A stretch of 64,000 nt of DNA from an uncultured Gemmatimonadales bacterium (GCA_963793305.1 CAWBZV010000005.1:1248001-1312000), one strand, 5' to 3'; shown: positions 1 through 64,000, counted from the first letter of the stretch. Notes: generated by a model not told the origin, from the sequence alone. Program-made: numbers and translations.

Positions 1-13
1 AGGCGGGAATTAT

Positions 14-26
14 ATGTGCGTATGCG
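14..26. promoter_or_regulatory. Candidate ArsR operator (second copy of the motif at 1360-1372)
   Basis: ATGTGCGTATGCG matches ATGTGCATATGCG upstream of the 970-1338 arsR at 12/13; AT-rich island downstream of the phosphoesterase. Confidence 0.45.
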
Positions 27-81
27 TCTGTCCATATATACATAGCCCGCGCGAGTGCGTTCGCAAGGAGCGGCTCGCGCG

Positions 82-876
82 TCAGTGTCGAGCGCCGGTA
101 GAGTGGCCCGCGTCGGACGGACGCGAGACAACGCCACCGGTCCGAAGATAGTCGGCGAACTCGTGCGGCAAGTCGCTGGCGAGTATCCCCTGCATAGCGC
201 GGTCGAGATCGTAGTCCACGCGCACGAACTCGACGGCCACGGCCCCTGCACCCACATCGAGCAACACATATCCCGCGCGCCAGTCGCCGTCCTTTGGCCG
301 CCCGACGCTGCCGGTGTTCAAGAAGTGAACGCCCTCGACCACCCGATGCCACGGCTTGTGCGTGTGACCGAACGCCAGCACGTCACCCGGCCGCGCGCCG
401 GCGAGCTCCGCCATCTTCGTGCAGAAGGTGTCCGGCCGGTCCTCGGTCCAGTAGACCGTATTGAGCGTCGGCGTCCCGTGCACCAGCGTAACCGTAGGCC
501 CCGCGACGTGGCCGCCGAGCGGACGGAGATCGAGTCGGAACGGCAGCGTCCCGAGATACGCCTTGGTCGCATCCGAGGTATGTCCCAGTGTCCACGCGTA
601 GCTCTCGTGCGACAACGCCTCCTGGTGCGGATCCTCGTACTTGCACCCGCAGTGCTTGTAGGCCGTCGCGACGGTGGAATCGTAGTTCCCGTTGACGCCC
701 GGGATCCCGTGCGTGCGCAGCAGCGCCACCGTCTCATTGGGCCACGGCGCATAGCCGACCAGATCGCCGAGATGGTACGTGGCGCCGATCGATGCCCCGC
801 GCGCGCCAATGTCGAGCAGAACGGCTTCGAGCGCGGGCAGGTTCGCGTGAACGTCGGATAGCAACGCGTATCGCAC
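82..876 (-). CDS. Calcineurin-like metallophosphoesterase (ars-cluster associated)
   Basis: SDVHAN, GDLVGY, GNYD, HGTP, FGHTH and NTGSVG motifs; GTG start with GAGG upstream. Confidence 0.9.
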   Translation of the reverse strand: MRYALLSDVHANLPALEAVLLDIGARGASIGATYHLGDLVGYAPWPNETVALLRTHGIPGVNGNYDSTVATAYKHCGCKYEDPHQEALSHESYAWTLGHTSDATKAYLGTLPFRLDLRPLGGHVAGPTVTLVHGTPTLNTVYWTEDRPDTFCTKMAELAGARPGDVLAFGHTHKPWHRVVEGVHFLNTGSVGRPKDGDWRAGYVLLDVGAGAVAVEFVRVDYDLDRAMQGILASDLPHEFADYLRTGGVVSRPSDAGHSTGARH

Positions 877-969
877 GAAGACCTCGGAGTCGAAACTGTT
901 ATCCCAACGACGAGTCAGTCATCGGCGTCGCCGCGATCGTCCGTGGGCGCTCCTCGGACGTCTGCGCGA

Positions 970-1338
970 TCAGCATGGATCGGACTCGCGGTCTTGCACG
1001 CGCGCCTCCGCGGCCGCTCGCTCATCGTCCAGCGACTCGATGCCCTTGAAGCAGCTCTTCACGCAGTTGAGCAACGTCCGATGGACCATGTGTTCGGGCG
1101 GCAAAAGCCGATAGTGCGCGAACTGCCCCGCCCGCATCACCTCGACGAGCCGCGCGTGACGGAGCGCCGCGAGATGCCGCGATACGGTGGGCTGCGGCAG
1201 GTCGAGGAGCGCGGTGATATCGCACACGCACAGTTCGCCGGCGGCAAGCACGTTCAGGATCCGCAGGCGCGTCGGGTCCGCGAACGCCTTGAACAGCGTG
1301 TCAACCTTCGCGACGGTGGGTGCAGTGGCGGGGCTCAC
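970..1338 (-). CDS. arsR: ArsR/SmtB family metalloregulator
   Basis: FKAFADPTRLRIL..ELCVCDI..QPTVSRHLAAL winged HTH with the ELCVCD metal-binding box. Confidence 0.9.
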   Translation of the reverse strand: MSPATAPTVAKVDTLFKAFADPTRLRILNVLAAGELCVCDITALLDLPQPTVSRHLAALRHARLVEVMRAGQFAHYRLLPPEHMVHRTLLNCVKSCFKGIESLDDERAAAEARVQDRESDPC

Positions 1339-1357
1339 CGCTTATGCGCTGAGGCGC

Positions 1358-1377
1358 AAATGTGCATATGCGAATTT
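1358..1377. promoter_or_regulatory. Imperfect palindrome, candidate ArsR operator
   Basis: AAATGTGCATATGCGAATTT is 16/20 self-complementary and lies 20 bp upstream of the arsR start. Confidence 0.55.
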
Positions 1378-1445
1378 CATCTCCGCGCAACGCGAACGTC
1401 AAGTCACGATCACGCACGCGAACGACGATCGTCCGCCCCAGTATC

Positions 1446-2531
1446 TCAAGCAGCCCGCGTGTCCTCGCCGACCATTCTGACGATCTCGTCCACGGCCACC
1501 CGCGCGCTCCGTCCGACGCCCACGAGTGTTGCCGACGCATACCCAGTCCAGTTCCCATAGCCGACAAGCCACAGCCGCGGCGCGAGGAGCGCCCGCGTCT
1601 CATCGGTTCGGACTCGTCCGTCCGGCTCGATGACGTCGAGTGACGCGAGATGCTGGAGCGCCGGCCGAAACCCAGTCGCCCACACGATCGCCTCGACCTC
1701 GCGCGATGTTCCGTCCGACCATACCGCGGCACTTCCCTCCAGCCGATCGAACATCGGGATCGGATCGAGCACACCACGCGCACGCGCCTCACGAACCGCA
1801 GGTACACTCACGATGTCGCCCAGACTCCGCGAGGGCGGGGGCGGACGACCTTCGCGCAACGCACGGTATCGTTCCGTCGCCTGCTCGAACAACACGCGGC
1901 CATCAACGTCATCCGGCAGAAATCGCGGCGCCTCACGCGTCGCCCACACAACATCGGTCACATCGGCTAGCTCCGCCACGATCTGTGCACCGGAGTTGCC
2001 ACCGCCGACGACGATCGTGCGCCGCCCTCGCAGCAGCTCCGGTCCGCTGTAGTGCGCCGAGTGCAGTTGCATCCCTCGAAACAGCGCGGCGCCTGGCACA
2101 AGAGGCACAACGGGGTTCGCCCACGTACCGGTCGCGCTCACCACCGCGCGCGCGACCCACATGCCACGATCCGTCTCGACGTGCAGCTCTTCACCCACTC
2201 GTCGGACCGCCTGTACGCGAACCGGCCGCTCGACCGGCAGAGCGTAACGCGACTCATAGGCCGCGAGATACGCGACCACTTCATCGCGCGTCGGGTATTC
2301 GCCATCGGCAGCGAGCGGCATCATCCAGCCCGGCAGCGAGCTCCACTGCGCCGGCGAGAACAACCGGAGCGAGGGCCATGTCTCGCGCCACGCGCCACCG
2401 GGCCCGGCCTCCGCATCGAGCAGCACGAATGATAGGCCCGTCCGACGTAGATAGTAGCCGACCGCGAGCCCTGCCTGGCCGGCGCCGATCACGACGACAT
2501 CGACAGGTCGCGCCGTCTCAGCGACCGTCAC
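1446..2531 (-). CDS. arsO: ArsO-family flavin-containing monooxygenase
   Basis: GAGQAG FAD motif, WPSLRLFSP, QLHSAHY, GGGNSG NADPH motif, ATGF; located in the ars operon. Confidence 0.8.
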   Translation of the reverse strand: MTVAETARPVDVVVIGAGQAGLAVGYYLRRTGLSFVLLDAEAGPGGAWRETWPSLRLFSPAQWSSLPGWMMPLAADGEYPTRDEVVAYLAAYESRYALPVERPVRVQAVRRVGEELHVETDRGMWVARAVVSATGTWANPVVPLVPGAALFRGMQLHSAHYSGPELLRGRRTIVVGGGNSGAQIVAELADVTDVVWATREAPRFLPDDVDGRVLFEQATERYRALREGRPPPPSRSLGDIVSVPAVREARARGVLDPIPMFDRLEGSAAVWSDGTSREVEAIVWATGFRPALQHLASLDVIEPDGRVRTDETRALLAPRLWLVGYGNWTGYASATLVGVGRSARVAVDEIVRMVGEDTRAA

Positions 2532-3012
2532 GCCCGTTCGTGATAGGCCGCACCATCACGACAGCCGACGCTGGACATGCACTTGTGAACTCCTCCGTCG
2601 CGGCGACATCGGCCGGCACGGACGCGCGCGTGGTCTCGGTGAAGCCGAACTTCGGGAAGTAGTGCGCCGCGGTCGTCGTCAGCAGGTACATCGCGTGCAG
2701 CCTTCGCTCTTCCGCCTCCGCGATGACCCGGCTCACGAGTGTGCGCGCCAACCCCTGCTTCTGCCAGGCCGGCGCGACCGCGACGGAACGCAGCAGCCCA
2801 TTGTCGCAACACAGCTCCAGACCGGCCACGCCCACCAACTCGCCGCGATGCTCCGCCACGACGAACGTCGTGATCGCACCAGCGACTCCGACCACCGGCA
2901 GGTCCGACGCCGTGAGTAGCTGCTCGACGGCCGGCAGATCGTCCGCCGTCGCCGCCCGGAGCGTCGGCCCATCGAAGCGGGGCTTCGTTGCTTCGATCAC
3001 GCTCATCGTCAC
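2518..3012 (-). CDS. arsN2: Arsenic-resistance GNAT N-acetyltransferase (ArsN2-like)
   Basis: LLRSVAV..QKQGLA acetyl-CoA motif, YLLTTTAAHYFPKFGF, C-terminal SACPASA; overlaps arsM and arsO. Confidence 0.8.
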   Translation of the reverse strand: MTMSVIEATKPRFDGPTLRAATADDLPAVEQLLTASDLPVVGVAGAITTFVVAEHRGELVGVAGLELCCDNGLLRSVAVAPAWQKQGLARTLVSRVIAEAEERRLHAMYLLTTTAAHYFPKFGFTETTRASVPADVAATEEFTSACPASAVVMVRPITNGRDGR

Positions 3013-3869
3013 TCCGGCTTCTGCGCCCGCACGAAGGCGCTCAGGATTCGCCCCGACACCTCGCGCGCCACGACATCCGCGTCGAGACCGGCGCTCGCCA
3101 GGAACGCCTTCGCGTCCTCGATCTCGTAGACCCGCGTCGGCTCGATCGACGCGTCGACGAACCCAACGTCCGCGAGCAGCGACAGAAATTCGTCCTCACC
3201 CAACGCGCCCGCAATGCACCCGACCCACAGTTCCATACTCTGCTTGACCACCGCTGGGATCTCTCCCCGCACGATGACGTCCGACACCGCGAATCGACCG
3301 CCTGGCTTGAGCACCCGGAACGCCTCAGCCAGAACCGCCCGCTTGTCGCCCGACAGGTTGATGACGCAGTTCGAGATGATCACGTCCACCGACGCGTCAG
3401 GGAGCGGTACCGCTTCGATCTGGCCTTTGAGGAACTCGACGTTCGTGACTCCGGCCTTGCGCTGGTTCTCGCGCGCGAGCGCCAACATCTCGTCCGTCAT
3501 GTCGAGTCCATACGCCTTGCCGGTCGCCCCGACACGCTTGGCCGACAGCAGCACGTCGATACCGCCGCCAGAGCCCAGGTCGAGCACGGTCTCCCCCTCG
3601 CGCAGCGTCGCTAACGCCGTCGGGTTCCCGCACCCGAGCGACGCCAGGACCGCTTCTTGAGGCAGCGTCGCCGTCTCATCACTCCCGTAGAGGTTCGACG
3701 TGATCGGGTTGACCTCGTTGAGCCCGAGCGCCTCGGCCGCCGACCCGCCACAGCACGTCGGCCCGCAGCAACTCGCCGCTTCCCCCGACGCCACGCGAAG
3801 CGCCGCCTTGCCGTACCGGTCCCGCACCGTCGCCGCGATTCCCGCGTTGTCCGCTTCCGTCGAGCTCAT
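3009..3869 (-). CDS. arsM: Arsenite S-adenosylmethionine methyltransferase
   Basis: N-terminal CC pairs, SLGCGNP, DLGSGGG SAM motif, SNCVINL, WVGCIAGAL; RBS AAGGAGG. Confidence 0.95.
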   Translation of the reverse strand: MSSTEADNAGIAATVRDRYGKAALRVASGEAASCCGPTCCGGSAAEALGLNEVNPITSNLYGSDETATLPQEAVLASLGCGNPTALATLREGETVLDLGSGGGIDVLLSAKRVGATGKAYGLDMTDEMLALARENQRKAGVTNVEFLKGQIEAVPLPDASVDVIISNCVINLSGDKRAVLAEAFRVLKPGGRFAVSDVIVRGEIPAVVKQSMELWVGCIAGALGEDEFLSLLADVGFVDASIEPTRVYEIEDAKAFLASAGLDADVVAREVSGRILSAFVRAQKPE

Positions 3870-3885
3870 CGTCCCTCCTTATCGC

Positions 3886-3901
3886 ATAAAGAATAGTTGA
3901 T
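3886..3901. promoter_or_regulatory. ArsR operator-like site upstream of arsM
   Basis: ATAAA-N6-TTGAT, one mismatch to the ATCAA-N6-TTGAT site at 4280-4295. Confidence 0.6.
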
Positions 3902-3942
3902 GAATCGAACCTGAGAAAGGCGCGCCAGACCGCGCGCGCCTG

Positions 3943-4266
3943 TCACCCGCAGCATTGGGCCGCGAGCACCGCCAAGCGCCGGGAAGGTAGCCCTCCAACG
4001 AACGCCTCGAGCTGCACGAACGCGTCCCGGTTGAGCGAGTAATACGCCCACCGACCGTCTCGCCGGTCACTCACCAGCCCGGCGTCCTTCAACGTCTTGA
4101 GATGAAACGACAGCAACGACTGGCCGAGATCGAGCGCATCAGTCAACTCGCAGACGCATCGTTCGCCCCCACGGAGCAAATCCACGATCCGCAAGCGGTG
4201 CTCGTCTGAGAGCGCCTTGAACTGACGCGTAATCCCACTGAGATCGGTCATCGCCGTCGTCGTCAT
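3943..4266 (-). CDS. arsR: ArsR/SmtB family metalloregulator
   Basis: FKALSDEHRLRI..ERCVCEL..LSFHLKTLKDAGLV and a C-terminal CC; start moved to the ATG at 4266. Confidence 0.9.
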   Translation of the reverse strand: MTTTAMTDLSGITRQFKALSDEHRLRIVDLLRGGERCVCELTDALDLGQSLLSFHLKTLKDAGLVSDRRDGRWAYYSLNRDAFVQLEAFVGGLPSRRLAVLAAQCCG

Positions 4267-4272
4267 GAGAGA

Positions 4273-4302
4273 ATAGTATATCAATGAACATTGATGTGTC
4301 AA
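4273..4302 (-). promoter_or_regulatory. Sigma70-type promoter with an overlapping ArsR operator
   Basis: Minus-strand TTGACA (4302-4297) and TATACT/TACTAT (4280-4273); perfect inverted repeat ATCAATG-AA-CATTGAT (4280-4295) in the spacer. Confidence 0.8.
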
Positions 4303-4444
4303 CTCCCTCCCCAGATCTGCCCCGCGCCCGCGATACGGCGCTCGCTCGAAGCACGATGCCAAAGAGATCGCCTAAGTGATCTTTCTCGGCGGATCTGAAA
4401 ACTCTGACTCAGGACAGTCGGTTATCGCCTGCAGCAGATACGGC

Positions 4445-4753
4445 TCAGCCTTCGATCTTGTAGATCTCCCGCTTGCCGTGATCGACGAGGTCATGGTAGC
4501 CCTTCATGAGCTCCTCGTACTGCTTCATCTCGTCCGCGTTCTGCGGCATCGCCATCATGTTCTCAAACGCGGCGAGGTCTTTGACCTCCATCTCGGACAC
4601 AACGGTCCAGTACTGCTCGGCGCAGAAGTCGGTCATGATCTTCATGGGCGGCATGCCGAATTTCGCGTTCAATTTCCCCATGGCCAGAAACTTCTCGACC
4701 AGCGGTCGCACTTTCCCGGGCTTGCAATAGAAAACTTCGCGGATCAAGTACAT
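4445..4753 (-). CDS. Small hypothetical protein, possible NIPSNAP-like alpha+beta barrel
   Basis: RBS AAAGGAGG; MYLIREVFYCKPGK..REIYKIE pattern. Confidence 0.65.
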   Translation of the reverse strand: MYLIREVFYCKPGKVRPLVEKFLAMGKLNAKFGMPPMKIMTDFCAEQYWTVVSEMEVKDLAAFENMMAMPQNADEMKQYEELMKGYHDLVDHGKREIYKIEG

Positions 4754-4764
4754 GGCGGCCTCCT

Positions 4765-5742
4765 TTAGCCGAACGTGAACGAGTACGCCGCCACGCCGGG
4801 ATCGAGAAACTCGATCCGAAATGTCCGGTCTTCGATACGCCCCTTCTGTCGGATGAGCTGATACATGCGGGGCTCGCGAACCTCACCGGTCCCATCGGGC
4901 GCAACGTCGACGCCGTGGTTCTCACCGGGCGCGGCGCCCTCCAACGTAACCTTGAACCGGATGGGCTTTCCATTCCCACCCATCACGAGGTGGAGATCGC
5001 GCGCGTGGAAGCGATAGGTGATGACGCCGGGCGCTCTTTGAAGAATTGCGCTCTCGGCGCCGCGATCCCAGCCGCCGCTCAAGCTCCAGAGATCCGAGGG
5101 CGCCAACCGGCGAGCACCGACATACGTCTCCGGCGTCTCGTCCGCACCGCTCGCCGGCGCCTCGGGGCCCGTGCCCAATACGTCGACCGTACCCCCCGGC
5201 ACATTCGTGGCCCCATTCTCCTTCAGTAGCTGCTGAATGACCCGCTCGGACTCGGCGTAATCACCCTCGCCGAAATGGTGATGGCGAACCTTGCCCTTGC
5301 CATCAATGAAGTAGTCCGCCGGCCAGTAGTTGTTGTCGAGCGAGTTCCAGATCGCGTAATTGTTGTCCATCGGGACTGGGTACGTGACAGCGTACTTGCC
5401 GAGCGCTGGCTCGACATTCGCGCGCTCTTTCTCGAACGAAAACTCCGGCGTGTGCACACCGATCACCACCAAGCCGGCGTCCTTGTACTTCGCCGCCCAC
5501 GCCTGGATGTACGGCAACTGGCGCAGCGAGTTGATGCACGAGTACGTCCAGATATCGACCAGCACGACCTTGCCGTGGAGCGACTGAAAGGTGATCGGCG
5601 CGGAGTTGAGCCACGCGACGGCGCCGCTCAAATCCGGACCGCGCCGTTTGTCGGCTAACCCCAAGCTAGCCGCGACCGCCGCGGTGCCCATCGCCGCGGC
5701 GCTAAAGAAGTGACGACGGTTGATCCCCGACATGCTCAGCAT
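4765..5742 (-). CDS. Tat-exported thioredoxin/redoxin protein (DipZ C-terminal-like)
   Basis: NRRHFF Tat motif, WLNSAP, DIWTYSCINS, GVHTPEF, NNYWPA, TPETY; the N-terminal extension in the ORF track is spurious. Confidence 0.85.
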   Translation of the reverse strand: MLSMSGINRRHFFSAAAMGTAAVAASLGLADKRRGPDLSGAVAWLNSAPITFQSLHGKVVLVDIWTYSCINSLRQLPYIQAWAAKYKDAGLVVIGVHTPEFSFEKERANVEPALGKYAVTYPVPMDNNYAIWNSLDNNYWPADYFIDGKGKVRHHHFGEGDYAESERVIQQLLKENGATNVPGGTVDVLGTGPEAPASGADETPETYVGARRLAPSDLWSLSGGWDRGAESAILQRAPGVITYRFHARDLHLVMGGNGKPIRFKVTLEGAAPGENHGVDVAPDGTGEVREPRMYQLIRQKGRIEDRTFRIEFLDPGVAAYSFTFG

Positions 5743-5786
5743 TCTCCGATCACGGGTTCTCGACCGCGTAAACCTAAGCGTAACAA

Positions 5787-5919
5787 GTATTGGGGGGTCC
5801 GGGGGGCGTAGTTGGGGTTGCCCCCCGGAGGCGAACCGACCAGTCGAGCAGCGCGCAGCGCTGCATCGACGCGCCGCGGAGCGGCGTATCGGGGGGGCCG
5901 GGGGGCTGCGGAGCGGCGT
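5787..5919. repeat. G-rich REP-like intergenic element with hairpins
   Basis: Direct repeat GTATTGGGGGGTCCGGGGGGC (5787-5807) / GTATCGGGGGGGCCGGGGGGC (5886-5906); hairpins at 5799-5828 and 5843-5870. Confidence 0.6.
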
Positions 5920-6944
5920 TAGTGCGACTGATCCGTGATCCAGTTCGCTTCCCACGTTTTGCCGCCATCGGCGGAATACGCCTGCTCGAAGTGCGGCGCT
6001 CCCGCCGCTGCGCCCGACCATTCGTAGCGAATGAAGATCCCGCGGTTGTCCCACGAATCCTGCGCGTAGAAGTCGCCGACGCCATTCTTGAACTCGCCGA
6101 TCTGCGGGAATGAGAGAACGCCGTCGCGGCTGTTGGCCCAGTACAGGTACCACTGGTGCGTATCCGGGTTGTACGTACGGAGCGTCAGGCCGAGCCCGGT
6201 CTCCCCGACGTTAGCGCGTCCATCCCAGAGCGGGTAGACGGCAAGTGTGCCGTCATACGTGCTCCACTGGTTGGAGCCGGTGAGCGGTTTCGCAAGCCGC
6301 TTGAGGTGATACTTCCACTGGCCAAAGATGAAATCGAAGTCGTGCTGAGTAGCGGGAGCGTTGGCGATCGTCTGCTCGGTGGTATCCGTCGTCCGGGTCT
6401 GGTCCGTGATCCAGTTGACCTCCCACGTCTTGCCGCCATCGCCGGAGAACGCCTGCTCGAAGTGCGGCGTGCTCGTATTCGTCTTCGACCAAATAAACCG
6501 GATAAAGATGCTCTTGCCGTTGAGCGTGTCTTGAGCGTAGAACTCGCCCTGTCCATCTTTGAATTCGCCGATCTGGGGCACGACGACGATGCCATTCTTG
6601 CTGTTCGCCCAGTAGAGGCGCCACTGATGCGCCTCGGGGTTGTACGTGCGGAGCGTGAGGCCCTCGATGGAACCGCCCGCGCCATCGGTCTCGAACTGCT
6701 CGATCTGCGCGGCGCCGTGCCACAGGAAGCGCGTCACGCTGGTGCCATCGAACTCGACCCACTGATTGGAGCCGGTCAACGGATGCAGGCGGCGCTTGAG
6801 ATGGATGTGCCAGTGACCGACCTCGAAATCGAAGTCGTGTTGGCCGTCGGGTGCTTGCGGTGTGACACTGGTGGCCAGGGCATGGACGCTCAGGGCAGCG
6901 GTCGCCAGAGTGCACAGGGCAATGAGTTTTCGCATGCTAGTCAT
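5919..6944 (-). CDS. Secreted protein with two tandem DUF1579-like domains
   Basis: Signal peptide MRKLIALC; HDFDF..GxW..LTGSNQW..LTLRTYNP..FEQAxSxDGGKTWExNW occurs twice. Confidence 0.8.
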   Translation of the reverse strand: MTSMRKLIALCTLATAALSVHALATSVTPQAPDGQHDFDFEVGHWHIHLKRRLHPLTGSNQWVEFDGTSVTRFLWHGAAQIEQFETDGAGGSIEGLTLRTYNPEAHQWRLYWANSKNGIVVVPQIGEFKDGQGEFYAQDTLNGKSIFIRFIWSKTNTSTPHFEQAFSGDGGKTWEVNWITDQTRTTDTTEQTIANAPATQHDFDFIFGQWKYHLKRLAKPLTGSNQWSTYDGTLAVYPLWDGRANVGETGLGLTLRTYNPDTHQWYLYWANSRDGVLSFPQIGEFKNGVGDFYAQDSWDNRGIFIRYEWSGAAAGAPHFEQAYSADGGKTWEANWITDQSH

Positions 6945-6976
6945 CTAGCAGTATGCTAGAAACCCAGCAATAACCA

Positions 6977-7531
6977 GTGAGACGCGAAATGATCCGCGTG
7001 CGCATAGCCACCGTCGATGATGTCCCGGCGCTCCGGGCTTTGATCGACGCCTCCGTCCGCGGACTCCAGTCCCGCGACTACACGGCGGCCGAGATCGAGC
7101 GCGCGCTGGCGAGTGTGTACGGCGTCGATACGCGGCTCATCGCCGATGGTACGTACTGGGTCGCCGAAGCAGGCGCGATCGTCGGCTGCGGCGGCTGGAG
7201 TCGCCGCGCCACGCTCTTCGGCGGCGACCAATACGCGGGCCGCGAGGACTCGCTGCTCGATCCAACGAAAGATGCCGCCAAGATTCGCGCCTTCTTCGTG
7301 CGCCCCGACTGGGCCCGTCGCGGCATCGGCACGAAGATCCTCGACGCCTGCGAGGGTGCCGCGCGCGCGGCTGGATATACGCGGTTCGAGATGGGCGCGA
7401 CGCTGACGGGAGTTCCGTTCTACGAAGCGCGCGGCTACACGGCCCTCGAAACCATCATGGTGCCACTCCCCGGCGGCGAATCAATGGCGATCGTTCGCAT
7501 GGAGAAGCGGGATCTTCGCGAAGTGATATGA
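6977..7531 (+). CDS. GNAT N-acetyltransferase
   Basis: IRAFFVRPDWARRGIG, ATLTGVPFYEARGY. Confidence 0.88.
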   Translation: MRREMIRVRIATVDDVPALRALIDASVRGLQSRDYTAAEIERALASVYGVDTRLIADGTYWVAEAGAIVGCGGWSRRATLFGGDQYAGREDSLLDPTKDAAKIRAFFVRPDWARRGIGTKILDACEGAARAAGYTRFEMGATLTGVPFYEARGYTALETIMVPLPGGESMAIVRMEKRDLREVI

Positions 7532-8935
7532 CCCATCGACGATCAATGCATCGTGCGTAAACGCGATGGGCGTGCCGTCACCACCGGTAAAGAACGTGGA
7601 GTCGGACTCCGCGAATAATGTCGACGTATCCGCCGGTGCTTGGATCACGATGAGCTTCCCGTTGTTGACCGCGACCGTGAGCGTCGAGCTGTCCCCGCCC
7701 TGGAACCGATATGCTCCGGTGAGGGCCGCCAACTTCTGCGGGTCGACGGGCACGGCCGAGCGAACGACTTGCTGATGCGAAGGCCAACCGTATTCGGCGG
7801 CAACGGCGTTGGCGATTTCGCCCAGCAGCTCGCCGCCGTTATTGCCATTCGCCATGACGACAAAGCCTTGGCCGCGTGTGGCGAACGCATCGAACTTGGC
7901 GACGAATCCCTCGTCCTGGCCGTCGTGAGAGAACTCGAGCGTTGGCCCACTCCCGCTCACGACGTAGCCGATCCCAAACGGTGCCTTCTGCACCGTGAGC
8001 ATCTGCTTGAACGTCGACTCGCTGATCACGGCCGACGTTTGCCCCGCATAGGTGTGTTGCAGAACAATCGCCAGCGTCGCGAGATCCGAGGCGGTCGTCC
8101 ACAGCCCGGCCGCACTCATCTCGGGGTACGTGTGATACTTCCCTTTAATCGGTTGCCCAGTGTTATCGTGCGCGGTCGCGGCTTCGCCGGCACGTGAGGC
8201 CGGCAGTGGCTGCTCATACGCGCTGTGCGTCATGCCCGCGGGCCCGAGCACGGTCGTTTGCATGAACTGGGGAAACGGCTCGTGCACGACGTCGGTCACC
8301 AGCAGCATGGCGATCGTCGTCCCGCCGCCCGAATACCGCGAGATCGCGCCGGGGAAAGTGTCGACGCGCACCGGAGCAGTGTTCGCCGGTTTGATGCCAT
8401 TGAGAACCTGCGGCACGGTCGGGATAGGCGTGCCCGCCTCGTACCCTGGGAACCCGTGAACCGTGAGGCCGGCGTTATGACTCAAGATCCGCCGCAGCGT
8501 GACCTTCTCATGCTCCGTGAACTTGTTGTTCGGCAGATGCCACGACGTGAGCTTGACGTTGACATCCTCATCCAGGTTGAGCTTTCCGTCCTGCACCAAT
8601 CGCATCACGCCCAGCGCGAACGTCGGCTTGCTGATGGAGCCCGCCTCGAAGATCGTCGTGGGCGTGACCGAATCCGCCCCCCCGGCCTCTTTGAGACCAA
8701 ACCCTCTCGCCCAGGCGATCTTGCCGCTATCGATGACGGCAATGCTCACGCCCGGCACATGATAGTGACGCATGCGTTCCGCCAGCGTCCATCGCACCGG
8801 TGGCTGCCCTGTGACGGTGATGTTGGGACGCAGGCCATTGATGACCTGATCCGCGTGCTGCCCAACGGGATCCCGCGCGGGAGCGCACGCCACCAGTGCA
8901 CAAGCCAGGCAGTAACTTAGAGCTCTATGGGACAT
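7481..8935 (-). CDS. Serine hydrolase (beta-lactamase class C-like), probable lipoprotein
   Basis: GSISK (SxxK), YSGGG, AAGLWTT, HDG motifs; LVAC lipobox; start uncertain. Confidence 0.85.
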   Translation of the reverse strand: MSHRALSYCLACALVACAPARDPVGQHADQVINGLRPNITVTGQPPVRWTLAERMRHYHVPGVSIAVIDSGKIAWARGFGLKEAGGADSVTPTTIFEAGSISKPTFALGVMRLVQDGKLNLDEDVNVKLTSWHLPNNKFTEHEKVTLRRILSHNAGLTVHGFPGYEAGTPIPTVPQVLNGIKPANTAPVRVDTFPGAISRYSGGGTTIAMLLVTDVVHEPFPQFMQTTVLGPAGMTHSAYEQPLPASRAGEAATAHDNTGQPIKGKYHTYPEMSAAGLWTTASDLATLAIVLQHTYAGQTSAVISESTFKQMLTVQKAPFGIGYVVSGSGPTLEFSHDGQDEGFVAKFDAFATRGQGFVVMANGNNGGELLGEIANAVAAEYGWPSHQQVVRSAVPVDPQKLAALTGAYRFQGGDSSTLTVAVNNGKLIVIQAPADTSTLFAESDSTFFTGGDGTPIAFTHDALIVDGSYHFAKIPLLHANDRH

Positions 8936-9466
8936 ACTCTCGATCACTCCATTGCGTTGTTGACGCGTACACCCGCGGCACTCGACGCGCTGCTCCGCGA
9001 GCTCCCTGACGTTTGGACTCGGTTCGGAGAGGGGGACAAGACGTTCAGCGCGTTCGACATTGTCGGTCATTTGGCTCACTTGGAGCGCGTGAACTGGATG
9101 CCGCGCGCCCGCATGATCCTACAAGATGGCGACACGAAGACGTTTGAGCCATTCGACCGCTGGGGCCACATTCAGGAGTGCAAGGGCAAATCGGTCGCCC
9201 AGGTCCTCGACGACTTCGCGCAGGTGCGCGCCCAAAACCTGACCGAGGTGCGCGCGTGGCACTTGGGTCCGGAGCAACTCGCGCTCCGCGGTCGTCATCC
9301 CGCTTTTGGGACGGTCACGCTATCGGAATTGTTGGCAACCTGGGCGGCACACGACCTGACCCACCTGCACCAGATGACGCGCGTCATGGCCCACCAATAT
9401 CGCGATGCCGTCGGCCCGTGGGCCGCGTACCTCGGCGTCATGCAGTGCGAAGGCCACGGCGCCTAA
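8927..9466 (+). CDS. DinB family protein
   Basis: FSAFDIVGHL..NWMPRAR..WAAHDLTHLHQ His triad. Confidence 0.85.
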   Translation: MGHTLDHSIALLTRTPAALDALLRELPDVWTRFGEGDKTFSAFDIVGHLAHLERVNWMPRARMILQDGDTKTFEPFDRWGHIQECKGKSVAQVLDDFAQVRAQNLTEVRAWHLGPEQLALRGRHPAFGTVTLSELLATWAAHDLTHLHQMTRVMAHQYRDAVGPWAAYLGVMQCEGHGA

Positions 9467-10294
9467 AGGCGAAGCTCGGCCTCGATGATCGGCGTGACGT
9501 AACCGCCGACATTGATGTCACTGCCACTGAGGCGCACATGCAAGAGGCTCTTTCTGCCCATCTTGGTGCCTTGCTCGCTCACGAACCGCTGGGCATTGGT
9601 CATCTCGTGGCGTTGCATGTAGAGCGCCAGTGGCCCGGTCGAGCTGCCGGTCGCCGGATCTTCGACCACCCCATACTCGGGGGCGAACATCCGTGAGTAC
9701 GCGCCGGTTGCCGTCGGCGCAAACACGAACACGCACAAGTGATCCGGATAGATGCGCTGCGCGCTCGTCCACCGCGCGGTGTCCAGCGCGGCGCGGTCGA
9801 CCGTCGCCGCGTCCTTCACGGCGATGTAGAGCGTCGGATTGCCGGCGCTCAGCACCTGCGGCGTGGCATTGAGCAGATCGGCCGGCGCCAGCGTCAGCAG
9901 GGCGGCCGCGGTGGCCCGCTCGAGCGTCGGTCCATCCTTGATCGGCGGGGTGCGCAACCACAGCATGGCGCCATCGACGAATATCGGGACGACGCCGACG
10001 TTCTCCTCGACGCAGAAGTCACGCCCCTTGGACAGCAAGAACGCCGAACCAATCGTCGGATGTCCCGCGAATTCCATTTCCTTCCGCGGAGTAAAGATCC
10101 TGAGCCGCGCGACGCAATCGGGTCGGCGACTCGGCACAACGAACGCGGTCTCCGCGAGGTTCAACTCCAGGGCGATCCGCTGCATCGTGGCGGCGTCGAG
10201 GTTCTCCGCGTCCAGGAACACCGCCAACGGATTGCCTTCCAGCGGCGTCTGCGTGAAGACGTTCGACGACCTGATACCGATAGGATCGGGTCAT
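9463..10294 (-). CDS. PhzF family isomerase (one extra base at 10262-10263)
   Basis: LNLAETAFV, FAGHPTIG, EDPATGS; deleting one base restores MTRSYRYQVVDVFTQTPLEGNPLAVF (277 codons); ATGA overlap with the upstream gene. Confidence 0.88.
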
Positions 10295-11181
10295 GAGCAC
10301 GCCCTCGAGTGTGAAGGGGTCACGCCGAACGCGCTCTTCCACACCCGCCGCAACTGCCGCGCGTCGTTAAACCCGACCGTCTCGGCCACATGACTCACGG
10401 TCACATTCGGATCCTTGAGCAACGCCCGCGCGGCCTCGAGCCGGATCTTACTCCGGTACTCGGCGATCGAGAGCCCCGTCGACCTCCGAAACGCCCGCGT
10501 CAACGTCCGCGTCCCCATGCGCGCGATCGCGGCGAGCTCCGGGATCCGCGTCTTCCGGTCGACGTTGGCGATCAAGTAGTCCTGCACGCGGTGGACCCCA
10601 GAGTGCCCGTGCGTCCGATAGTCGAGCGACACGCCCTCCGCCGATTCCGAGCCATCGCGGCGCAACGGGACCACCATCTCCCGCGCGACGCAGGCCGCGA
10701 GCCGTGGCCCGAAGTGCTGCTCGACGAACCAGAGCGCGACGTCGATCCCCGACGCGACCCCCGCGCTCGTCGTGACCTTGCCATCGGCCACCAGGAGCCG
10801 ATCGCGCAACACATGCGCGGTTGGAAACCGGGCCTGGAGCTCGGCCAACAGCTTCCAGTGCGTTGTACAGTTGCGCTGCTCGAGAAGCCCCGCCTCACCG
10901 AGCGCGAACGCGCCACTATTGATGGCGCAGGTCTCGGCGCCGGTGGCGACGCTGTCCCGTAGCCAGTCGACCAGCTCGACCGGCGGTCGCGTCTCGTGCG
11001 TCGAGAAACCCGGCACGATGACCACGTCCCCGTCCGCGACCGTCGGTCTGGTCGATGCGATCGTGATCGCGTAGCGCGCCCCGCAGGCGTTCGCCTCGCG
11101 AAACGTCCGCATGGTCGCGGCGACGTCCATCGGCTCGCATTCAGGAAACACCGCGATAATGACATTGCGCGTCAATTCCAT
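10291..11181 (-). CDS. GlxA-type AraC regulator (DJ-1/PfpI + HTH)
   Basis: TTHW, TSAGVASGID, C-terminal AraC HTH. Confidence 0.88.
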   Translation of the reverse strand: MELTRNVIIAVFPECEPMDVAATMRTFREANACGARYAITIASTRPTVADGDVVIVPGFSTHETRPPVELVDWLRDSVATGAETCAINSGAFALGEAGLLEQRNCTTHWKLLAELQARFPTAHVLRDRLLVADGKVTTSAGVASGIDVALWFVEQHFGPRLAACVAREMVVPLRRDGSESAEGVSLDYRTHGHSGVHRVQDYLIANVDRKTRIPELAAIARMGTRTLTRAFRRSTGLSIAEYRSKIRLEAARALLKDPNVTVSHVAETVGFNDARQLRRVWKSAFGVTPSHSRACS

Positions 11182-12092
11182 ACAAAGCTCCGCCGAAAAG
11201 CCCAGTATTCGTCTGATGGTATGGTGAGTGGTGCCAGGAATTGCTCCAAGGCCGGATCCCACTGGATCGCGCAGGCGCGAAGATTCGACTCCAGTTGCGG
11301 GACGGTCGCCGCGCCGCTCAACACGATGTCGACCCACGGCCGCGCCAGCACGGCCGCCATCGCCACCGCGTCCGCACTGACTCCAAGTCGTTCACCGGCG
11401 GCCCGCACGCGATCGTGCTCGGTCAGCCGGCCATTGGCGAGCGCTTCTTTGACGACGACGTGAAGGCCCGCCGTGTGTGCCTCGCACAGCGCGCTCTCCG
11501 CGCCCCGCTCGAAGAGATTCCAGGTGGCCTGCACGACGTCGAACAGCCGCTCGCCGTCGCGGCGGACGTCGAGCGCCCGGCGGATGGCATCACTTTGACC
11601 TTCGCCGCTCACGGTGAGCCCGACCCGGATACCCATCGCCCGCAATCGCGCGAGCATATCGAGGACGTCCCGGTCGCGCAGCACCGGGCTCTCGGCCGTG
11701 ACCGAGTGGATCTGATAGATCGAGAGCTTCGCGCCGAGCTGGCCCCAGCTCTCGACGATTTGTCGCTGGAGTGTCGAGACCGAGTGGTCTTTGACTTCGG
11801 GGACCTTCGCGTCGACGCGCCAGTCGCCCGTGTAGGTGTATCCCCACTTCGACGCGATGGTGATCTCGCCGTTGTGCTTCGCCAACCACGAGCCCAGAAA
11901 CGCCTCGCCACGACCATACGACCTGGCGACATCGATGTATCGCACGCCGGCCGAGGAGGCCGCATCGAGCACGGCATGGGCGCGCGCCTCCATGACGGCC
12001 GGCTCATAGTGCCCATCGAGGTCGCGCCCGTGATGCAACGTCATGTAGCCGGGCCGACCCAGTGCCGCGAGCCCGAGGCCGATACGTTGCAT
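11172..12092 (-). CDS. Aldo/keto reductase
   Basis: IGLGLAALGRPGY, DVARSYG, SKWGY, YQIHS. Confidence 0.88.
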   Translation of the reverse strand: MQRIGLGLAALGRPGYMTLHHGRDLDGHYEPAVMEARAHAVLDAASSAGVRYIDVARSYGRGEAFLGSWLAKHNGEITIASKWGYTYTGDWRVDAKVPEVKDHSVSTLQRQIVESWGQLGAKLSIYQIHSVTAESPVLRDRDVLDMLARLRAMGIRVGLTVSGEGQSDAIRRALDVRRDGERLFDVVQATWNLFERGAESALCEAHTAGLHVVVKEALANGRLTEHDRVRAAGERLGVSADAVAMAAVLARPWVDIVLSGAATVPQLESNLRACAIQWDPALEQFLAPLTIPSDEYWAFRRSFVWN

Positions 12093-12147
12093 ACAATTAC
12101 GATTGTATGTATCTTGTATCGCCGATTGCATGGCCACAATATATAAC
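12090..12147. promoter_or_regulatory. Divergent promoter region with probable MocR-family operator
   Basis: Palindrome CATACAAT-TACG-ATTGTATG (12090-12109) plus further TTGTAT/TTGCAT half-sites. Confidence 0.6.
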
Positions 12148-13524
12148 ATGACAAACTGGAAACCGCGACTTGGCTTGAGGGCTGGACCCACCTACCGCGC
12201 CATCGCCGACGCCTTGGAGGCCGACGTCCGCGAGGGACGCCTCACGCCCGGCGATGCGCTCCCGACGCAACGCGATCTCGCCCGCGCGATCGGGGTCAAC
12301 TTCACCACGGTGACCCGCGGCTACGCGGAGGCGCGCCGGCGGGGGTTGATCAACGCCACGGTTGGCCGCGGCACGTTCGTGGCCAGTCCACAATCGCGTT
12401 CGACGCGGGACCACGACTTGAGCGTCAACACGCCGCCGATCCCCGACTGGTTGCCGGCCGCCTTCCGTGAGACGCTGACCCGTGTCGCGAGCGACCCGGC
12501 GCTCGCGCATCAGGTGCTGAGCTACGAGGTTCGCTTCGCCGATCAGCGCCCGCGCGACGCTGGCGCGATGTGGCTGCGCAGTCGCGGCCTCGATGCATCG
12601 GCCGACCGGGTCGTGGCATCGGCCGGGGCGCTCCATGGCCTCTCGTTGGTCTTGTCGACGTTCGTTCGCCCCGGACAGCGCGTGCTGACCGAGGCGCTCG
12701 CTTATCCGGGACTGCACAACGTCGCGGCTGCCGCCGGCGTGCGCCTCGTCGGTGTCGATATGGACGACGAGGGGCTGCGGCCGGACGCGCTCGAGGCGGC
12801 GTGCCGGCAGCATCGGCCGAAGATGCTCTGCTGCGTTCCGTCGTTGCAGAATCCGACCGCGGCCGTGATGTCGCTCGTGCGCCGTCGCGAGATCCTCACG
12901 GTCGCGCGGCGCTATGATCTCCGCGTTGTGGAGGACGACATCTGCGGGCCGCTGTTGCCTGAGCCGGCGCCGTCGCCACTCGCCGTGCTCGCGCCCGATC
13001 TGGTCACGTACGTCGGCAGTCTCTCGAAGTGCGTCGCGCCGGGTCTTCGCACGGCTTTCGTGCTGGCCCCGACTCCTGACGAAGCCGCGAAGCTCGACGC
13101 CACCCTCCGCGCGTCCATGCTGATGCTCTCGCCGCTGCCACTCGTTGTCGCGTCTGCTTGGATCGCCGACGGCACGGCCGAACGGGCGACCGCTGACATT
13201 CGCCGCGAGGCGACGGCGCGCGCCCAACTGGCCCGCGATATTCTCGGCGCCGATCGGGTCGTCGCGCCCGATGGCTCGCTCCACGGTTGGCTCGCCCTTC
13301 CACCCTCGTGGACCGTCGCCGCGTTCGTCGCCCTCGCCCAGCAGCGCGGGGTTCGCGTCACCCCCGCGGACTGGTACGTCACATCGCCGAGCGAGAATGT
13401 CCGTGCTCCCAGCGCGGTGCGTTTTACTCTTGGCGCCGAGCAGGACCGGCGCCGCATCGAGCACGCGCTCCGCACGCTCGCTTCGATCCTGGCGCAGCCG
13501 GCGGGTGACCGGACGTCGATATGA
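12148..13524 (+). CDS. MocR/GabR family regulator (GntR HTH + PLP aminotransferase domain)
   Basis: LPTQRDLA..TVTRGY..GRGTFV; LQNPT; SLSKCVAPGLR. Confidence 0.92.
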   Translation: MTNWKPRLGLRAGPTYRAIADALEADVREGRLTPGDALPTQRDLARAIGVNFTTVTRGYAEARRRGLINATVGRGTFVASPQSRSTRDHDLSVNTPPIPDWLPAAFRETLTRVASDPALAHQVLSYEVRFADQRPRDAGAMWLRSRGLDASADRVVASAGALHGLSLVLSTFVRPGQRVLTEALAYPGLHNVAAAAGVRLVGVDMDDEGLRPDALEAACRQHRPKMLCCVPSLQNPTAAVMSLVRRREILTVARRYDLRVVEDDICGPLLPEPAPSPLAVLAPDLVTYVGSLSKCVAPGLRTAFVLAPTPDEAAKLDATLRASMLMLSPLPLVVASAWIADGTAERATADIRREATARAQLARDILGADRVVAPDGSLHGWLALPPSWTVAAFVALAQQRGVRVTPADWYVTSPSENVRAPSAVRFTLGAEQDRRRIEHALRTLASILAQPAGDRTSI

Positions 13525-14009
13525 GCGCCTACACCGTTCGTCGCGCCGGCGTCGACGACGCGGCGGTCGTCGCCACGCACCGCGCGTTGATGTTCCGCGA
13601 TATGGGCCAGCTGCCGGACACCGATGTCCCATCGTTCGAGACCGGGATGACGCCTTGGCTCGCCCAGCGCATGGCCAGCGGGGAGTACATCGGTTGGGTC
13701 GTCGAGCACGAGGGCCAAGTGATAGCGGGTGGGGGCGTGCTGGTGCGCGACCTATGGTCGATGGCACCGCACATGCGCGTGCCAGGGAAGAATGCGCACA
13801 TCGGGAACGTCTACACCGAGTCCGCGCACCGCCGTCGTGGTGTCGCCCGACTGATCATGCAGACCATTCTGGACTGGTGTACCGCGAACGGGATCGATCT
13901 CGTGACCCTCTCCGCCTCACCCGACGGCCGTCCGCTCTACGAGACGCTCGGCTTCACGGCGGATACGAGGGCGATGCGCCTTTTCACGACGTCACGCGTC
14001 ACGTCGTGA
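13521..14009 (+). CDS. GNAT N-acetyltransferase
   Basis: NVYTESAHRRRGVAR, ASPDGRPLYETLGF; ATGA overlap. Confidence 0.88.
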   Translation: MSAYTVRRAGVDDAAVVATHRALMFRDMGQLPDTDVPSFETGMTPWLAQRMASGEYIGWVVEHEGQVIAGGGVLVRDLWSMAPHMRVPGKNAHIGNVYTESAHRRRGVARLIMQTILDWCTANGIDLVTLSASPDGRPLYETLGFTADTRAMRLFTTSRVTS

Positions 14010-14445
14010 AGAGCGTCTCAGCGAGTATGCGCCGCATGCCGAACGCCGCGAAGGCGTAGTTGCCTCCCGCGACTCCCCCGAGGCCAACCAATATGCCAAT
14101 GAAAGGGTTCACGAATACGCCGGCCAGTACCGCGAAGACAACGCCCATGATCACCAGCGGAGCAATGGACGCACGCACCTCGACGACCGTCGTCGTCCCC
14201 TGCGTTGTCGCGCGGACCTCGCGGCTCATGACCGCCGATAGCCATGATCGGCCGGTCGAAAAGGTGGGACCGAATCGCAACACCCCGTGCTCGTCATCGC
14301 GCGACACTTTGGCCTTCCAGCGCCCCAGTGCCGCGGTGGCCCGGTCGAGTGCTGTTGTCGGTGTGAGCTCGGTCGTGGGGGCGTTGCCGACGAAGCTCAC
14401 GGTGAGCGTTTTCCATCGAAATCGCGTCCGCGGGGGCGATATCAT
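13999..14445 (-). CDS. Hypothetical membrane protein
   Basis: Two C-terminal hydrophobic helices; start uncertain. Confidence 0.55.
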   Translation of the reverse strand: MISPPRTRFRWKTLTVSFVGNAPTTELTPTTALDRATAALGRWKAKVSRDDEHGVLRFGPTFSTGRSWLSAVMSREVRATTQGTTTVVEVRASIAPLVIMGVVFAVLAGVFVNPFIGILVGLGGVAGGNYAFAAFGMRRILAETLFTT

Positions 14446-14489
14446 GTAACTTGCGACTCGGTAAGCCAACCGTTACTCGAGGCGCGTCG

Positions 14490-15062
14490 ATGAGCTCTCA
14501 TCTCACAGTCCTCGCATTGGTGGTGATGTTTTGGCCTCCGGTGCTCCCCGTGCACAGGGTCTTTACGTTCATTCACCCGGGGCAGGGCGGGCGGGATACT
14601 CCCGCGCTCGTTCTTGTGCCTCGGCAGGAAGGAGGGACGGTTTACAAGCTAGAGTGTCATAATGGCAACTACAATGATGAGAGCGAGATGAGCTTCTCCG
14701 GCGATTTTCAGTGCGCGCTCTATGCGCTGCAAGGTGGTCGTGTGGCGAGCGGCAATCTGCTCGCCGATAGCACGCATGACCAGCAGACGAGCGACTGGCT
14801 GTTCAATCGTGGCCGGATGCTCTCGGTCCAACTGTCGGACCGTTGCGGGGCATATCCCGAATTCGGGCTCGTGCGCCATTTCCGCGTGAGAGGGATGCGC
14901 GTGACGTTGGAATTCGAGGACCTGCAGTGGTCGACATCGAATGGGCAGGAAGGACTCGACCAGTTTACGGTTGATCTGACGGTGGAACCCGATCTGGGCG
15001 CGCTGGCGGAGACATCAGAGATGGCGGGAGCGCCGAGGCCACCGACCGGTTGCGGTTGGTAG
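14490..15062 (+). CDS. Hypothetical secreted protein
   Basis: Hydrophobic N-terminus, 4 Cys, natural amino-acid composition. Confidence 0.6.
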   Translation: MSSHLTVLALVVMFWPPVLPVHRVFTFIHPGQGGRDTPALVLVPRQEGGTVYKLECHNGNYNDESEMSFSGDFQCALYALQGGRVASGNLLADSTHDQQTSDWLFNRGRMLSVQLSDRCGAYPEFGLVRHFRVRGMRVTLEFEDLQWSTSNGQEGLDQFTVDLTVEPDLGALAETSEMAGAPRPPTGCGW

Positions 15063-15067
15063 CGGCT

Positions 15068-16015
15068 CTATTTGCGGAGTTCCTTCACCCCAACGTTGAG
15101 CCGGCGGCGCAGCAACGCGCGCAGCGTCGCTCCATCCGCGTAGCCAACCCGCGCGGCAATTTCGTCGATGCTCGCGTCACTGGTCTTGACCAGATGCACG
15201 GCGCGCTCGACGCGGAGGCTCTGAAAGTACGCGAGCGGTGATTTGCCGAGGACGGCATGCGTTCGGCGCGCGAGCGTACGCTTGCTCGCGCCGACGGCCT
15301 TCGCCGCCTCATCGAGCGAGAACCCGCGCGTGAGTCGCTCTCGCGCCCAGGTCTCGAAGCGCAAGACGATCGCGTCGCTGTGAATCAAATGGTCCACCAA
15401 CGCATAGGCCGACTGCGACGCCCGGGAGTCGACGATGAGATACTTGGCCGTGAGCGCCGCCAGCTGCGGACTCACCCCGCGCACGATCCACAACGCCAGA
15501 TCCATGTGACTGAGCGCCGCGCCCGCGGTGACGAATCGCCCGGATCGCACGAGCATGTTCGACTCGTCGACCAGCACGTTCGGGTAGCGCGCCCGAAAGA
15601 GCGCCGCCAACCACCACGTCGTCGTCGCCCGATGATGATCGAGCAGCCCCGACTCGGCCATCACAAACGTCCCAATGCAAGCGGCCGTCATCGTGGCCCC
15701 CCGGCGCGCCCAGTGCCGTAGCGCGTCACACGCATCGGCGATGTCGGGCCGCGCCAGTGCAACCTCCAGCGGCCCGGGCATCTTGAATCCGATCGCGGGC
15801 ACGACGACACAATCGGGAGTGCCACCGCTGCCCAGCGGGACGCGCAGTCCCTGCGCCGTGCTCACGCGCCGTCGTACACCGACGATGCGCACCTCGAACC
15901 GCGGCACCGCCAATTCGGCCACGGCAATGAGCTCATTCGCCGTCTGAAAGGCATCGAGCACGGCCGAGAGCCCGAGATCGAACACGCCGTCGAGCACGAG
16001 CACGTTGATACGCAT
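15068..16015 (-). CDS. GlxA-type AraC regulator
   Basis: AACIGTF, ATTTWW, TAGAAL, AraC HTH. Confidence 0.88.
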   Translation of the reverse strand: MRINVLVLDGVFDLGLSAVLDAFQTANELIAVAELAVPRFEVRIVGVRRRVSTAQGLRVPLGSGGTPDCVVVPAIGFKMPGPLEVALARPDIADACDALRHWARRGATMTAACIGTFVMAESGLLDHHRATTTWWLAALFRARYPNVLVDESNMLVRSGRFVTAGAALSHMDLALWIVRGVSPQLAALTAKYLIVDSRASQSAYALVDHLIHSDAIVLRFETWARERLTRGFSLDEAAKAVGASKRTLARRTHAVLGKSPLAYFQSLRVERAVHLVKTSDASIDEIAARVGYADGATLRALLRRRLNVGVKELRK

Positions 16016-16027
16016 GTGGGCCCCCGC

Positions 16028-16102
16028 GGCCAAGAGCGGACAACTTTGGTCGTTCGCGCCTTTGCTTGGCAATAATGATACGAAACTTGACGTTCTTGCC
16101 AA
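16028..16102. promoter_or_regulatory. Tandem operator-like units between the GlxA regulator and the ABM gene
   Basis: Two similar units GGC..ACnA..TTG.CGTTC..GCC; inverted repeat TTGGCAA (16066) / TTGCCAA (16096). Confidence 0.5.
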
Positions 16103-16137
16103 TACCCAATGGTGCAGCGTCCGCCTACCATCCACTC

Positions 16138-16443
16138 ATGCCAAATCTCACTGTCGCCCTCTTCGCCCGCCTCGAGGCGAAGCCAGGCAAAGAGCAGGAA
16201 GTCGCCGCGTTCTTGGAGCAAGGGCTCCAGCTCGCCAACCAAGAAACCACCACCCCGGTTTGGTTCGCCTTGCGCCTGGGCCCAACCACCTTCGGCATCT
16301 TCGACGCCTTCAAGGACGAAGCCGGCCGCCAAGCCCATCTCACCGGCCCGATCGCCAAAGCGCTCATGGCCCAAGCCCCACATCTCCTTGCCACGCCCCC
16401 CGTGATCGACAAACTCGACGTGCTCGGCGCCAAGCTGCCATGA
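16138..16443 (+). CDS. Antibiotic biosynthesis monooxygenase (ABM) family protein
   Basis: ARLEAKPGKE..FGIFDAF..GRQAHL. Confidence 0.85.
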   Translation: MPNLTVALFARLEAKPGKEQEVAAFLEQGLQLANQETTTPVWFALRLGPTTFGIFDAFKDEAGRQAHLTGPIAKALMAQAPHLLATPPVIDKLDVLGAKLP

Positions 16444-17354
16444 CGGTATTGGGCTGCATTGGGAACACCTCGCTGGTCCAACTGCGAAGCGACCCTCGCA
16501 TCTTCCTCAAGCTCGAGAGCGAGAATCCCACCGGCAGCTTGAAGGATCGGATGGCGCTGGCGATGATCGAGGCGGCCGAAGCCGATGGCCGCCTCGGCCC
16601 TGGCGGCTCGGTGGTCGAGTACACGGCCGGCAGTACCGGCGTATCGCTCGCGCTCGTCTGTGCGGTCCGTCGCTACCCGTTGCACATCGTCACGTCGGAC
16701 GCGTTCGCGCCCGAGAAGCTCGCCCACATGGAGACACTTGGCGCCCAACTCACCATCATCCCGAGCCATGGCGCCGGCATGACCGCAAAACTCACGCTCG
16801 ACATGGTCGAAGCTGCGCGTGCCATCCGACAGGAGACCGGCGCGTTCTGGGCTGATCAGTTGAACAATCCGGCTCCGATCGTTGCCTATCACACAATGGC
16901 CGACGAGATCTGGCGACAGACGGAAGGGCGCATCGACGGGTTCGTGCAAAGCGTTGGCACCGCGGGTTCGCTGCGCGGCAACGCGGAACAGTTGCGCTGC
17001 CACAACCCAAACATCCGCATCGTGGCCGTCGAACCATCCGAGTCGCCAGTGCTGTCCGGTGGGAACACCGGCTCGCACAACATCGATGGCGTAGGTGCGG
17101 GTTTCGTCGTGCCGCTCTGGCGCCCTGACATCGCCAATGACATCGAACGCGTCTCGACGGTCGAGGCGAAGGCCATGGCGAAGCGACTCGCTCGCGAGGA
17201 AGGCCTGTTTCCCGGCACATCAACCGGCGGCAATGTCGTCGCCGCCGTGCGTTTGGCCGACCGCCTGGGACCAACGACAACGGTCGTCACGATCATGTGC
17301 GACACTGGCATGAAGTATCTGCACGCCGAGGGTACATTCCGGCAACTCAGATAG
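16440..17354 (+). CDS. Cysteine synthase family PLP enzyme
   Basis: IGNTSLV, ENPTGSLKDR (PLP Lys), DTGMKYL; ATGA overlap. Confidence 0.88.
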   Translation: MTVLGCIGNTSLVQLRSDPRIFLKLESENPTGSLKDRMALAMIEAAEADGRLGPGGSVVEYTAGSTGVSLALVCAVRRYPLHIVTSDAFAPEKLAHMETLGAQLTIIPSHGAGMTAKLTLDMVEAARAIRQETGAFWADQLNNPAPIVAYHTMADEIWRQTEGRIDGFVQSVGTAGSLRGNAEQLRCHNPNIRIVAVEPSESPVLSGGNTGSHNIDGVGAGFVVPLWRPDIANDIERVSTVEAKAMAKRLAREEGLFPGTSTGGNVVAAVRLADRLGPTTTVVTIMCDTGMKYLHAEGTFRQLR

Positions 17355-17364
17355 GACCCGGTGT

Positions 17365-17934
17365 GTGAGGTTCATGGCACTCGTAGGCCTCGTTGCCCGC
17401 ACGATGGCCGCGCAGACCGCAGATACCAGCGACGTGGTGTTCATGCAGGGGATGATCTCGCACCACGCCCAAGCACTGGCGATGGTCGCCCTCATCCCCT
17501 CGCACACGTCACGTCAGGAGATTCACCTCATCGGTGAACGCATCAGAATCTCGCAGCAAGACGAGATCGCCTTGATGCAGCACTGGCTGCAAGACCACCA
17601 CGAGCCAGTGACGATCGTCGATTCCAATTACACCGCGCACATGCCGGGCATGGAAGGCATGGCGATGATGATGCCCGGCATGCTGACGCCGGAGCAGATG
17701 ACGCAGCTCGCGCAGGCCAAAGGGCAGGCGTTCGATACCCTGTTCCTCAAAGGCATGATCGGCCATCACGAGGGCGCGATCCGGATGGTCAAAGACTTGT
17801 TCGCCATACCCGGCGCAGCCCAGGCGCCAGAAGTGTTCACCTTCGCCTCTGGCGCGGATGCCGACCAACGGGCGGAGATTCTTCGGATGCGTTCGGTGTT
17901 GAACGCGATCTCCAATGGAGGGAGCAAGTCGTGA
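17365..17934 (+). CDS. DUF305 domain protein
   Basis: FMQGMISHHAQA and FLKGMIGHHEGA paired HH motifs; Met-rich linker. Confidence 0.88.
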   Translation: MRFMALVGLVARTMAAQTADTSDVVFMQGMISHHAQALAMVALIPSHTSRQEIHLIGERIRISQQDEIALMQHWLQDHHEPVTIVDSNYTAHMPGMEGMAMMMPGMLTPEQMTQLAQAKGQAFDTLFLKGMIGHHEGAIRMVKDLFAIPGAAQAPEVFTFASGADADQRAEILRMRSVLNAISNGGSKS

Positions 17935-19676
17935 TCACTTGGCGTCAGACTGTGTTCGTGATGGGATTCGCCGGCGTCGCGGGGGCACAGACCGATCCGC
18001 GCGTCGGCCTCGCCGGAGGCCACTATGTCGAGGCGGCCGACGCGAGCAGCAACATGCAGCTCATCGCGCATAAGGATCGGCCGAAGCCATTCTTCAACCC
18101 GAACGATCCCGGCGATTTCTACGTGATCAACTCGGACCTCGCGTTCCACGAGAACCTGGTCTTCCAGGGTAATTTCTACGGCATCCAGATCTGGGACGTC
18201 GCGGACATCCGGAACCCGGTCCTGAAAACGTCGCTCGTCTGTCCCGGTGGCCAGGGCGATCCGTCCGTCTACGGCAACTTGATGTTCATGTCCGTCGAGA
18301 TGCTGAACGGACGCGTCGACTGCGGCACCCAGGGCGTGAAGGACACGGTGAGCCCGGATCGGTTCAGGGGCGTTCGGGTGTTCGACATCAGCGATGTCGC
18401 GCACCCCAAGCAGATCGCCGCCGTGCAAACGTGCCGCGGCTCGCACACGCACACGCTGATCCCCGACCCCAAGGACAAGAACGTCCTCTGGATCTACGTG
18501 CAGGGAACCTCGCCGTCCCGTCCGGCGGGCGAGTTGGCGGGTTGCTCGGGCGCTCCGCCGGAGCAGGATCCGAACACGTCGCTCTTCCGGATCGACATCA
18601 TCAAGGTGCCGCTCGACCACCCGCAAGACGCGAAAGTCGTTGCCGGCCCGCGCATCTTCGCCTTGAATGGCCAGATCAACGGCCTATGGAAGGGCGGCAA
18701 GCACGGCGAGGGCACGCAGGAGACGTCGACGACCGACCAGTGCCATGACATCACGGCCTACCCGGCGATCGGCCTCGCGGCCGGCGCCTGCTCTGGCAAC
18801 GGGATTTTGCTCGACATCACGAACCCCGGCGAGCCGAAGCGCGTCGCCGAAGTCAGCGATCCGAACTTCGCCTACTTCCACTCGGCGACGTTCAGCAACG
18901 ACGGGAAGAAGGTGATCTTCACCGATGAGTGGGGCGGTGGCGCCCTGCCGCGTTGCCGCGCGAGCGATCCCAAGAACTGGGGCGCGGACGCGATCTTCTC
19001 GATCGGCGCCGACCACAAGCTCACGCTCGACGGGTATTACAAGCTGCCGGCGCCGCAGACCGAGACCGAGAACTGCGTCGCGCACAACGGCTCGCTGATC
19101 CCGGTGCCAGGCCGCGACATCCTCGCGCAAGGATGGTATCAGGGCGGCGTCTCGATCTATGATTTCACGGATCCGGCGCACGCGCAGGAGATCGCATTCT
19201 TCGATCGTGGCCCGCTCGACACCAAGACGCTCTACATCGCCGGCGACTGGGCGGCGTACTGGTACAACGGCTACGTGTACGGATCCGAGATCGCGCGCGG
19301 ACTCGACATCTTCGAGCTCCAGCCGAGCCAGTATCTGTCGAAGAACGAGCTCGACGCGGCCAAGCTCGTCAAGATCGGCACGTCGAATCCGTCGGACCAG
19401 CCGAAGATCGTATGGCCCGCGGCGTTCGTCGTCGCGCGTGCCTATCTCGACCAGCTCGAACGGATGAACGGCCTGGGCACTGACCGTATTGCCGCGATCC
19501 GCGGTGATCTGGACAAAGCGGAGCAGATGTCCGGCGCGCAGCAAAAGTCAGCCTTGGACAAACTCGCCAAGCAGACCGAGGCTGATGCAAAGAACGCGAA
19601 GGACGCCGACCGCGTGCATTGGCTGACCAGTACGATCAAGGGACTGGCTGGCGAGAAGACCGGGAACGGCGGGTGA
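17931..19676 (+). CDS. Secreted LVIVD-repeat beta-propeller protein
   Basis: NSDLAF, CPGGQGD, CRGSHTHT, CHDIT, ENCVAHN. Confidence 0.82.
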   Translation: MITWRQTVFVMGFAGVAGAQTDPRVGLAGGHYVEAADASSNMQLIAHKDRPKPFFNPNDPGDFYVINSDLAFHENLVFQGNFYGIQIWDVADIRNPVLKTSLVCPGGQGDPSVYGNLMFMSVEMLNGRVDCGTQGVKDTVSPDRFRGVRVFDISDVAHPKQIAAVQTCRGSHTHTLIPDPKDKNVLWIYVQGTSPSRPAGELAGCSGAPPEQDPNTSLFRIDIIKVPLDHPQDAKVVAGPRIFALNGQINGLWKGGKHGEGTQETSTTDQCHDITAYPAIGLAAGACSGNGILLDITNPGEPKRVAEVSDPNFAYFHSATFSNDGKKVIFTDEWGGGALPRCRASDPKNWGADAIFSIGADHKLTLDGYYKLPAPQTETENCVAHNGSLIPVPGRDILAQGWYQGGVSIYDFTDPAHAQEIAFFDRGPLDTKTLYIAGDWAAYWYNGYVYGSEIARGLDIFELQPSQYLSKNELDAAKLVKIGTSNPSDQPKIVWPAAFVVARAYLDQLERMNGLGTDRIAAIRGDLDKAEQMSGAQQKSALDKLAKQTEADAKNAKDADRVHWLTSTIKGLAGEKTGNGG

Positions 19677-19718
19677 TCGTCGGCGTTCGACTGGCACCCC
19701 GAGCGTGGGTGCCAGTCG

Positions 19719-20540
19719 CTACGGCCGCTGCGCCGGCCGGATCAGCGGACACGAGAGTCGCGGGAATTCGATGCGGAGCAGGAGCTCCGGCCGGGCAAAT
19801 GAGTTGATCTTCAACAGCGTCGTTTCCGCCGAGCAGATCGAATTGATGGCGGTGAACGACACGCTGTCCTCGTGCCGGATCCAGTTCGGTGGAACGACCG
19901 TCTTCTCGGCGTCCACGTACGCGCGGAACTTCTCCTCGATGGACGTGAACGGAGCCGGGTTCGTCGTCCGGCATTCATACACCTGGGGGCGCGTCACGGA
20001 AAACCGCGTCAATGTGCATTCGTCGCGTGCCGTGAGCGACAGGCTCGTTCGGTACGGCGTAGGGGACCATGGCGGTGCCACCCCGTCTCCCATGACCACC
20101 GGCCAAAAATCGCGCCCATCCACTTCGTGATAGAGGCTATCCAGGTCATGGGCCCACCGGTGTACGTCTCGCTCGCGCGCGAGGTTGACGCTATCAGGGA
20201 CCGTTGGGGCGGGTGGTGGGGGCGGCACATGCGTCGGGACGCCCAGGATCGCGATGATCGCAAGGCTCATGATCGCGAGAATGACTAGGAAATCGCGTCC
20301 CGATTTCCGCGGTGCTTGGATCGCCACGATCACCAGGGCGATGATCGAGACCAGCACCACGAGGATGAGCAGAGGCGCTTTCGCTGGCATGGCGATGGCG
20401 ATAACGATCACGACGAGCGCGAGCACGATGATGCCGGCGAAGGGCGGAACCCCGCCAGGAGGCATCCGACGGACGGCCTCGGTCAGCAGACCGAGGAACG
20501 CCCGCACAATGGTCGTGTTCGGATCGCCGCCGCCACTCAT
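19719..20540 (-). CDS. Hypothetical membrane protein (several TM segments, Pro linker, Cys-containing soluble domain)
   Basis: Hydrophobic segments, PPPPPAP linker, GGA-rich RBS. Confidence 0.65.
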   Translation of the reverse strand: MSGGGDPNTTIVRAFLGLLTEAVRRMPPGGVPPFAGIIVLALVVIVIAIAMPAKAPLLILVVLVSIIALVIVAIQAPRKSGRDFLVILAIMSLAIIAILGVPTHVPPPPPAPTVPDSVNLARERDVHRWAHDLDSLYHEVDGRDFWPVVMGDGVAPPWSPTPYRTSLSLTARDECTLTRFSVTRPQVYECRTTNPAPFTSIEEKFRAYVDAEKTVVPPNWIRHEDSVSFTAINSICSAETTLLKINSFARPELLLRIEFPRLSCPLIRPAQRP

Positions 20541-20756
20541 GTCGTCCGTCCCGGTCAGTCACCCCGGCGTCGCGGGACGGGCAGGCGACGAGCGCCGCTC
20601 GACACACGACTTCGGGTTGGGTCACTCGAACGGCAATCCAAGGCGGCTTCTCGGGGACGGCCGAATCGAACAGTGTTTGTTTTGTCCGTACCACAGCTAG
20701 GCCCGTTGTGATCTAGCCGTGATCCATTAAGACAGTCTAACACTGCACGGTGTGAC

Positions 20757-20792
20757 TGAACAGGCACATTGAACAGGCACATTTCTGACAGC
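20757..20792. repeat. Tandem 13-bp repeat plus left copy of the 21-bp motif
   Basis: TGAACAGGCACAT twice (20757-20782); AACAGGCA-CAT-TTCTGACAGC at 20772-20792. Confidence 0.75.
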
Positions 20793-20881
20793 ACGTGGTA
20801 TTTACGCGACAAACGGTCGCGAGTTTATCCAGTGCGTCAACTACAAGTAACGATTGTGGTTGTTTGACAAGTACTGTCTTA

Positions 20882-22261
20882 TTACACGACAGTATGCATG
20901 TCGAGTCTGCTCAACATATCGCGGTCGGACCGAGACGGAAAGGCGCTATCGCCAACTGAGCTCGTAAGGGTCCGCGACTGATGTCGCAGAGTGAGAATGA
21001 CATGCTCGATCTCTTCGACCGCTGCCGGCAGAACCGCCGGTGGCGTGCGCGGCTCTTTCTTAGTCAGGCCCAGAGCCGCTAGCCCTTCCTCCGCCTCACG
21101 GAGGTGCCTCGCCAAACCGAACCGGCGCGCCAGGCGGGCCGCTCGCTGGAATGTGAGCCGCGCGAACTCGGGTGCCTCAAAGGCGCCGTACCCCTCGGCC
21201 ACTTCAATCAGGTTTTCGACCCGCAGCGACGCGGGCATGGGACATCGCGCTAGGGTCACGCGGAACGCATCGAACGTCTCGCGATCGCCATCCGCGACGG
21301 CGATCATGATGATGTTGTTCCCGCACGCCCACTTGTTCGCTCGATCGGTCGCTGAAAAGAATGCGGCCTGGCAGGCGCGACGGGCCGCGACGCGCCGACC
21401 GAGACGGAACAGCGAGCGTCCTAGATCATTGAGGGCACGGCTTCGCTGTTCCCGCTGCGTGTAATTGTGCAGGGCGGTGCCGAGGTATTCGATCGCGGTG
21501 CAGAAGTCGGCATCCTGTTGCGAGACGAGACCCATCTGATGCGCGACGACGCCGCGATTGTGGGCCGCGAGCGCGCGGAGGTCCGGAGAGCCGATGACGT
21601 CCGGCCGGGCCAACACGTCGTCGAGTATCGCGCGCGCGGTCTCCAGACGGTGATTGACCTGATATAGCCGCGCCTGCGCGATGAGCAGCAACAATTCGGT
21701 GCGTCGGTCGCCAAAGAGCGCCGCCGCCGCCAGCCCGGTGTGATACGCGCGAATGCCCAACGACAGGTGCCCGAGCTCCCGGAAACAACTCCCCAACCGA
21801 AGGTGCGCATGCGGAATCCTATCGCGGAGACCGGCATTCCGTGCCGCCTCGATCACGAGCTCATAGACGTTCGCGGCGGGCCCGAACTCTCCGGTCTGCT
21901 CCAGACGAGCCGCGTACTCGGAGAGGGCGTCCACCACGACCCCCGCCACCGGACTGCCTACGACAATGCCATCCAGAATCTTGCCCAGACACGCGCGGGT
22001 CGCGGCGGGTCGCACCGCCCGGATGGCGTGGCGGACTTTGAGGAACGCGCGGTCGCCGAACGCCGCGCGCCGCTCACGGGAGAGCGCGGCGTCGGCCATC
22101 TCGAGCACCAGGGCGCCCGCCCAGTAGCGTTGCCACCGTGCGGAACCGACGCGCGACTGACGCAACGCGACCGCGAACGCTTCGTGGCGGGTGTCGCGAC
22201 TTTCTGTTGGGAGCGTAATGTGATGCAAGTGTTGAGACACAGGAGGCCCGGGCGTGTACAC
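20882..22261 (-). CDS. Cytoplasmic TPR-repeat protein (start uncertain)
   Basis: TPR-like helices AHLRLGSCFRELG, AAHNRGVVAHQMG, ALNDLGRSLFRLG; no signal peptide. Confidence 0.75.
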   Translation of the reverse strand: MYTPGPPVSQHLHHITLPTESRDTRHEAFAVALRQSRVGSARWQRYWAGALVLEMADAALSRERRAAFGDRAFLKVRHAIRAVRPAATRACLGKILDGIVVGSPVAGVVVDALSEYAARLEQTGEFGPAANVYELVIEAARNAGLRDRIPHAHLRLGSCFRELGHLSLGIRAYHTGLAAAALFGDRRTELLLLIAQARLYQVNHRLETARAILDDVLARPDVIGSPDLRALAAHNRGVVAHQMGLVSQQDADFCTAIEYLGTALHNYTQREQRSRALNDLGRSLFRLGRRVAARRACQAAFFSATDRANKWACGNNIIMIAVADGDRETFDAFRVTLARCPMPASLRVENLIEVAEGYGAFEAPEFARLTFQRAARLARRFGLARHLREAEEGLAALGLTKKEPRTPPAVLPAAVEEIEHVILTLRHQSRTLTSSVGDSAFPSRSDRDMLSRLDMHTVV

Positions 22262-22263
22262 CG

Positions 22264-22292
22264 TGTATACGCTGTGGTCGAAGTCCAGTCAA
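22264..22292 (-). promoter_or_regulatory. Candidate promoter of the TPR gene
   Basis: TTGACT-N17-TATACA on the minus strand, overlapped by imperfect palindrome CGTGTACA-CCG-TGTATACG. Confidence 0.45.
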
Positions 22293-22332
22293 CCGGTGTG
22301 GAAACATCTTCGCCTCGCTCGCACCGCCGCCA

Positions 22333-22362
22333 GTCGGCGGCAGCCCAACGGCCACCGCCGAC
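22333..22362 (-). terminator. GC-rich hairpin immediately after the peptide gene
   Basis: GTCGGCGG..CCGCCGAC stem extended by G-U pairs; no U-tract, so it may be a stabiliser or processing hairpin. Confidence 0.5.
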
Positions 22363-22370
22363 CTCGTGGC

Positions 22371-22514
22371 CTAGCAGGGCGAGTTCGTCGTGCCAGCCCC
22401 CGACGAGCTGCCACCGCCGCAATCGCTGCGCACCGGAGACGTGGGTGTCGTGCACGCGACCATGAGAGTCGATGCGAGCGCGATGGCGATGAGGACCTTC
22501 AGACGCACGATCAT
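22371..22514 (-). CDS. 47-aa lipoprotein-like peptide MIVRLKVLIAIALASTLMVACTTPTSPVRSDCGGGSSSGAGTTNSPC
   Basis: Translated by hand (below the ORF-track cutoff); RBS GAGGTG; basic n-region, hydrophobic h-region, lipobox MVA-C21. Confidence 0.8.
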   Translation of the reverse strand: MIVRLKVLIAIALASTLMVACTTPTSPVRSDCGGGSSSGAGTTNSPC

Positions 22515-22697
22515 GGAGCACCTCGACAAAAGTGGATGTGAGTGTTCCTACATCCCTCATGTCGATCGGCCCGCCGCTACTACTGATCGAGTCGCGCCCT
22601 CGTGGCGCTCGATGCCGAATTGCAGGGGGCATCGAATGTCATGTCACGACTGGCCGTTCCGCTCCGCCTGTCGCGTCATCATCTTGCCTGCGCAATG

Positions 22698-22728
22698 GCT
22701 GTCAGAATCATGCCTGTTTCTGTCAGAA
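22698..22728. promoter_or_regulatory. 9-12-9 direct repeat; right (inverted) copy of the 21-bp motif
   Basis: CTGTCAGAA (22699-22707), 12-bp spacer, CTGTCAGAA (22720-22728). Confidence 0.65.
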
Positions 22729-22745
22729 AACTGCCCGAATCAACG

Positions 22746-23532
22746 TCACGTCGTCGCGAGCTTTCGCCTCGCCATCGGTCGCGCGAACGCCATCGCCGGG
22801 TTGTGCTGCTTGCCCTCGAGAATCTTCCGATAGTAAGGCGTAGCCGCCGTCGGATCCCCTGATCGCTCGTAAGCCATGGCGAGCAGGCACAGAATAAATG
22901 GATCGCGCTGATCCGCCTGACCCAGATCCGCGATCGCGGTCTTAAAGTCGCCCGTGTACAAGGCGACATACCCGGTGAGATACGGGAAGAATCGCTTCTG
23001 GTCCGGGTTCGTGCCCTTGTCCAAGAATGGCCTTGGCCGCGGCCACATGGGTCCGTGCATCAGGGGCGTTGCCACGCCGGGCCGCAATACGCGCCTGCGC
23101 GTGCTCCCATCGGAAATCCCAGAGATCTTTGGACGTGTCGCTGAGATTCGGCTGCTTGAGCGCGAGCTCGTGACCCGTCCGGTACGTCGTGAGCGCGTCG
23201 TTCAAGTCGCCGCACTCGAGCAACAGGCGCCCGAGCTCATTGGACACGTCGGCGGCGCCATTGTAGTCCTTGCTCGCCACCCTCGGGTCGATCACCTGGT
23301 GCTCGTACCGGCTGATGTCCCGCGTATCACAGGTGAACGCGTACGAGATCGCCAGGCTGCGCCGCGCCGGCGTCTTCGCCGAGTCGGTCGGCGCCTTCTC
23401 GATGGCCTGTGACAGCTTCGCCCGTGCCTCGGCGTAATGGCCGTCCAGATCCAGCGCCGCGCCTTGCGCGATCAGAGACGTCGAGTCGGGCGCTTGCACC
23501 AGTGCCAGTGCCAGCAAAGCGGTCGCAATCAT
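22746..23532 (-). CDS. Secreted TPR-like protein (one extra base at 23023-23024)
   Basis: Signal peptide MIATALLALALVQ; deleting one base joins ..AAAKAIL to DKGTNPDQKRFFPYLTGYVALY (262 codons). Confidence 0.75.
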
Positions 23533-23544
23533 AGAATACACCCC

Positions 23545-24862
23545 ATGAGAAACGTTCTGGTCGTTGCACTCATTCTGGGTTGTGGCCACCCATCTACGCA
23601 AGCCGCGCCCGCCCGAGCAGATGTTCAGAATGGGTCTGGTCCGCGACCCGAAGCTGGCGGCCGCCCTCGGCGACATCTCGGCCGCCAGGATCCGCGCGAC
23701 GGACTCGACGCTCGCCGCGTTCGGTACCCGCCACGCGATGAGCGACACGGTCTCGTCGACCCGCGGGGTCGGCGCGGCCCGGCGCTGGATCTTCTCGACG
23801 CTGTCCAGCTATTCGTCCGACTGCGGCGGCTGCCTGCGCATCGAGTACGACCCGGCCATGGTCACCATCCAACGCGACCCGCAAAAGCGCAGCGTCAATA
23901 TCGTCAACGTGCTCGCCTGGCTTCCGGGGCGCGACACCAACCGCGTGATCGTCATGGGCGGGCACTACGACTCGTGCCGGTGCTCGATGGACTCGTTCGA
24001 TGGGGTCAACGATGCCCCCGGCGCCGATGACGATGGCACCGGCTCGTCCGCCGTCATCGAGCTGGCCCGCGTGTTCTCGCACCGCTACCCGCACGGCCTG
24101 GACGCCACGATCATCTTCGCGCTCTACTCCGGCGAAGAATTGGGACTCCTCGGCTCGACACACCTGGCGGAACGTCTCCACAAATCGGGCTATCATGTCG
24201 TCGCGGGCATGACCGATGACATCGACGGCAACGTCGTGGCCGAGGATGGCAAAGTCGACTCGACCTCGGTAAGAATTTTCGCCGCAGACCCCGATAATAG
24301 TCCAAGCCGCGAGCTCGGTCGCTATGTGTGGGCGCTGGACGCGATCTATGAGCCCAATTTTATCGCGCTGCCCGTCTACCGCGTCGATCGTATTCATCGC
24401 GGCGGCGACCACATGCCGTTCGTCGGCGCCGGCGACGCGGGACTTCGGTTCACCGAGCGCCTGGAGAACTACACACGCCAGCACCTGCCGACCGACGACT
24501 TCGCCCACGTGAACTTCGGCTACACCTCACGCGTCGCCATACTCAACGGCGCGACGGTTGGCTCGCTCGCCGCGGCGCCGGCGACACCGGATAGCGTCGT
24601 TGCCACACGCGACGCAGCGGGCGGCGGCCAAAATTGGAAGATCACCTGGAAGCCGGTGGCAGGCGCGGCCCGCTATGAAGTGCTGTTGCGCACGACGACG
24701 GCCGCGACGTACGAGCGCGTGCTCGATGCCGGCGCGGGTCCACCGTTCGCGCTCAACGAGCAACTCGATGATCTCTGGGCGGGTGTTCGCGCCGTGGGAC
24801 CTGACGGCGCGCGGTCACTCACCGCGACGATTCCACCTCCAGTCCCACTGGTAACGCGCTAA
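23545..24862 (+). CDS. M28 family metallopeptidase, probable lipoprotein (one extra base near 23608-23610)
   Basis: GGHYDS, GADDDGTG, GEELGL, GGDH; signal MRNVLVVALILGC lies in the adjacent frame (439 codons when corrected). Confidence 0.88.
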
Positions 24863-25647
24863 TGCGGGTCGTGAGCCTGGCCGTGTACTTGCCCGTACCG
24901 TACGCGGCCCAGCGCCTCACGACACTCGGCGCCGAGGTCACGGCGGTGGAGCCCCCTGGCGGAGATCCATTCGCCGAGTGGTGCCCGGAGTACTACGCGC
25001 AACTCCGCGCCGGACAGCGCGTCGTTCGCCTCGATATCAAATCACTTGATGGCCGCGCCGCACTGGACACGCTTCTGGGTGAGGCTGATCTACTCCTGAC
25101 TGCCTCGCGCCCGGCGTCACTGCGCCGCCTTGGCCTGGATTGGGAGCATTTGCACGCCAAGTATCCGAGACTCTCTCACGTCGCGCTCGTCGGTTGGGAA
25201 TCGCCCGATGATGAGCGGCCGTCGCATGATCTGATGCTTCAAGCTCTGGCCGGTCTCACGTCGCCACCCGAGCTCCCGAAGACAACTATTGCCGATCTTG
25301 CGGCCGGTGAGCAGATCGTGAGCGCGGGACTGGCATTGTTGCTCAGCGGTCGACCCGGCTGCACGACGGTCTCGCTCGAAGCCGCGGCACGAGCGTTCGC
25401 CGAACCGTTCCGACATGGCCTGACAACGCCCGGCGCATTGCTCGGCGGCGGCCTTCCCGCGTATCGGTTCTATCGAGCGAAAGACAACTGGGTCGCCGTC
25501 GCCGCGCTCGAGCCGCACTTCTGGTCCGCGCTCACCGACGCGCTCGGCAACGATCTCGAGACCGCGTTCGCCGCGGAGACCGCCGACCATTGGGAACGAT
25601 GGGCCGCCGAGCATGGCATCCCTCTCGTCGCGGCGCGCCAACGATAG
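24862..25647 (+). CDS. CaiB/BaiF family CoA-transferase (short form)
   Basis: LGAEVTAVEPPGGDP, HDL, ADLAAG, YRFYRAKD..VAVAALEPHFW. Confidence 0.82.
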   Translation: MRVVSLAVYLPVPYAAQRLTTLGAEVTAVEPPGGDPFAEWCPEYYAQLRAGQRVVRLDIKSLDGRAALDTLLGEADLLLTASRPASLRRLGLDWEHLHAKYPRLSHVALVGWESPDDERPSHDLMLQALAGLTSPPELPKTTIADLAAGEQIVSAGLALLLSGRPGCTTVSLEAAARAFAEPFRHGLTTPGALLGGGLPAYRFYRAKDNWVAVAALEPHFWSALTDALGNDLETAFAAETADHWERWAAEHGIPLVAARQR

Positions 25648-25672
25648 CGCCTCGCGACCTGTACGTACTGGA

Positions 25673-28600
25673 GTGAAGGCCCTTTGGCTCCTCTGCATCG
25701 TCGCGTTGGTCGGTCCGCTCAGGGCGCAGGTCGGCTCGACCACGGACATCATCATGGGCAAGGTGACGTCGCCCGACGGCCAACCGGTTGTCGGGGCGAT
25801 CGTGAGCGTGACCTCGCTCTACGGTAACATCGTCCGGCAGAAGGAGACGACCGCGAACGGACACTATTCGGTGCTGTTCCCGGACGGCGGCGGACAGTAT
25901 CGCGTCGAGATCCGCTCGGTCGGATTCGCGCCGGCGACCGTGCTCGTCGTGCGCCAGGCAGACGAAGATCGCCTGGTCGCCGACGTGCAGCTCAGGACGA
26001 ACGTGCCCGTCCTGAACACGGTGACGACGCGCGCGCAGCGCAACAACCGCGGTGACGCGGCCAACGCGGGATCCACTGGACTGACACTGACACCGGCGCA
26101 GATCGAGAAGCTGCCCATCGACGGCAGCGACCTCGCCACGCTGGCGGCGCTCGCACCCGGCGTCGTCGCCATCACCTCGACCGACACGACGGATGCGGCG
26201 TTCTCGGTCGCCGGTCAGCGCCCGACACTCAACAACACCACGGTCGATGGCATCAGCTTCGGCGGGACTGCCGTGCCCACAGAGGCGACACGCCGCACGC
26301 GCGTGATCACGAACAGCTACGATGTCGCCCGCGGACAGTTCACGGGCGGTCAGGTCGCCACGACCACCCGCGGCGGATCGAACGACTTCCAGGGCTCGTT
26401 CGGCTCGCAAGTGCGAAGCCCCGACTTCGCGTTCGGGCAGCAAGGTCCGACGGCGTTCGGCCAACTGCGCAACCAGCTGCAGTTCAGTGGTGGCCTGGGC
26501 GGACCGATCGTGCCCAATCGACTGTTCTCGTACACGGCAGGGCAGTTCAGCCGCCGCTACGATGATCTCATCTCGCTGCTCAACGTCGACCCCGCGACGC
26601 TGGCCGAGCTGGGCATCTCGCCGGACACCGCGCAATTGTTCATCAAGCGCGTCAAGTCCCTCGGATTGCCGACCACGGCGCCGAGCGTGCCGGGCATTCG
26701 CGGGACGAACACGGGCATCTTCTTCCAGCGATTCGACTGGCTGGCGAGCGACGATGAGACGCTCATGCTGCGGTTCGATTGGCGAGCGACCTCACAAGAT
26801 GGCGCGCGCATCAACGCCCTGACGCTGCCGACCACGGGCACCGCCGGCTCAAACGCGGGCGGCGGCGTCATGCTCGCGCTCACATTGCACGTGAGCGACA
26901 TCGCCATCAACGAGTTTCGGGCCTACGTGACGCACGCGCAGACGAGCTCCGATCCGTACCTGCCGATTCCGGCGGGCCGCGTGACGATCGTGCCCAACGA
27001 AGGCGATACGTCCGACGTCCAGTCGGTCAACAATTTCGGCGTCTCGTCGCTGTCGTTCGGCGGCACGCCCGGTGTCGCCACGCACACGCACAACGACTTC
27101 GTCGAGTCGACCGACGAGGTCTCGCTCCTGTCCACGGGCGGTGGTCATCGGATCAAGCTCGGTTGGCTCGTGCATCTGGCGCGATTCGGCCAGAACCTGA
27201 CGCCGAACCAGCAAGGCACCTACGGCTACCAGACGTTCGGACAATTCCTGGCCGACTCACCGGCAACGTTCACGCGCGAGTTCGGCGTTCAGAGCACGGA
27301 GGCCCGCACGTATGCGGGCGCGGTCTATGTGGGAGACGCCTGGCGCGCGGGCACGCTGCAGTTGACGTATGGGGCTCGCGTCGAAGGGAACCTCGAGTCG
27401 GGCGCGCCCGCGCTCGATCCACAGATTGCGTCGTTGTTCGATCGCCGCACGAACTACTGGCCCGGCGAAGTCCACGCGAGCCCCCGCGTCGGCTTTCAGT
27501 GGCTCATTGGATCGCTGAGCGGCAATCGACAACAAGAAGGCGGCGGGAATGCGCGCACGTTTGCGGCGCCCTTGCTCACCCTGCGCGGCGGATTCGGCGA
27601 ATTCCGAGCGCCGGTCCCACAGAGTCTCTATCCGTCGTTGCAATCGGCGACGGGCCTCGCCGGCGCCGAGTCGCAACTCATCTGCGTCGGGCCGCAGGTG
27701 CCGGAGCCGGACTGGCCAGGGTACGCGGATGGCACCGGCGCGCCACCGACGACGTGCGTGGCCGGAGCGTTCCCACCGGACACGCTAGGCCTGGGCGCGC
27801 GCAGCACCGTGACGACGTTCGCGCCGGATTTCGAGGCACCACGCGCGTGGCGTGGATCGCTGGGCGCGACCCGGCGGCTCACCAGTCATATCAGCCTCGC
27901 CGTCGACGCCAGTTACGCGAGAGGCGTCGCGCTCTTCGGCGTCACGGACCTCAATCTCAATACCCACCCGCAGTTCACGATCCCCAACGAAGACAATCGC
28001 CCGGTCTTCGTGACGCCGACATCCGTCGATCCGGTCACCGGAGGAGCAGCGTTCGGCTCATCGCGCCTCCACCCGGCGTTTGGCGAGGTGCTCTCGCTCA
28101 ACTCGAACCTGGGCTCCGAGACCAAGCAACTCACGGCCAACGTATCGGGTTACACGGACCGGGGGGTCACGTACACGCTCGCCTACACGTACTCGAACGT
28201 GCGCGACCAGTCGTCGTTCTCCGGCGGGTCGGCCGCCGGCGGCTTCGTGTCGGCGCCGACCGCGGGGAACCCCAACTCGCTCCCGTGGACGACGAGCGAC
28301 CTCCAACGCACGCATTCGTTCGTCGGCACACTGATCTTCCCACTCTCGCAACTCGTCGAGCTCACATTGACGGCGCAGCTCTCCTCCGGCGCGCCGTACA
28401 CGCCGATCGTCAACGGGGACGTGAACGGCGATGGCTCGGGGCGGAACGACCGGGCATTCGTGTTCGACCCGTCGAATCCCGCGACGGCGCCGGGCGTCGC
28501 CACGGCCATGCGCACGTTGCTCTCGACCGGCGAGGCGTCGATCCGCGACTGTCTCAAGAGTCAGATCGGGACGATCGCCGGACGCAATACGTGTGATGGC

Positions 28601-29419
28601 CCGTGGGCGACGTCGCTCAACTGGCAGCTCAACATTCGCCCGAACTGGTTGAATCTGGATCGCCGGCTCACGATCTCGCTGCTGGCGTTGAACACGCTCA
28701 CGGGCATCGATCTCCTGCTGCATGGCGAGAACCACCTGCAGGGCTGGGGGCAGCCCAAGCCGCCCGATCCGGTGCTGCTGACGGTGACGGGATTCAACCC
28801 GGGGACTCGAGAGTTCGACTACACGGTCAACACGCACTTCGGCCGCGCGACCGCGTTCCAGGCGTATGGGATTCCGTTCCAGTTCGTGATCGCGATGCGA
28901 TTCAACCTGGGCGTCACGGACTCGCAGCAGCAGATCCGGTCGATGTTCGGCGGCGGGTTCCGGCGGAACGGCGGCGGTCCGGGTGGCCCTGGCGGGCCGC
29001 CGCCAGCGGCGACTCCGTCGGATGCGCATGAGGGTTTCGCCGACGAGATGGCGGATCGGCTGATGCAGCGCATTCCGAATCCGTTTATGCAGACGTTGCG
29101 TCTCGCTGATTCGCTGACGCTCGTCCTCTCGCCCGATCAGGTATCGCGGCTCGACACGCTGGCCGACGCCTTCCAATCCCGCGCCGACTCACTCCGTGGC
29201 GTGGTAAAGAAAGAACTGGGCAACCTCGGCGCCAACATCGACCAGCAGACGATGGCGGGTGTCCTCCGCAAGCAGTTCACGGTACTGCGCGACCTAAACC
29301 ACAAGGCGCTCGAAGACCTGCAGCAGCTGTTGACCGCCGTGCAATGGGCGAAGCTGCCCGAGTGGCTGACGGGTGGAGGCGGGGGCCGCCGTCAACGCAA
29401 CGGCCCCCCCCGTCCGTGA
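25673..29419 (+). CDS. TonB-dependent receptor-like outer-membrane protein (Oar-like) with N-terminal carboxypeptidase-regulatory-like domain
   Basis: Signal peptide, plug motif YDVARGQFTGGQVATTTRGGSN, SPRVGF, GDVNGDG..NDRAF. Confidence 0.85.
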   Translation: MKALWLLCIVALVGPLRAQVGSTTDIIMGKVTSPDGQPVVGAIVSVTSLYGNIVRQKETTANGHYSVLFPDGGGQYRVEIRSVGFAPATVLVVRQADEDRLVADVQLRTNVPVLNTVTTRAQRNNRGDAANAGSTGLTLTPAQIEKLPIDGSDLATLAALAPGVVAITSTDTTDAAFSVAGQRPTLNNTTVDGISFGGTAVPTEATRRTRVITNSYDVARGQFTGGQVATTTRGGSNDFQGSFGSQVRSPDFAFGQQGPTAFGQLRNQLQFSGGLGGPIVPNRLFSYTAGQFSRRYDDLISLLNVDPATLAELGISPDTAQLFIKRVKSLGLPTTAPSVPGIRGTNTGIFFQRFDWLASDDETLMLRFDWRATSQDGARINALTLPTTGTAGSNAGGGVMLALTLHVSDIAINEFRAYVTHAQTSSDPYLPIPAGRVTIVPNEGDTSDVQSVNNFGVSSLSFGGTPGVATHTHNDFVESTDEVSLLSTGGGHRIKLGWLVHLARFGQNLTPNQQGTYGYQTFGQFLADSPATFTREFGVQSTEARTYAGAVYVGDAWRAGTLQLTYGARVEGNLESGAPALDPQIASLFDRRTNYWPGEVHASPRVGFQWLIGSLSGNRQQEGGGNARTFAAPLLTLRGGFGEFRAPVPQSLYPSLQSATGLAGAESQLICVGPQVPEPDWPGYADGTGAPPTTCVAGAFPPDTLGLGARSTVTTFAPDFEAPRAWRGSLGATRRLTSHISLAVDASYARGVALFGVTDLNLNTHPQFTIPNEDNRPVFVTPTSVDPVTGGAAFGSSRLHPAFGEVLSLNSNLGSETKQLTANVSGYTDRGVTYTLAYTYSNVRDQSSFSGGSAAGGFVSAPTAGNPNSLPWTTSDLQRTHSFVGTLIFPLSQLVELTLTAQLSSGAPYTPIVNGDVNGDGSGRNDRAFVFDPSNPATAPGVATAMRTLLSTGEASIRDCLKSQIGTIAGRNTCDGPWATSLNWQLNIRPNWLNLDRRLTISLLALNTLTGIDLLLHGENHLQGWGQPKPPDPVLLTVTGFNPGTREFDYTVNTHFGRATAFQAYGIPFQFVIAMRFNLGVTDSQQQIRSMFGGGFRRNGGGPGGPGGPPPAATPSDAHEGFADEMADRLMQRIPNPFMQTLRLADSLTLVLSPDQVSRLDTLADAFQSRADSLRGVVKKELGNLGANIDQQTMAGVLRKQFTVLRDLNHKALEDLQQLLTAVQWAKLPEWLTGGGGGRRQRNGPPRP

Positions 29420-29422
29420 GCC

Positions 29423-32245
29423 CTACCGCTTCCGTTTGACGACCGCCCGAAGCCTGCCGCGCGGTGCCAGCCGGACACCCGGCTTGACCACCTTCACGAC
29501 GCGGCTGCCGTAGATCGGCAAGTTCGTCGGCTGCGGGTTGAACGCCAGCGCGCTCGGCGCCCCGATGACTCCACCCGGCGAGTTGACCGATCCCACTGGT
29601 GCGACGCTGCCGCCGCTCGACAACTGCGCCGCGCTGTATTCGACAATGGTGCTCGCGGCCTCGTTCGCCACCCACAGGTTGCCGCCGAAGTCGAACGCCA
29701 GCGCGCGCGGCGTCTGCAACGAGCCCGAGTTGGCGCTGATCGTCGCGGCCGGCGCCGGGCTGCCGGTCGCCGTCAGTGACGCTGTCGAGAAGGACACGAC
29801 CGTGTTCGCCGCGGAGTTCGTTACCCACAGGTTGCCGTTCGGATCGAACGCCAGCGCGGTCGGCAACGAGAGTGAAGAAGCGGTGGCGCTCAGCACGATG
29901 CCCGGCGTCTCCGCCCCCGCCGTCGCCAGCTGGGCTGCGGTGAACCTGACGATGGTGTTGTTCCCCACGTTGGACACCCAGAGGTTGCCATTGGCGTCGA
30001 ACGCCATCCCCGTCGGCTGATTCAGCGCGGTGCTGGTCACCGTCGCGGTGACGGTTCCCGATTCATTGATGCCGACGAGGGTATTATTTCCGGCGTTGGC
30101 CGCCCACAGGAGGCCGTTCTTGTCGAAGGCCAGGCCCTCTGGATCGTTGAGGCCCGTCACGTCCAACATCACATAGGCCGGCGACGCCCCGCTGAACTCG
30201 GCCGAGTCGCGCCATTTGATGAGCTGATTGGTGGTACCCATCGAGGTCCACAGCCTGTCGTCCTTATCCAACGCCATGCCTGTCGGAGACACAGGAGTGT
30301 ACTGCGCAATGATGTTCGACGCCGAAACGGAGCCGCCTTGCCGCAACTGCGGTCCGGAGAATCCGGCCATGATCATCGTGCTGGAGTCCGCGACCCACAG
30401 CTCGCCCGATCCCGAGCGCCACGCGTAGGTCACACCAATGGTGTCCACGTCTCCGACAGCCACAATCGTGTGCGTGGTGTCGATCTGCAGGTCGGTGCTG
30501 TGTTGGTTGATCGAGTCCGCATAGAAGATCTGCGGCACGGTCACGTCGGCGGTCGCGTACGTGTCCGCCTGGAACCGGTAGATCCCGGGCTTGAGCGGAT
30601 TGATGAGCCCCGGCTGCGTGACCGCGGTCGTCGTCGAATCCGCCGCCGTGTCCGGTCCCACGAACGTGATGTTGGCCGTGTTGGTCGGCACCAGATTGCT
30701 TTCCCCGGTGATGTTCACCAACATGGCGCCGGTCAACGTGCACGAGGGCACGACGTACAGGGTGACCTGGTGCGCGTTGGTGAGCCCCGTGTAGTTCTGC
30801 GCGCTGATGGCCGAGCAATCGACCGGCGTGCCCGCGAACGTCACCTGTCCGGTGCCGGGTCCGACCGGAATGTTTCCGATCACGAACGCTCCGGTCGAAT
30901 CCGATGCTTGCGCGGATACTGCCACGCCGCCGGTCGGCGTTGCCGTCGCCACGACGCCTTCGATTGGCTCACCCCAGGACGTGACGATCGTACCGCGGAT
31001 GACACCGTACGGCGTGGTGCAGGTGACCGTGACGTTCACGGTGACGCTCGTGCCGTTCGTGAGACCCGTGTAATTCGAGGGGCTGGTCGGGGGCGTGCAG
31101 TTCGGCGTCAGGTGATTGATCGCGACCGTACCCGTGCCGCCGCCGGTGCCACTACCGACCGGCACGGCATTGACCGAGAATCCGCCCGAGCTGTTGGTCG
31201 TTACCGCGGCCAGAGCAACACCGCCGTTCGGTGTCACGGTCACGCCGACCCCCGCGAGACCACCACCCAGGCTGCTCGTAATCGTACCGGTGATGACGCC
31301 CGAGGGCGGGCTGCACGTGATCGTGATGTTGGTGATGGTCAGCAACTTGCCGCTCGTGAGTCCCGAGTACGGAGTGGCTGTTGCCGGCGTGGGGCAGTTC
31401 GACGGGAGGTTCGTAAAGGTGATCGAGCCGGTGCCGTCGGAGACCGGGACGCCGGTGACCGCGAACATGCCAGTGGCGTTCGTTGACACGGCCGGCAGAG
31501 CGGCCGCGCCGTGCGGCGTCACGATCACGCCGACTCCGGCGCCGATCGACACGTTGCCCTGGCTGGTCAGGATGGTGCCGGTGATGGCGCCGGCCGTTGC
31601 CGAGCATTGGAGCGTGATCGGCACCGTGATCGTGCCACCCGAGGCTTTGCCCGAGTACGTCACGGCGCTGGGTTGCACGCAGGCGCTTGGAACGTTCGAG
31701 AGCGCGATCGAGCCACCACCCGAACCGACGTTGGGGAACGTCGCCGAGCCGCCGCTGTTGGTCGTGGCGCCGTTCAGCGCACTGTCACCCGACGGCGTCA
31801 CGACTACGTTGACGTTGGCGACCGCGCCGCCGAGACTGCTGGTGACGACAACCGCGAGGCTGTCGACCGGGGCCACGCAGATGGCGGTGATGTTGAGGGT
31901 GTCCCGCTCGCCGCTCGTCAGGCCCGAGTAGCTCTTGGGGCCGGGCGCTTGACAGTTCTGCGGCACGCCCGAGACGTTGATGCTGCCAGTGCCGGCGGTG
32001 CCGATCGGCACGTTGGGCACGCTGAATGCGCCGCCGGAATTGGTCATCACCGCCGTCATCGCAGTGCCACCGGTCGGAGTCACGACAACCGAGACGGAGG
32101 CGAGGCCGCCCCCCAGGGAGCTCGCTATAGTCCCGGTGACCGTTCCGTACGCGTTCGCCGGAACAATCGGGGTACCGGAGCAAGACAGGAACAAGGACCC
32201 GCCGGCAAATGCGGCGACTATCAGGAGGGGAACGCGGACGCGCAT
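29423..32245 (-). CDS. Large surface lipoprotein with five beta-sandwich repeats and a C-terminal NHL-type propeller
   Basis: Lipobox FLSC; repeats GTIxSSLGGG..VTPxG..TNSxG; PxxLAFDxxGNLWVxN repeats. Confidence 0.82.
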   Translation of the reverse strand: MRVRVPLLIVAAFAGGSLFLSCSGTPIVPANAYGTVTGTIASSLGGGLASVSVVVTPTGGTAMTAVMTNSGGAFSVPNVPIGTAGTGSINVSGVPQNCQAPGPKSYSGLTSGERDTLNITAICVAPVDSLAVVVTSSLGGAVANVNVVVTPSGDSALNGATTNSGGSATFPNVGSGGGSIALSNVPSACVQPSAVTYSGKASGGTITVPITLQCSATAGAITGTILTSQGNVSIGAGVGVIVTPHGAAALPAVSTNATGMFAVTGVPVSDGTGSITFTNLPSNCPTPATATPYSGLTSGKLLTITNITITCSPPSGVITGTITSSLGGGLAGVGVTVTPNGGVALAAVTTNSSGGFSVNAVPVGSGTGGGTGTVAINHLTPNCTPPTSPSNYTGLTNGTSVTVNVTVTCTTPYGVIRGTIVTSWGEPIEGVVATATPTGGVAVSAQASDSTGAFVIGNIPVGPGTGQVTFAGTPVDCSAISAQNYTGLTNAHQVTLYVVPSCTLTGAMLVNITGESNLVPTNTANITFVGPDTAADSTTTAVTQPGLINPLKPGIYRFQADTYATADVTVPQIFYADSINQHSTDLQIDTTHTIVAVGDVDTIGVTYAWRSGSGELWVADSSTMIMAGFSGPQLRQGGSVSASNIIAQYTPVSPTGMALDKDDRLWTSMGTTNQLIKWRDSAEFSGASPAYVMLDVTGLNDPEGLAFDKNGLLWAANAGNNTLVGINESGTVTATVTSTALNQPTGMAFDANGNLWVSNVGNNTIVRFTAAQLATAGAETPGIVLSATASSLSLPTALAFDPNGNLWVTNSAANTVVSFSTASLTATGSPAPAATISANSGSLQTPRALAFDFGGNLWVANEAASTIVEYSAAQLSSGGSVAPVGSVNSPGGVIGAPSALAFNPQPTNLPIYGSRVVKVVKPGVRLAPRGRLRAVVKRKR

Positions 32246-32451
32246 GGGCGGCACCAGGGTGTCGTCGGATGTGATGGTTTGAACGCAACCAATCGACGAA
32301 CACGTGGGATGGACCGTCACCGATGCACGATAAATGCGATCGCCGATGCTCGCCGGTAGTCGTTCACCCCGGCTCCCGTAGCGTTCGCCCAGGGGTGAGT
32401 GCCGGTCGGATGCGATAAGCTCTAGCTTCGGCCCAACTGCACGGAGAGGCT

Positions 32452-33816
32452 ATGGAACCCGCTCTGATGTTATCCCCGAGGACGCTCGGCGAAGCGGTGC
32501 CGAGCCATGAGCTCAACCCGCTGCTCCGTCCCATCACCGACGGCCTCGTCGATCTGGCCGGGGTATCGGCGGCCGCCGTGTGGCTCCGCACCGCCGCGCG
32601 CGATCCGCGGTTGCACGTTGGCGCGACCGCCGGTGCCTTCGAGGCACACGACTGGGCGTTCGTGCACAAAGCGCTCGACACCCGCCAACCCTACCTGCTC
32701 GGCGGCGTGACCGCGGTGTTCCCGCTCGTCGCGCGCGACGAAGTGGTGGGCGTGCTCGCGGTGCTCTATCGCCGGCCGATCGACACCCAGGAATTCGGGT
32801 ACTTGGGCCTCATCGCCAATCATACCGCGGGCACGATCGAGGGCGCCCGGCGCGCCACACGCCCGATCTTGCGCGTCGAAAAAAGCGATGAAATCATCGG
32901 CGCCAGTGCCGCGATCCGGTCGGTGCTGGACATGATCCATCAGGTCGCGGCCAGCGATACGACCGTCCTGCTCATCGGCGAGACGGGCACCGGCAAGGAG
33001 CTGATCGCGCGAGCGCTGCACGCCCAGAGCGCCAGGGCGCTCAAGCCGATGGTGACGCTCAACTGCGGCGCGATCGCTCCGGGGCTAGTCGAGAGCGAGC
33101 TGTTTGGCCACGAACGCGGCGCGTTCACGGGCGCGGTGCAACGACGCGTCGGACGGTTCGAGGCGGCCGACCGTTCGACACTGTTCCTCGATGAGGTCAG
33201 CGAGTTGCCGCTCGAAGGTCAGGTGAAGCTCCTGCGCGCGCTGCAAGAGCAGGAGGTCGAACGCGTCGGCGCGTCACGCCCGATTCGCGTCGACGTTCGA
33301 CTCGTCGCGGCCACGAATCGCGATCTCGAGCGCGATGTCGCGGAGGGCCGCGTGCGCCCCGATCTCTACTATCGCTTGAACGTGTTGCCGATTCGCATCC
33401 CGCCGCTCCGCGAGCGTCGCGAGGACATCCCGCGATTGACCCACCATTTCATCGCGCATTTCGAGCGAAAACTCGGCAAGCATTTCACCGGCATCGATGC
33501 CGACAGCCTCCGGCGGCTCCGGGCGCATTCCTGGCCGGGCAACGTCCGCGAGCTCCGCAATGTCATCGAACGCGCCTGCGTCCTGGCGCGGGGTCCGGTG
33601 ATCAGCATCGAGCGCCCGCTGGCCGCTATCACCCCGTTGGACGATGACGCCGAGCGATTTACGTCGCTCGCCGATCACGAGCGCTCCTATTTGCGCCGGG
33701 TGCTCGTCCACACGAAGGGCCGGATCTCCGGCCCCAGTGGTGCGGCTGCCATACTCGACGTGCACCCGAATACGTTGCGGTCGCGGCTCGACCGCCTCGG
33801 GGTCACTGCACGATGA
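32452..33816 (+). CDS. Sigma54-dependent activator (GAF + AAA+ + Fis HTH)
   Basis: [29 protein letters not shown]. Confidence 0.93.
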
Positions 33817-34898
33817 TCTGACCGTGCATGCCGAGGGCGAGGTGGGGCATGCAATAGAACTTGTACGTGCCAGGCGCGACGCCCGTGAACGACACGGTCG
33901 TCGCGTCGTTGGCATTGATGAGCAACGGGCCGGTCAGCGGTCCTGATGTCCCCTGCATCCCTGCCTGCAGCTGCCGCTGCGCCCCGGCGGGAATGCTGTC
34001 GGGCCAGAAGGTCACGTTGTGTGGCCCGCCGATCTTGTTGACGAATCGCACCGCCTGCCCGACGTGAATAGTCACGCTACTCGGCTCAAATCGATAGCCT
34101 TTCGCGTCGCCGACCATTTCGATGGTGACGGCATCGCTTGGAGCGGTCGCCGAAGGCGCCGCACTCATCACAATGGAGTCCATGCTGACCGGGTGCCGCC
34201 GAAGATTCTGAACGAAGTGCACGATGTCCCAAGCCTGGTCCGGAGACAGCGATCCAGCGAACCCGGGCATTGGTGTCCCGTTGAGCCCCGTCATGATGCG
34301 AAGGTAGATGTCTTGACCTTCGACCCCAGTCTTTATATGACGGCGCGTGAGATCGGCCGGCTGGTCCGGATTACCCCAGGCATCGACCAGACTCCTGGCC
34401 AGCGGCCCATTGCCCGACCCATCGCCGTGGCACGACGAACACGCATTGGCGAACAGGGTGCGACCTGCCGCGACTGATTCTCGCGTTGAGGCTGGCTCCG
34501 GCGATACAGCGATCGGCTGACCCGGCTGCTCGGCGCGCCAACGCGGCGAGAATGTCTGGATATACGCGATGACGTTCGAGCCGCGCGCGCGGGTTGAGCG
34601 CGTAGAATGGCGGCATGACCGTCCCGTACAGCCCGTTGCTGATCGTCCGATCGAGATCCGCGACCGTGGGCAGAGAGCCAAACGGTGTCGACCGGAACTT
34701 GAACAGCCCTTGCCTGAAGTCGCGCGGGCGCGGGTTGGCGAACGGTGCGACCTCGCCGGCTCCGTTCCCACGAACGCCATGACACTGCGTGCAGAACCGG
34801 TTGTAGACAGCCTTGCCGCGTCCTGGATCGCCAGCGTGCTCATCGCGCGGCGGCGCGAACGCCATAAGGGCAAAGCCCACGGTGGCGGCGAACAACAC
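33803..34898 (-). CDS. Diheme cytochrome c fused to a plastocyanin-like cupredoxin (one extra base at 34575-34576)
   Basis: CTQCH and CSSCH heme motifs, each followed by GTxMP; PHNV and YCMPHLALGM type-1 Cu ligands; 365 codons when corrected. Confidence 0.85.
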
Positions 34899-34899
34899 G

Positions 34900-36150
34900 T
34901 CAGAACGCAAGGAGCAGCCCCGCCCATATGAAGTGCTGCGTGAGATTCGTCCCATCTGATGCCTGGAGGCGGTCCCGCTCCAACGCGTAATACACTTGCC
35001 ATCCCCACTCGAACCGCGACGTGAACTCGACCGTGTGTTGGATCCCGAACAAATAGATGTCCTGATCCCCGAAGCTTCCCGTGTGTCCCGGCACGCCCTG
35101 CGTGACGTTTCGAATCAGGTTGTACCGCGCGAACAGCTCGAAGGGCAGGGCCGGGACGTAGTCGATCTGCACCTCGCCACCGTCGTATAGCGCGTCGTGC
35201 GTCGCGCCGGGAATCAACGCCTTGTCATCCCGTCCTTGAAAGGCAATCGCCTCCAGATGCAGCGGCAAGGCGTCCGACGCGAGCCACGTATCGAACGTTC
35301 CGCCGTACCGCCGCTGAGGCTTGAGGGCCGCGCTGTCGGGTCCGACGGCGACGGTCGCGTACGTGCCGAAGGCACCCAGCTCGACGTTGCGCACGAATCC
35401 GGCCGGTATCTGAAAGAGATGACTGACGTGACCGTACACGCTCGGCGTATTGAACAGCTGGTGGCTTCCGGAGCCAATGCCGTTGTTGTCGTAGAACATC
35501 ACCGAATAGCGGTTGGTGCTTCCCCGGTCATGCCCGGACAGCTCGAGACCAGATGGGTTCGCCAGCAGATCCAGCCCACGGCTCCCGGGGACCGTGTAGC
35601 TCAACGACCTGAGGTTGCCAGGCAGCACCGTCGTGAAGTCTCGCTCGCCAGCGGTCGCGATCGGCAGGTCGAAGTCGAGCTGGCCCAGCCGGAGATTCAA
35701 GGCGTCGGTATCGAAGAGCCGGTTATACCGCAGCCAGGCGGCCTCGAAGAACACACCCCCGCCGCCGAACCCGATCACCGGGCGGATGCTGAACGAGATG
35801 TGCTGGCTGAGGGACGCCATCGCGCCGAGGATCACGAAGCCCGGCGCGACTTCGCCGACATTCGTCACGGTCTGCTTCTCGGACTTGCTGTACTGGTACT
35901 GGTAGTTCTCCTCGACCCAGGCGAAGATCGGCCAGTACGATGGATCAGTCGTGATCGCATCGTCCTTGCCGTTGTTGAAGCGATAGCCATTGTCGCGGAA
36001 CGCACGCCCGACAACGTTCAACAACGGCCACGCTTCGTGGCACGCCGTGCACTTCAATCCGTACTTGCGCGCGAACGCCGGTATCCCATACGCGGGGCGC
36101 GCCATTCCAAAAAGAATCAGGGCCAATAGCAGGCGTTGCAGTCTAGTCAT
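34900..36150 (-). CDS. Cyc2-like monoheme cytochrome c-porin fusion
   Basis: Signal peptide, IPAFARKYGLKCTACHEAWPLLN..GRAFRDNGY, amphipathic beta strands, terminal Phe. Confidence 0.75.
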   Translation of the reverse strand: MTRLQRLLLALILFGMARPAYGIPAFARKYGLKCTACHEAWPLLNVVGRAFRDNGYRFNNGKDDAITTDPSYWPIFAWVEENYQYQYSKSEKQTVTNVGEVAPGFVILGAMASLSQHISFSIRPVIGFGGGGVFFEAAWLRYNRLFDTDALNLRLGQLDFDLPIATAGERDFTTVLPGNLRSLSYTVPGSRGLDLLANPSGLELSGHDRGSTNRYSVMFYDNNGIGSGSHQLFNTPSVYGHVSHLFQIPAGFVRNVELGAFGTYATVAVGPDSAALKPQRRYGGTFDTWLASDALPLHLEAIAFQGRDDKALIPGATHDALYDGGEVQIDYVPALPFELFARYNLIRNVTQGVPGHTGSFGDQDIYLFGIQHTVEFTSRFEWGWQVYYALERDRLQASDGTNLTQHFIWAGLLLAF

Positions 36151-36278
36151 TGGCGCTGCCTAAAGCAGACCCCGGGCCAGGTCCGTCCGGGACAACACAC
36201 CCGCTCCTAACCACTTGCGCCGGCTCAGCCTAGCAACGGTCGCGACGCGAAGCGGCGCGCTGTGCCCCGGTTTCTTTT

Positions 36279-36294
36279 TCACGACTAATCGTGA
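36279..36294. promoter_or_regulatory. Palindrome between the divergent cytochrome-porin and catalase genes
   Basis: TCACGA-CTAA-TCGTGA next to a T-tract. Confidence 0.4.
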
Positions 36295-36324
36295 TTTCAC
36301 GACGGTTGGGTGATATTCCACGAC

Positions 36325-37296
36325 ATGACACCCCGCGCCCTCGTTGCCGCCGCGCTGATCGCGACCCCCGCACTCGCGCAAGCGCCGGCCAAAAGCCTGC
36401 CGCAGCACATCGCCGATGACTTCATTACCCTAGCCGGCGGCCTGCATCCGGGATACCGGCTCAACCACGCCAAGGGGATTGTCCTCACCGGCACCTTCGC
36501 CGCATCACCAGGCGCCACGGCCGTGAGTCGCGCCCCGCATCTCTCGGCCCCGAGCACGCCGGTGATCGTGCGATTCTCGGACCCGACCGGCGTGCCGACG
36601 ATCCCGGACAAGGATCCGAACGCCTGGCCAAAGGGCATCGCGCTGCGCTTCACGTTCCCCAATGGTGCGTACACGGACATCGTCTCGGTGGCGCATAACG
36701 GATTCGTGGTCGGCACCGGCGAGGATTTCGCGGCGTTCCTCGATGCGGCCATTGCGACGAAGCCGAGCAGCCCGCACCCGAATCCGATCGAGAAATTTCT
36801 GGGTACGCACCCGAACGCGAAGAAGTTCGTGACCGATCCGCACCCATTGCCCGTGAGCTACGAGACGGAGACCTATTACGGCGAAAACGCCTTCATCTTC
36901 GTGAACGCCAAAGGGGAGAAGCAGGCCGGGCGCACGCGTATCGTGCCCATGGACGGCGACCGGTGGCTCGATGATGCGGCCGCGGCCAAGACGTCGCCGA
37001 ATTATCTCGTCGACGAGATGCCGAAGCGGTTGCCGTTCAAGATGAAAGTGATGGTGCAGCTGGCGAACCCGGGTGATCCGACCAAGGATGGGTCGGTCGT
37101 CTGGCCCGAAGACCGCAAGCTCGTCGAGCTGGGCGTCATCACCGTCACGACCGTCGCCCCGAATAACGCGGAGCTCCAGAAGAGTTTGGCGTTCAACCCG
37201 ATTTACCTGTGCGACGGAATCACGCTCTCCGACGATCCGCTGCCCGTCATTCGCTCGGCCGTCTACGCCCTCTCCGTCGCCCATCGTCGCCCATGA
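36325..37296 (+). CDS. Catalase-related heme peroxidase (SrpA-like), exported
   Basis: RLNHAKG, VRFS, RSAVY (proximal Tyr); signal peptide. Confidence 0.88.
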   Translation: MTPRALVAAALIATPALAQAPAKSLPQHIADDFITLAGGLHPGYRLNHAKGIVLTGTFAASPGATAVSRAPHLSAPSTPVIVRFSDPTGVPTIPDKDPNAWPKGIALRFTFPNGAYTDIVSVAHNGFVVGTGEDFAAFLDAAIATKPSSPHPNPIEKFLGTHPNAKKFVTDPHPLPVSYETETYYGENAFIFVNAKGEKQAGRTRIVPMDGDRWLDDAAAAKTSPNYLVDEMPKRLPFKMKVMVQLANPGDPTKDGSVVWPEDRKLVELGVITVTTVAPNNAELQKSLAFNPIYLCDGITLSDDPLPVIRSAVYALSVAHRRP

Positions 37297-38456
37297 CCGG
37301 CGTTGGCACGAAATCCGTTTGGGGAGGGGAAGAGGAACCGTCATGGGCGGGCGCGACACAGGTTCCGGTCGTTCACAGTGTGGCGTTCGGCTATGACGAC
37401 GTCGACGAATGGCTCGCCGTCGCGCAGGGGCGCAAGCCGGGACACATCTATAGTCGCAACACGAATCCGACGGTGCACGCGTTCGAAGAGAAGGTCCGCG
37501 TGCTCGAAGGCGCCGAAGCGGCCACGAGCTTCGCCACGGGCATGGCGGCCGTTAGCGGTTCTCTCTTCGCACTGCTCTCGCCTGGTGACCGCGTCGTCTC
37601 GATCCGGGATTGCTACGGCGGCACCAGCAAGCTGTTCGGAGAATTTCTCCCGCGCTTCGGCATTGATGTCGTTCAATGCGAGACGAACAATCCGGCCGCC
37701 ATTTTAGCCGAGATCGCGCGCGGATGTCGAGTACTGTACCTCGAGTCGCCGACAAACCCCACGCTCGCGATCGTCGACATCGCGCGACTCTCGGCGGCCG
37801 CCCATCGCGTTGGCGCCACGGTCGTTGTCGATAACACATTCGCGACGCCGATCAACCAAAACCCGCTGACCCTCGGCGCCGACCTGGTCCTCCACAGCGC
37901 GACGAAATTTCTGGGCGGCCATGCCGATGCACTCGGCGGCGTCCTTGTGGGGTCGACTGAGCACATCGGCCGCATCTATCACTTCCGCGAGATCACCGGC
38001 GCCACGTTGCATCCCGAAAGTGCATATTTGTTATTGCGCGGGATGAAGACGCTACACTTACGAATCCGCCAACAAAACGCGAGCGCCATGACCATCGCGC
38101 GTTTCTTGTCGTCGCACCGGCGCGTGTCGAAAGTGTTCTACCCGGGGCTCGAAACGCACACGCACCACGATGTCGCGGCACGCCAAATGCGCGGCTTTGG
38201 CGGTGTCCTGAGCTTTCTTGTGGAGGGTGGATTCGACGCTGTGCGCGAATTCTTGCCGCGATTGGAATGGGCGCATCGCGCCGCGAACCTCGGCGCGGTC
38301 GAAACCGTCGTCGGCCCACCGGCCACGACGAGCCATGTCGAGAACACGCCCGATGAGCGCCGCGCGCTCGGCATCCCAGAGGGCCTCGTACGCTACTCCG
38401 TCGGCATCGAAGACACCGACGACTTGATCGCCGATCTCACCCAGGCATTGCACTAA
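37293..38456 (+). CDS. Cystathionine gamma-synthase/lyase family PLP enzyme
   Basis: YSRNTNPT, ESPTNP, DNTFATP, HSATKFLGGH. Confidence 0.92.
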   Translation: MTGVGTKSVWGGEEEPSWAGATQVPVVHSVAFGYDDVDEWLAVAQGRKPGHIYSRNTNPTVHAFEEKVRVLEGAEAATSFATGMAAVSGSLFALLSPGDRVVSIRDCYGGTSKLFGEFLPRFGIDVVQCETNNPAAILAEIARGCRVLYLESPTNPTLAIVDIARLSAAAHRVGATVVVDNTFATPINQNPLTLGADLVLHSATKFLGGHADALGGVLVGSTEHIGRIYHFREITGATLHPESAYLLLRGMKTLHLRIRQQNASAMTIARFLSSHRRVSKVFYPGLETHTHHDVAARQMRGFGGVLSFLVEGGFDAVREFLPRLEWAHRAANLGAVETVVGPPATTSHVENTPDERRALGIPEGLVRYSVGIEDTDDLIADLTQALH

Positions 38457-38471
38457 GCGGAGAGAAATATC

Positions 38472-39362
38472 ATGCGGGTGCTCGTCACAACACCGACCGG
38501 CCACATTGGAAGCCGCGTCATCCAGCGTCTCACCGGACACGCCGAGATCTCGGTTTTCGCCCGAGACGCGTCGAAGATATCTGCGCCGAACGTCGCGGTG
38601 CATACGGGAGCGCTCGAAGATACCGCGGCGCTGACCCAGGCCGCCGCGGGCGCGCAAGCGATGCTGTTCATCATCCCACCGACCTACTCGACGACCGATT
38701 GGGGCGCGTGGATGCACCAGATCGCGGTCAGCGCTGCCCAAGCCATCCGCGCGAGCGGCGTCTCACGCGTGGTCATGGTGTCCAGCTTCGGCGCCCAACT
38801 CCCCGACCTCGGCCCGATCACAATGCTCGGTAAAGAGGAGCAGGTTATTCGGGCCGCGGCGCCGAGTCTCACGATTCTGCGCGCGGGGGCATTCATGGAG
38901 AACCTGCTCCAGTCTGTCCCGACGGTCCGCGACACGAGCACGATCTACGGTGTCTACGCGCCGGACACGCTCCTGCCGATGATCGCCACCCACGACATCG
39001 CCGACGTCGCGGCCGCGCGGTTGCTCGATACGACATGGACGGGGCAGTCGATCCGTGGGCTGCAAGGGCCGGCCGACATCTCGTATCCGGACGCCGCCCA
39101 CGCGATCGGCGCGGCGCTCCGTCGAAGGATCAACTACGTGCAGGCGCCGGTCAACGTCGCGATGGCCGGCATGCGCGCCGCTGGAATGAGCGAGGCCGTC
39201 GTCACGGGCTACGGCGCAATGCTTCGCGGTCTTGCCACGTTGGGCTACAAGGCGGCCGCCGAGCAGCGAAGCCCGGAGACAACGACGCCGACGACGATCG
39301 ACGAGTTCGCGCGTGCGATCTTCGCGCCCGCGGTCCAGCAAGCGGAGGCCATCAACGCGTGA
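38472..39362 (+). CDS. NmrA-like NAD(P)-binding protein
   Basis: VTTPTGHIG, FMENL, ATHDIA, TTPTT. Confidence 0.85.
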   Translation: MRVLVTTPTGHIGSRVIQRLTGHAEISVFARDASKISAPNVAVHTGALEDTAALTQAAAGAQAMLFIIPPTYSTTDWGAWMHQIAVSAAQAIRASGVSRVVMVSSFGAQLPDLGPITMLGKEEQVIRAAAPSLTILRAGAFMENLLQSVPTVRDTSTIYGVYAPDTLLPMIATHDIADVAAARLLDTTWTGQSIRGLQGPADISYPDAAHAIGAALRRRINYVQAPVNVAMAGMRAAGMSEAVVTGYGAMLRGLATLGYKAAAEQRSPETTTPTTIDEFARAIFAPAVQQAEAINA

Positions 39363-39392
39363 CGGTCGTCCCGACTGACTCGTCGAACGGAC

Positions 39393-39605
39393 ATGCCGTG
39401 TAAGCCGCCAGCGTGGGACGATTTCGGGCAGACGTTCGAGTCCGGGCGCGAGTACGACGGACCGGCTCAGGTCTGGTACTATATGGTCGATGGGCGGCAA
39501 CAACGGATTCGCCTCCGCGAGTGCCGCCCAACCGATACGACCGAACAGATCAAAGCCGAAATCGAGGCCCACATCGCCTCGAGCAGCCACAAGTTCAGTG
39601 CGTAG
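39393..39605 (+). CDS. Small hypothetical protein
   Basis: 70-aa ORF filling the gap; natural composition. Confidence 0.45.
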   Translation: MPCKPPAWDDFGQTFESGREYDGPAQVWYYMVDGRQQRIRLRECRPTDTTEQIKAEIEAHIASSSHKFSA

Positions 39606-41625
39606 CAGCGGTCGTCGACCCACCTGGCTTGAGATACGTTGCATACCAATCCAGATACCGCTGCAGCCGATCCGTTCTGAAACTCGGCCGCGTAATTCCG
39701 TGATAGGCTCCGGGATAGATGATCAGCTCCGCCGGGACGCCGAGGGCGCGTAACGCCTGATACATCTGCTCGCCGCCGATCAGCGGGACATTGAAGTCCT
39801 GGTCGCCGCCTAAGAACAACGTCGGCGTCGTGATCTTGTTGGCGTGGAAGAAGGGATAGGAGACCTTGAGCCACAGCTCGGGGTGCTCCCACGGCTGCCC
39901 CAGCTCGGCCACGTACTGCGTGATGTACTCGTCGACGCCATACATCGCGAGTTGCAGCGCGCTCCCCGCGCCGCTGGTCGCGGCCTTGAAGCGATGGTCG
40001 CTCGCGATCGTATAGTCGGTCAAGATCCCGCCATAGGACCAACCGCCGATCCCGAGCCGTGCGGTGTCCGCCAGCCCCATAGCAACGGCATGATCGACGG
40101 CGCCGAGGAGATCCAGCACTTCCTTGTGCCCCCAATCAGCGAGGATTGCTTTCTCGTATTCTTCTCCGCGCCCGTTGCTGCCACGATAGTTCGTCTCGAT
40201 GACGACGTAGCCATTCGCGGCGAAGAGCTGACGCTCGAACGAGAACTCGTGTTGGTCTTGTCCTTCAGGGCCGCCGTGGATTCTGAGTAGTGTCGGATAT
40301 TTCTTGCCGGCGGCATAGCCCACCGGCTTGATGATCAACCCATGGACATCGGCGCCGTCCTTGCTCTTCGAGGCGAATTCCTCGGCGCCGCTGAGATCTA
40401 CACCTCCGAGCCAGGCGTCGTTGACATGTGTGAGCCGGCGTGCGACGCCATGCTCGATGGCGACGACTTCGTTCGGCTGTGTATCGGTCGAGACGAGAGC
40501 CGTGATCGCATCGTCGGAGCCCAACGATGCGTCGCTGACCACGAGCTGCCCTGGCAAAAGCCGCGTGACTTGGCCATTCGCGACATCGATCCGCGCGGGA
40601 TACTGCGACCGGTCATCGGCGACGAGCACGGTGATCGCCTTCCCATCGCTCGACCACCGTGGATCCGCGACGGGCCGGTCGATCGCCGGAGCGATGACCC
40701 GTGGCGAGCCGCCCATAGAGGGGATGACGGAAAGCTGAAACTGGTCGTACGCAAAGAGCTTCGGGTCGGTGCTCCCCGCGAGATACGCGATCTGGGATCC
40801 GTCCGGGCTCCACGCCAGGTGGCTTCGCTCAGGCGGATTGTCCTGTCCGGGCGATGTCGTCAGCTGCCTTGCCGGAGCGCCCGGCTTGGCGTCCATGACG
40901 AACACGTCCCAGTTGTCCGCGCGATCGACATCAGTGGGGAAGCGCTTGCTGGCGAACGCGATCCGCGTACCGTCCGGCGACCACACCGCGCCCCCCTCGT
41001 CGTACGGGCCCGGCGTCATGATCTCCGCTTTGTGCGTCTCGACATCGAAGAGGTAGAGATGCGTGCGCTTCTTCCCCATGTATCCGACGATATCCTGCTT
41101 GAACTGATAGCGATCGATCACGATCGGCTTCGGCTTCTTGGCTTTGCCTGCTTTCGTCGTGTCCTCGGGCTCGTCGGTCACGTCGAGAACGATGTGCTTT
41201 CCGTCCGGAGCCCAGGCGTAGTCCTCGATGTCGCCGGTCAGTTGCGTCACGCGCTCGCCCTCGCCGCCCTGGCGGTTCAGGAGCCACAGCTGCGTGGTCT
41301 CTTCCGAGTCGCCCCGCGACGACAGAAATCCCAGATAGCGCCCGTCAGGACTCCATCGCGGCGTGTTCGCGCCCTCCGTACCGGAGGTCAGCTGAATCGT
41401 CTGCGACCCGTCCCAACGGACCATCCAGATATCCGTATGGTTTTTGTCGGTTACGGAGTCGGCGCCGGTCACGGTGTAGGCCACCCACTGGCCATCTGGC
41501 GAACGTTGTGGATCTTGTATGTCGCGGACCCGGTAGAGGTCGCTCACGCGAAGGGGACGGCGGCTGGTCTGGCCGGAAGCGGTCATCGCGGCGATACACG
41601 CGACGCACACGAGAGAGATGCGCAT
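39595..41625 (-). CDS. S9 family (prolyl oligopeptidase-like) peptidase
   Basis: PD40-type WSPDG repeats, IHGGP, GWSYGG, DFNVP, YHG. Confidence 0.93.
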   Translation of the reverse strand: MRISLVCVACIAAMTASGQTSRRPLRVSDLYRVRDIQDPQRSPDGQWVAYTVTGADSVTDKNHTDIWMVRWDGSQTIQLTSGTEGANTPRWSPDGRYLGFLSSRGDSEETTQLWLLNRQGGEGERVTQLTGDIEDYAWAPDGKHIVLDVTDEPEDTTKAGKAKKPKPIVIDRYQFKQDIVGYMGKKRTHLYLFDVETHKAEIMTPGPYDEGGAVWSPDGTRIAFASKRFPTDVDRADNWDVFVMDAKPGAPARQLTTSPGQDNPPERSHLAWSPDGSQIAYLAGSTDPKLFAYDQFQLSVIPSMGGSPRVIAPAIDRPVADPRWSSDGKAITVLVADDRSQYPARIDVANGQVTRLLPGQLVVSDASLGSDDAITALVSTDTQPNEVVAIEHGVARRLTHVNDAWLGGVDLSGAEEFASKSKDGADVHGLIIKPVGYAAGKKYPTLLRIHGGPEGQDQHEFSFERQLFAANGYVVIETNYRGSNGRGEEYEKAILADWGHKEVLDLLGAVDHAVAMGLADTARLGIGGWSYGGILTDYTIASDHRFKAATSGAGSALQLAMYGVDEYITQYVAELGQPWEHPELWLKVSYPFFHANKITTPTLFLGGDQDFNVPLIGGEQMYQALRALGVPAELIIYPGAYHGITRPSFRTDRLQRYLDWYATYLKPGGSTTAATH

Positions 41626-41634
41626 GGCCAGATT

Positions 41635-43035
41635 ATGAGCACAGTCGAACGGGAAAGCGAGGCCCTCCGAAAGGAGCTGACGCTCCCTGACCTGGTGTTG
41701 ACCCAGATTTTGTATGTCGTCGGCATTTCCTGGGTCGGCGCCGCCGCCAAGCTAGGTCAATCCCAGGTCGTTTTTTGGCTCGCGGCCATAGCCCTGTTCT
41801 ACATCCCCCAGGCAGCGGTCGTCGTCTTCCTGAGCCGACGATTCCCACTCGAGGGCGGCCTCTATCAATGGGCCAAAATCGGACTCAATAGCGCCGTTGC
41901 CTTCCTCGTCGGCTGGAACCTCTGGCTCTACGCCATTGTGTTTCTCGGCACTTTGGGCATCACCGTCGCCAACGCGTTGGTCTACGCGATCGGCCCGAGC
42001 GCCCAACCGCTTGCCGGCAACCATGTGTACATCGGAGCCATCGCCGGCCTTCTTATCGGCGCGCTCGTCGTGATCTCGATCTTGGGTCTCGGCGTCAGCA
42101 AGTGGGTCCACAACGTAGGTGCCGTCCTGCTCATGAGCGCCTTCGCCTTGCTGCTGGTCCTCCCGGTGATCAACATCGCCCGCGGCACCCTGCGTGAGTA
42201 CCACCCATTGGCGATCACGGCGCCGGCATTCACGCTGCTCAGCGTGAATATCTTCGGCAAGCTGGCCGTCGGCGCACTATCGGGGTTCGAGTATGTCGCC
42301 GTGCTTGCGGGTGAAGCTCGTGACGCACGGAGAACAATCGCCCGATCGGTAATGATCGCCGCGCCAGTCATCGCGCTCATGTTCATCCTCGGCACGTCAG
42401 CCGTGCAAGCGTTGGTCCCGTTGGATCGACTCGATCTGGTCGGCCCGATCCCACAGGCCTTTCGTTTGGGTCTCGGCTCGGCCGGTGCGGTGGCCATTTT
42501 TGTTCCATTCGCGGTATTCGCGGCAACCTCACGCACGGTCGCGAATTCGAGCGTGATCTTCACGGCTACCACGCGCATGCCGATGGTCGCGGGTTGGGAT
42601 CGACTGATGCCCGCCTGGTTCACCAAGCTGCATCCCAAGTATCGCACGCCAGTTCACTCGATCCTGTTCATCGCTGCCTGTGCACTGGTATTCGCCGTCG
42701 CGGGCATGACGAATGTCGGCGAGCAGGAGGCATTTCAGCTCCTCGAGACCGCAGCCGGCGTCTTCTATGGTCTCACCTATCTCGTCCTCTTCGCGATCCC
42801 TCTGATCGGCCTGCCCGCTCCGCTATGGCTCCGCACGCTGGCCCTCGCGGGGTTCGCCACCACCGCGCTCTACGTCATCCTGTCCATCTTTCCCATCGTG
42901 AACGTCGTCAGCCCGCTCGCGTTCGCCTTGAAGATCGGCGTTTTGATCGTCGGCGCGAACCTCATCGGCGCCGGCATCTACTTCATAAGTCGCGCTCCTG
43001 CCACGCCACGAGCTCCATTGTCGAGCCGTCGATAG
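41635..43035 (+). CDS. APC family amino-acid permease
   Basis: About 12 TM segments, PLEGGLYQW, GFEY, LHPKYRTP; the extension in the ORF track is spurious. Confidence 0.9.
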   Translation: MSTVERESEALRKELTLPDLVLTQILYVVGISWVGAAAKLGQSQVVFWLAAIALFYIPQAAVVVFLSRRFPLEGGLYQWAKIGLNSAVAFLVGWNLWLYAIVFLGTLGITVANALVYAIGPSAQPLAGNHVYIGAIAGLLIGALVVISILGLGVSKWVHNVGAVLLMSAFALLLVLPVINIARGTLREYHPLAITAPAFTLLSVNIFGKLAVGALSGFEYVAVLAGEARDARRTIARSVMIAAPVIALMFILGTSAVQALVPLDRLDLVGPIPQAFRLGLGSAGAVAIFVPFAVFAATSRTVANSSVIFTATTRMPMVAGWDRLMPAWFTKLHPKYRTPVHSILFIAACALVFAVAGMTNVGEQEAFQLLETAAGVFYGLTYLVLFAIPLIGLPAPLWLRTLALAGFATTALYVILSIFPIVNVVSPLAFALKIGVLIVGANLIGAGIYFISRAPATPRAPLSSRR

Positions 43036-43651
43036 CGTAGACCGCCTGGATCTCGTGTGCCAGCGGAAAGTGCGCCTGCCATCCCCGCGCCACGATCAGG
43101 ACTCTCGTTGGCCCGCTCACTAAGGCCGCCGAGGGGGACAGCGCGGCGCGCACGGGCTCGGGCGCCGCAGTCGTGTCGACCGATCCATCGCCCCAAATAG
43201 TGACGTAGGGCGCAATGGCCGGTGCGGTCGCGTCTGTCACACCCGGGACGAGCGTCAACTCACCCACGCGCTGCAGCGGCCGCGCGGTCAGTTCCTTCGT
43301 TATCGCGGTGGCCAGTCCTGGAGCGACGAACTGCTGCAAGAGGCCACGAATGGTCGCGGTGTCCGCGTGAGCGAGGTCAACGCGCGCATTGAGGTTCGTA
43401 CCCACCACGCCGAACGCCGCATCGCCGAGCGAGACGTTGGAGATGTTCGGGAGCCGATGTGCCTGTAGCTCTCTCAGGCCGAGCGCAATGCCACTCTCCG
43501 CGGCGTAGCGGGCCACTGTTCTCGCGCGCATGCTCTCGACGATGCCCGCGTCCAATCGCGCGGCCCGGCCAATGTCCGTCGCAATCCCGCCGAGGATGAG
43601 CAAGAGACCGAGCACCAGAATGAGAGCGACGCCACGGCGACTACTGCGCAC
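42983..43651 (-). CDS. gspK: GspK-like minor pseudopilin (short)
   Basis: RRG/VALILVL (no Glu5), ARYAAESGI, LNARVDL, GELTLVPGV. Confidence 0.75.
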   Translation of the reverse strand: MRSSRRGVALILVLGLLLILGGIATDIGRAARLDAGIVESMRARTVARYAAESGIALGLRELQAHRLPNISNVSLGDAAFGVVGTNLNARVDLAHADTATIRGLLQQFVAPGLATAITKELTARPLQRVGELTLVPGVTDATAPAIAPYVTIWGDGSVDTTAAPEPVRAALSPSAALVSGPTRVLIVARGWQAHFPLAHEIQAVYAIDGSTMELVAWQERDL

Positions 43652-43958
43652 GGAGCCGCCTCAGATCGAACCGCGCGCCGCTTGGCAATGTCACCGTGAC
43701 AGTAATCACCACGAGCCCGGGTCCCCACGCGGTAGCGATCACGCGTCTCCTGTAACCGCCAGGCAGCGCGACCGGATTGGTCTCGCCGAGCTTCGCTTGC
43801 TCCATGCCATCGGCTGCATAAGCGATAGCCTGCGACCACGCGCGAGACCGCGCGAGCAGCAAGTGGCTGCCGTGAAAAAGCTCCAGGTACCCTGTTACAA
43901 CCAAGCTCAGGATCAACAGGGCAACGAGTACTTCGAGCAAGGTCAGGCCGCGTCGCAT
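43641..43958 (-). CDS. GspI-like minor pseudopilin
   Basis: RRG/LTLLEVLVALLIL type IV prepilin motif. Confidence 0.78.
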   Translation of the reverse strand: MRRGLTLLEVLVALLILSLVVTGYLELFHGSHLLLARSRAWSQAIAYAADGMEQAKLGETNPVALPGGYRRRVIATAWGPGLVVITVTVTLPSGARFDLRRLRAQ

Positions 43959-44497
43959 TAGAACACCACTCTCACTGGTGGCTCGATGCGTTGCCCGCGG
44001 TTCCAGAGTGTAATCACGACCGCTCGTGGAGTGACCATCGAAGCCGGCCAGGCAACGAGCCACTCGTCTCCGGTCGGCGCCAACACCCGTACATCCATTC
44101 GCGTCACGCCGGGGAGTCGAAACGCGATCTCTGTCGCTGGCGCGCGCCCAACAGGCGTCGCATCGAACATGAGTCCGCCAGCATCCGGTGTGATCGTTAC
44201 GCGCCAGTCACAATCCGCGTCTAGCGGCGGCCCACCGCCGGCGGCGACGAACGTCAGCGTATCGCCGGCGAGCGTGAATGTGGTATCACCCTGTCGCTGC
44301 GGCGTGCGCGTATTCCGCAGCACATTGACGAGCAACTCTCGCGTCATGCGCGCTCTCTGCTCGACGGCCATGGCAGTTCCGAGTCGATCACGCGCGCCGA
44401 GACTCACTTGCATCGCGCCGTACGCGATGAGCGCGACGAGACTCGTGAGCACGATGGCGACCAGTATTTCCAGCAGCGTGTAACCCGTTGGCCCCAT
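43958..44497 (-). CDS. GspJ-like minor pseudopilin
   Basis: G/YTLLEILVAIVL prepilin motif; C-terminal W..PRAVVITL; start at 44497 or 44518. Confidence 0.75.
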   Translation of the reverse strand: MGPTGYTLLEILVAIVLTSLVALIAYGAMQVSLGARDRLGTAMAVEQRARMTRELLVNVLRNTRTPQRQGDTTFTLAGDTLTFVAAGGGPPLDADCDWRVTITPDAGGLMFDATPVGRAPATEIAFRLPGVTRMDVRVLAPTGDEWLVAWPASMVTPRAVVITLWNRGQRIEPPVRVVF

Positions 44498-44557
44498 CGC
44501 CCCTGGCGTTCGCCCCATGGCAGTGGCAGGGTCGTGCGACGGCGGTGAACCTACCGC

Positions 44558-45493
44558 ATGGATCTGAAGGACCTGCGCTACACGATCGCCGTCGCCGACG
44601 AAGGGAGCTTCACCCGAGCAGCGGCGCGGCTCAACCTGGCGCAGCAGGCGCTCTCGAAGCAGATCGGCGATCTCGAGCGAGAGCTTCAGGTCCGGCTGTT
44701 CGACCGCATGCCCCGCGGCACGCGACTCACCCCGGCGGGCGCCGCATTCGTCGAGGCCGCTCGCGCGACGCTGGCGCAGAGTCAGCGCGCGATGGCTCAC
44801 GCCCGCACCACGAATCGGCAGGAGTCGCAGGTGCTGCGCGTCGGCCTGACGCCGTCCTCCGTGCTCGCGGGTGATGCCGCGACCTCGTTCAGTTTCTTTC
44901 GCCGGCGCCAACCACTCGTCGGGATCGAAGTCATGGAGAGTGCACCGTTGGCGCTGATCGACGCGGTGCGCGACGGCACCATTGACCTCGCGATCCTCTG
45001 TTCGCCCCCGGATGACTCCGGCGAGATGGCGGGGGAGTGTATCGCCGAGCGACCACTGGGCGCAGTGCTGCCGGCGATGCACCCGCTGGCCGTGTCCGAC
45101 GTGGTGCGCTTGCGCGATCTCGTCGATCTGCCATTGATCACCTATGGTCGTGACGCCGATCCGGTCGGCTACGATGCCCTGGTGCAAGCGCTCGCCCGCC
45201 GCGGTCTCAAACCTCGCCTCGCGGATGTCCGCGCTGGTGGTCCGCCGGGTCTCATTGGTCCGTTGATCGCCGAGGGCGAAGCATGGGCACTCGCGACGGC
45301 CGACTACTCGTGGCCTCTGTACGAGCGCACACCGGGGCTCGTGTTCCGCGACTTCTCCGACTCGCCGATCTTCGAGCAACGGTGGATCCTGTGGCTCCAC
45401 GACACGCCTTCTCATCTCGTGAGGCAATTCACCGAGATGTGGAAAACGCTGCATGGACAATGGAGCCACAGGGATCTGAGTTATACGATCTGA
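44558..45493 (+). CDS. LysR family regulator
   Basis: MDLKDLRY..SFTRAAARL..ALSKQI..LFDR. Confidence 0.92.
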   Translation: MDLKDLRYTIAVADEGSFTRAAARLNLAQQALSKQIGDLERELQVRLFDRMPRGTRLTPAGAAFVEAARATLAQSQRAMAHARTTNRQESQVLRVGLTPSSVLAGDAATSFSFFRRRQPLVGIEVMESAPLALIDAVRDGTIDLAILCSPPDDSGEMAGECIAERPLGAVLPAMHPLAVSDVVRLRDLVDLPLITYGRDADPVGYDALVQALARRGLKPRLADVRAGGPPGLIGPLIAEGEAWALATADYSWPLYERTPGLVFRDFSDSPIFEQRWILWLHDTPSHLVRQFTEMWKTLHGQWSHRDLSYTI

Positions 45494-46617
45494 TCGCGCG
45501 CTTCGTCCGCGTCGTGCGCGAGGTCTGTCAACATCTCGATGAAGGTGTGCGGTTGACCCTTGAAGAGTCCATCCGAGATGAACGACTGCAGGGCCGCCAT
45601 CGCCGCCCCTTCGGTTTCCGTGGGCCGCAGGATCGACACCGGGGGGAACCGGTTCGACAGGAAGAACGTCGGCTCCGGCATGATGAGGTTGGGTTGGGTA
45701 TCCTCATTCCCGTTGGCGATCAGCGGGAAGAAGAGCTGCGGGTTGCTGGGATCCGTGAGGGGCGCGAGCGGTGCCTGGAGCGCGTTGCCCGCTTTGTCGT
45801 GCCACGTCTGGAAGTGCATCGTCTCGGTCGGCCCGATGGAGAGCAGGATGCGGAGCGTTTCGTGGCTCTTCGCGCGCTGGGCGAGCTGCATGTAGAGACT
45901 CGCGCCGCCCACCTCGATGAACCCGAAGTGGAATCCGGCGGTATTGGCGATCGCCTGGATGTGTCCGGTCGGCGTGAGGTCGGCGTTCGTGCGAGGGATC
46001 GCGGTGAACTCGCCCGTCGCCAGGCTCTTCACCACTGGCGCAAATACGTGGTTGGGATTGAGATCGGGGTTGAAATTGCGCGAACGGAGCCGCGTCCACC
46101 ACGTCGTGTCGACGGTGAGCTTCATGAGATTGGTGATGCGACCGACGCCGATCGCGCCTTCGGCCTTGCTGCCTTCCAGCGTGGCGAACTGCGACAAATC
46201 CTCCTGCGCCACCCCTTTGGACTTCAAATAGGCGTTGAGCCAACGGTGATGGCTGAACTCGTCTTCGGTGTTGTCGTGGATGTACTGCGCCATGTCACCG
46301 TCGAGCTGGTTGAGCGCGTTCGTGTACGGGGCGTTGCCGCCGGCCAGCTTGTGCCCGATGATCTGCTCCATCTCGGCGTCCTGAATCCCGCCGAGCTCCG
46401 TGTACTGCTGCCAGAGATCGGCCTCGATCTGCTCGAACGCGGAGAGGAACCTGAGTATCGCGGCGTCCCCGCGTGAGATGCTGCCACTCGACCGCTGCGC
46501 GCCGAACGCCGGGAGCGCGGCGGTCAGCAGGGTCCCGCCGGCCACGGTCGCGGCGCCCGCGGCGAGCACGCCGGTCTTCAAGAATTCGCGTCGATTCTTT
46601 GTGTCCTGCGCATCCAT
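45481..46617 (-). CDS. Tat-exported ferritin-like domain protein
   Basis: NRREFLK Tat motif; EQIE, EDEFSH, FIE and ETMH carboxylate/His pattern. Confidence 0.78.
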   Translation of the reverse strand: MDAQDTKNRREFLKTGVLAAGAATVAGGTLLTAALPAFGAQRSSGSISRGDAAILRFLSAFEQIEADLWQQYTELGGIQDAEMEQIIGHKLAGGNAPYTNALNQLDGDMAQYIHDNTEDEFSHHRWLNAYLKSKGVAQEDLSQFATLEGSKAEGAIGVGRITNLMKLTVDTTWWTRLRSRNFNPDLNPNHVFAPVVKSLATGEFTAIPRTNADLTPTGHIQAIANTAGFHFGFIEVGGASLYMQLAQRAKSHETLRILLSIGPTETMHFQTWHDKAGNALQAPLAPLTDPSNPQLFFPLIANGNEDTQPNLIMPEPTFFLSNRFPPVSILRPTETEGAAMAALQSFISDGLFKGQPHTFIEMLTDLAHDADEARDQIV

Positions 46618-46748
46618 GAAACTCATCTCCCAAGAAATTGGTGAGCTGCATGATCGCCGGTCGAACGCCACGAACTCCAACACATTGTCATAGGGGCGCA
46701 CCACATTGGCGCGTTGTGACCACCCTGCGTCCCGTCCGTCGTATAGTC

Positions 46749-48660
46749 GTGCACCATCTCAAAATCCGCTCGAAGCTGGCGTTGATGTTGCTGCTGCCAC
46801 TCGGCGGGCTCGGGCTGCTCGTCGCCCTGGACGTTGCGCGCGCCAACGACGCCGCGCAGCGCGCGCGAACGCAGCGACAATTCGCCGACGTTGTGGTGCG
46901 CGTTGGCGAATTCGTGCACGCCGTGCAGGACGAGCGCACGGGGTCCGCAAACCCGAAGCTCGCTGCCGACCTGGCAGCCGAGCGCGCCAAGACGGATAGC
47001 GAGTTGAGCTTGTTACGTTCGACGACGGCCTCGATCGATACGACCCGTTACACGAAGCAGATCCGTGGCGCGTTGGCCTATGCCTCGCGACAGGTCGACT
47101 GGCTGGCCGTCGTACGGAACGGCATCACGGCGCGCGACGAGACGCCGATTCAGGTGCTCGACTCTTATGGCGATCTCGTGGGCTCGCATCTCGATGTGGA
47201 CGGAGCGATGGGCAGTATGAGCGCCGATGTCGAGACCGCGCGCCGGGCGTCCTCCTATCTCGCCCTGGCACAGGCGAATGAGCAATTGGCGCTCTCCCAG
47301 GCCGCGAATGTCTTCGGACTCAGGGATCGCGCGGCGGCGGCACTGGCCGAGCAGCGCGCGTACGCCGAGCAGTTCGCCCGGTCGGCGGACTCCGATGATG
47401 TCGAGGCCTATAAGGCGGCCGGCGACTCGTTGCCACTGGTTCGCTCGATCGAGGACACCCTGGCCGCCGACCTCCAACAGCGAGCAACCGATGTCCGCCA
47501 GGCGGCGGTGCGATCGGAGACGGGGCTCGTGACCGGCTCGTCGCTGGTGTTGGTCATCGCGGTCATGCTCGCGGCCGGCCTCGGACGCGACGTCGTGCAG
47601 TCGTTGAGCGCTGTCACCCGGGCGGCTAGGCAAGTGGCCGATCGCGATCTCCGCGTGGACGTTGCGGAGGCACACGGCGATTTTGGCCAACTGGCCCTGG
47701 CGTTCCGCGAGATGATCGAGCACCTGCGGGCCATCATTCGCGAAGGCGAGCACGCCTCGCGCCGCGTCGAGGAGCTCGCGGCCACGATCGCGTCGTCGAG
47801 CGAGCAACTGTCGGCGTCTGGCGAAGAGGTCACCGGCGCCGTTGCCACGATTGCCGCGGCCGCATTCGGAGCAGCTCGCGAGTATGCGGTCGATCGAGGG
47901 GGCGCTGGCCGACATGGAACGGCGCGCCGACGAGATCATGGCTGCTGCCTCCGGGGTGCTGGAGCTGGGCGATCAGATTGCGTCGACCGCCGACGAGAGT
48001 CGCGTCGGTCTGAGCCGCGCGCTGGCGTTACTGGTCGACATCGGGACGTTCGTCGACACGACGGCGGGGCAGGTCGATCAACTGGCCACGCGATCCGAGG
48101 CCATCGAAGGCTTTGCCTCGACCATCACGCGCGTGGCCAAACAGAGCGCGTTGCTCGCGCTCAACGCGGCGATCGAGGCCGCGCGCGCCGGCGAGGCGGG
48201 TCGCGGATTCGCCGTCGTCGCGGGCGAGATGCGACAACTCGCCGAAGACTCGGCGAAATCGGCGTCGGAGATTACGGATCACGTGCGCGGCGTGCGCGAC
48301 AGCATGCTGTCCGTCGTGTCCACGATGGAGCAGGGGCGCGAGCGGGTGGTCGGCGTACAAGAGGTCTCCCGCGACGCCGAGCGCGCCCTCGAGCGCATCG
48401 GCACGTCGGTCGAACGGGTCCGCGTCGCCGCCCAGGGCGTCGCCCAGGCTGCCTCCGACAATCGCCGCGACGTGACCGGCGTCAACCGCGCCGTCGCTGC
48501 CGCCTCTGCCGCCGCGGCCGCGCACGCCTCCGGCGCCGAGCAGGTCGCGGCCTCGGCCCACGAGCAGACCGCCGTCACCCAAAACGTGTCGGCCACCGGC
48601 GCCGAACTGCTAGAGGCGGTCGCTGGAGTGCGTTCCGTCATCGCGGCATTTCGGACCTGA
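46749..48660 (+). CDS. Methyl-accepting chemotaxis protein with NIT-like sensor (one extra base at 47865-47866)
   Basis: [40 protein letters not shown] signalling hairpin; 637 codons when corrected. Confidence 0.88.
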
Positions 48661-48685
48661 CGCCCGCGTACTAGGTTGGGCCGCT

Positions 48686-49918
48686 ATGGCGGCTCACCTG
48701 ATCCTGCTCCTCGCGCTCCTCCAGCAGCCCGACTCGACGTACCACGATCACATCGCGGCCGCGCGCGCGAGCGCTCCGCCGGCCGCGCGCGAGCATTTGC
48801 TGCGCGCACTGGCCTTGCTCCACGGCCATTCGGACGTGTTCTACCTGCTGGCGCGCAATGCCATGGTGATGGGGCAGCCGGAGGCGGCTGTCGGCTATCT
48901 GCGCACCATCGCCGCGATGGGCCTCGCGTACGACGCCGAGAGCGACTCGACGCTCGCCCCGTTGCGCAACCGCGCGGACTTCCGGGCCGTGGTGGCGGCT
49001 ATGGCCGCGAACAAGAGTCCGATCGGTCACGCTACGACAGTCGCGACGCTCGATGACCCCGATCTCCTCACGGAAGACGTGGCCTATGATCCGTCCGATC
49101 GAACGTTCTATCTGAGCTCGATTCACCGGAGAAAAATCGTCGCGATCTCGGCGGATGGCGGGCGAGCGACGTTCGCGACGACGGCGTTAGCCCCGATGGC
49201 CCTCGTGGTCGACACGAAGCGTCACACCCTGTGGGCGTCCATCGCGGGCATGGCCCAAGCCGAGGGACACGAGCCGGCGGACACAGGTCGTAGTGGCGTC
49301 CTTCGCTATGACCTGACCACGCGAAAGCTGATCGCGCACTACGACCTGCCGGTCGATGGCCCGCAACACGTCCTCGGCGACATGACGCTCGACGCCTCCG
49401 GCAACGCGATCGTGTCCGACGGCGCCGGCGGCGGCGTGTACAAGATCGATCGCGAGCGAGGCGTGCTCTCGGCCTTGATCCCACCGGGCACCTTCCAGTC
49501 CCCGCAGAACCCGGCCGTCGCCCAGGATGGCCAGATTCTCGTGGCCGACTACGCCATGGGCGTCGCCACGATCGACCCGGCAACCCACGCGGTCTCGTGG
49601 ATCGCCCACGCGGACACCGTCGCGCTGAACGGCATCGACGGGATGTACCTCGTCGGCCACGTCCTCTACGCGATCCAGAACGGCACGAACCCCGAGCGCG
49701 TGACGCGCTTCGTGCTCGACCCGGACCTCCGCCGGGTCGTCACCTGGTCGGTCGTCGAGCGCGCGACGCCGGGTCTCGGCGACCCCACCCACGGCGTGGT
49801 CGTCGGCAACGATCTCATTTTCATCGCCAACAGCGGGTGGGACCGCTTCGGGGACGACGGCCACATCACAAATCCGCAGGGCACGCCGGCGCGGCTGGAG
49901 AAGACGAAACTGGAATAA
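48686..49918 (+). CDS. Secreted SMP-30/gluconolactonase-like beta-propeller protein
   Basis: Signal peptide, helical N-terminal domain, TEDVAYDP, GIDGM, IQNG. Confidence 0.72.
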   Translation: MAAHLILLLALLQQPDSTYHDHIAAARASAPPAAREHLLRALALLHGHSDVFYLLARNAMVMGQPEAAVGYLRTIAAMGLAYDAESDSTLAPLRNRADFRAVVAAMAANKSPIGHATTVATLDDPDLLTEDVAYDPSDRTFYLSSIHRRKIVAISADGGRATFATTALAPMALVVDTKRHTLWASIAGMAQAEGHEPADTGRSGVLRYDLTTRKLIAHYDLPVDGPQHVLGDMTLDASGNAIVSDGAGGGVYKIDRERGVLSALIPPGTFQSPQNPAVAQDGQILVADYAMGVATIDPATHAVSWIAHADTVALNGIDGMYLVGHVLYAIQNGTNPERVTRFVLDPDLRRVVTWSVVERATPGLGDPTHGVVVGNDLIFIANSGWDRFGDDGHITNPQGTPARLEKTKLE

Positions 49919-49939
49919 GCCCTCGCGCATACTATCGGC

Positions 49940-52105
49940 ATGTCCGACCAACGGCGGGCCGAAGCGCTCATTGCGGGCTTCTACGCGGCGCTGGCCGCCT
50001 GCGCCATGCTCGAGACGGTGCGCGATGCCACAGGCGCGATCGTCGACTTCTTGGTGATCGCGGTCAATCCGAGCGCCGAGCGACTGCTCGGGTGCTGCGA
50101 CTACCAGGTCGCCGGCACGTCGGTAACGTCGTTGCCGGAGCTCGCGGGAAATTACGCGTCGGTCGTCGACACGGGCGAGCCGCTCGTGGAGGAGTTCCGT
50201 CTCGCGCGCGGCGGTTGGGTCCACCGGATCGCCACGCGGACTCCCACGGGCGCGCTCGTGGTGCTGCGCGATGTCAGCGATGACGCCTACCTGGTGCGGT
50301 CCAACGATCGGTTCTTCCAACTCTCGGCCGATCTCATGCTGCTGGCCGGTTCCGATGGCTCCGTCAAACGCGTCAATCCGGCCTGTACGAGCGTCCTCGG
50401 TTGGACCGAAGCCGAGCTCCTCGGCATGAACGTCTCGACGCTGGTCCGCTCGGACGGTCATGTCCGCTGCAAAGACGGCAGCTACCGCTGGATTGCATGG
50501 TCGAACGTGTCGGACGGCTATCTGATCGGACGGGATGTCACCGAGGAGCGCCAACAGAACGCCTTGCTCACGGCCATTGTCGAAGAGACCTCGGACGTTG
50601 TCTTCGTGAAGGACACGGATGGCCGCTACATCCTCGTGCACGGCAACACGGGTGTGAACGGTGTTTCGAATACGGCGTTTCTCGGGCACACGGACGCGGA
50701 GGTCGTGCCCGAGTGGGCGCCAATGCGTCGCGCATCGGATCTCCGCGTGATGGCGTCTGGCGAGGCCGAGACGATCGAGCAGGAGTACATGCGGGGCGGG
50801 ACGCGCTACACGTTCATGGTCACCAAGGCGCCGTACCGGGCGCCCGATGGGACCATCATCGGTGTCCTCGGCGTCGCGCGCGAAGTCACGGCGATCCGCC
50901 GCCTCGAGACCCGGATGCAGCAGGCCCAGAAGATGGATGCCGTGGGCCGCCTGGCGGGCGGCGTCGCCCATGACTTCAACAATCTCCTGACGGCGATCTT
51001 GAGCTTCGCCTCACTCGCGGGGGAGTCGTTGGTGCGGGAACATCCCGCTCAGGCCGACTTGCGCGAGATCCATCGTGCCGCCGAAGAGGCCGCGGTGCTG
51101 ACGCGCCAGATGCTCGCGTTCAGCCGGCAACAGATCCTCGATCCGTGTCCGATCGACATCAACGATCTCGTCAAGCGAGAAGAACGCCTCCTCAAAAGCC
51201 TCCTCGGCGAGCGTGTGGCGGTCACCATCGCGATGGATCCAGACCTCGCGATCGTCGAGGTCGATCCGGGACAGTTCGTGCAAGTCCTGATCAATCTCGT
51301 GGTCAATGCCGGTCACGCAATGTCGAACGGTGGCCAGCTGTGGATCGAGACGGCCAACACACGGGTCACGTCCGCCGACGCGGAGCGTTTGCCGGGATTA
51401 CCCCCGGGACGCTACGTGCGACTGGCGGTCCGAGATACGGGTGTCGGCATGGATGAAACCACCCGGCAGCGCGTCTTCGAGCCGTTCTTCACCACGAAGC
51501 CCGAAGGGGAGGGCACAGGTCTCGGACTGTCGTCCGTGTACGGCATCGTCAAGCAATCGCACGGCGGCGTATACGTGGAAAGCGAGCTCGGGGCTGGGAG
51601 CGAGTTCGCCGTCTACCTCCCGGCGGTCGAGGCGGCCGCGCGTTCTTTGCTCCCGCTTGCGCCGATCGCGACGCCGCTGGGCCATGAGACGATTCTCGTC
51701 GTCGAAGACAATCCCGCGGTGCGCCATGCCGTCGCGCGGATGCTCGCCGAAGCCGGCTACCATGTCCTCGCGGCGTCCAGTGGCGCCGAAGCGCTGGACC
51801 TCGCACGGGGAGCGGTCGACCTCGTCGTGTCGGATCTCGTCATGCCGGGCATGGGCGGGCGCATGCTCGTCAACCGGTTGCGCGCCGGGTACCCGAACTT
51901 GCGGGCGCTGTTCATCTCGGGCGTGGAGCGCGATGCCGCGGTCGTGCCCTCGGGCACGGCGTTCCTGCCAAAGCCATTCGGCGCGGACGCGCTCCTCCGC
52001 GCGGTGCGCGCCGTCCTCGACAGCACGCCAGGTCACCCCTCCGCCGGGCTCGCCGCATCGCCGGAGTCAACTCGGCCAGATGGGCGCGATGACGCTGGTC
52101 ATTAA
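49940..52105 (+). CDS. Multi-PAS hybrid histidine kinase/receiver (CckA-like)
   Basis: GGVAHDFNNLL H-box, FEPFFTTK..GTGLGL, receiver VVED..SDLVMPG..KP. Confidence 0.93.
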   Translation: MSDQRRAEALIAGFYAALAACAMLETVRDATGAIVDFLVIAVNPSAERLLGCCDYQVAGTSVTSLPELAGNYASVVDTGEPLVEEFRLARGGWVHRIATRTPTGALVVLRDVSDDAYLVRSNDRFFQLSADLMLLAGSDGSVKRVNPACTSVLGWTEAELLGMNVSTLVRSDGHVRCKDGSYRWIAWSNVSDGYLIGRDVTEERQQNALLTAIVEETSDVVFVKDTDGRYILVHGNTGVNGVSNTAFLGHTDAEVVPEWAPMRRASDLRVMASGEAETIEQEYMRGGTRYTFMVTKAPYRAPDGTIIGVLGVAREVTAIRRLETRMQQAQKMDAVGRLAGGVAHDFNNLLTAILSFASLAGESLVREHPAQADLREIHRAAEEAAVLTRQMLAFSRQQILDPCPIDINDLVKREERLLKSLLGERVAVTIAMDPDLAIVEVDPGQFVQVLINLVVNAGHAMSNGGQLWIETANTRVTSADAERLPGLPPGRYVRLAVRDTGVGMDETTRQRVFEPFFTTKPEGEGTGLGLSSVYGIVKQSHGGVYVESELGAGSEFAVYLPAVEAAARSLLPLAPIATPLGHETILVVEDNPAVRHAVARMLAEAGYHVLAASSGAEALDLARGAVDLVVSDLVMPGMGGRMLVNRLRAGYPNLRALFISGVERDAAVVPSGTAFLPKPFGADALLRAVRAVLDSTPGHPSAGLAASPESTRPDGRDDAGH

Positions 52106-52298
52106 GACACGCGCGGGAATCGGCACCGAGATCCCGGTCGCGCAACGGCGCGAGGATTTTCGCATTCTGGACATCTACCGGGACAACGCGGTCGCAAAGA
52201 TCGTCGCGTCCGACTGGATCGACTATCTCGAGCTGGCCCGCTGGAACGGCCAGTGGAAGATCGTCAACGTGCTGTGGGCTCTGACACCGAAGGATTAA
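52061..52298 (+). pseudogene. C-terminal remnant of an NTF2-like (Lumazine_bd_2-type) protein
   Basis: ILDIYRDNAVAKIVASDWIDYLELARWNGQWKIVNVLW; N-terminal half absent and overlapped by the kinase tail. Confidence 0.55.
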
Positions 52299-52648
52299 GT
52301 CCAGCGCCGAGCGAGCAGCGTCGCCAGGGGCTGCACCAGCGCCAACGGGTCGGCGTCGGGCTCGATCGCGACCGACACGTGCCCCCATGTGGTTGGCACG
52401 ACCAGTTGGTAGAGCCGGCCATAGCGAATCAGCACGAACTTGAGTCCGCCGACATCGATGTTCCCGCGCTGAGTCACGAGCGTGAGCAACGTCGGATTGA
52501 CGATCAGCTCCTCGTACCGGTCGGACTCCGCGCTGGACGCCCCGGCGCGATTGGGACGGCTTTTGGATGTGAGCTCCCCGTGATTATACGTCGCGACATA
52601 CCGGACGACGGGGGAGACAGCGAAAATGGCATCAATGAGCGCGTCCAC
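52295..52648 (-). CDS. Hypothetical protein, possible roadblock/profilin-like fold
   Basis: 117 aa; VRYVA..LIRYG..HVSVAIE pattern; preceded by a -10-like TAGATT. Confidence 0.65.
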   Translation of the reverse strand: MDALIDAIFAVSPVVRYVATYNHGELTSKSRPNRAGASSAESDRYEELIVNPTLLTLVTQRGNIDVGGLKFVLIRYGRLYQLVVPTTWGHVSVAIEPDADPLALVQPLATLLARRWT

Positions 52649-52682
52649 GGCGCGTAATCTAATAGTGCGTTAAGTTCGGTCC

Positions 52683-53288
52683 ATGCTGAAACCCTGGGCT
52701 GCACTCTTCGTGCTGACACTGGGTTGCTCGCCCAAGGTCTACTCGATCTTCCAGGAAGGGCATCACAAGTTCGCATACAAGAGCGATCGCGTCATCGTCT
52801 GGGACGTTCGAGTGCCACCGCGCACGGCGACGCGCATGCACGATCACGAGTTCGACTACCTGTTCGTCACCCTGGGCCCGGCAGTGGTGACCAGCATTCC
52901 GTTGAAGGGCCCGCCGACGCAGCTCGTGCTCCAGGACGGCGACGTCCGGTTCACGAAAGGTCCGCTGATTCACGCGGCCAAGAACACCAGCAATCAGCCC
53001 TTTCACAACGTGACGATCGAGCTGACCAAGCCCTCCACGAACGTCACGCCGTGCGATTCGCCGTGCGTCTACACATCGGACCAGTGGACGGCATACTCCA
53101 TCACGCTCGCTCCCGGCGAGCACGTGGACACGCAGGATGCGTTGGTCGTCCCGGTCTCGTACGTCAACTTGACCCACCGTCCCGAGCAGCCCCTCCGCAT
53201 CTATCCGGGACAGGTCAACGATACGCGCCACCCGCTGACCAACGCCGGGCCATCGGACGCGCGGTTCATGCTCCTGGAGTTCAAGTAG
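52683..53288 (+). CDS. Cupin-domain lipoprotein
   Basis: Lipobox TLGC; MHDHEFDY..IHAAKN cupin motifs. Confidence 0.75.
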   Translation: MLKPWAALFVLTLGCSPKVYSIFQEGHHKFAYKSDRVIVWDVRVPPRTATRMHDHEFDYLFVTLGPAVVTSIPLKGPPTQLVLQDGDVRFTKGPLIHAAKNTSNQPFHNVTIELTKPSTNVTPCDSPCVYTSDQWTAYSITLAPGEHVDTQDALVVPVSYVNLTHRPEQPLRIYPGQVNDTRHPLTNAGPSDARFMLLEFK

Positions 53289-53291
53289 CGC

Positions 53292-54473
53292 GTGGCGGCC
53301 CGCGGATCTGGCGCGGCGGTCGCGGCGAGCTTCCTCGGCTGGACACTCGACGCATTCGATTTCTTCCTCGTCGTCATCTCGGTGCCGGCGATCGCGGCCG
53401 AATTCCATCAGCCGATCAAGGCCGTCGCGCTCTCGCTGACGCTGACCTTGCTGCTCCGGCCACTCGGCGCGGCCATCTTCGGCCTCATGGCCGAGCGCTA
53501 CGGACGCCGGCTGCCGCTCATGATCGACCTCGTGTTCTTCGCCATCATCGAGGTCGCCACGGGTTTCGCGCCGACATTCGCGTCATTTCTCGTCCTGCGC
53601 GCCCTGTTCGGGATCGGCATGGGCGGTGAATGGGGCGTGGGTGCGGCGCTGGCAATGGAGAAAGCGCCGTCGAATCGCCGCGGGATGTTGTCCGGTCTGC
53701 TGCAGGAAGGCTACGCAGCAGGGTACCTGCTCGCCGCCGTCTGTTCATTCTTCGTGCTCCCGAAATTTGGATGGCGCCCGATGTTCTTCATCGGTGGCCT
53801 CCCGGCGCTCTTGGCGATCTTTGTGCGTTTCCGGGTCACCGAATCAGAGGTGTGGGAACGCACGCGCCACACGAGCTGGCGGCTGTTGTTCGATGGCGTG
53901 TTCTCGCAATGGCGCCTGTTCTTGGGGCTCGTGTTGCTCATGACGATGATGAACCTCGTCTCGCACGGCACCCAGGATCTCTATCCGACGTTCCTGCAGA
54001 AAACCCGTGGCTTCTCGCCGGAACGAACGGCAGTCGTGACCGCGCTCTCGATGATCGGTGCGCTGGCCGGCGGCCTCTGGTTCGGGTCGCTCTCGGATAC
54101 GTTCGGGCGCCGGAAGGCGATGATCGGCGCGCTCGTCGGCGCGGTCGTCATGGTGCCGCTCTGGGTATTCGCGCCGTCGTTCCCGACCATCCTCGCGGGC
54201 GCGTTTCTCATGCAGTTCATGGTGCAGGGCGCATGGGGCATCATTCCCGCGCATATCAACGAGCTGTCGCCCGACGGCGTGCGCGGCTTCATGCCAGGGT
54301 TCGGGTACCAGTGTGGCGCGGCCCTGGCTGGATGGGTCCCGTTTGCGCTCGCCGCGCTCGCCGAGCACACGGGGTACGCGATCGCCATGGCTGGCACTGC
54401 CGTCGTCGTCTGTTCTCTCGCGGCCCTCGTGGTGGCAACGGGTCGCGAGAAGCGCGGAGTGACGTTCGGTTAG
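53292..54473 (+). CDS. MFS transporter (SHS/carboxylate type)
   Basis: GWTLDAFDFF, GMGGEW, SHGTQDLYPTFL, QGAWG. Confidence 0.9.
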   Translation: MAARGSGAAVAASFLGWTLDAFDFFLVVISVPAIAAEFHQPIKAVALSLTLTLLLRPLGAAIFGLMAERYGRRLPLMIDLVFFAIIEVATGFAPTFASFLVLRALFGIGMGGEWGVGAALAMEKAPSNRRGMLSGLLQEGYAAGYLLAAVCSFFVLPKFGWRPMFFIGGLPALLAIFVRFRVTESEVWERTRHTSWRLLFDGVFSQWRLFLGLVLLMTMMNLVSHGTQDLYPTFLQKTRGFSPERTAVVTALSMIGALAGGLWFGSLSDTFGRRKAMIGALVGAVVMVPLWVFAPSFPTILAGAFLMQFMVQGAWGIIPAHINELSPDGVRGFMPGFGYQCGAALAGWVPFALAALAEHTGYAIAMAGTAVVVCSLAALVVATGREKRGVTFG

Positions 54474-54508
54474 AAGCGCGACGAAGGAGCGCTCTGTCCA
54501 ACCGACTG

Positions 54509-54553
54509 GATTTAACTAGCAGCGTGCGTTTTTCAGCACCTGCTAGTTAAATC
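54509..54553. terminator. Long hairpin between convergent genes
   Basis: Perfect 14-bp inverted repeat GATTTAACTAGCAG / CTGCTAGTTAAATC plus inner GTGC/GCAC. Confidence 0.7.
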
Positions 54554-55514
54554 TCGCCTCTTTCAGCGGATCGAGGTTGACGTTCCCGCCGCTCAACACG
54601 CACACGACTTTTGCTCCCTTCGGCGCCTTGACGAGCCCATGGCGAAGGGCGGCAACCGGCGCAGCCGCGGCGCCTTCGATGACGAGCTTGCAGTGCGACA
54701 TGACCCAACGGACGGAGTCAAAAATGTCGCTATCGGGCAACGTTACAATGTCATCGACGAAGCGCCGCACGACTTCGAAGGTCTTCTCGCCGACCCGCTT
54801 GACCCGCAGCCCATCGATGATGCAGTCAACGCTCGGCAACGTCACAACATGGTCGGCCTGAACGCTGTTTTTCATCCCGGGCGCCCCCGACGACTCCACG
54901 CCAATGACGCGCACCTTGGGATTACGCGCCTTCACCGCCATGGAGACGCCGGAGATGAGCCCACCGCCGCCGATCGGCACGACGAGGACGTCAACGTCGG
55001 GCACGTCGTCCATGACCTCGTGGCCGAGCGTCCCTTGGCCGGCCATGAGATCGTAGTCGTCGAACGGATGCACGTAGGTGTATCCGCACTCGGTGATGAG
55101 CTCCTTCGCCCGCTCGTTCGCCTCATCCCAAATCGTGCCGTGCGAGACGACCTCGGCCCCGTAGGCTTTCGTCGCCGCGACTTTCGATGGCGTCGCGTTC
55201 GTCGCCATCACGACGACCGCGCGAATCCCATAGATCTTGGCCGCGAGCGCGACCCCCTGCGCGTGATTCCCGGCGGAAGAACAAATCACACCGCGCTGGC
55301 GTTCTTCGGGCGTGAGCTCGAGGAGTTTATTCAGCGGTCCCCGGAGCTTGTATGATCCAGTGCGCTGGAACATCTCGGCCTTGAGGTGCACGTCATAACC
55401 TGTCTCATGACTGAGAAGACTCAACGTCAGGATCGGCGTGTGATGTGCATGAGCGGAGACCCGGCGCCGCGCCTCGGCCCAGACCTCGGAGGTGAATGGA
55501 ATGCGATCAGGCAT
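54543..55514 (-). CDS. Threonine/serine dehydratase family PLP enzyme
   Basis: QRTGSYKLRG, SAGNHAQG, PIGGGGL, LSGGN; no ACT domain. Confidence 0.92.
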   Translation of the reverse strand: MPDRIPFTSEVWAEARRRVSAHAHHTPILTLSLLSHETGYDVHLKAEMFQRTGSYKLRGPLNKLLELTPEERQRGVICSSAGNHAQGVALAAKIYGIRAVVVMATNATPSKVAATKAYGAEVVSHGTIWDEANERAKELITECGYTYVHPFDDYDLMAGQGTLGHEVMDDVPDVDVLVVPIGGGGLISGVSMAVKARNPKVRVIGVESSGAPGMKNSVQADHVVTLPSVDCIIDGLRVKRVGEKTFEVVRRFVDDIVTLPDSDIFDSVRWVMSHCKLVIEGAAAAPVAALRHGLVKAPKGAKVVCVLSGGNVNLDPLKEARFN

Positions 55515-56458
55515 GGGCTGAATTTAGCACACTCAAAGGGAAATAGGCCGAGACACCCCAATTCGGCTGATCCACGATCTGCGAGATCTTGAGATCGGCG
55601 GCCAAGCTGCACAGGATGTATGCATCTCTCGGATCGAGCCCGCGCTCCGTGCCCAACCATCCGATCAACTCGCGCACCGCGTTCTTGGCGTTCGTCATGA
55701 GATCCGGTCCAAGCGCGGTCGCGGCGTAGTATCCGCCACGATCCGACTTCGGCTGCAGCGGTCCCGGTGGCGTGCGAAAGTGATATCGCCAGGGACGCAT
55801 GCCGCCGCCCTTGATGACGGAAAACCGGAGACTGAACCGCATGGGACTCTCGATGCCGGTCACGCAGACTTCTCCATCACCTTGCGCCGCGTGACAGTCG
55901 CCCGCCGAGAATAATCCCCCTCGGACGAAGACCGGCAGATACAACGTCGACCCGGCGGTCAGATGCCGGGTATCGATGTTCCCCCCGCCTTTCGTGGGTG
56001 GCAGCACATCGTGCGGTCCGGGCTCGTCGATCGCGACACCCATCGTGCCGCAGAACGGCGCGATGGGAATGGTGATGTCGGATCTCAACGCGGTGTCGAC
56101 GCCGTTCGTAAGATCGAAGTGACGGATGTACGGCTCGGGAAAGTCCTCGGCGAGAAGACCGAGCCCGGGAATGAGTCCGGCCCACCCCCAGTCGAGCGTC
56201 GAGAGACTGAGGACGTCGACTTGGAGTGTGTCACCGGGTTCAGCGCCGCGGACGAAGATCGGCCCGGCCAGGGGGTAGAGACGGTTGAAGTCGAGCGAGG
56301 TAAACACCGATGCGGGCGACCCGGGTCGAATCTGCCCGTCCGTCACTTCGTCTGTCTCGCAGTGCACCACGTCGCCGGAGTCGATCTCCACGACAGGTGG
56401 ATTCGCCCGGTCCCACTTGAAATGCACTTTGTCCCGTTCGAATGCGGTACTCGGCCAC
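55507..56458 (-). CDS. Acetamidase/formamidase family protein (one extra base at 56441-56442)
   Basis: GGNID, GDCHAAQGDGEV; strong RBS GAGGAGGAGG before the GTG at 56458; corrected N-terminus MAEYRIERDKVHFKWD. Confidence 0.9.
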
Positions 56459-56487
56459 GATCCCTCCTCCTCGTTATTGTATTACCG

Positions 56488-56940
56488 GTGAGCAAGCAGA
56501 GCGCAGGCGTACTGCTGTTTCGCCACCGAAACGGGGTGCTCGAGGTCTTTCTCGTGCACCCGGGCGGCCCCTTTTGGGTCCGTAAGGACGACGGCGCGTG
56601 GTCGATCCCAAAGGGTGAGATCAACCCCGGCGAAGAGCCGCTCGCGGCCGCGCGGCGCGAGTTCTCCGAGGAAACCGGCCTCACGCTGGACGGAGACCTC
56701 CTCCAGCTCGCGCCGGTGAAACAGAAGAGCGGCAAAGTCGTGCATGCGTGGGCGGTGCGCGGCGATGCCGATCCGGCGACGATCACGAGCAACACGTTTA
56801 CGTACAACGGCCGCGAATATCCCGAGGTCGACCGCGCCGCGTGGTTCAATCTTGCGGAAGCGCGCCGGAAGCTGTTGCCAGGTCAGGTGCCGCTGCTCGA
56901 TGAGCTCGACCGCCGTGTGTCTGCGGAAGAAACGCCGTGA
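56488..56940 (+). CDS. NUDIX hydrolase
   Basis: HPGGPFW..WSIPKGE..ARREFSEETG Nudix box. Confidence 0.9.
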   Translation: MSKQSAGVLLFRHRNGVLEVFLVHPGGPFWVRKDDGAWSIPKGEINPGEEPLAAARREFSEETGLTLDGDLLQLAPVKQKSGKVVHAWAVRGDADPATITSNTFTYNGREYPEVDRAAWFNLAEARRKLLPGQVPLLDELDRRVSAEETP

Positions 56941-58060
56941 GCAACCCGATCGCCGGAAGGAACGCGCAGACGCGATAGACGAATTCGAGACTCGTCGCGT
57001 CGGCGAGCTTGCCGAGGAACGCGGCGCCGATCCCGCCCAGCCCGAACGCGAGGCCGAAGAACACGCCGGAGATGAGGCCCACGCGGCCAGGCACGAGATC
57101 CTGCGCGTAGACGAGAATCGCCGGCATGGCCGAAGCGAGGACGAGCCCGATCACAATGCTGAGGCCAGTCGTCCACGCCAGATCGGCGTATGGCAAGATG
57201 AGCGTAAAGGGTAAGACGCCCAGAATGGAAACCCAAATGACGTACTTCCTCCCAATCCGATCCCCAACCGGCCCGCCAATAATTGTTCCGGCCGCAACAG
57301 CGCCCAGAAACAAAAAGAGGTGTATCTCGGCGCTCCGCACGGACAGATGGAATCGGTTGATGAGATAGAACGTGTAGTAGCTCGTCAGGCTCGACAAATA
57401 GAAAAATTTGGAAAACATGAGTGCCACCAGAACCGCGAGAGCGCCAATCACGCGGCGTCGGGGCAACCCACTCGTCACGGGGGTGACCGCCGAGGGACCA
57501 CGTTGGGCCAAGTGGGCCCGGTACCAGCGCCCGATGATCGTGAGCACCACGATCGCCAGCAAAGCGACCACCGAGAACCAAGCCAGACTGGATTGGCCGT
57601 TTGGCAGGATGATGTACGCGGCGAGCAGCGGCCCGAGCGACGTGCCGGCGTTCCCGCCAACTTGAAAGAACGACTGCGCAAACCCGGGCCGATTCCCTGA
57701 CGCCAGCCGCGCCACGCGCGACGACTCGGGATGAAAGATCGATGAGCCGAGGCCGACGAGCGACGCTCCGCCGAGCAGGGTGAGAAAATGCGAAGCCGCG
57801 GACAGCACCAGAAGGCCGCACAGGGTCGCGCCCATGCCGATCGCCAGTGAAAATGGCAATGGCCGCTTATCGGTATAGAGTCCGACGAACGGCTGCAGGA
57901 GCGACGCGGTGATCTGGTACGACAGCGTGATGAGCCCGATCTGGCGAAAGTCGAGATGATGCGTGGTCTTGAGGATCGGGTAGACCGCGTAGATCAGCGA
58001 TTGGACGAGGTCATTGAGCAGATGGCAGAAGCTGATCGCCGCCAGAATCGCGAGTTGCAT
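56846..58060 (-). CDS. fsr: Fsr-like MFS efflux transporter
   Basis: CHLLNDL, ASLLQP, SSIFHPESSR, FQVGGNAG, GGPVGDRIGRK. Confidence 0.85.
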   Translation of the reverse strand: MQLAILAAISFCHLLNDLVQSLIYAVYPILKTTHHLDFRQIGLITLSYQITASLLQPFVGLYTDKRPLPFSLAIGMGATLCGLLVLSAASHFLTLLGGASLVGLGSSIFHPESSRVARLASGNRPGFAQSFFQVGGNAGTSLGPLLAAYIILPNGQSSLAWFSVVALLAIVVLTIIGRWYRAHLAQRGPSAVTPVTSGLPRRRVIGALAVLVALMFSKFFYLSSLTSYYTFYLINRFHLSVRSAEIHLFLFLGAVAAGTIIGGPVGDRIGRKYVIWVSILGVLPFTLILPYADLAWTTGLSIVIGLVLASAMPAILVYAQDLVPGRVGLISGVFFGLAFGLGGIGAAFLGKLADATSLEFVYRVCAFLPAIGLLTAFLPQTHGGRAHRAAAPDLATASGALPQD

Positions 58061-58069
58061 CCGCGAAAG

Positions 58070-60411
58070 CTAAGGCGCCGCGCTCGGCTCCAGCACCGTG
58101 GTCCACACGTTGGCGAGGGCGCCCGGGAGCGTCGTCTCCGTCCACGCACCCGCGCGTCTAAACCGCGCGCGGATGGTGGCGCCGACTCCAATGGGTTCCA
58201 GCTTCGTTTGGATCAACGCCGTGATGCGCAGGCGCTTCGTGCTCCGGAATTCGTCGGCGCCGTACCGTTCGTCGACGCCGCTGAGCACGCGGCCAGGAAG
58301 GTCCAACGCGGTGTTCGCGTTGTCGGAGTACCAGAACGTCGGTCGTGCCGCCGAACTGCTCGACGACGCGACGATCCGGCACGAGGTTGGGATCCAGCAC
58401 GCCGGATGGTCCGACGTGATACCCGCGCGGGAGGCGCCCTACCTTCGCGGGAAGCGCAAGCGCGCCGTAGAGCGTCGGAACGAGGAGGATCACGCCGCCC
58501 GCGCACGCGACGAGCGCGCGGAGTGGCCACCCGCGGCGTCGCCACACATCGATGGCGCCGAGCACGGCGACGGGGAGCACCGCGAGGCTCGCTGGCGCGA
58601 CATGTCGCGCGGTCAGATCGGCCGCGAAGCTCGTGAACGTCCAGACGCCGGCGATCGCGACCATGGTGACGACAAACGCCATCACCGCGAGCCGGGCGGC
58701 GGCCATGGCCCGGACCGCCGGCAGGCGTGCGCCATGCGCGATGAGCCACAGGAAGACGAGACCGGGCGCCACGCCAAAGTAGGACGACGCGCGCAATCGG
58801 CTCAGCAGTCCGTCCGCGTCGGCTACGGCGAGGGCAGGATCGGCGATCAGCGCCGCAAACGACTCCACGTGTGGATAGAACCCGGCTTGCGCGGTCACAC
58901 TGTTCACCGCGACGCCGAAGTGCGCATTGAGAAGAGACAGCGCCACCACAGGAATCGCCGTCCCCGCGGCGACCCACCAGAGGTTGCGCCACGAGCGCTC
59001 AACGCCGAGCCACGCGAGGGCGCCGAGCCCGAGAAAGAACAGCGAGTACTTGACGATATACGTGACGCCGAGCGCGAGCCCCAGACCGAGCGCGCCTCGA
59101 CGAGCACCGCGCAGCGCCAGAAGGAGGACCCACGGTGCAACCGCGTAGCTCAGGGTGTCTTGCGTGAACAGGTAGAGACCGTTGCTCGCCTCGTGCAAAA
59201 AGGGGAGGGCCGCCGCGACGATCGAGAGGACCCACGTCGGCGCCTCGAATTGCTCGAACCATCGCAACCATCCAATGGAACCGGCGATCAGGCACAGACC
59301 GGCCACGATGCGGAGAGCGGCGCCGAGCGACAGGCCGGCGGCGAGCCATGGATACGCGGCGAGCTGCGGGCCGGGCGGACGCGAAACGATCCAGAATGCG
59401 TTGATCGCGAGAGAGGTCGGCCGGGTCGGGCTGAACGACCGTGTTCAACGTCGGCGACTGGCCGGCGACGTACTGAACCGCCCCGCGGAGCTGCGCGGCC
59501 TGGTCGCCGTTGATGCCTTGCGGTACACGACCCATGATCGCGAAAACCAGCGCCAGCGCGACGATCATGATCACCCAGGGCGCGCGCCCCGCAATCGCGA
59601 CCTTGGTCGCTCTCCAGAACCACCGTGCCCGGAGCAGCGCCAACTGCTTGGCCTGGTGCGCGCGACGTCGCCGGGCAATCGCGCGCAGCCGCGGATCCGA
59701 CAGACACGCCACCATTTTGCCATACAACCGTATCCACCCTTCGGCGGCGCCAATGAGGTTCTCTGCATATCGGGGATCGCCGCCTTTGTCGCGCACCGAC
59801 ACGAGGGCCTCGGCGATCGCGGTGACCTCGCTCCGCATCGCGAGGCGCAGCCAGAGGTCCTGGTCTTCGTTCACCGCCAATGCTTCGTCGAATCCACCGA
59901 CCTCCTCGATCAGGCTGCGCTCGGCCATCACGGTCGGTGTGCCGACGATGGCGTCCAACGTCAGCAGTCGCTCGACGATGTCGCCATCGTATGCGATGCG
60001 CGGTTTGTATCGGGCATCGGACACCGCCCGCCCTTCGGTATCGATGATCGACAGCGCCGTGTAGCTCCACCGGCGCGTCGGCGCCGATTGCATCGCGCGC
60101 ACCTGCACCGCGAGCTTGGTCGGCGCCCACACGTCATCGGAATCCATGAATGCGATGTACCGACCCCGCGCGACGCCAATGGCCGCGTTCCGTGCGATCG
60201 ACGGCCTGCCCGAATGCAGAAGCCACAGCACCCGGACGCGCGGATCGCCGAGGCTCCGCAGGTACGCCCGCGTCTCCTCTCCGGAGCCATCGTCGGCGAT
60301 GATGAGCTCCCAGTCAGCGTACGTTTGCCGCAGCACCGAGTCGATGGCCGCGGGCAAGAACTCCAGGCGATTGAACGCCGGCAGGATGACGGAGATGAGT
60401 GGCGTGGTCAC
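58070..60411 (-). CDS. GT2 glycosyltransferase fused to a polytopic membrane domain (extra bases at 59395-59396 and 58335-58336)
   Basis: SVILPAFN, DDGS, DSDD, EDQDLW; three ORF pieces join into 780 codons after removing two bases. Confidence 0.72.
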
Positions 60412-61784
60412 CGGTGAGCGTCGTCGTGGTCCAAGCGCTCGAGGATGACTTGGGTCGCGAATGCGTAGCCGGCCGCATTGAGGTGCGTCCAGACATGCGG
60501 CGGCTGCCAGAACCGGTCATCCGAGTCGGCGGTGAACCGGGCCTGGAGGTCGATCACCGCAATCCCGCGGCGATCGAGCGCCTGAATCAGCGTATCGCGC
60601 GCCGGTCGGCAGGTCTTGGTTCCGATCTCCTCCCCCCACAGGGGCAGATGGACGAAGTAGAATCGCCCACCCCACTGCTCGACCTCCGAGCGGGCCTGCG
60701 CGATCAGATCGGTGAACTGCTGCAGCCGATCCGGCGCGCATGGCAGGTCTCCCACACGGTCCCATTCGGGCACGAGCATCGGAAAAGCCTTCTCTCGCAG
60801 ATCGCGCAGCGTGAGAAACCGCCTCATCTTCCCGCGCCACGGATGCGCCTGGGCCGCGGCGGTCGTCGCAATGTTCCGGTCTTGGTACGATCGCATCATC
60901 GCATCGACCTCGCTTTGCCGGGTGAGCAGCGACTGTCGAAAACCTGGCACGCGGTACTGCCCGAGAAATCCGCGGGCGCGCTCCGACTCGAAGTCCATGA
61001 AGTCGTTGCCGGGGAAATAGAGCCACACGACGTGGCGCGGCCGGCGCGGCGCCGCAAATTCCCGGAGGATGGCGAGCTCGGAGAGCGGGCCGTTCCCGTT
61101 CACGCCCAAGCTGATCGCCGAACGGGTGCGGCGCATTCGCGCGGCGATGTTCTCCGTCGTATCCACGCACGCGCCCTGCGCAAACGAGTCTCCGATGAGG
61201 ACGACGTCGGGCGCCGGCTCGCCCCACGCGCCCGGCGGGTTATTGAACCCATGATCGTCGCTCCGGTAGGTCGTGAACGCACCGCCCTCGTTGCAGTACA
61301 CGATAAACGTGTTGGCGATGCCGGCGAGCGGATACGGATGTCCGGCCGTCCGGTCGGCGCGATACGCCGCATCCAGCTCCAAGCGCTCTGTAGCGTAGTA
61401 CGCCGGGACACCCAGGGCGCGGAAGTCGAGGACGACGTTGAGCCGCGAACGCGGATCCCACGCGCCCCGCAGGCCGGCCGGCGGTGGCAGATGGCGCGGG
61501 TCGTCGCGCGGTCTAAACGCGAGCGCCGCGTCGGCAACGTAGAACGCCAGCATCGCCGCGCCGATGCAACTGGCGATGATCGCGCGGCGATCGCGTCGCA
61601 TGAACAGCGAGGCAATGGCCACGATGCCGACGATCGCCGGACCGATATCGTATCCGGCCGCGAGTGCGGGATATCGCGCCGGGATATGGGTGGCCGCGAA
61701 GATGACGATGCGGATGGCGCCGAGCGCCGTGACCACGAGTACGGCGATGGCGATCGCGTCCACGAGTCGATCAGTCCGGCGCAA
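60408..61784 (-). CDS. Membrane-anchored SGNH/GDSL hydrolase-like protein
   Basis: N-terminal TM segments, IGDSF, GND, THLNAAGY. Confidence 0.78.
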   Translation of the reverse strand: MRRTDRLVDAIAIAVLVVTALGAIRIVIFAATHIPARYPALAAGYDIGPAIVGIVAIASLFMRRDRRAIIASCIGAAMLAFYVADAALAFRPRDDPRHLPPPAGLRGAWDPRSRLNVVLDFRALGVPAYYATERLELDAAYRADRTAGHPYPLAGIANTFIVYCNEGGAFTTYRSDDHGFNNPPGAWGEPAPDVVLIGDSFAQGACVDTTENIAARMRRTRSAISLGVNGNGPLSELAILREFAAPRRPRHVVWLYFPGNDFMDFESERARGFLGQYRVPGFRQSLLTRQSEVDAMMRSYQDRNIATTAAAQAHPWRGKMRRFLTLRDLREKAFPMLVPEWDRVGDLPCAPDRLQQFTDLIAQARSEVEQWGGRFYFVHLPLWGEEIGTKTCRPARDTLIQALDRRGIAVIDLQARFTADSDDRFWQPPHVWTHLNAAGYAFATQVILERLDHDDAHR

Positions 61785-63537
61785 ACGCGCCTCGCGCCAT
61801 CTGGGCCTCGGACACGACCTGGTCGGTCTTCCGGAGAAAGCAGTTGCCGATGCTCATCGCTTCGATCGCCGTCGCCATGAAGCATCGGAACGCATCCTCC
61901 GGCGTGCACACGATCGGCTCGCCGCGGACATTGAAGCTGGTGTTGACCAGCACGGGGCAGCCGGTTCGCGCTCCGAATGCCGTAAGCAGCGCGTGGAACC
62001 GCGGGTTGGTCGCCTGATCGACGGTCTGGATGCGCGCCGAGCCGTCGACATGCGTAACGGCTGGGATGTCCGATCGGTGTTCAGGCCGAACCGACGCGAC
62101 GAGCAGCATATACGGGCTCTCGACGTCGAGCTCGAACCACTCGGCGGCGCACTCGGCCAACACCGCGGGTGCGAAAGGCCGGAACGACTCCCGAAACTTG
62201 ACCTTGAGATTGAGCGTCGACTGCGCGTTGGGGTCGCGCGGGTCGGCCAGGATCGACCGGCTGCCGAGCGCACGGGGACCGAACTCCATGCGTCCTTGGA
62301 ACCACCCGAGCGCGTCACGTTGGACGAGACGCTCGACGCTGCACGCAACGAGCGCCTCGTCGGAGAGCGTCGTATATCGAGCGCCGAGCACCCCGAGCCG
62401 TCGCTCGATCTCCTCTTGAGTGAATTCCGGCCCCAGCAACGCCCCTTGCATGGCATCGCCAGTCGGAATTGGCCGCTCGGTCGACGCCTGATACGCGATC
62501 AGGGCGGCGCCGATCGCCCCGCCGGCGTCGCCCGCCGCCGGCTGAATCCAGAGCCGCTCGAACCGACCATCGCGCAAGACCGCGCCATTGGCGACGCAGT
62601 TGAGCGCGACACCGCCGGCGAGGCACAGGTTCCGCTGGCCGGTCCGCGCGGCCACATCGCGCGTCATGCGCAGGATCGCCTCATCGAGCACGGCCTGAAT
62701 GGACGCCGCGAGGTCGCGATGTCGCGAGAGGAGCGGCTCATCCGGCCGGCGCGCCGGCGCGCCGAACAGCGCATCGAACGCGCCATTCGTCATGCGCGAT
62801 CCGGCGCAATAGTCGAAATACGAGAGGTCGAGACGGAACGATCCATCGTCCTTGAGATCGATCAAGTGATCCCGGATGAGCGCCGCGTACCGCGCCTCGC
62901 CGTACGGCGCCAGGCCCATGACCTTGTACTCGGCCGAGTTCACGCGAAATCCGAGGTAGTGCGTGAACGCGCTGTACAGGAGCCCGAGCGAGTGCGGAAA
63001 GTCGATCTGGCGAAGAATGTCGAGCGTCGGCCGCCGCCCGATCGCCACGGAGGTCGTGGCCCACTCGCCGACGCCATCCACGGTGAGCACGGCCGCTTCG
63101 TCGAAGGGTGACGGAAAGAACGCGCTGGCGGCGTGACTCGCGTGGTGTTCGGTGAACCGGAGACGCGCGTCCCAGTCGACGCGCGGATCGAGGGCGCGGA
63201 GCTCGCGGCGCAGGCGTGAACGGAGAAACAGCTTGTCACCCAACCAGACGGGCATGGCCCGCGCGAACGAGCCCAGGCCGCGTGGAGCCACCGCGAGATA
63301 CGTCTCGATCAGGCGCTCGAACTTGAGGAAAGGCTTCTCGTAATACGCGACGAGGTCGAGATCGGCCGCCCGGATGCCAGCGTGCTCCAGACAGAACGCG
63401 ATGGCGTGTCGAGGAAAGTCGGGATCGTGCCGGAGCCGCGTGAACCGCTCTTCTTGAGCGGCCGCCACGATCACCCCATCGTCGATGAGCGCGGCCGCAC
63501 TATCGTGATAGTACGCCGAGATCCCGAGGATCTTCAC
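61771..63537 (-). CDS. NodU/CmcH-family O-carbamoyltransferase (SxtI-like)
   Basis: GISAYYHDSAA, QEERFTR, HHASHAASAF, EFGPRALG, KFRESFRPFAP, NTSFNVRGEP. Confidence 0.95.
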   Translation of the reverse strand: MKILGISAYYHDSAAALIDDGVIVAAAQEERFTRLRHDPDFPRHAIAFCLEHAGIRAADLDLVAYYEKPFLKFERLIETYLAVAPRGLGSFARAMPVWLGDKLFLRSRLRRELRALDPRVDWDARLRFTEHHASHAASAFFPSPFDEAAVLTVDGVGEWATTSVAIGRRPTLDILRQIDFPHSLGLLYSAFTHYLGFRVNSAEYKVMGLAPYGEARYAALIRDHLIDLKDDGSFRLDLSYFDYCAGSRMTNGAFDALFGAPARRPDEPLLSRHRDLAASIQAVLDEAILRMTRDVAARTGQRNLCLAGGVALNCVANGAVLRDGRFERLWIQPAAGDAGGAIGAALIAYQASTERPIPTGDAMQGALLGPEFTQEEIERRLGVLGARYTTLSDEALVACSVERLVQRDALGWFQGRMEFGPRALGSRSILADPRDPNAQSTLNLKVKFRESFRPFAPAVLAECAAEWFELDVESPYMLLVASVRPEHRSDIPAVTHVDGSARIQTVDQATNPRFHALLTAFGARTGCPVLVNTSFNVRGEPIVCTPEDAFRCFMATAIEAMSIGNCFLRKTDQVVSEAQMARGAFAPD

Positions 63538-63543
63538 ACGTCC

Positions 63544-63693
63544 CTAGAACAGGGAGTAGATGAATGGCGCGATGGCCGCGCCCTGCGTGAGGATGAGGAC
63601 GGTCCCGAGCACGACGAGGAACGTGACCGCCGGCCAGATCCAGTACCGACGCCTCACGCGAAGGAATTGCCAGAACTCGATGAGAGACCGCAT
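63544..63693 (-). CDS. DUF5989/SxtK-like small membrane protein (49 aa)
   Basis: Translated by hand: MRSLIEFWQFLRVRRRYWIWP..APFIYSLF. Confidence 0.85.
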   Translation of the reverse strand: MRSLIEFWQFLRVRRRYWIWPAVTFLVVLGTVLILTQGAAIAPFIYSLF

Positions 63694-63694
63694 G

Positions 63695-64000
63695 TCAATA
63701 AGGTCGGGTCAGCGATTCGCGATCGACGACGTGTGAGGGGCGCTCGATCCAATAGGTCGGCTCGAGGGGATCCCGCCGCAAGCGAAGTATATCGATCCTG
63801 CGCCACCGCATGATGATCGCGGTCGGCGTCAGCAGGAGAAAGTACGCGATCGCCAGCACGACCGGACCGGTGACCCGCTGCATGATGTGTCCGAGTCCGG
63901 TCCACACCTTATTCGGCTGGTGGAGCCAATGCGGCGTCGCGAGACTCACCGCGGCGAGCAGCGCGGCCAGTGCCAGCGGCCATATGCGAACGTCCGCCCG
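63695..64000 (-). CDS. SxtJ-family membrane protein (5' end outside the window)
   Basis: W..LG..V..YFLLLTP..D.L..TYWIER; position upstream of the SxtK-like gene and the carbamoyltransferase. Confidence 0.75.
   Translation of the reverse strand, partial: RADVRIWPLALAALLAAVSLATPHWLHQPNKVWTGLGHIMQRVTGPVVLAIAYFLLLTPTAIIMRWRRIDILRLRRDPLEPTYWIERPSHVVDRESLTRPY

Follow-up and report, generated by a model that had tools for sequence, protein, structure and literature searches.

Results

A lipopeptide gene and a TPR protein gene on a 3-kb island

The window analysed is the whole stretch of 64,000 nt from an uncultured Gemmatimonadales bacterium (genome G000). It contains a gene for a 47-aa peptide and a gene for a TPR protein, which lie 130 bp apart and are co-oriented (Table 1). 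The first-pass annotation had described the 47-aa ORF with its GAGGTG site, a lipobox at C21, the pair C32/C47 and a hairpin behind the ORF, and all of these were confirmed in the sequence; C21, C32 and C47 are the cysteines of the translation. The gene had also been said to be missing from the ORF track. It is not uncalled everywhere, since NCBI, Logan and ENA already list the peptide among their called proteins. NCBIfam gave no name for either the peptide or the TPR protein, and no sigma-70 promoter was found directly 5' of the peptide gene. Sites of the GAGG/GGAG type precede most peptide genes of the family. Hairpins comparable with that of the window were also observed 3' of the peptide gene at the two nearest co-oriented loci (z -3.2 and -4.0), and the window hairpin may stabilise the transcript or act as a partial stop.

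Table 1. Features of the cassette and its island (coordinates of the window)
Position	Strand	Feature	Remarks
19680..22749	.	Island, 3.07 kb	Between two conserved flanking genes; holds peptide, TPR, boxes and cargo
19719..20540	-	273-aa protein with hydrophobic membrane-type N-terminus	Without family
20757-20782		Tandem duplication, 13 bp	Overlaps second operator box
20774..20811	-	Second operator-like repeat	15.7 bits; in sense to downstream membrane gene
20882..22240	-	Cytoplasmic all-helical TPR protein, 452 aa; candidate receptor/anti-activator	Model, fold searches, orthologue start
22331..22362	-	GC-rich hairpin, 14 bp, in the peptide-TPR intergenic region	z -2.3, without U-tract
22371..22514	-	Lipopeptide precursor gene, 47 aa	Signal 1-20, lipobox Cys21, T-S-P linker to Pro27, variable core
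22374..22421	-	Predicted active core C32-C47, putative disulfide ring	Cys conservation
22519..22524	-	Ribosome-binding site GAGGTG	4 nt 5' of peptide ATG
22700..22737	+	Operator-like direct repeat, TGTCAGAA x2, 21 bp apart	19.0 bits; points away from cassette

The full ORF of the TPR gene spans positions 20882-22261 (459 aa). The GTG at 22261 was rejected as start in favour of the GTG at 22240, which is likelier because the 76% orthologue P0003 starts there and the exact 452-aa sequence is on record. An 89% orthologue of the peptide, P0158, keeps all three cysteines. For P0158 as well as for P0003, ENA lists a contig 4526 bp long, which suggests that the pair is conserved together. No close orthologue of the TPR protein was found in five other genomes of the genus, where the best matches reached 28-36%.

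The genes that flank the island are adjacent in genome G005 and have an unrelated gene between them in G001. No regulator gene is present on the island, and the repeats listed included no evident terminal or attachment-like ones at its ends. A perfect 12-bp inverted repeat (19688-19718), located between the converging flank gene and the membrane protein gene, is a likely terminator at the left island edge. On the opposite side, a secreted TPR-protein gene (22746-23570, minus strand) is split by one frameshift near 22990, either a sequencing error or the mark of a pseudogene; its G001 orthologue is intact.

The two best matches of the 64-kb window to the operator-like repeat described below are the pair that flanks the cassette. 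Both boxes point outward, one at the membrane gene and the other at the island edge. The 22700 box, which lies 12 bp inside this edge and is among the G000 boxes above 16 bits, is perhaps aimed at a gene left behind outside the island. No other own-genus peptide region tested carried a box as strong as those at the window locus. The 13-bp duplication separates the second box from a TAGACT -10-like word (placed by eye). The membrane gene is likely to be regulated cargo and a probable local target of the system; it had no family or atlas match, and two weak homologues were found in 81 genomes.

The TPR protein has a peptide-binding-type fold

The structure model of the TPR protein was all-helical (pLDDT 90.5), with an N-terminal helical part followed by a TPR superhelix, and neither an HTH nor a signal peptide was seen in the protein. 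Its own Pfam TPR matches were all below cut-off (the homologues P0016 and P0143 pass TPR_12) and the TPR assignment was thus taken from the model and the fold searches. The top fold matches were LGN/GPSM2 complexes (Z 25.4, rmsd 4.1, 291 aligned residues). NprR (5dbk) was matched with Z 22.7 (rmsd 5.5, 294 aligned), the Rap proteins with Z 19.6-22.2 (20.9-22.2 for those of phages and plasmids, among them Rap-phi105 22.2 and Rap-pLS20 21.8; RapH 21.6) and MalT domain III with Z 21.1. The comparison with Rap and NprR that the earlier annotation had called for therefore bears out its expectation of a peptide-binding-type TPR fold without an HTH, with LGN scoring higher than either.

Since the best matches are the eukaryotic LGN structures, the fold may be that of a generic TPR protein, and the structural Z for the Raps is similar to that for unrelated TPRs. 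The alignments with Rap-pLS20 and RapH begin at model residues 35-37 and hence include the N-terminal helices; helices 34-93 align with the Rap N-termini in whole-chain superposition only, at rmsd 5.6-7. Rap-pLS20 was also found by the family profile with E 1.4e-6, below many generic TPRs. An hhalign comparison with one Rap, for which the TPR protein of phi105 was used, gave a probability of 0.9% and detected no homology.

Conservation was assessed in 107 aligned rows of the family, where D272 is kept in 96%, R303 in 89% and N309 in 85%. These belong to a set of conserved polar residues in the later repeats (H227, R229, R268, D272, R303, W304 and N309), all of which are kept by the window protein except at position 303 (K303). 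Asparagines in the helices (HNRG, NDLG, GNN) had been likened to those through which RRNPP receptors grip their peptides. This stands for the conserved N309, but the family residue at HNRG is D/E (59%/28%) and the conserved residue at NDLG is D272. RapF anchors its peptide through Asn227, Arg223 and Asp194, according to the portion of PMC3601957 available, and the make-up of the conserved residues is similar to these anchors when compared by residue type. The window protein departs from the family at R47, W52, D124 and Y343, and for this reason it may be drifting. A co-fold of the TPR protein (residues 14-420) and the peptide (residues 18-47) scored 0.02 (mark 0.32), which is evidence neither way.

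One member of the family, P0143, is fused to an ECF sigma factor, an alternative output. With this fused homologue, and being itself devoid of a signal peptide, the TPR protein is a candidate for a cytoplasmic receptor. A separate subgroup (C5:1498940 and C10:147828 of G000, P0016, P0026 and P0037) carries an N-terminal Cys/His-rich extension with the motif DAAKCCNG; it looks metal-binding and is without a peptide where the flanks are visible.

Small lipopeptide genes accompany the TPR family

With G000 counted in both sets, the TPR family was present in 23 of 31 relatives (E <= 1e-15) and, across the phylum, in 61 of 151 genomes (E <= 1e-40); the atlas clusters of the family were mostly from Gemmatimonadota. 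It is mostly single-copy outside the genus of the window, with 7-28 matches per genome inside. Three weak Janthinobacterium matches had no peptide, regulator or box; two queries against viral contigs found no relatives, a metagenome scan gave one weak match only, and a word-index protein search returned 3 proteins. The source of a further member, P0054, is given as Vicinamibacterales, so that either the family does extend outside the phylum or the sequence was binned wrongly.

The flanks of 73 distinct full-length members (score >= 100 and a minimum of 330 profile columns; taken as the best-scoring matches and not as a random draw) were scanned for short lipobox ORFs, as the earlier annotation had advised. 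A small signal-bearing ORF was present within 250 bp of the TPR gene in 58 of them, versus 13 of 400 ordinary genes (drawn from 911) that passed the same filter. The 47-aa peptide as a chance ORF was rejected on these figures. One spurious peptide candidate, at L015, was removed by hand. Outside the genus the pairing was found at 39 of 40 loci, the miss being at a contig end, and inside it at 19 of 33; for the other 14 own-genus receptors no peptide was found, and one of these loci (L037) had too little upstream DNA. The small ORF is thus conserved, both in the orthologue P0158 and as paralogous lipopeptides at further family loci, and a conserved small-peptide/TPR pair does exist in Gemmatimonadota. 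Two unpublished genomes, G012 (= L003) and G075 (= L069), are inside the genome, locus and peptide counts, although no claim depends on them, and were excluded from the operator training set and from alignments A2-A4.

The usual layout comprises convergent peptide and TPR genes together with an AraC gene. Variants were observed at L095, L097 and L101, with two AraC-type genes around one TPR or an AraC-TPR tandem without peptide.

The peptides combine a constant signal with a variable core

The alignment revealed a common plan consisting of a signal peptide, a lipobox Cys, a short linker to Pro and a variable Gly/Ser-rich core, in precursors of 38-81 aa. In the 55 distinct peptides, the lipobox pattern was present in all (partly because it is built into the filter), the linker in 53, and at least two cysteines after the lipobox in 39; the cores of some clades are without Cys. 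C21 and P27 are invariant in 38 selected aligned peptides, and C32 and C47 are kept in at least 90% of these 38 rows, which were selected for Cys class. Orthologous peptides differ by 12 synonymous versus 3 non-synonymous codons in the pair L066/L067 and by 4 versus 0 in L008/L010; such variation, mainly at third codon positions, is expected of a translated gene.

In five cases (L020, L062, L080, L096 and C12:36721) the core, and not the signal peptide, is tandemly repeated 2-3 times; tandemly duplicated pheromones are also known for Phr (PMC11343458, part of the text). At L007 the lipobox Cys is replaced by Tyr and an Ala-x-Ala stands in the linker's place, while the core differs little from the one at L008, a single case which suggests that whatever follows the linker is the product. 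Among 88 large lipoproteins of G000, 19 have the T[AGS]P linker as well, so that it need not be a cleavage site. The analogy with enterococcal pheromones, which would have made the signal peptide the messenger, did not hold, and a signal-peptide-derived pheromone was rejected: the tandem repeats are in the C-terminal core, and L007 keeps this core while it loses the lipobox Cys. Judging from these sequences, the ligand is likely to be the variable, often Cys-bridged C-terminal core.

The peptide at C3:1065044 of G000 shares signal and linker with its orthologues at L024/L025, the cores being different. Peptide-receptor co-variation, another check that had been proposed, gave a Spearman coefficient of 0.30 between core identity and receptor identity and of 0.16 for the signal. 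The correlation is weak and, since kin share both core and receptor, it does not show co-evolution.

The lipid anchor also bears on whether the peptide leaves the cell at all. It is odd for a diffusible signal, and all 55 peptides have the lipobox (with the bias of the filter noted above). The lipopeptide could instead remain in the cell as part of an autonomous envelope monitor, in which the TPR protein would sense unexported precursor or its fragments, report on lipoprotein maturation or disulfide formation and control the AraC regulator. The Cys pair would suit such a redox or export read-out, and no import through two membranes would be required. This reading leaves unexplained the lineage-specific cores, their tandem repeats and the at least 10 different cores in a single genome, and some clades have cores without Cys; we regard it as unlikely.

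A receiver-like/AraC regulator and a direct repeat complete the usual cassette

A regulator of ~260 aa is encoded beyond the peptide gene, and divergent from it, at 38 of 40 loci outside the genus, the misses being at contig ends. A receiver-domain gene lies next to it in 28 of the 69 loci compared. Its C-terminus is an AraC HTH (HTH_18). For the N-terminus no fold match was obtained at E <= 0.001; the NtrX REC domain was matched at E 0.014 with rmsd 2.4 over 113 residues, and the regulator profile showed weak similarity when set against one receiver protein. The Asp of a DP motif is kept in the regulator consensus, where no acidic pair or conserved Lys was seen, which indicates that the domain is probably a pseudo-receiver. 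A protein-protein output, as in Rap, had been anticipated from the lack of an HTH in the TPR protein; it is likely, and this regulator is the candidate partner.

G000 has six close AraC paralogues, five of them at TPR loci. The sixth, at C4:145070, adjoins a gene resembling the one usually found upstream; this locus has neither TPR nor peptide and looks like an ancestral site. A gene for a binding protein of the Opp/Dpp type (SBP_bac_5) was found upstream of the TPR gene at L085 and L094; in G000, the orthologue of this gene is the first of an ABC operon. A transporter of this type is plausibly the import route, a candidacy suggested by gene position and short of proof. An Opp/Dpp-type ABC operon of G000 (C2:167918-173320) has a distant AraC paralogue 1.7 kb away.

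A direct repeat, TGTCnCAAAA with 21-bp spacing, was located 85-148 bp before the canonical peptide start codon. The repeat pair had a median score of 30 bits at spacing 21 in 37 training loci (L054 being a weak one), versus <=14.4 at other spacings. Seven further named Gemmatimonadaceae loci, all close kin of training loci, contain TPR, peptide, regulator and operator in every case (7/7). Words enriched 3' of the repeat, TTTACG and TAGCTT, resemble -35/-10 elements (positions by eye). A second box above 12 bits precedes the TPR gene at 5 of 36 loci, with none in antisense or distant controls. From its position and spacing, the repeat is the putative binding site of the AraC protein.

In G000, 12 boxes exceeded 16 bits, compared with 3 in the reversed-genome control. 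Strong boxes precede unlinked genes at C5:675121, C2:12530 (duplicated at C1:17726), C2:865358, C5:1615850, C3:931655 and C2:797613, and the genes behind them include those of a secreted 299-aa protein and a 1042-aa protein. Other top boxes of the genome are found ~70-250 bp ahead of genes in the sense orientation, a pattern suggestive of a small regulon.

Paralogous cassettes in the source genome

The genome G000 contains 22 TPR-family loci, 17 full-length and 5 split or truncated. An intact paralogous lipopeptide gene adjoins ten of them, nine being convergent and the window copy co-oriented upstream, and a regulator adjoins five. Three of the ten intact peptides (C3:78816, C9:55553 and C12:36721) are also near a regulator. 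Linked decay of TPR and peptide was seen twice: a split TPR gene is next to a peptide gene without stop at C3:1065044 and next to a peptide without ring Cys at C3:593168. A third split TPR gene, on C9, has kept an intact peptide. A profile built from the ten peptides gave one further strong match in 110,015 segments, the orphan C3:753798, which is without TPR in G000; the corresponding G005 locus retains the TPR.

If the peptide were simply a small structural lipoprotein under the AraC activator, and the TPR protein sensed another ligand and did not bind it, the linkage of the two genes could stem from shared control: the operator precedes the peptide gene, and TPR-regulator pairs without peptide exist (the L027/L028 clade and L097). 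The peptide, however, goes with the TPR and not with the regulator, as the three of ten intact G000 pairs that are also near a regulator illustrate, and the pairing persists through the change from convergent to co-oriented layout. We hold mere co-regulation to be quite improbable.

The expansion of paralogues in the genus (7-28 matches per genome), the fast diversification of the cores, the orphan TPRs and the position on a variable island would also be expected of a toxin/immunity or kin-recognition system, with the peptide as a surface or secreted antagonist and a TPR protein that protects the producer or discriminates kin. Against this, the cores are short, Gly/Ser-rich and non-cationic, other genera typically have a single copy with regulator and operator, and the orphan peptide C3:753798 occurs without a TPR in G000. 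Such a function is very unlikely in our judgement.

The window copy is a derived module

In a quick tree, the window TPR formed a clade with L032, L033, L034 and L037 (support 99). L032 and L033 have the co-oriented layout and hairpin of the window locus, and no peptide was found at L034 and L037. Because most cassettes have convergent genes and an AraC gene, the co-oriented pair of the window is a derived form. The copy is thus a derived module on a 3-kb island without its own regulator, and it would act on an AraC paralogue elsewhere in G000.

Its missing regulator, the outward boxes, the 13-bp duplication by the second box and the long branch (0.94) could alternatively mean that the system is real and this copy a decaying, non-functional island, in a genome where 5 of 22 family loci are split or truncated. 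Yet both ORFs are intact, the orthologous pair is found elsewhere (TPR 76%, peptide 89%), and H227, R229, R268, D272, W304 and N309 are kept, which makes decay highly improbable.

Discussion

The preferred reading, to which we assign a probability of roughly 0.6, is a Rap/Phr-like circuit in a diderm, where a re-imported peptide switches a TPR protein that controls an AraC-type activator. What the analysis shows is the gene coupling, the folds, the motif and the variability of the core; from these we infer the biochemical steps. The receiver-like/AraC activator would bind the 21-bp repeat and turn on the peptide gene; at some loci its targets would further include the TPR gene and unlinked genes. 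Sec would export the precursor, which would receive its lipid at Cys21 and be closed by oxidation to the C32-C47 ring, and a cut after the invariant Pro27 would free a core of ~16-20 residues. This core would re-enter cells, plausibly via the Opp/Dpp-type transporter, bind the TPR groove on the side of D272, R303 and N309 and alter the grip of the TPR protein on the activator. The most likely outcome would be release of anti-activation and, thereby, positive feedback.

Points against the circuit include the cytoplasm, where a disulfide ring would probably be reduced, and the window locus itself, which has no regulator beside it and whose two boxes do not face the peptide gene.

A wider reading, for which we would give slightly less than even odds, is a phylum-wide form of peptide communication through cytoplasmic receptors, independent of RRNPPA. 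A lipid-anchored precursor would give rise to a pheromone closed by a disulfide; having crossed both membranes, this pheromone would switch the TPR protein, an anti-activator whose target is a kinase-independent receiver/AraC regulator. In one genus, more than 10 parallel mobile dialects per genome would have cargo genes plugged into the regulon via their own boxes. To our knowledge, regulation in Gemmatimonadota has been little studied. With a counterpart in a diderm phylum (61 of 151 sampled genomes), TPR-receptor signalling would reach beyond the outer-membrane divide and would gain a new type of precursor, namely a lipoprotein whose core is cyclic. The circuit is directly testable, since ligand candidates, receptor, regulator and operator sequence are named, and many orthogonal peptide-receptor pairs in one genome could supply synthetic signalling parts.

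TPR-receptor peptide signalling is described as a feature of Bacillota in the available parts of PMC10075063 and PMC9765709. A full-text literature search covering listings and abstract beginnings, with few subscription journals and no supplements, found no description of the present system, and the main texts of PMC10075063 and PMC12700828 contain no 'Gemmatimon'. The cassette was compared with the five RRNPP/RRNPPA criteria as given in the accessible text of PMC10075063. The propeptide (47 aa, range 10-100 aa), the receptor length (452 aa, range 250-500 aa), the TPRs (by model and fold search) and the adjacency of receptor and propeptide genes (130 bp) agree with four of them. In place of the strict Sec/SPI signal there is a lipobox Cys (SPII, judged by sequence pattern), which fits the relaxed level of that source. 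As to the Bacillota host trait, the relatives of the cassette are named Gemmatimonadaceae. The RRNPP-like cassette in a diderm that had been postulated is upheld in its architecture; owing to the diderm host, the lipoprotein precursor and the unproven homology we keep it apart from RRNPPA.

With Rap-Phr the cassette shares an adjacent small exported propeptide with a variable C-terminal core and sometimes tandem repeats, a cytoplasmic TPR protein of ~400 aa without HTH, and a response-regulator-like partner, RapF and RapC being anti-activators of ComA. Phr is a linear 5-7-mer, in contrast with the often Cys-bridged core of 10-16 residues found here. The cassette further differs in its diderm host, its SPII lipoprotein precursor, its usually convergent genes and its partner, a receiver-like/AraC protein encoded in the cassette itself. 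Orphan receptors occur in both systems (PMC9765709, in the part available). The conserved Arg and Asn are six apart in the cassette TPR (R303, N309) and four apart in RapF (Arg223, Asn227; PMC3601957, available portion).

NprR-NprX resembles the cassette in the TPR superhelix and the adjacent propeptide, but NprR has its own HTH, whereas none is visible in the cassette TPR. The lipoprotein precursor is shared with the enterococcal PrgX-type pheromones. An enterococcal pheromone is the signal peptide of a large lipoprotein and is sensed by PrgX-type receptors; in the cassette, by contrast, the whole gene is small (38-81 aa) and the C-terminal core carries repeats and specificity. The closest structures to the cassette TPR are those of LGN/GPSM2/Pins and MalT domain III, and the LGN entries are complexes with partner peptides. 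LGN is a eukaryotic polarity adaptor and MalT domain III part of a STAND activator, both without the dedicated propeptide gene that accompanies the TPR protein in the cassette.
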